From a virus: 5,309 bases of DNA. Below, piece by piece: positions 1 to 5,309 of the stretch. The position numbers were made by a program, and so were the translations under genes. Each line of letters opens with the position of its first letter. Within the stretch, counting starts at the first letter, position 1. The stretch lies in IMG/VR virus record IMGVR_UViG_3300017783_003484, positions 1-5,309 of that record, one strand, 5' to 3'. Under the pieces are notes generated by a model that was not told the DNA's origin, searched no databases, and saw only the letters and a list, made by a program, of their open reading frames with translations.

Positions 1-22
1 GCTTTCATTCGTGAACATTATA
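1..22. repeat. Terminal direct repeat, left copy (circular-assembly overlap)
   Basis: GCTTTCATTCGTGAACATTATA at 1-22 is identical to 5288-5309. Confidence 0.97.
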
Positions 23-429
23 CCATGCAAATGTATACGGTCCGTTTGCCCTCCTAGTTCTGTTACTATCCAATGTCTGCAACTTTTTTTATACTTCTTT
101 CGCCATCTTTCCAGAAATCGTCTAACTGCTTTAGTCGCTATTGCGTTACAATCCTCATAATAATTTTTTGGCTCTATCAACGCTTTCAATTCGCTTAGGC
201 TTTCATCAGAAAAGCTAAACGTTATAAATTTTCCGTTCGTGTTCTCTCTTATTTCTTCTGTCAACCTTACCTGCCATTCTCTAGACTTCTTTTTTCTACA
301 TTCCATGCAATTTCCGCAACCTACAGGAACTGCCAACACCCTTTTATCTTTTAACTCGGGTATTATCCCCTTGTTTTTCTTGTTTGCTGAGTACTTCGGA
401 TTCCTTATAAGTCGCGGATATAAACACAT
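1..429 (-). CDS. VP4: Replication initiator protein (VP4/Rep, HUH rolling-circle endonuclease), N-terminal 143 codons. The gene continues across the circular junction into 5287->4778.
   Basis: This is a hand translation of the minus strand from the ATG at 429-427; it is absent from the ORF track because it runs off the window edge. Sequence: MCLYPRLIRNPKYSANKKNKGIIPELKDKRVLAVPVGCGNCMECRKKKSREWQVRLTEEIRENTNGKFITFSFSDESLSELKALIEPKNYYEDCNAIATKAVRRFLERWRKKYKKSCRHWIVTELGGQTDRIHLHGIMFTNES. An in-frame stop lies upstream at 448-450. It shows the MCxxP start, a CGxCxxC cluster (298-318), RCR motif I FITFSF (211-228) and HUH motif HLH (25-33), all typical of Microviridae VP4. The frame is continuous with ORF 4778..5305 through the 22-nt terminal duplication. 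Confidence 0.93.
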   Translation of the reverse strand, partial: MCLYPRLIRNPKYSANKKNKGIIPELKDKRVLAVPVGCGNCMECRKKKSREWQVRLTEEIRENTNGKFITFSFSDESLSELKALIEPKNYYEDCNAIATKAVRRFLERWRKKYKKSCRHWIVTELGGQTDRIHLHGIMFTNES

Positions 430-430
430 A

Positions 431-1246
431 CTACATGAACACTTTAACTACCTTTCTTAATATCTCGCTAATCGGCATCCCTTCTGCTGCCATTGCTTTC
501 ATTATTTCTCTTACCAACGGGTCACTATCTGGGTCAATTTTCGCTTTTGCCAGTTCGGCTTTATAGGCTTTAACTTCGTTGTCTGACACTGTTCCTCTTG
601 TAACTGCTTCCTGTAATAATCGTGTAATACTCTTACTTTTACTTTCATCTACTAATCCTTTTACAAATATATTTTCTCCGTTTTCTTCTGTACTTCTAGC
701 TTCCATTTCTTTGTTCGCTAGGTCGGCTTCGTTTCGCAACGTGCTTCTGGTCGTGTTCGGTTTGAAGAGTTCCTTCTCAACTATATCGGCTCTTTTCTCT
801 CTTACATCCAACGTTTTCTCTTTAGTCTGTTCTCCTTTTAATGCTACATCTGCAACTGCTTGTATCATTTGAGTTATCAATCCTATTTCCATTACGCTAT
901 TCATCGGAGCTGGTGCTCCTCCACTAGCTGCACTACCCCCGCTTCCTGCACTTGTACTTCCACCGCTTCCTGCACCTCCATACATTAATGCTGGGTTTAA
1001 CCCTGCTTCTTTCATTAGCTTCATCTGTGCGGGATAGCTTGTCTCCTTCCATTGTTGCAATGCAAGCTCCTTGCCTTGTTCGTTCAGACTCTTTTGATTC
1101 TGAAACTGCATATTCATTAAGTCCTTCTGATTCTTTAGGGCCCTCTCTTCTCGTTTCTTATTACCTATCATTCCTAGTAATCCTCCTCCTGCTCCTGCCG
1201 CAGCTCCTGCTACTCCAGACCAATTAAACTTTGTTTTATTAATCAT
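431..1246 (-). CDS. VP2: DNA pilot / minor capsid protein (VP2-like, 271 aa)
   Basis: ORF from the track. It has a Gly/Ala-rich N-terminus, a Q/K/E-rich predicted coiled segment, and the AGLNPALMY motif (980-1006) followed by a Gly/Ser/Ala linker (905-979). I recognise this layout from gokushovirus and Alpavirinae VP2 pilot proteins. The TAG stop at 431-433 lies 1 nt from the Rep ATG (minus strand ATG TAG T ATG). Confidence 0.85.
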   Translation of the reverse strand: MINKTKFNWSGVAGAAAGAGGGLLGMIGNKKREERALKNQKDLMNMQFQNQKSLNEQGKELALQQWKETSYPAQMKLMKEAGLNPALMYGGAGSGGSTSAGSGGSAASGGAPAPMNSVMEIGLITQMIQAVADVALKGEQTKEKTLDVREKRADIVEKELFKPNTTRSTLRNEADLANKEMEARSTEENGENIFVKGLVDESKSKSITRLLQEAVTRGTVSDNEVKAYKAELAKAKIDPDSDPLVREIMKAMAAEGMPISEILRKVVKVFM

Positions 1247-1277
1247 TTTATTTATTTAAATGTTAAACTCCTTTTCG

Positions 1278-1301
1278 CGCTTGTTTACAAGCGATTTTTT
1301 T
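1278..1301. promoter_or_regulatory. Perfect hairpin CGCTTGT-TT-ACAAGCG followed on the plus strand by A+T7, in the VP3-like/VP2 spacer
   Basis: Read directly: 1278-1284 is the reverse complement of 1287-1293, which is effectively a 6-bp stem with a TTTA loop. A T7 run lies at 1295-1301. With that T-run it resembles an intrinsic terminator only on the non-coding plus strand. On the coding strand an A7 tract precedes the stem. Confidence 0.4.
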
Positions 1302-1318
1302 CGTACTTGATAATTAAA

Positions 1319-1380
1319 GCTACAAGCGTACCACTACTGTCTAATAAAGGGGGAATTACCCCCCTTTACTTCCTTGTAGC
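1319..1380. repeat. Nested inverted repeats: an outer 8-bp stem, GCTACAAG (1319-1326) with CTTGTAGC (1373-1380), enclosing a 9-bp G/C-rich hairpin
   Basis: Read directly. The outer arms are exact reverse complements. The inner stem TAAAGGGGG (1345-1353) pairs with CCCCCTTTA (1360-1368) around the loop AATTAC. The word TACAAGCG also occurs as a direct repeat at 1286-1293 and 1321-1328. Confidence 0.6.
1341..1368 (-). terminator. Candidate intrinsic terminator 14 nt downstream of the 116-aa ORF stop codon
   Basis: The minus strand reads TAAAGGGGG-GTAATT-CCCCCTTTA and then TTAG. This gives a G5:C5 core stem followed by a TTTATTAG tract, in an otherwise AT-rich genome. It sits between the capsid-gene block and VP2/Rep, where attenuation would make sense by analogy with the phiX174 terminators. 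It has not been tested. Confidence 0.4.
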
Positions 1381-1382
1381 GA

Positions 1383-1733
1383 CTAAGCTCTGCTTTTCTC
1401 TTTACCACCTCCATCTAATTTAGGTGTATCTATATCGGCTTTGCCAGTCTTCTCCTCCTTCCCTACTATCTTTAAATCTGCCTTATGTTCTCTTTTTGCT
1501 GCTACACTAGCTGCAACTTTATCCATTGCATCTGTTGCAATTTCCCATCTATCAGTTCTAATATTATACGCACTTATTACTCCATCCTTTCGTTCTGAAT
1601 ATATTTCAGGCGCACCATCTTTTATAGGTTCTCCGTTATGTACGATTCGAGCTATTTTCTGCTCTATTCGTTCTCCTTCAACCTTTTCTACACTTCTAAT
1701 TTTGCTCTTACTTGGCTTATCTACTATATACAT
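1383..1733 (-). CDS. 116-aa protein in the VP3 position, putatively a scaffolding or other small structural protein; function not established
   Basis: ORF from the track. Its ATG lies 3 nt after the VP1 stop (minus strand TAA GAC ATG). The segment GEPIKDGAPEIYSERKDGVISAYNIRTDRWEIATDAMD resembles a motif I recall in small proteins encoded next to VP1 in gut microviruses. It does not resemble the Chlamydia-phage type of VP3. The C-terminus is K/E/G-rich. Confidence 0.7.
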   Translation of the reverse strand: MYIVDKPSKSKIRSVEKVEGERIEQKIARIVHNGEPIKDGAPEIYSERKDGVISAYNIRTDRWEIATDAMDKVAASVAAKREHKADLKIVGKEEKTGKADIDTPKLDGGGKEKSRA

Positions 1734-1736
1734 GTC

Positions 1737-3716
1737 TTATAAATTTGGTATTACTTTTGCGCTCATTTTTCTACGTGCTGTATTTTTAACTCCTATCTGC
1801 ATCCAATAGTTTTGGGCATCTAAACTGGTCTGGGCAAATATAAAATTGAATTTACTCGGATCTATATACGTTGTTAAATCTTCTATTCCGCTCTCTCCAA
1901 TATCATATCTTCTGTTCAATGTCATAAACATATCTTGTTCTACTTCACTGAAACGTCCATATACCTTGTTAACTGCTGTCATATAGTTTATCCAGGCAGG
2001 CTGTTTCCCTGCTGAACTAAATACTACTGAATCACTATTATCAATCGTCGTATCTTGCCATGCCATCTGGTCCGTTATTAAATCTTGATATCCTATAGCA
2101 TCTAAAGCTGGCTTGTGCAAATCATCCATCGTTGCGAGGTTCATGTCCCAGTCATTACCCTGACTATAGTCAATCCTTGGCGTTATACTTGCTATCCCTA
2201 TTATATATGATGGCTCGTCGCATTTAACCTTAATCTTTCCTCCTTTTGTTTTATCGGTCATTGCTCCTCGTCCTGCGAGAGTTCCTAATGGCTGTGTATT
2301 TCCATCTATCTCACTATCTGAATTACTTATAACTTCCTCAAACGCTAGTTCTCTTATTAAGCTTCCCATATACATTGGGCTCTCAATACTCTTACTTCTT
2401 TCTTGGGTATATACTGCATCCAACCAATCATCATAAGATCCCCCGCTTATTGCAATCCTGTTCAGCATTGTATATACTTTCATCGCTAGGTTCAAACTGT
2501 CAATCGTGAATTCATCTCCTGCCGTGCTCACTGCTGTCACCTCATTTATTCCGTTCGTCCCATCTATCCATTCTGTGCTAATCCAGTTATTAAATAAATC
2601 ACTTTGGTACGTTTTAATCCCTAATCCTTCCATCGGAAAGCTTGCGCTCATTCTCGATACTCCATCTACTGTCGCGCTTTTTCCAAACGCTCCATATGGT
2701 AGGTCACTAGAGTTATTAATTAAGAATTGGCTTTCTATTGGTGTATGCTGCAATATGCTCAATCTCATATTATCTATCACATCCAAGTTAAACTCTTCCA
2801 ATACTGGTGTTACTCCTACATTTTTAGGTAATACAGTTTGTTGTTCTACCTCCCATCTTTGGCTCCCACTACCCGTTTGTCCTGTACATGTTAGGCTTGC
2901 TTCATCTTCGTTCCATACTATTGTCGGGAATATTAAATCAAACGTTCTTGGTGTCCCGTTCTCTAACATTTCTATTAGCGTAGCATCTGGCTCGCTGGCT
3001 CCTGAACCAAAGTATAATTTTACTCCTGCTCCTGTTATACTCGCATCAATCTCGTTATCTAATAGACTTCCAATAACTTGTCCAGTACTATCTATCTTAT
3101 AGGCTTGCCCTATTTCTTCTCCTACACTATCATCATCTGTATGTATGAAGAATCCTCTTTCTTCTTGTTTATTCGCGTAGTAGTTTTTGTATATATCCCA
3201 ATATGCTAATAATGGTACTGCGTTGAATAATCTTGTCGTGAAAACGTCATCTCCTGTCGGTCTTCCAATTCCGCTTATACCTAGGTACTTTAATAAACAA
3301 CTTCCTGCAATCTGTCTATTATTTTTCAATAGTTCTTCTACTGCTTCTCCGTTGTTTCTTGCTGTTACTGCTATCTGTGGTAACTTTACATTATCCATTT
3401 CCATCCCTATACCTAGCTCATTCATGTGCAACCTTGCGTTGTACAATCTTATCGGTACTTGAAATACATCTAACTGCACTTTCATACTTCCAAATAATGG
3501 TCCTACTGTTGGTAGTGTCTTTACGTCTGCAAATAAATCTATATCGAATGAATCTCCCGGAAGTCCCAGTACTTTCATGAATGGTACTAACGTTCCTACG
3601 GCCATACTACTTCTAAAAGCGTAGCTTAGATCGTGCGTGCTTCTATTGTAATGCTTTAGGCTTATATTCTGTTTATTCCCAGACCCTAATCGGTCTCCTC
3701 CTATTGTTGTTTTCAT
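1737..3716 (-). CDS. VP1: Major capsid protein (VP1, phiX F-like jelly-roll, 659 aa)
   Basis: This is the longest ORF. The N-terminus NRSTHDLSYAFRSSMAVGTLVPFMKVLGLPGDSFDIDL...FQVPIRLYN and the C-terminus ...NYWMQIGVKNTARRKMSAKVIPNL match the conserved ends of Microviridae VP1. The size fits the long-insertion Alpavirinae-like class rather than a typical gokushovirus VP1. Confidence 0.97.
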   Translation of the reverse strand: MKTTIGGDRLGSGNKQNISLKHYNRSTHDLSYAFRSSMAVGTLVPFMKVLGLPGDSFDIDLFADVKTLPTVGPLFGSMKVQLDVFQVPIRLYNARLHMNELGIGMEMDNVKLPQIAVTARNNGEAVEELLKNNRQIAGSCLLKYLGISGIGRPTGDDVFTTRLFNAVPLLAYWDIYKNYYANKQEERGFFIHTDDDSVGEEIGQAYKIDSTGQVIGSLLDNEIDASITGAGVKLYFGSGASEPDATLIEMLENGTPRTFDLIFPTIVWNEDEASLTCTGQTGSGSQRWEVEQQTVLPKNVGVTPVLEEFNLDVIDNMRLSILQHTPIESQFLINNSSDLPYGAFGKSATVDGVSRMSASFPMEGLGIKTYQSDLFNNWISTEWIDGTNGINEVTAVSTAGDEFTIDSLNLAMKVYTMLNRIAISGGSYDDWLDAVYTQERSKSIESPMYMGSLIRELAFEEVISNSDSEIDGNTQPLGTLAGRGAMTDKTKGGKIKVKCDEPSYIIGIASITPRIDYSQGNDWDMNLATMDDLHKPALDAIGYQDLITDQMAWQDTTIDNSDSVVFSSAGKQPAWINYMTAVNKVYGRFSEVEQDMFMTLNRRYDIGESGIEDLTTYIDPSKFNFIFAQTSLDAQNYWMQIGVKNTARRKMSAKVIPNL

Positions 3717-3964
3717 TTATCTGTTTTTAAACTATCGATTAATAATATGCATACCTGCACTATTCTGTTCCAATTAATGTTTGACAATTCGTCCAACACC
3801 TCTTGTTCTGTTTTTTTTACTTCCGTTATTCGGTATTTTCCCATACCTCCGAAAAACTCTTTTTTTTCAGTATCTCCAATAACAACAAAAGGACTGTCTT
3901 TGACGTCCTTCCTTGTTATCAGTTCTGTATTACTCGAAGAGTCTTGTTTGCCTATTTTGCTCAT
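3713..3964 (-). CDS. Hypothetical 83-aa protein immediately upstream of VP1
   Basis: ORF from the track. Its TGA stop overlaps the VP1 ATG (ATGA at 3713-3716), which suggests translational coupling. No recognisable domain and no TM segment. Confidence 0.65.
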   Translation of the reverse strand: MSKIGKQDSSSNTELITRKDVKDSPFVVIGDTEKKEFFGGMGKYRITEVKKTEQEVLDELSNINWNRIVQVCILLIDSLKTDK

Positions 3965-4133
3965 ATTCTAATGTATAAATTTTTAAATAATATTTTTCTT
4001 TATCTACTGTCTTATTGCTACTTCCAACCTTAACCCAGCGTTCTCTTTCAATCCTTGACTTACTCAATAACTCCCCAGTCTCAATATCGACATGTTCTGT
4101 CTGTGTGAAGAATCTTTTTTTACTCTCCCACAT
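3930..4133 (-). CDS. Hypothetical 67-aa protein
   Basis: ORF from the track, on the same strand as all real genes. It overlaps the previous ORF by 14 nt and the next by 35 nt. It is charged and slightly basic, with no recognisable domain. Confidence 0.55.
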   Translation of the reverse strand: MWESKKRFFTQTEHVDIETGELLSKSRIERERWVKVGSSNKTVDKEKYYLKIYTLEYEQNRQTRLFE

Positions 4134-4278
4134 AATCGTCTGGTTTGACGTCTTCCCCGCCTATTTTACCATCTCCGTCTAAATCGGTCTTTAACCATCT
4201 TTCCAACGCATCTAATAATAATGCGAATAATCTTTCTAGTGCTTTTACTAGAATCTTGTCTACTAATTTTTTCATCAT
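4120..4278 (-). CDS. Unannotated 52-aa ORF: amphipathic helix plus an EF-hand-type DxDxDG loop
   Basis: Hand translation gives MMKKLVDKILVKALERLFALLLDALERWLKTDLDGDGKIGGEDVKPDDYVGE, with stop TAA at 4120-4122. Its ATG at 4278-4276 overlaps the TGA of the 115-aa ORF (ATGA, 4275-4278). The segment DLDGDGKIGGEDV (4147-4185) fits every position of the canonical EF-hand calcium-loop pattern as I remember it. It fills what would otherwise be a 141-nt gap in a tightly packed genome. Confidence 0.55.
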   Translation of the reverse strand: MMKKLVDKILVKALERLFALLLDALERWLKTDLDGDGKIGGEDVKPDDYVGE

Positions 4279-4622
4279 AAATTTTTAATATTAATAATAT
4301 AATTCGTCCCGCTATCCAGCATATTATGTAACATATTAAGGCTGTCACCTCCCAATAAAATACATCCTTTACTTTGCTCGGGTTTATCTCCAAGATGAAA
4401 TTTAATCTCTGTACGCTTATTAACTCCATATAACTCCCATAAATATTTATCAAATTTTGGGCTATATTCATACTTAACTAAATAACATCCCTCTGGACAC
4501 AAATATAACAAATTTTCAATTGTATCAAAATCGAAAACTCCTCCTTTGGTTATCAATAACTTTCCTTTAACCTTGTTTCCTTCGCTACCGTTTAAATCTC
4601 TAATCAAAAATAATTTACTCAT
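4275..4622 (-). CDS. DUF5675-like protein with a YkuD-like His/Cys signature, putatively a peptidoglycan-acting enzyme (115 aa)
   Basis: ORF from the track. The pattern G.L...F.T.EN...CPEGCY(x6)SPKF(x6)ELYGVNKRTEIKFHLGD(x6)KGCILLG matches my memory of the DUF5675 consensus (IPxGxY...SP+F...V.gR..I.IH.GN....GCI..G), a family common in Bacteroidota and their phages. His76 (4395-4397) and Gly-Cys87 (Cys at 4362-4364) are spaced as in the L,D-transpeptidase-type H...(S/x)xGC motif. There is no signal peptide. Confidence 0.75.
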   Translation of the reverse strand: MSKLFLIRDLNGSEGNKVKGKLLITKGGVFDFDTIENLLYLCPEGCYLVKYEYSPKFDKYLWELYGVNKRTEIKFHLGDKPEQSKGCILLGGDSLNMLHNMLDSGTNYIINIKNL

Positions 4623-4698
4623 CTCTATAACATATTAAAATTACTACTCCAGTCATTATCGCAAAACCTATACTTACTACTAACGATACTATTATCAT
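4615..4698 (-). CDS. Unannotated 27-aa single-pass membrane peptide, a candidate holin-like or membrane-depolarising component
   Basis: Hand translation gives MIIVSLVVSIGFAIMTGVVILICYRDE. An in-frame stop lies two codons upstream, at 4702-4704. The peptide is an unbroken hydrophobic stretch of about 23 residues with a charged RDE tail. Its last codons and its TAA overlap the start of the 115-aa ORF by 8 nt (minus strand ATGAGTAA, 4615-4622). Confidence 0.5.
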   Translation of the reverse strand: MIIVSLVVSIGFAIMTGVVILICYRDE

Positions 4699-4777
4699 AA
4701 CTTACCAAACTTTTTCCTATCTTTTTGCTTATGGCTCTGCGTGGCAACGCAAATTTATTTTCCTTATTCCCCAAATT

Positions 4778-5308
4778 TTACCTAGCGCCTTCAGCGCTCA
4801 ATAGTTCTTCTCTGCTTTTCAGGTACTCTTCTATGGTCCAATCTTCTCTCGTTCCGTACCCGAATTTCTTATTTTTCTTTCTTGCTTCTTCTAGAAGAAT
4901 CATATAGTTCTCATTGCCTTTACTTACGTCTATCTTTTTACCATCTACCCACCTTACTTGTTCGTCCAGTTTTTCTAGCCATAATTTTTCTCTTTCATCA
5001 TCATTATATATATGATTTCTATAATACTTCGGCATCCCTAATTTTAGCCCTGTCCTCGTTCTGTACACCTCATTAGTTTTACTGGTCTTATACTTATTTC
5101 GCGCAGCATCTGGTCTTTTTAAATATCCACTCCCTATACCTGCTGAAGTCAATATCTTAGTTTTATAGCCCTTATGCTTTTCGTCGGTCTTATATATATA
5201 TTTTACTATATAATTTACAGTTTTTTCGTTTACGTAATCTCCTACATATACATGACCATACTTCCATATTTCGCTAATCGTTTCGGTGCTTTCATTCGTG
5301 AACATTAT
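4778..5308 (-). CDS. VP4: Replication initiator protein (VP4/Rep), C-terminal part. The unique portion is 4778-5287; 5288-5308 duplicates 1-21.
   Basis: This is track ORF 4778..5305. Its apparent start Met (5305-5303, the same bases as 18-16) is internal, because the frame stays open to the window end and continues from 1..429. It contains the catalytic di-tyrosine motif NYIVKYIYK (YxxxY, 5189-5212) downstream of the HUH motif. The joined protein is 312 aa. Confidence 0.93.
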   Translation of the reverse strand: MMFTNESTETISEIWKYGHVYVGDYVNEKTVNYIVKYIYKTDEKHKGYKTKILTSAGIGSGYLKRPDAARNKYKTSKTNEVYRTRTGLKLGMPKYYRNHIYNDDEREKLWLEKLDEQVRWVDGKKIDVSKGNENYMILLEEARKKNKKFGYGTREDWTIEEYLKSREELLSAEGAR

Positions 5309-5309
5309 A
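5288..5309. repeat. Terminal direct repeat, right copy (circular-assembly overlap)
   Basis: An exact 22-nt copy of 1-22. The Rep reading frame is continuous across it, so the molecule is circular with a 5287-nt unit. Confidence 0.97.

What the first reader, a model, noticed from the sequence alone, without database searches (positions are those of the whole stretch)
4120..4698. Start/stop-coupled three-gene cassette (TM micro-peptide, DUF5675/YkuD-like enzyme, helix+EF-hand peptide): candidate lysis system in a non-phiX microvirus
Three consecutive minus-strand ORFs are linked by overlapping stop/start signals: ATGAGTAA at 4615-4622 and ATGA at 4275-4278. Together they sit between Rep and the capsid block, directly downstream of a 79-nt spacer. 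The first product is essentially a bare transmembrane helix. The second looks like a cell-wall-acting enzyme without a signal peptide. The third is an amphipathic helix with a calcium-loop motif. A membrane-permeabilising component plus a secretion-signal-less wall enzyme is the logic of holin-endolysin lysis in tailed phages. It is not what is established for Microviridae: phiX174-type phages use the single protein E against MraY, and I know of no defined lysis gene for gokushovirus- or Alpavirinae-like phages. From memory, M15-type peptidases have been noted in a few environmental microviruses, but I do not recall a DUF5675-based cassette being described. The functional assignment is inference.
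Basis: partly seen in the sequence, partly recalled or inferred. Interest (0 to 1): 0.85.

Follow-up and report, generated by a model that had tools for sequence, protein, structure and literature searches.

The report
Microvirus lysis module with hidden gene
A small single-stranded-DNA phage carries a cell-wall-cutting enzyme of an uncharacterised family, and hidden inside that gene in another reading frame is a conserved membrane protein; with a conserved 52-residue helper peptide these look like a tailed-phage-style kit for bursting the host, which microviruses are not usually thought to have.

Summary
The three minus-strand ORFs and their overlaps are exactly as described, but such overlaps continue through to the capsid gene, so they do not define a cassette. 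ORF2 (4275-4622) is a true DUF5675 protein. It keeps the His...Ser-x-Gly-Cys motif of L,D-transpeptidase-fold enzymes such as Tlde1 and YkuD. In tailed phages its homologues sit between holin-like and spanin-like genes, so an endolysin role is well supported by context but not shown. ORF3 (4120-4278) belongs to a conserved peptide family specific to microviruses: a 30-residue amphipathic helix followed by DxDxDGxIG. It follows DUF5675 in almost every relative, even where gene order differs. It is not a true EF-hand. ORF1, the 27-aa transmembrane peptide, is not conserved and may be spurious. The +1 frame of the 3' two-thirds of the DUF5675 gene (4166-4471, 101 aa) is free of stop codons in 13 of 17 genomes. 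Its product is conserved far beyond synonymous-shuffle expectation and has one transmembrane segment plus a basic tail. In some genomes it is fused to the ORF3 peptide. Best reading: an accessory lysis module made of an endolysin, an overprinted holin-like protein and the peptide. None of this has been tested experimentally.

The parts
4275..4622 (-). DUF5675 protein, 115 aa, no signal peptide: candidate endolysin with an L,D-transpeptidase fold
   Evidence: Pfam PF18925 E=1.8e-13. 17 close homologues, mostly on contigs of 5-6 kb. AlphaFold2 pLDDT 90.7. Best PDB fold matches are LdtMt2, weak. BFVD matches are DUF5675 proteins plus one annotated endolysin.
4359..4397 (-). Putative catalytic motif H76-x7-S84-K-G86-C87-I88 of the DUF5675 protein
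   Evidence: H76, G86 and C87 are invariant in the clade and at least 90% conserved in 141 diverse DUF5675 proteins. The pattern matches the L,D-transpeptidase motif H...(S/T)xGCh; Tlde1a has H121, S128, H129 and C131.
4166..4471 (-). Overprinted +1-frame ORF of 101 aa. It overlaps the 3' 197 nt of the DUF5675 gene and the first 113 nt of the peptide gene. Architecture: N-terminal MNxxxNLxxxYGSxMEL, one transmembrane segment, basic tail. Candidate holin-like protein.
   Evidence: Listed, where it is the longest same-strand alternative-frame ORF in the window (the next is 45 aa). The +1 frame is stop-free over the last 39-82 codons in 13 of 17 genomes against 3-14 expected, p<=0.003 in most. 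+1-frame amino-acid similarity has z=8.7-10 against synonymous shuffles in the 3' region only. The architecture is conserved.
4286..4342 (-). Predicted transmembrane segment ALICYIICWIAGRIILLIL (residues 44-62 of the +1 ORF)
   Evidence: Kyte-Doolittle 19-residue mean 2.54. Partly expected from codon composition in this genome (null 2.27, p=0.2) but above the null in most relatives.
4120..4278 (-). 52-aa peptide: amphipathic helix (residues 2-29), then D32-L-D-G-D-G-K-I-G40, then an acidic tail. Conserved partner of DUF5675 and of the transmembrane ORF.
   Evidence: Present immediately downstream of DUF5675 in nearly all clade relatives and in genomes with a different gene order. About 50 homologues, almost all on contigs of 4.5-6 kb. 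E26, D32, D36 and G37 are invariant. Helix 2-29, pLDDT 86. Hydrophobic moment about 0.65.
4159..4185 (-). DxDxDGxIG loop of the peptide. The same nucleotides encode the KDRFRRRW* end of the +1 ORF.
   Evidence: Read directly from the sequence. Motif conservation.
4615..4698 (-). 27-aa hydrophobic micro-ORF (MIIVSLVVSIGFAIMTGVVILICYRDE), lineage-specific, reality uncertain
   Evidence: It lies in about 65 nt that the homologous spacers of L026, L001 and L040 lack. In strains more than 99% identical it stays open, with one synonymous change and one V-to-I change. A comparable 23-aa transmembrane ORF with an ATGA overlap exists only in L009.
4738..4751 (.). Conserved hairpin TGCGT-GGCA-ACGCA in the Rep-proximal spacer, upstream of the module
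   Evidence: The stem shows compensatory changes in relatives: GCGT/ACGC in the window, GCGC/GCGC in L026, CCGT/ACGG in L040. A conserved ..CCATA.. follows.

Best explanation
This is an accessory host-lysis module of a non-phiX microvirus, probably infecting Bacteroidota. It sits in the variable slot just downstream of Rep.

Component 1 is a 115-aa cytoplasmic (signal-less) DUF5675 enzyme. It has an L,D-transpeptidase-type fold and a His/Cys active site. By analogy with Tlde1a and other hydrolytic YkuD-fold enzymes it would cut peptidoglycan stem peptides at the meso-DAP / D-Ala position, acting as L,D-carboxypeptidase or endopeptidase. I read it as the endolysin.

Component 2 is a 101-aa protein overprinted in the +1 frame of the 3' part of the same gene. 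It has one transmembrane segment and a basic tail. I read it as the holin-like factor that gives the enzyme access to the wall.

Component 3 is the 52-aa amphipathic-helix peptide with a DxDxDG loop. It works with the membrane protein, since in several genomes the two are one polypeptide. It could be the holin's soluble domain or regulator, or a membrane-active helper that depends on divalent cations.

The upstream 27-aa ORF is at most a lineage-specific extra.

Shown: the homology, the motif, the conservation, the dual coding, the co-occurrence and the context in tailed phages. Inferred: the enzymatic specificity, the holin function, the role of the peptide, and the lysis phenotype.
For: DUF5675 assignment. 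Pfam E=1.8e-13. The profile finds 2264 relatives.

Link to L,D-transpeptidases. H76, S84, G86 and C87 are conserved. 68 of 141 DUF5675 proteins also hit Pfam Tlde1_dom (best 4.5e-6) and 16 of 141 hit YkuD. Within the microvirus clade the figures are 8 of 17 and 3 of 17. Foldseek gives LdtMt2 at probability 0.89 and 0.69, TM 0.47-0.49. CrAss-like phage homologues are annotated 'transpeptidase catalytic domain protein'. A 2026 preprint calls DUF5675 'C82-like'. Tlde1a is a proven L,D-carboxypeptidase/transpeptidase that kills cells from the periplasm.

Endolysin context in tailed phages. Cellulophaga phi39:1 has multi-TM gp27, a 33-aa transmembrane gp29 with an ATGA overlap, DUF5675 gp30, then N-terminal-TM gp31 and gp32. 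Ingeline_1 has a 44-aa transmembrane gene 37, DUF5675 gene 38, then gene 39 with a lipobox and a C-terminal transmembrane segment (u-spanin-like). The same pattern occurs in L013-L016 and L018.

Overprinted gene. Stop-codon depletion is specific to the +1 frame and to the 3' region. Synonymous-codon identity has z=5.4, +1 amino-acid similarity z=8.7-10, and the 5' control z<=2.1. An AC-to-CA double change between near-identical strains is T106Q in DUF5675 but silent in both +1 codons. The N-terminus / TM / basic-tail architecture is conserved.

Peptide. It co-occurs with DUF5675 across three different gene orders. It is fused in frame to the transmembrane ORF in L004-L007 (P0187), and in frame with the +1 ORF in L002/L003 (hydrophobic stretch weak there) and L037. 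L042 carries a 77-aa version with a hydrophobic N-terminal extension and no DUF5675 gene in the stretch held. In L175, which has no DUF5675, a free-standing 36-aa transmembrane peptide is coupled by ATGA to the peptide.

Accessory nature. VP1-related genomes without DUF5675 keep the 67-aa and 83-aa genes but carry other small ORFs in this slot.
Against: There is no experimental evidence for any component and no cultured host.

The fold similarity to solved L,D-transpeptidases is weak: no Foldseek PDB hit at E<=0.001 and no PDB sequence hit. The window protein itself does not hit Tlde1_dom or YkuD.

Tlde1-type carboxypeptidase activity alone is not a classical, rapid endolysin activity.

The hydrophobicity of the +1 product is partly a by-product of T-rich wobble positions (in the window, observed 2.54 against null 2.27). 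L002/L003 lack a convincing transmembrane segment in that frame, and L009, L029, L043 and L044 lack the long open +1 frame. The genomes tested are related, so the p-values are not independent. The +1 ORF is essentially unannotated in 5.8 billion proteins: one called homologue.

DUF5675 domains also occur inside very large virion-type proteins (L020, 1452 aa; Ralstonia phage RP31, 1251 aa). That fits an entry role rather than a lysis role.

No spanin equivalent was identified.
Confidence: 0.55

Rival explanations
1. The 27-aa transmembrane micro-ORF is the holin, DUF5675 is the endolysin and the 52-aa peptide is a calcium-dependent third component, forming a translationally coupled three-gene cassette. 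The +1 ORF is not expressed.
For: The ORFs and overlaps exist. Small transmembrane ORFs directly upstream of DUF5675, some with an ATGA overlap, recur in Cellulophaga phages (33 and 44 aa), in L010 (37 aa) and in microvirus L009 (23 aa). In near-identical strains ORF1 stays open with only a synonymous change and a V-to-I change.
Against: ORF1 is absent from every relative at around 50% DUF5675 identity. The homologous spacers are about 65 nt shorter. It has no charged cytoplasmic tail. ORF1 is a 27-codon hydrophobic ORF in an AT-rich (37% GC) genome, and that alone is not above chance. This version does not explain the strong +1-frame signal.
Confidence: 0.15
2. The membrane protein and the amphipathic DxDxDG peptide together are the real lysis or membrane-lesion effector, a two-part system specific to microviruses that can be split, fused or overprinted. 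DUF5675 is a dispensable booster picked up from tailed phages.
For: L175 has a transmembrane peptide coupled by ATGA to the helix/DIDGDG peptide and no DUF5675 anywhere (HMM E<=1). In L042 the peptide has a hydrophobic N-terminal extension and no DUF5675 lies in the stretch held. Fusions occur in L004-L007 and L037. The peptide family is confined to microvirus-sized contigs. The helix is strongly amphipathic (hydrophobic moment about 0.65).
Against: Most genomes with the peptide also carry DUF5675 directly upstream. The transmembrane parts of L175 and L042 show no demonstrated homology to the +1 ORF. Only part of the L042 genome was seen. Nothing functional is known.
Confidence: 0.15
3. DUF5675 does not work in lysis. 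It would be a wall-remodelling or entry-associated enzyme, or a superinfection/host-takeover factor, and the small proteins would be unrelated accessory or assembly factors.
For: DUF5675 domains occur within giant virion-type proteins. The family is formally of unknown function. L,D-transpeptidase-fold enzymes include non-lytic remodelling enzymes.
Against: In at least seven tailed-phage loci the free-standing 140-150-aa DUF5675 gene sits between holin-like and spanin-like genes, after the tail genes. A T=1 microvirus has little room for an extra virion enzyme (established knowledge of microvirus capsids; inference). The tight linkage to membrane-active small proteins fits lysis.
Confidence: 0.12
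4. The open +1 frame is not a gene. It would be a relic of an ancestral N-terminal extension of the peptide ORF, or a side effect of composition and of nucleotide-level constraints such as ssDNA structure.
For: T-rich wobble positions make +1 frames hydrophobic and poor in stops. +2-frame similarity is also somewhat raised in the 3' region (z=3.2), as any wobble constraint would cause. Gene callers almost never predict it. The sequences are phylogenetically related.
Against: Synonymous shuffles keep composition and amino-acid order and still give only 3-14 open codons against 39-82 observed, in genomes about 50% diverged. All 5-12 +1-frame stops lie in the 5' part of the gene. The +1 similarity excess (z=8.7-10) far exceeds that of the +2 frame and of the 5' control. 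A start codon is conserved at the Y-E codon pair.
Confidence: 0.12

Closest known systems
Tlde1a (Salmonella T6SS effector; Pfam Tlde1_dom) and YkuD-type L,D-transpeptidases (MEROPS C82; LdtMt2, Csd6)
   Same: Conserved His...Ser-x-Gly-Cys-hydrophobic motif with the short His-to-Cys spacing seen in Tlde1a (H121...S128-H129-G130-C131 against H76...S84-K85-G86-C87). Small single-domain beta-rich fold. Recurrent weak Pfam cross-hits. Acts, or is presumed to act, on peptidoglycan stem peptides, and is toxic from the periplasmic side.
   Different: About 115 aa against about 170 aa. The residue before Gly-Cys is Lys/Arg, not His. No disulfides and no capping subdomain were shown. Phage-encoded and signal-less rather than injected by a T6SS. 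No immunity protein. Fold match to solved structures is only marginal (E=0.06).
Holin-endolysin-spanin cassettes of tailed Bacteroidota phages that use DUF5675 (Cellulophaga phages phi39:1 gp27-gp32, Ingeline_1 genes 37-39)
   Same: Homologous enzyme (34-48% identity over the core). No signal peptide. A small transmembrane protein is translationally coupled to it. The hosts are probably related.
   Different: In the microvirus the membrane protein is overprinted inside the enzyme gene. No lipoprotein or spanin-like gene is present. An extra amphipathic DxDxDG peptide is present that the tailed-phage loci lack.
M15 peptidase genes of Alpavirinae, Gokushovirinae and Occultatumvirinae microviruses (Roux et al. 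2012, PMC3394797; PMC11499846; Kirchberger et al. 2022, PMC9239249)
   Same: An accessory, horizontally acquired wall peptidase in a microvirus, proposed to act as endolysin, located near VP4/VP1.
   Different: An unrelated enzyme family: Cys/His L,D-transpeptidase fold against zinc metallopeptidase. No overprinted membrane gene or conserved partner peptide has been reported for the M15 cases.
phiX174 gene E inside gene D, and the holin gene embedded out of frame in endolysin gene ply187 of S. aureus phage 187 (Loessner et al. 1999, cited)
   Same: A small single-TM lysis protein encoded in an alternative frame within another gene. In phage 187 the host gene is the endolysin gene itself.
   Different: phiX E is a single-gene lysis protein that inhibits MraY and has no partner enzyme (established knowledge). 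No sequence similarity to either protein. Here the overprinted ORF also runs into the next gene.
EF-hand and DxDxDG calcium-binding loops
   Same: D-x-D-x-D-G-x-I consensus preceded by a helix. An invariant acidic residue (E26) lies upstream.
   Different: Below the Pfam threshold. No exiting helix and no conserved position-12 Glu. Many family members stop 3-9 residues after the loop. Calcium binding is untested.

Membership tests
Pfam DUF5675 (PF18925) | Score above the curated gathering threshold of the family HMM | tested here: met
   50.8 bits against a cut-off of 26.7, E=1.8e-13, residues 16-103. All 17 clade members and 141 of 141 wider relatives match.
L,D-transpeptidase-fold superfamily (YkuD / Tlde1; MEROPS C82) | Catalytic motif His-x(n)-(Ser/Thr)-x-Gly-Cys-hydrophobic | tested here: met
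   H76-x7-S84-K85-G86-C87-I88. H76, G86 and C87 are invariant in the clade and at least 90% conserved in 141 DUF5675 proteins. The spacing resembles Tlde1a, not the 14-17 of classical enzymes.
L,D-transpeptidase-fold superfamily (YkuD / Tlde1; MEROPS C82) | Significant sequence-profile or structural similarity to a solved or curated member | tested here: inconclusive
   The window protein has no Tlde1_dom or YkuD hit at E<=1. Among family members, 68 of 141 hit Tlde1_dom (best 4.5e-6) and 16 of 141 hit YkuD (best 1.3e-3). Foldseek gives LdtMt2 at E=0.06, probability 0.89, TM 0.47. PDB sequence searches were negative.
L,D-transpeptidase-fold superfamily (YkuD / Tlde1; MEROPS C82) | Cys-dependent acyl-enzyme activity on tetrapeptide stems (carboxypeptidase, transpeptidase or endopeptidase) | not testable with these tools
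   Needs purified protein and muropeptide LC-MS.
Canonical (holin-dependent) phage endolysin | Soluble wall-degrading enzyme without a secretion signal, encoded next to holin and spanin genes | tested here: met
   No N-terminal hydrophobic segment (MSKLFLIRDLNGSEG...). Homologues are flanked by holin-like and u-spanin-like ORFs in tailed phages. This is context evidence only.
Canonical (holin-dependent) phage endolysin | Demonstrated peptidoglycan degradation and lysis | not testable with these tools
I found no experimental report for any DUF5675 protein.
Holin (functional class), applied to the +1 ORF 4166-4471 | Small protein with at least one transmembrane domain and a charged, hydrophilic C-terminus, encoded in the lysis cassette | tested here: met
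   101 aa, one segment with Kyte-Doolittle 2.54, basic tail ...KMVKDRFRRRW. The same layout occurs in 8 relatives. The hydrophobicity is partly compositional.
Holin (functional class), applied to the +1 ORF 4166-4471 | Timed, lethal permeabilisation of the membrane that releases endolysin | not testable with these tools
   Requires expression and complementation assays.
Overprinted (overlapping) protein-coding gene | An alternative frame kept open and under purifying selection across diverged genomes | tested here: met
   Open for 39-82 codons in 13 of 17 genomes against 3-14 expected. +1 amino-acid similarity z=8.7-10 and synonymous-codon identity z=5.4 in the overlap only.
EF-hand (Pfam EF-hand_1 / EF-hand_7), applied to the 52-aa peptide | Helix-loop-helix with a 12-residue loop ending in a bidentate Glu/Asp, scoring above the Pfam threshold | tested here: not met
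   13.4 bits against 25.4 and 13.6 against 30. No second helix in the model. Position 12 is not conserved, and homologues end 3-9 residues after DxDxDG. Only the DxDxDG motif itself is present.
phiX174 E-type single-gene lysis protein | N-terminal transmembrane domain with a conserved Pro, MraY inhibition, no partner enzyme | tested here: not met
   The transmembrane segment is central (residues 44-62), there is no sequence similarity, and a wall enzyme is encoded alongside. MraY inhibition cannot be tested here.

The most novel reading that the evidence does not exclude
Microviruses outside the phiX group carry a previously unrecognised two-part membrane-lesion system: a small single-TM protein plus a roughly 45-aa amphipathic peptide ending in a DxDxDGxIG cation-binding loop. 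The two parts are modular. They can be separate and coupled (L175), fused (L004-L007, L037; an N-terminally extended version in L042), or have the transmembrane half overprinted inside an acquired L,D-transpeptidase-fold endolysin gene (this genome). This system would be the long-sought general lysis device of a large set of gokushovirus-like phages, with the cation loop possibly acting in lysis timing or envelope destabilisation.
Probability: 0.25. Interest if true: 0.85.

Novelty: new variant of a known kind. Interest (0 to 1): 0.7.

Why it matters
How microviruses other than the phiX174 group lyse their hosts is still unresolved. Recent papers still state that ssDNA phages lack the holin plus peptidoglycan-hydrolase machinery of dsDNA phages (PMC11946311). 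The largest microvirus survey explicitly left overprinted genes out because they could not be verified computationally (PMC9239249).

This locus gives a concrete, testable module. It contains an enzyme of an uncharacterised but widespread family (DUF5675; 2264 relatives at 50% clustering). In tailed phages of Bacteroidota that family appears to be an unrecognised endolysin class. The locus also holds a statistically well-supported overprinted membrane gene, and a new small-peptide family restricted to microvirus-sized contigs.

If confirmed, it would do three things. It would add an L,D-transpeptidase-fold class to the endolysin repertoire. It would show holin-endolysin lysis, with a holin inside the endolysin gene, in a 5.3-kb ssDNA phage. 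It would also supply small lytic parts for Bacteroidota, which are hard to target.

Tried and rejected
- PDB sequence searches with the protein and with a 141-sequence profile found no meaningful hit. Fatty-acid-binding protein and prolyl-tRNA synthetase appeared at E>0.03 and I judged them spurious.
- Foldseek against the PDB gave nothing at E<=0.001. Only marginal LdtMt2 matches were kept, as a lead.
- EF-hand membership of ORF3 was rejected.
- I looked for ORF1 homologues or positional equivalents in 17 related genomes. Only L009 has one, plus a weak TTG-start ORF in L024. ORF1 and the +1 ORF are not in the 15-billion-protein collection as exact sequences.
- A profile search with the +1 ORF family found a single called protein, so there is no free-standing homologue to lean on.
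- A DNA-pattern scan for DIDGDGxIG in metagenomes mostly recovered an unrelated-looking bacterial 63-aa coiled-coil family and repeats in large proteins, not microviruses. The same scan of viral contigs gave only 4 loci.
- I tested whether VP1-related genomes lacking DUF5675 carry an M15 peptidase or the peptide in the same slot. They do not; they carry other small ORFs.
- Promoter-like sites are not above shuffle expectation (6 against 6.5).
- I considered programmed frameshifting to join the +1 ORF to the peptide. No canonical slippery heptamer is visible in the sequence (inference), so I did not pursue it.
- NCBIfam and PHROGs gave no functional names for the small proteins.
Full report
1. 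What is in the window

The 5309-nt window is a complete circular microvirus genome with a 22-nt terminal repeat, so the true length is about 5287 nt. GC content is 37%. Every gene lies on the minus strand. The order is:
- Rep, which wraps around the window ends and is 312 aa in near-identical contigs;
- a 79-nt spacer;
- ORF1, 27 aa (4615-4698);
- ORF2, 115 aa (4275-4622);
- ORF3, 52 aa (4120-4278);
- a 67-aa gene (3930-4133);
- an 83-aa gene (3713-3964);
- VP1 (1737-3716, Phage_F);
- a 116-aa gene;
- the VP2 pilot protein (431-1246).

The same kind of overlap links ORF3 to the 67-aa gene (14 nt), the 67-aa to the 83-aa gene (35 nt) and the 83-aa gene to VP1 (ATGA). Coupling is therefore a property of this 96%-coding genome, not a mark of a three-gene unit.

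2. ORF2

ORF2 is a bona fide DUF5675 protein (PF18925, E=1.8e-13, above the curated cut-off). It has 16 close homologues at 42-59% identity, mostly on contigs of 5-6 kb. A profile of them finds 2264 relatives among 1.84 billion cluster representatives.

The clade alignment shows H76, G86 and C87 invariant within FH-x-G-x4-HS(R/K)GCILL. These residues stay at least 90% conserved across 141 diverse DUF5675 proteins. This is the H...(S/T)xGC-hydrophobic motif of L,D-transpeptidase-fold enzymes. The short His-Cys spacing resembles Tlde1a (H121, S128, H129, C131), a crystallographically and biochemically characterised L,D-carboxypeptidase/transpeptidase toxin (PMC9638812).

Supporting the link, 68 of 141 DUF5675 proteins also hit Pfam Tlde1_dom (best E=4.5e-6) and 16 of 141 hit YkuD. 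In the microvirus clade the figures are 8 of 17 and 3 of 17, all below threshold. The AlphaFold2 model is confident (pLDDT 90.7). Its only sensible PDB neighbours are LdtMt2 chains, and those matches are marginal (E=0.06-0.2, probability 0.89-0.69, TM 0.47-0.49). PDB sequence searches were negative.

In BFVD the model matches DUF5675 proteins, DUF5675 domains inside proteins of more than 1000 aa, and one annotated endolysin. CrAss-like phage homologues are annotated 'transpeptidase catalytic domain protein'. A 2026 preprint proposed on structural grounds that DUF5675 is 'C82-like', and in the passages I read it reports no activity for that protein. The 'YkuD-like wall enzyme' reading is thus well supported as homology but unproven as activity.

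3. Context in tailed phages

The free-standing 140-150-aa DUF5675 gene occupies the endolysin slot.
- In Cellulophaga phage phi39:1 it is gp30. It follows the tail/pectate-lyase genes, a multi-TM gp27, an N-terminal-TM coiled-coil gp28 and a 33-aa transmembrane gp29 whose stop overlaps the gp30 start. The N-terminal-TM proteins gp31 and gp32 follow it.
- In Ingeline_1 a 44-aa transmembrane gene precedes it. A protein with a lipobox and a C-terminal transmembrane segment, the layout of a unimolecular spanin, follows it.
- Loci L013, L014, L015, L016 and L018 show the same pattern: a two- to four-TM holin-like ORF, then DUF5675, then a lipobox/C-terminal-TM ORF.

This is the strongest argument that DUF5675 is an endolysin that needs a membrane lesion to reach the wall.

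4. ORF3

ORF3 belongs to a real, conserved family. A peptide of 36-55 aa lies immediately downstream of DUF5675 in essentially every relative recovered. It has a roughly 30-residue amphipathic helix followed by D-[LI]-[DN]-x-[DN]-G-x-[IV]-[GA]. The pairing holds in genomes with other gene orders: L035 (VP2, DUF5675, peptide..., Rep, VP1), L043/L044 (DUF5675, peptide, VP2) and L173.

A profile search found about 50 members, nearly all on contigs of 4.5-6 kb. The tailed-phage loci have none. E26, D32, D36 and G37 are invariant. The helix spans residues 2-29 (pLDDT 86) and has a high hydrophobic moment (about 0.65). Net charge is about +2 on the helix and about -3 on the tail.

It is not an EF-hand. 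Pfam scores are below threshold, there is no second helix, and many members end 3-9 residues after the loop.

5. ORF1

ORF1 is not conserved. Among 17 related genomes only L009 has a comparable 23-aa transmembrane ORF overlapping the DUF5675 start. In the closest spacers (L026, L001, L040) the sequence that encodes ORF1 is simply absent. In four contigs more than 99% identical to the window, ORF1 stays open with one synonymous change and one V-to-I change. That is too little to judge. Small transmembrane ORFs upstream of DUF5675 in tailed phages keep ORF1 plausible, but no more than that.

6. A fourth, overprinted gene

One search lists a 101-aa minus-strand ORF at 4166-4471, in the +1 frame of ORF2. 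It is the longest same-strand alternative-frame ORF in the genome.

Across 17 genomes the +1 frame of the DUF5675 gene has no stop over its last 39-82 codons in 13 cases. Synonymous shuffles, which keep protein sequence and codon usage, give a mean of 3-14 codons (p<=0.003 in most). All 5-12 +1-frame stops cluster in the 5' part, and the +2 frame is full of stops.

In the overlap region the +1-frame translations are much more alike than shuffles predict (z=10; z=8.7 with revised scoring). Synonymous-codon identity is raised there too (z=5.4). The 5' region shows nothing (z<=2.1). The +2 frame shows only the smaller rise expected from any wobble constraint (z=3.2).

Between near-identical strains, an AC-to-CA double substitution changes DUF5675 (T106Q) but is silent in both +1 codons.

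The products share an N-terminus (MN...L...YGS.ME., with its ATG created by the conserved Tyr-Glu codon pair). They also share one hydrophobic segment with a central Tyr (Kyte-Doolittle 1.8-2.5) and a Lys/Arg-rich tail of variable length. The hydrophobicity is partly a by-product of T-rich wobble positions: in the window, observed 2.54 against null 2.27, p=0.2. It is significantly above the null in L001, L035, L037 and L043. The ORF is practically unannotated, with one called homologue in 5.8 billion proteins.

7. Links between the parts

In L004-L007 (also P0187 and two similar proteins) the +1 ORF and the peptide are one 80-aa reading frame: transmembrane segment, basic linker, helix, DINQDGKIGK. 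L037 likewise has a single 134-aa frame, and L002/L003 a 119-120-aa frame with a weak hydrophobic part. L042 carries a 77-aa version with a hydrophobic N-terminal extension. In L038 the stop of the +1 ORF overlaps the peptide start as ATGA.

L175 is a microvirus with no DUF5675 at all. There a free-standing 36-aa transmembrane peptide with a basic tail is coupled by ATGA to the peptide.

VP1-related genomes lacking DUF5675 keep the 67-aa ('VDIETGE') and 83-aa genes but carry other small ORFs in the Rep-proximal slot, including a 39-aa transmembrane ORF in MT135417. The accessory module is therefore DUF5675 with its embedded ORF plus the peptide, and the downstream boundary near 4120 is right.

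8. Mechanism proposed

Late in infection the signal-less DUF5675 enzyme accumulates in the cytoplasm. The overprinted single-TM protein forms or triggers a lesion in the inner membrane, together with the amphipathic peptide, which is physically part of it in some genomes. The enzyme then attacks peptidoglycan stem peptides at the L,D bond, and the cell bursts. How the outer membrane is breached is unknown, because no spanin-like gene is present. The acidic cation-loop peptide is a candidate for that step, but this is speculation.

My confidence in each step:
- DUF5675 homology: about 1.
- L,D-transpeptidase-fold wall enzyme: about 0.8.
- Lysis role: about 0.6.
- The +1 ORF is a real gene: about 0.8.
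- Holin-like function of the +1 ORF: about 0.5.
- The peptide belongs to the same module: about 0.75.
- ORF1 is real: about 0.35.

9. Comparison with what is known

Candidate endolysins in microviruses are known, but as M15 metallopeptidases (PMC3394797; PMC11499846; PMC9239249). Only three papers in the library mention DUF5675, and none concerns microviruses. Searches combining microviruses with transpeptidase, holin or single-gene lysis found no description of this module.

Overprinted lysis genes are classical: phiX174 E in D, and the holin inside ply187 of S. aureus phage 187 (cited). Outside the phiX group, the main microvirus survey did not assess overprinted genes.

I therefore class this as a new variant of a known kind: holin-endolysin logic and an accessory microviral endolysin are known, but the enzyme family, the overprinted membrane gene and the partner peptide are not.

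10. Verdict

The interpretation has the right direction, but the wrong membrane component and an EF-hand assignment that does not hold. The locus is more interesting in detail than first described, though everything functional remains inference. Interest 0.7.

Noticed in passing
window 1-22 and 5288-5309: A 22-nt terminal direct repeat. The window is a circularly permuted complete genome of about 5287 nt, and Rep (312 aa in contigs L045-L048) is split across the window ends.
   Followed up: yes
window 4738-4751 (spacer 4699-4777): A conserved hairpin TGCGT-GGCA-ACGCA followed by ..GAGCCATAAGC... Relatives keep the stem through compensatory changes (L026 GCGC/GCGC, L040 CCGT/ACGG). In L026 and L040 it lies inside a C-terminal extension of Rep. 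It could be a replication-origin or nick-site hairpin, or a terminator.
   Followed up: partly
window 3930-4133 (minus) and 3713-3964 (minus): The 67-aa protein (motif W..I....VDIETGE) and the 83-aa VP3-like protein (..PF.VI......G.YR.TE....W.R) are conserved core genes of this clade. They are present even in relatives without DUF5675 (MG883728, MN311493, MT135417). The function of the 67-aa protein is unknown, with no family hit.
   Followed up: partly
L175:4504-4721: A 4978-nt microvirus without any DUF5675 gene has a 36-aa transmembrane peptide (MEQFIQTLVTWFLIFLAIAVLKNILRGVGGKQNRDK) whose stop overlaps, as ATGA, the start of a 36-aa helix/DIDGDGNVG peptide just upstream of VP2.
   Followed up: partly
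L043:1830-1988: In a different microvirus lineage the 151-aa DUF5675 gene (1709-2164) also contains a +1-frame ORF (52 aa, transmembrane-like LALIVCVGLLVLSL), but at a more 5' position. This may be an independent overprinting event.
   Followed up: no
L072:3882-4073, L123, L124, L151, L063, L125 (metagenome contigs): A family of roughly 63-aa small proteins (MG[IV]LWE[IV]VQTGLMYGQ..., coiled coil, ...DIDGDG[KR]IG-stop) found on contigs whose neighbouring ORFs include multi-TM proteins and show nothing phage-like (neighbours not annotated). It shares the 'helix plus C-terminal DIDGDGxIG' layout of the microviral peptide. One member is labelled SlyX-like by JGI. The relationship to the microviral peptide is unclear.
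   Followed up: partly
L020:3811-8169; BFVD A0A1L7N1E2 (Ralstonia phage RP31): DUF5675 domains are embedded in proteins of 1251-1452 aa in large phages. This suggests a second, virion- or ejection-associated use of the same enzyme fold.
   Followed up: no
window plus strand, e.g. 2506-3102 (198 aa), 1441-1809 (122 aa): Long antisense ORFs lie opposite VP1 and the 116-aa gene. They are typical of AT-rich coding sequence read in the antisense frame. I did not examine them.
   Followed up: no

Follow-up and report, generated by a model that had tools for sequence, protein, structure and literature searches.

Few ssDNA phages are more abundant in gut and marine samples than microviruses, and to our knowledge microvirus lysis beyond phiX174 is largely obscure. 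The question takes a concrete form in the IMG/VR virus record IMGVR_UViG_3300017783_003484, where a 115-aa protein of the family DUF5675 is encoded amid the few genes of a very small genome: what could this protein do for the phage, and which of its neighbors might it work with? The window, i.e., the whole stretch of 5,309 nucleotides that was analyzed, has identical ends (positions 1–22 are repeated at 5288–5309, a terminal redundancy of 22 nt) and thus represents a complete circular genome of 5287 nt. It belongs to a microvirus because its major capsid protein is VP1/F-like (659 aa; 1737–3716, minus strand; Pfam Phage_F, E = 1.2e-16; PHROG 514 major head protein, E = 4e-48), in agreement with an earlier sequence-only reading of the same DNA that had described an ssDNA phage of ~5.3 kb.

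All recognizable genes lie on the minus strand, in the order pilot protein, Rep, a 49-aa ORF, the DUF5675 gene, ORFs of 52, 67, and 83 aa, capsid, and a 116-aa ORF. The DNA pilot protein (VP2/H-like, 271 aa; 431–1246, minus strand) matched PHROG 8689 and other pilot-protein families with a best E-value of 3e-12. The full Rep/VP4 ORF of 312 aa starts at position 429 and runs over the circular junction to 4778, so that its N-terminal part is found at 23–429 and its C-terminal part at 4778–5309 (both minus strand; PHROG 942 replication initiation protein, E = 1.5e-10, for the latter); Pfam REP_ORF2-G2P is present in related microvirus genomes. ORFs on the plus strand with much Phe, Leu, and Ser were rejected as antisense artefacts because the family-matched genes and the gene order common to relatives are on the minus strand. 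The ORFs of 49, 67, 83, and 116 aa were discarded as lysis genes, as they have no transmembrane segment and no significant family match. Apart from the DUF5675 gene and the ORFs that overlap it, no lysis-type gene was recognizable in the genome by Pfam and PHROG scans.

The DUF5675 gene (4275–4622, minus strand, ATG start) encodes what we consider a predicted minimal YkuD/Tlde1-like Cys-His peptidoglycan peptidase and a candidate endolysin. Membership in DUF5675, which had been proposed from the letters alone, was confirmed by a Pfam match (PF18925) with an E-value of 1.8e-13 and 50.8 bits against a gathering cut-off of 26.7, in which residues 16–103 align to profile positions 10–100 of 114; PHROG 1501 was matched as well (E = 3.8e-9). 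Pfam and PHROGs assign no function to DUF5675 or PHROG 1501, and no activity has been published for any DUF5675 member. The gene is real, since the indexed database contains more than 500 homologues of it, an exhaustive search gave 2264 clusters at 50% identity, and its synteny is conserved in related microviruses, whose DUF5675 proteins form a microvirus-specific subclade with 42–59% identity. The protein is among the shortest members of the family and consists of a single Pfam domain, without a peptidoglycan-binding or anchoring domain. It lacks a signal peptide; a leader is likewise absent from most DUF5675 members, while an N-terminal membrane anchor occurs in a few.

The conserved His...Gly-Cys pair that had been noticed in the sequence proved to be a general property of the family, with His76 kept in 120/120 homologues, Gly86 in 120/120, and Cys87 in 119/120 (one gap), and with Ser or Thr at position 84 in all 120. 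This candidate catalytic-motif region, His76...Ser84-Lys-Gly-Cys87, is encoded at 4362–4397 (minus strand), the His codon at 4395–4397 and the Cys codon at 4362–4364, and the distance from His to Cys is 11 residues in 215 of the 216 motif-bearing DUF5675 members. The sequence blocks that had been taken as hallmarks of the family were upheld in part. Each position of the SPKF block is kept in 114–120 of 120 homologues, whereas the CPEGCY block retains its Gly45 (119/120) and Tyr47 (117/120) but not its cysteines, as just 7/120 have Cys42 and Cys is not one of the five residues most often seen at position 46; the block is therefore better written as xPxGxY. Nine residues that are invariant or conserved to at least 90% in two family alignments (E36, G45, Y47, S54, F57, R70, H76, G86, and C87) are all present in the 115-aa protein.

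The active-site signature of YkuD enzymes is a His followed after ~14–17 residues by [S/T]xGC, and it was this arrangement that had suggested a relation of the 115-aa protein to L,D-transpeptidases. The 115-aa protein has an invariant His...[S/T]xGC whose SKGC tetrad is identical to that of Bacillus subtilis YkuD, and the spacing is 11 residues in DUF5675 versus 16 in B. subtilis YkuD, with a loop that is five residues shorter. Neither YkuD nor Tlde1_dom was matched in Pfam by the 115-aa protein at E ≤ 1. Of 124 distant DUF5675 members, 58 matched Tlde1_dom (PF10908) with a best E-value of 4.5e-6, all sub-threshold with ~14 bits against a cut-off of 30.1 in the members inspected, and 14 matched YkuD (PF03734; E ≤ 10, best E = 1.7e-3); these cross-matches cover the catalytic region. 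When hhalign was run against a YkuD alignment of low diversity (Neff 2.4, Bacillaceae sequences only), the blocks fell in the same order, with IPxGxY placed on TPxGEF, IHaGN on IHGTN, and SxGCIL on SxGCIR, and the probability was a low 6–27%. Over all runs, whether the target was the single B. subtilis YkuD sequence or its 120 close homologues in an alignment, it stayed between 2 and 30%. With one family alignment, both the His and the Cys were paired with those of YkuD at a probability of 5.7%.

The sequence-only reading had pointed to profile searches of the PDB and to structure prediction as ways to check this relation. Among PDB chains, neither the protein sequence nor two family profiles retrieved an Ldt or Tlde1, and the matches to prolyl-tRNA ligase and fatty-acid-binding proteins that did turn up were set aside as chance. 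The AlphaFold2 model of the 115-aa protein (pLDDT 95, pTM 0.87, built from 64 sequences) shows seven strands, a helix directly after the Cys, and then a final strand. A Foldseek search of this model against the PDB found nothing at E ≤ 0.001, and the sole matches with a probability of 0.89–0.95 were the L,D-transpeptidases 8da2, 3zqd, and 6fj1 (TMq 0.46–0.54). For P0118, a divergent member that is ~35% identical to the 115-aa protein (model pLDDT 94.5), the sole meaningful match was the L,D-carboxypeptidase Pgp2 (6xj6; probability 0.82, TMq 0.45). The meaningful PDB matches of both models are therefore YkuD-fold enzymes only (TMq 0.45–0.54), at E-values of 0.06–0.11 that are statistically weak. 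The top matches by E-value (NUDIX/ADP-ribose pyrophosphatases and RNase E) had TM-scores of ~0.2 and probabilities below 0.25 and were regarded as noise.

Viral proteins matched by the 115-aa model include one named “L,D-carboxypeptidase/transpeptidase” (E = 2.7e-4, TMq 0.76) and one named “Endolysin” (TMq 0.67). GenBank homologues from crAss-like phages carry the name “transpeptidase catalytic domain protein”, and a 2026 preprint, which apparently presents no assay of its protein LysPd160, proposes DUF5675 as “C82-like” on structural grounds. Both the DUF5675 assignment and the YkuD/C82 resemblance are already public. That this resemblance is real but remote is partly supported, no single test being statistically strong. 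Several weak but independent signals, from motif comparison, cross-matches, predicted structure, and the names given by other annotators, agree on a protein that probably has a minimal, diverged YkuD/Tlde1-type fold with a His/Cys pair and falls outside PF03734.

The surroundings of DUF5675 genes in other phages point to the use that may be made of such a fold. The homologue of Cellulophaga phage phi39:1, gp30, has on one side gp29, a transmembrane protein of 33 aa that overlaps the start of gp30, and on the other the spanin-like pair gp31/gp32, made up of a transmembrane protein and a second, overlapping one whose N-terminus is signal-like. In phage Ingeline, where the authors found a spanin and recognized no endolysin (PMC8776804), the homologue gp38 lies between the transmembrane proteins gp35/gp37 and the lipoprotein-like gp39. 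On the bacterial contig L038 the homologue is preceded by a 65-aa holin-like protein with two transmembrane segments and a basic tail, and a 42-aa transmembrane ORF overlaps its 3′ end, while in each of two Vibrio phage papers a protein with a transmembrane helix adjoins the DUF5675 ORF. DUF5675 domains are also embedded in phage proteins of 868–1251 aa, and the 115-aa model had a weaker match to a tape-measure protein (E = 0.48, TMq 0.62). An endolysin-type context was thus found, with a leaderless enzyme, an overlapping transmembrane ORF, and lysis-cassette-like neighbors in phi39:1, Ingeline, and L038. A phage lysin is the best-supported role of the 115-aa protein, because of this lysis-cassette context, because M15 peptidases acquired by microviruses are regarded as putative endolysins (PMC3394797; PMC11499846), and because the genome holds no other recognizable lysis gene. 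Lysis and the editing of 3-3 crosslinks had both been suggested earlier; the tailed-phage context favors the former, and the building or editing of 3-3 crosslinks is the less likely option.

A candidate for the membrane protein that usually accompanies such an enzyme is hidden in the DUF5675 gene itself. A 101-aa ORF without prior annotation (4166–4471, minus strand) runs in the +1 frame of this gene, overlaps DUF5675 codons 51–115 and nearly all of the next gene, and encodes a ~36-residue N-terminal tail, one transmembrane-like segment (residues ~37–66, encoded at 4274–4363), and a Lys/Arg-rich basic C-terminus. Its openness and hydrophobicity were compared with synonymous shuffles, in which neither the DUF5675 protein nor the codon usage of the genome was altered. 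The Kyte-Doolittle 19-residue mean (KD19) reaches 2.54 at residues ~44–62, against 1.07 ± 0.51 under this null (P = 0.002). Inside the DUF5675 gene the +1 frame is open over about 66–67 codons, compared with a longest run of 24 ± 7 under the null (P ≤ 0.0005), and the run back from the 3′ end of the gene is 66 codons versus 2.9 ± 2.1 expected (P = 0.0005).

The same pattern recurs in a comparison set of 15 related, non-redundant genomes of microviruses. In 13 of these the +1 frame stays open over 39–90 codons, against 3–12 expected (each P ≤ 0.003), the +2 frame of the DUF5675 gene shows no excess openness in the set, equivalent +1 transmembrane ORFs are present in 13/15, and the hydrophobicity of the +1 frame exceeds the null in 13/15. 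A hydrophobic +1 ORF that arises as a by-product of AT-rich codons (the C-terminus of the DUF5675 protein is rich in Ile, Asn, and Lys) was rejected by the shuffles in 13 of the 15 genomes. Where the transmembrane segment is encoded, the fraction of T among third codon positions is 0.41, up from 0.20, and this third position of DUF5675 codons is the second position of +1 codons, where T specifies hydrophobic residues. Reduced synonymous variation in the DUF5675 frame was not found over the overlap, which together with the shift in T suggests that selection acts on the character of the +1 frame rather than on its precise letters.

Translation of the +1 frame is indicated by the gene that follows. 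A 52-aa gene (4120–4278, minus strand) starts with an ATG that runs into the DUF5675 stop codon (ATGA); its product comprises an amphipathic helix and then a DLDGDGKIGGED loop that fits the EF-hand pattern, with a weak match to Pfam EF-hand_1 (E = 0.06). A peptide of this type, 42–52 aa long, is conserved in 14/15 related microviruses; it is missing from L011, a genome in which the enzyme is present and neither the transmembrane ORF nor the peptide is found. In several genomes (L031, L004/L005, and L006–L010) the transmembrane ORF and the EF-hand-like peptide form one continuous ORF, and because the former is fused there with a conserved peptide, the gene structure argues strongly for translation of the +1 frame. 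The product of the 101-aa ORF looks like a candidate holin-like membrane protein, being small and adjacent to the putative lysin, with one transmembrane segment and a basic C-terminus. No transmembrane partner had a significant Pfam or PHROG match to known holin families, the best holin PHROG match being that of the L031 homologue (E = 0.071).

In the mechanism that we infer, with regard to catalysis, substrate, bond specificity, the lysis role, and the holin function alike, Cys87 would be the nucleophile and His76 the general base of a predicted dyad that attacks the peptide stems of peptidoglycan via an acyl-enzyme intermediate. The most plausible bond is the one after the L-center of the position-3 diamino acid, which would be cleaved by L,D-carboxypeptidase or L,D-endopeptidase chemistry; since L,D-carboxypeptidase activity alone leaves the sacculus uncut, true endolysin action would need endopeptidase specificity. 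The 115-aa protein would serve the phage as its lysis enzyme and, because it has no export signal, would need help across the inner membrane. This help may come from the +1-frame protein with its single transmembrane segment, acting as a holin-like helper that lets the enzyme reach the wall as infection ends, and the translationally coupled 52-aa peptide with its helix and EF-hand-like loop may belong to the same module. We lean, by a modest measure, towards the joint reading in which Cys87 and His76 hydrolyze stem-peptide bonds and the overprinted transmembrane protein provides access to the wall. More tentatively, and with doubt prevailing, it can be proposed that this uncultured microvirus clade lyses its hosts by a three-part module of a C82-like peptidase, an overprinted holin-like protein, and an EF-hand-like peptide, and not by a single protein in the style of phiX174.

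The main rival, which we consider unlikely but worth serious attention, is that the enzyme poisons the wall in the manner of Tlde1, where trimming of tetrapeptides or exchange of their terminal D-Ala starves cross-linking and growing cells lyse indirectly, an effect that can be compared with the “protein antibiotics” of other small phages. Tlde1_dom is indeed the strongest sequence bridge (58/124 members), and the best match of the P0118 model is the L,D-carboxypeptidase Pgp2. Experiments have shown that Tlde1a acts both as an L,D-carboxypeptidase and in exchange, and that these very activities make it toxic in the periplasm (PMC9638812); the one lysis mechanism established in a microvirus is also indirect and dependent on growth (phiX174 E, cited in PMC3394797). 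However, a protein of 115 aa leaves little room for the capping subdomain and exchange pocket of Tlde1a (PMC9638812), and the gene in tailed phages occupies the classical place of an endolysin, beside holin- and spanin-like genes. The precedent of phiX174 E can also be turned towards the other gene of the pair, so that the +1 ORF would be the sole lysis protein, blocking a step of wall synthesis, with the DUF5675 enzyme as an accessory. We regard this as highly improbable: a small protein with a single transmembrane segment that is overprinted in the +1 frame does recall E (cited in PMC3394797), but the enzyme is more strongly conserved than the transmembrane ORF, it occurs in tailed phages with separate holin-like genes, and L011 has kept the enzyme and not the ORF.

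The same genome L011, as a relative without a membrane partner, could be brought forward for a cytoplasmic Cys-His hydrolase whose target is not the sacculus but, for instance, soluble precursors of the wall or a protein of either host or phage. Such a role would also suit the missing signal peptide, the lack of a leader in most family members, and the remoteness of the link to peptidoglycan enzymes. It nevertheless appears improbable, as the lack of a leader is usual in endolysins that depend on a holin, N-terminal anchors do occur in a few members, transmembrane neighbors are consistently present, and both the occurrence of DUF5675 in phage proteins of 868–1251 aa and the weak tape-measure match point to the wall. 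Finally, the enzyme could be a true L,D-transpeptidase or wall editor that remodels the envelope without lysis, by forming 3-3 crosslinks or by attaching or detaching envelope proteins, with superinfection exclusion or release of the outer membrane as variants. The closest solved folds do include genuine L,D-transpeptidases, and YkuD-family enzymes also attach and detach Braun lipoprotein. The 115-aa protein, however, has neither an export signal nor a peptidoglycan-binding or anchoring domain, its homologues are placed in the lysis cassettes of tailed phages, and a strictly lytic phage of 5.3 kb gains little from a stronger wall, which leaves only a very slim chance for this alternative.

Which host is affected can be addressed through the relatives of the enzyme. 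Its nearest relatives outside the microviruses are from Cellulophaga and crAss-like phages, which have Bacteroidota hosts, but family members are also known from phages of Vibrio, Ralstonia, and Nodularia, and with the 115-aa protein as query no prophage or host genome was matched in reference genomes and metagenomes. The only matches from these scans were a 99%-identical partial contig and a weak one in a Chloroflexota MAG. The capsid protein is at most 58% identical to that of any GenBank microvirus, all of which are uncultured. A Bacteroidota host, as had been put forward on the basis of the family link, is plausible and weakly supported.

Among the papers searched, none mentions microviruses together with a transpeptidase, and none of those that mention DUF5675 concerns microviruses. 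The DUF5675 gene is here a fresh case of a known pattern, the acquisition of wall peptidases by microviruses, while the overprinted membrane partner and the EF-hand-like peptide appear to be undescribed before. If the proposed reading is correct, this would be the first described case of a holin overprinted inside an endolysin gene, and an enzymatic function would be given to a DUF of more than 2000 sequence clusters that is spread over crAss-like, Cellulophaga, Vibrio, and other phages. An active enzyme would make DUF5675 a defined class of cysteine L,D-peptidase lysins, which would matter for the engineering of lysins that target Gram-negative bacteria, Bacteroidota included. With three small genes in ~500 nt, the proposed module of this clade is concrete enough to be tested, and the overprinted gene illustrates that standard gene calling misses putative functional partners in tiny genomes.

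Among known systems, the M15_3 peptidases of microviruses (Roux 2012, PMC3394797; Occultatumvirinae, PMC11499846) were likewise acquired horizontally, lie beside a small ORF, and have been proposed to act in lysis, but they are zinc metallopeptidases where the DUF5675 protein is a predicted Cys-His enzyme, and no overprinted membrane partner has been described for them. Tlde1/Tlde1a (PF10908; PMC9638812) is, as predicted for the 115-aa protein, a single-domain, standalone variant of the YkuD fold with a Cys/His active site for tetrapeptide stems, yet it is delivered by a T6SS and paired with an immunity protein instead of a holin. The YkuD-type enzymes (PF03734, MEROPS C82: LdtBs, Ldtfm, Acinetobacter baumannii Ldt, Pgp2, and Csd6) are the only meaningful structural neighbors, and they have in common with the DUF5675 protein the motif order PxGx[YF] ... 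HG ... [ST]xGC[IL] and the helix and final strand after the Cys. Unlike them, the 115-aa protein has no LysM, peptidoglycan-binding, or Ig-like domain and no export signal, and the structural similarity is limited to a TM-score of ~0.5. Lysis genes overprinted in the +1 frame are known from phiX174, with E inside D, and from lambda, with Rz1 inside Rz. In contrast to both, the gene that hosts the overprint in this microvirus is the putative lysin itself, and the predicted product of the 101-aa ORF resembles a holin rather than E or a lipoprotein spanin.

The gene for the DUF5675 protein, a predicted Cys-His peptidoglycan peptidase and candidate endolysin, contains a second, unannotated reading frame in the +1 register (window 4166-4471, minus strand), which encodes 101 aa with a TM-like segment followed by a basic tail. 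This overprinted ORF, a candidate holin-like partner of the peptidase, is statistically abnormal and is conserved in 13 of the 15 non-redundant related microvirus genomes, yet it is missing from the gene calls of every related contig whose calls were inspected. In the sequence as deposited (window 1-5309), the minus strand carries all the family-matched genes. T and C predominate on the plus strand, and both GC and AT skews are negative over the whole window; the numerous Phe/Leu/Ser-rich ORFs of the plus strand look like antisense artefacts.

Immediately 3' of the DUF5675 gene follows a gene of 52 aa (4120-4278, minus strand); its start codon and the DUF5675 stop codon overlap in the sequence ATGA. 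Its product consists of an amphipathic helix and then a DLDGDGKIGGED loop that matches the EF-hand calcium-binding pattern. The gene is kept in 14/15 relatives, in some of which it is fused to the +1 TM ORF. In the window and in the related microvirus contigs L003, L027, and L033, the +1 ORF runs on past the DUF5675 stop and through this 52-aa-type gene (window 4166-4278, minus strand), so that two frames are open on one strand, and three over a few bases. The C-terminus of the +1 ORF in these four sequences is an Arg-rich tail (DRFRRRW) that corresponds to the conserved DGDG codons read in +1. This tail may have a function of its own, or a frameshift may link the TM portion with the EF-hand-like one.

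The partial JGI metagenome contig Ga0181380_1009911 (L024, 3693 nt) carries a DUF5675 gene copy at 1774-2118 that is 99% identical; it probably represents the same virus population as the window and might point to the sample from which the virus came. The IMG/VR contig L007 (9558 nt) has the same genes as its close relatives L006, L008, and L009 but is ~1.7 times as long as their 5.5-kb unit, and may be an assembly concatemer. Another IMG/VR contig, L011 (5709 nt), is the sole related microvirus with a DUF5675 gene (132-497) that lacks both the +1 TM ORF and the EF-hand-like peptide; it offers a natural control and is equally a caveat for the holin model.

Outside the microviruses, DUF5675 genes were found in both a bacterial and a phage setting. 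On the 28.7 kb bacterial contig L038, a DUF5675 gene, its holin-like neighbour and a gene for a ClpP-family protease (193-2909) form a cluster that directly adjoins the genes for ribosomal proteins L13, S9, and S2 and EF-Ts and that looks like a prophage edge or remnant. Cellulophaga phage Ingeline_1 was described as having no recognisable endolysin (PMC8776804). Its gp38 (2872-3303) is a DUF5675 protein with TM proteins and a lipoprotein-like gene as neighbours, which makes gp38 a good candidate for the lysin that the phage seemed to lack.
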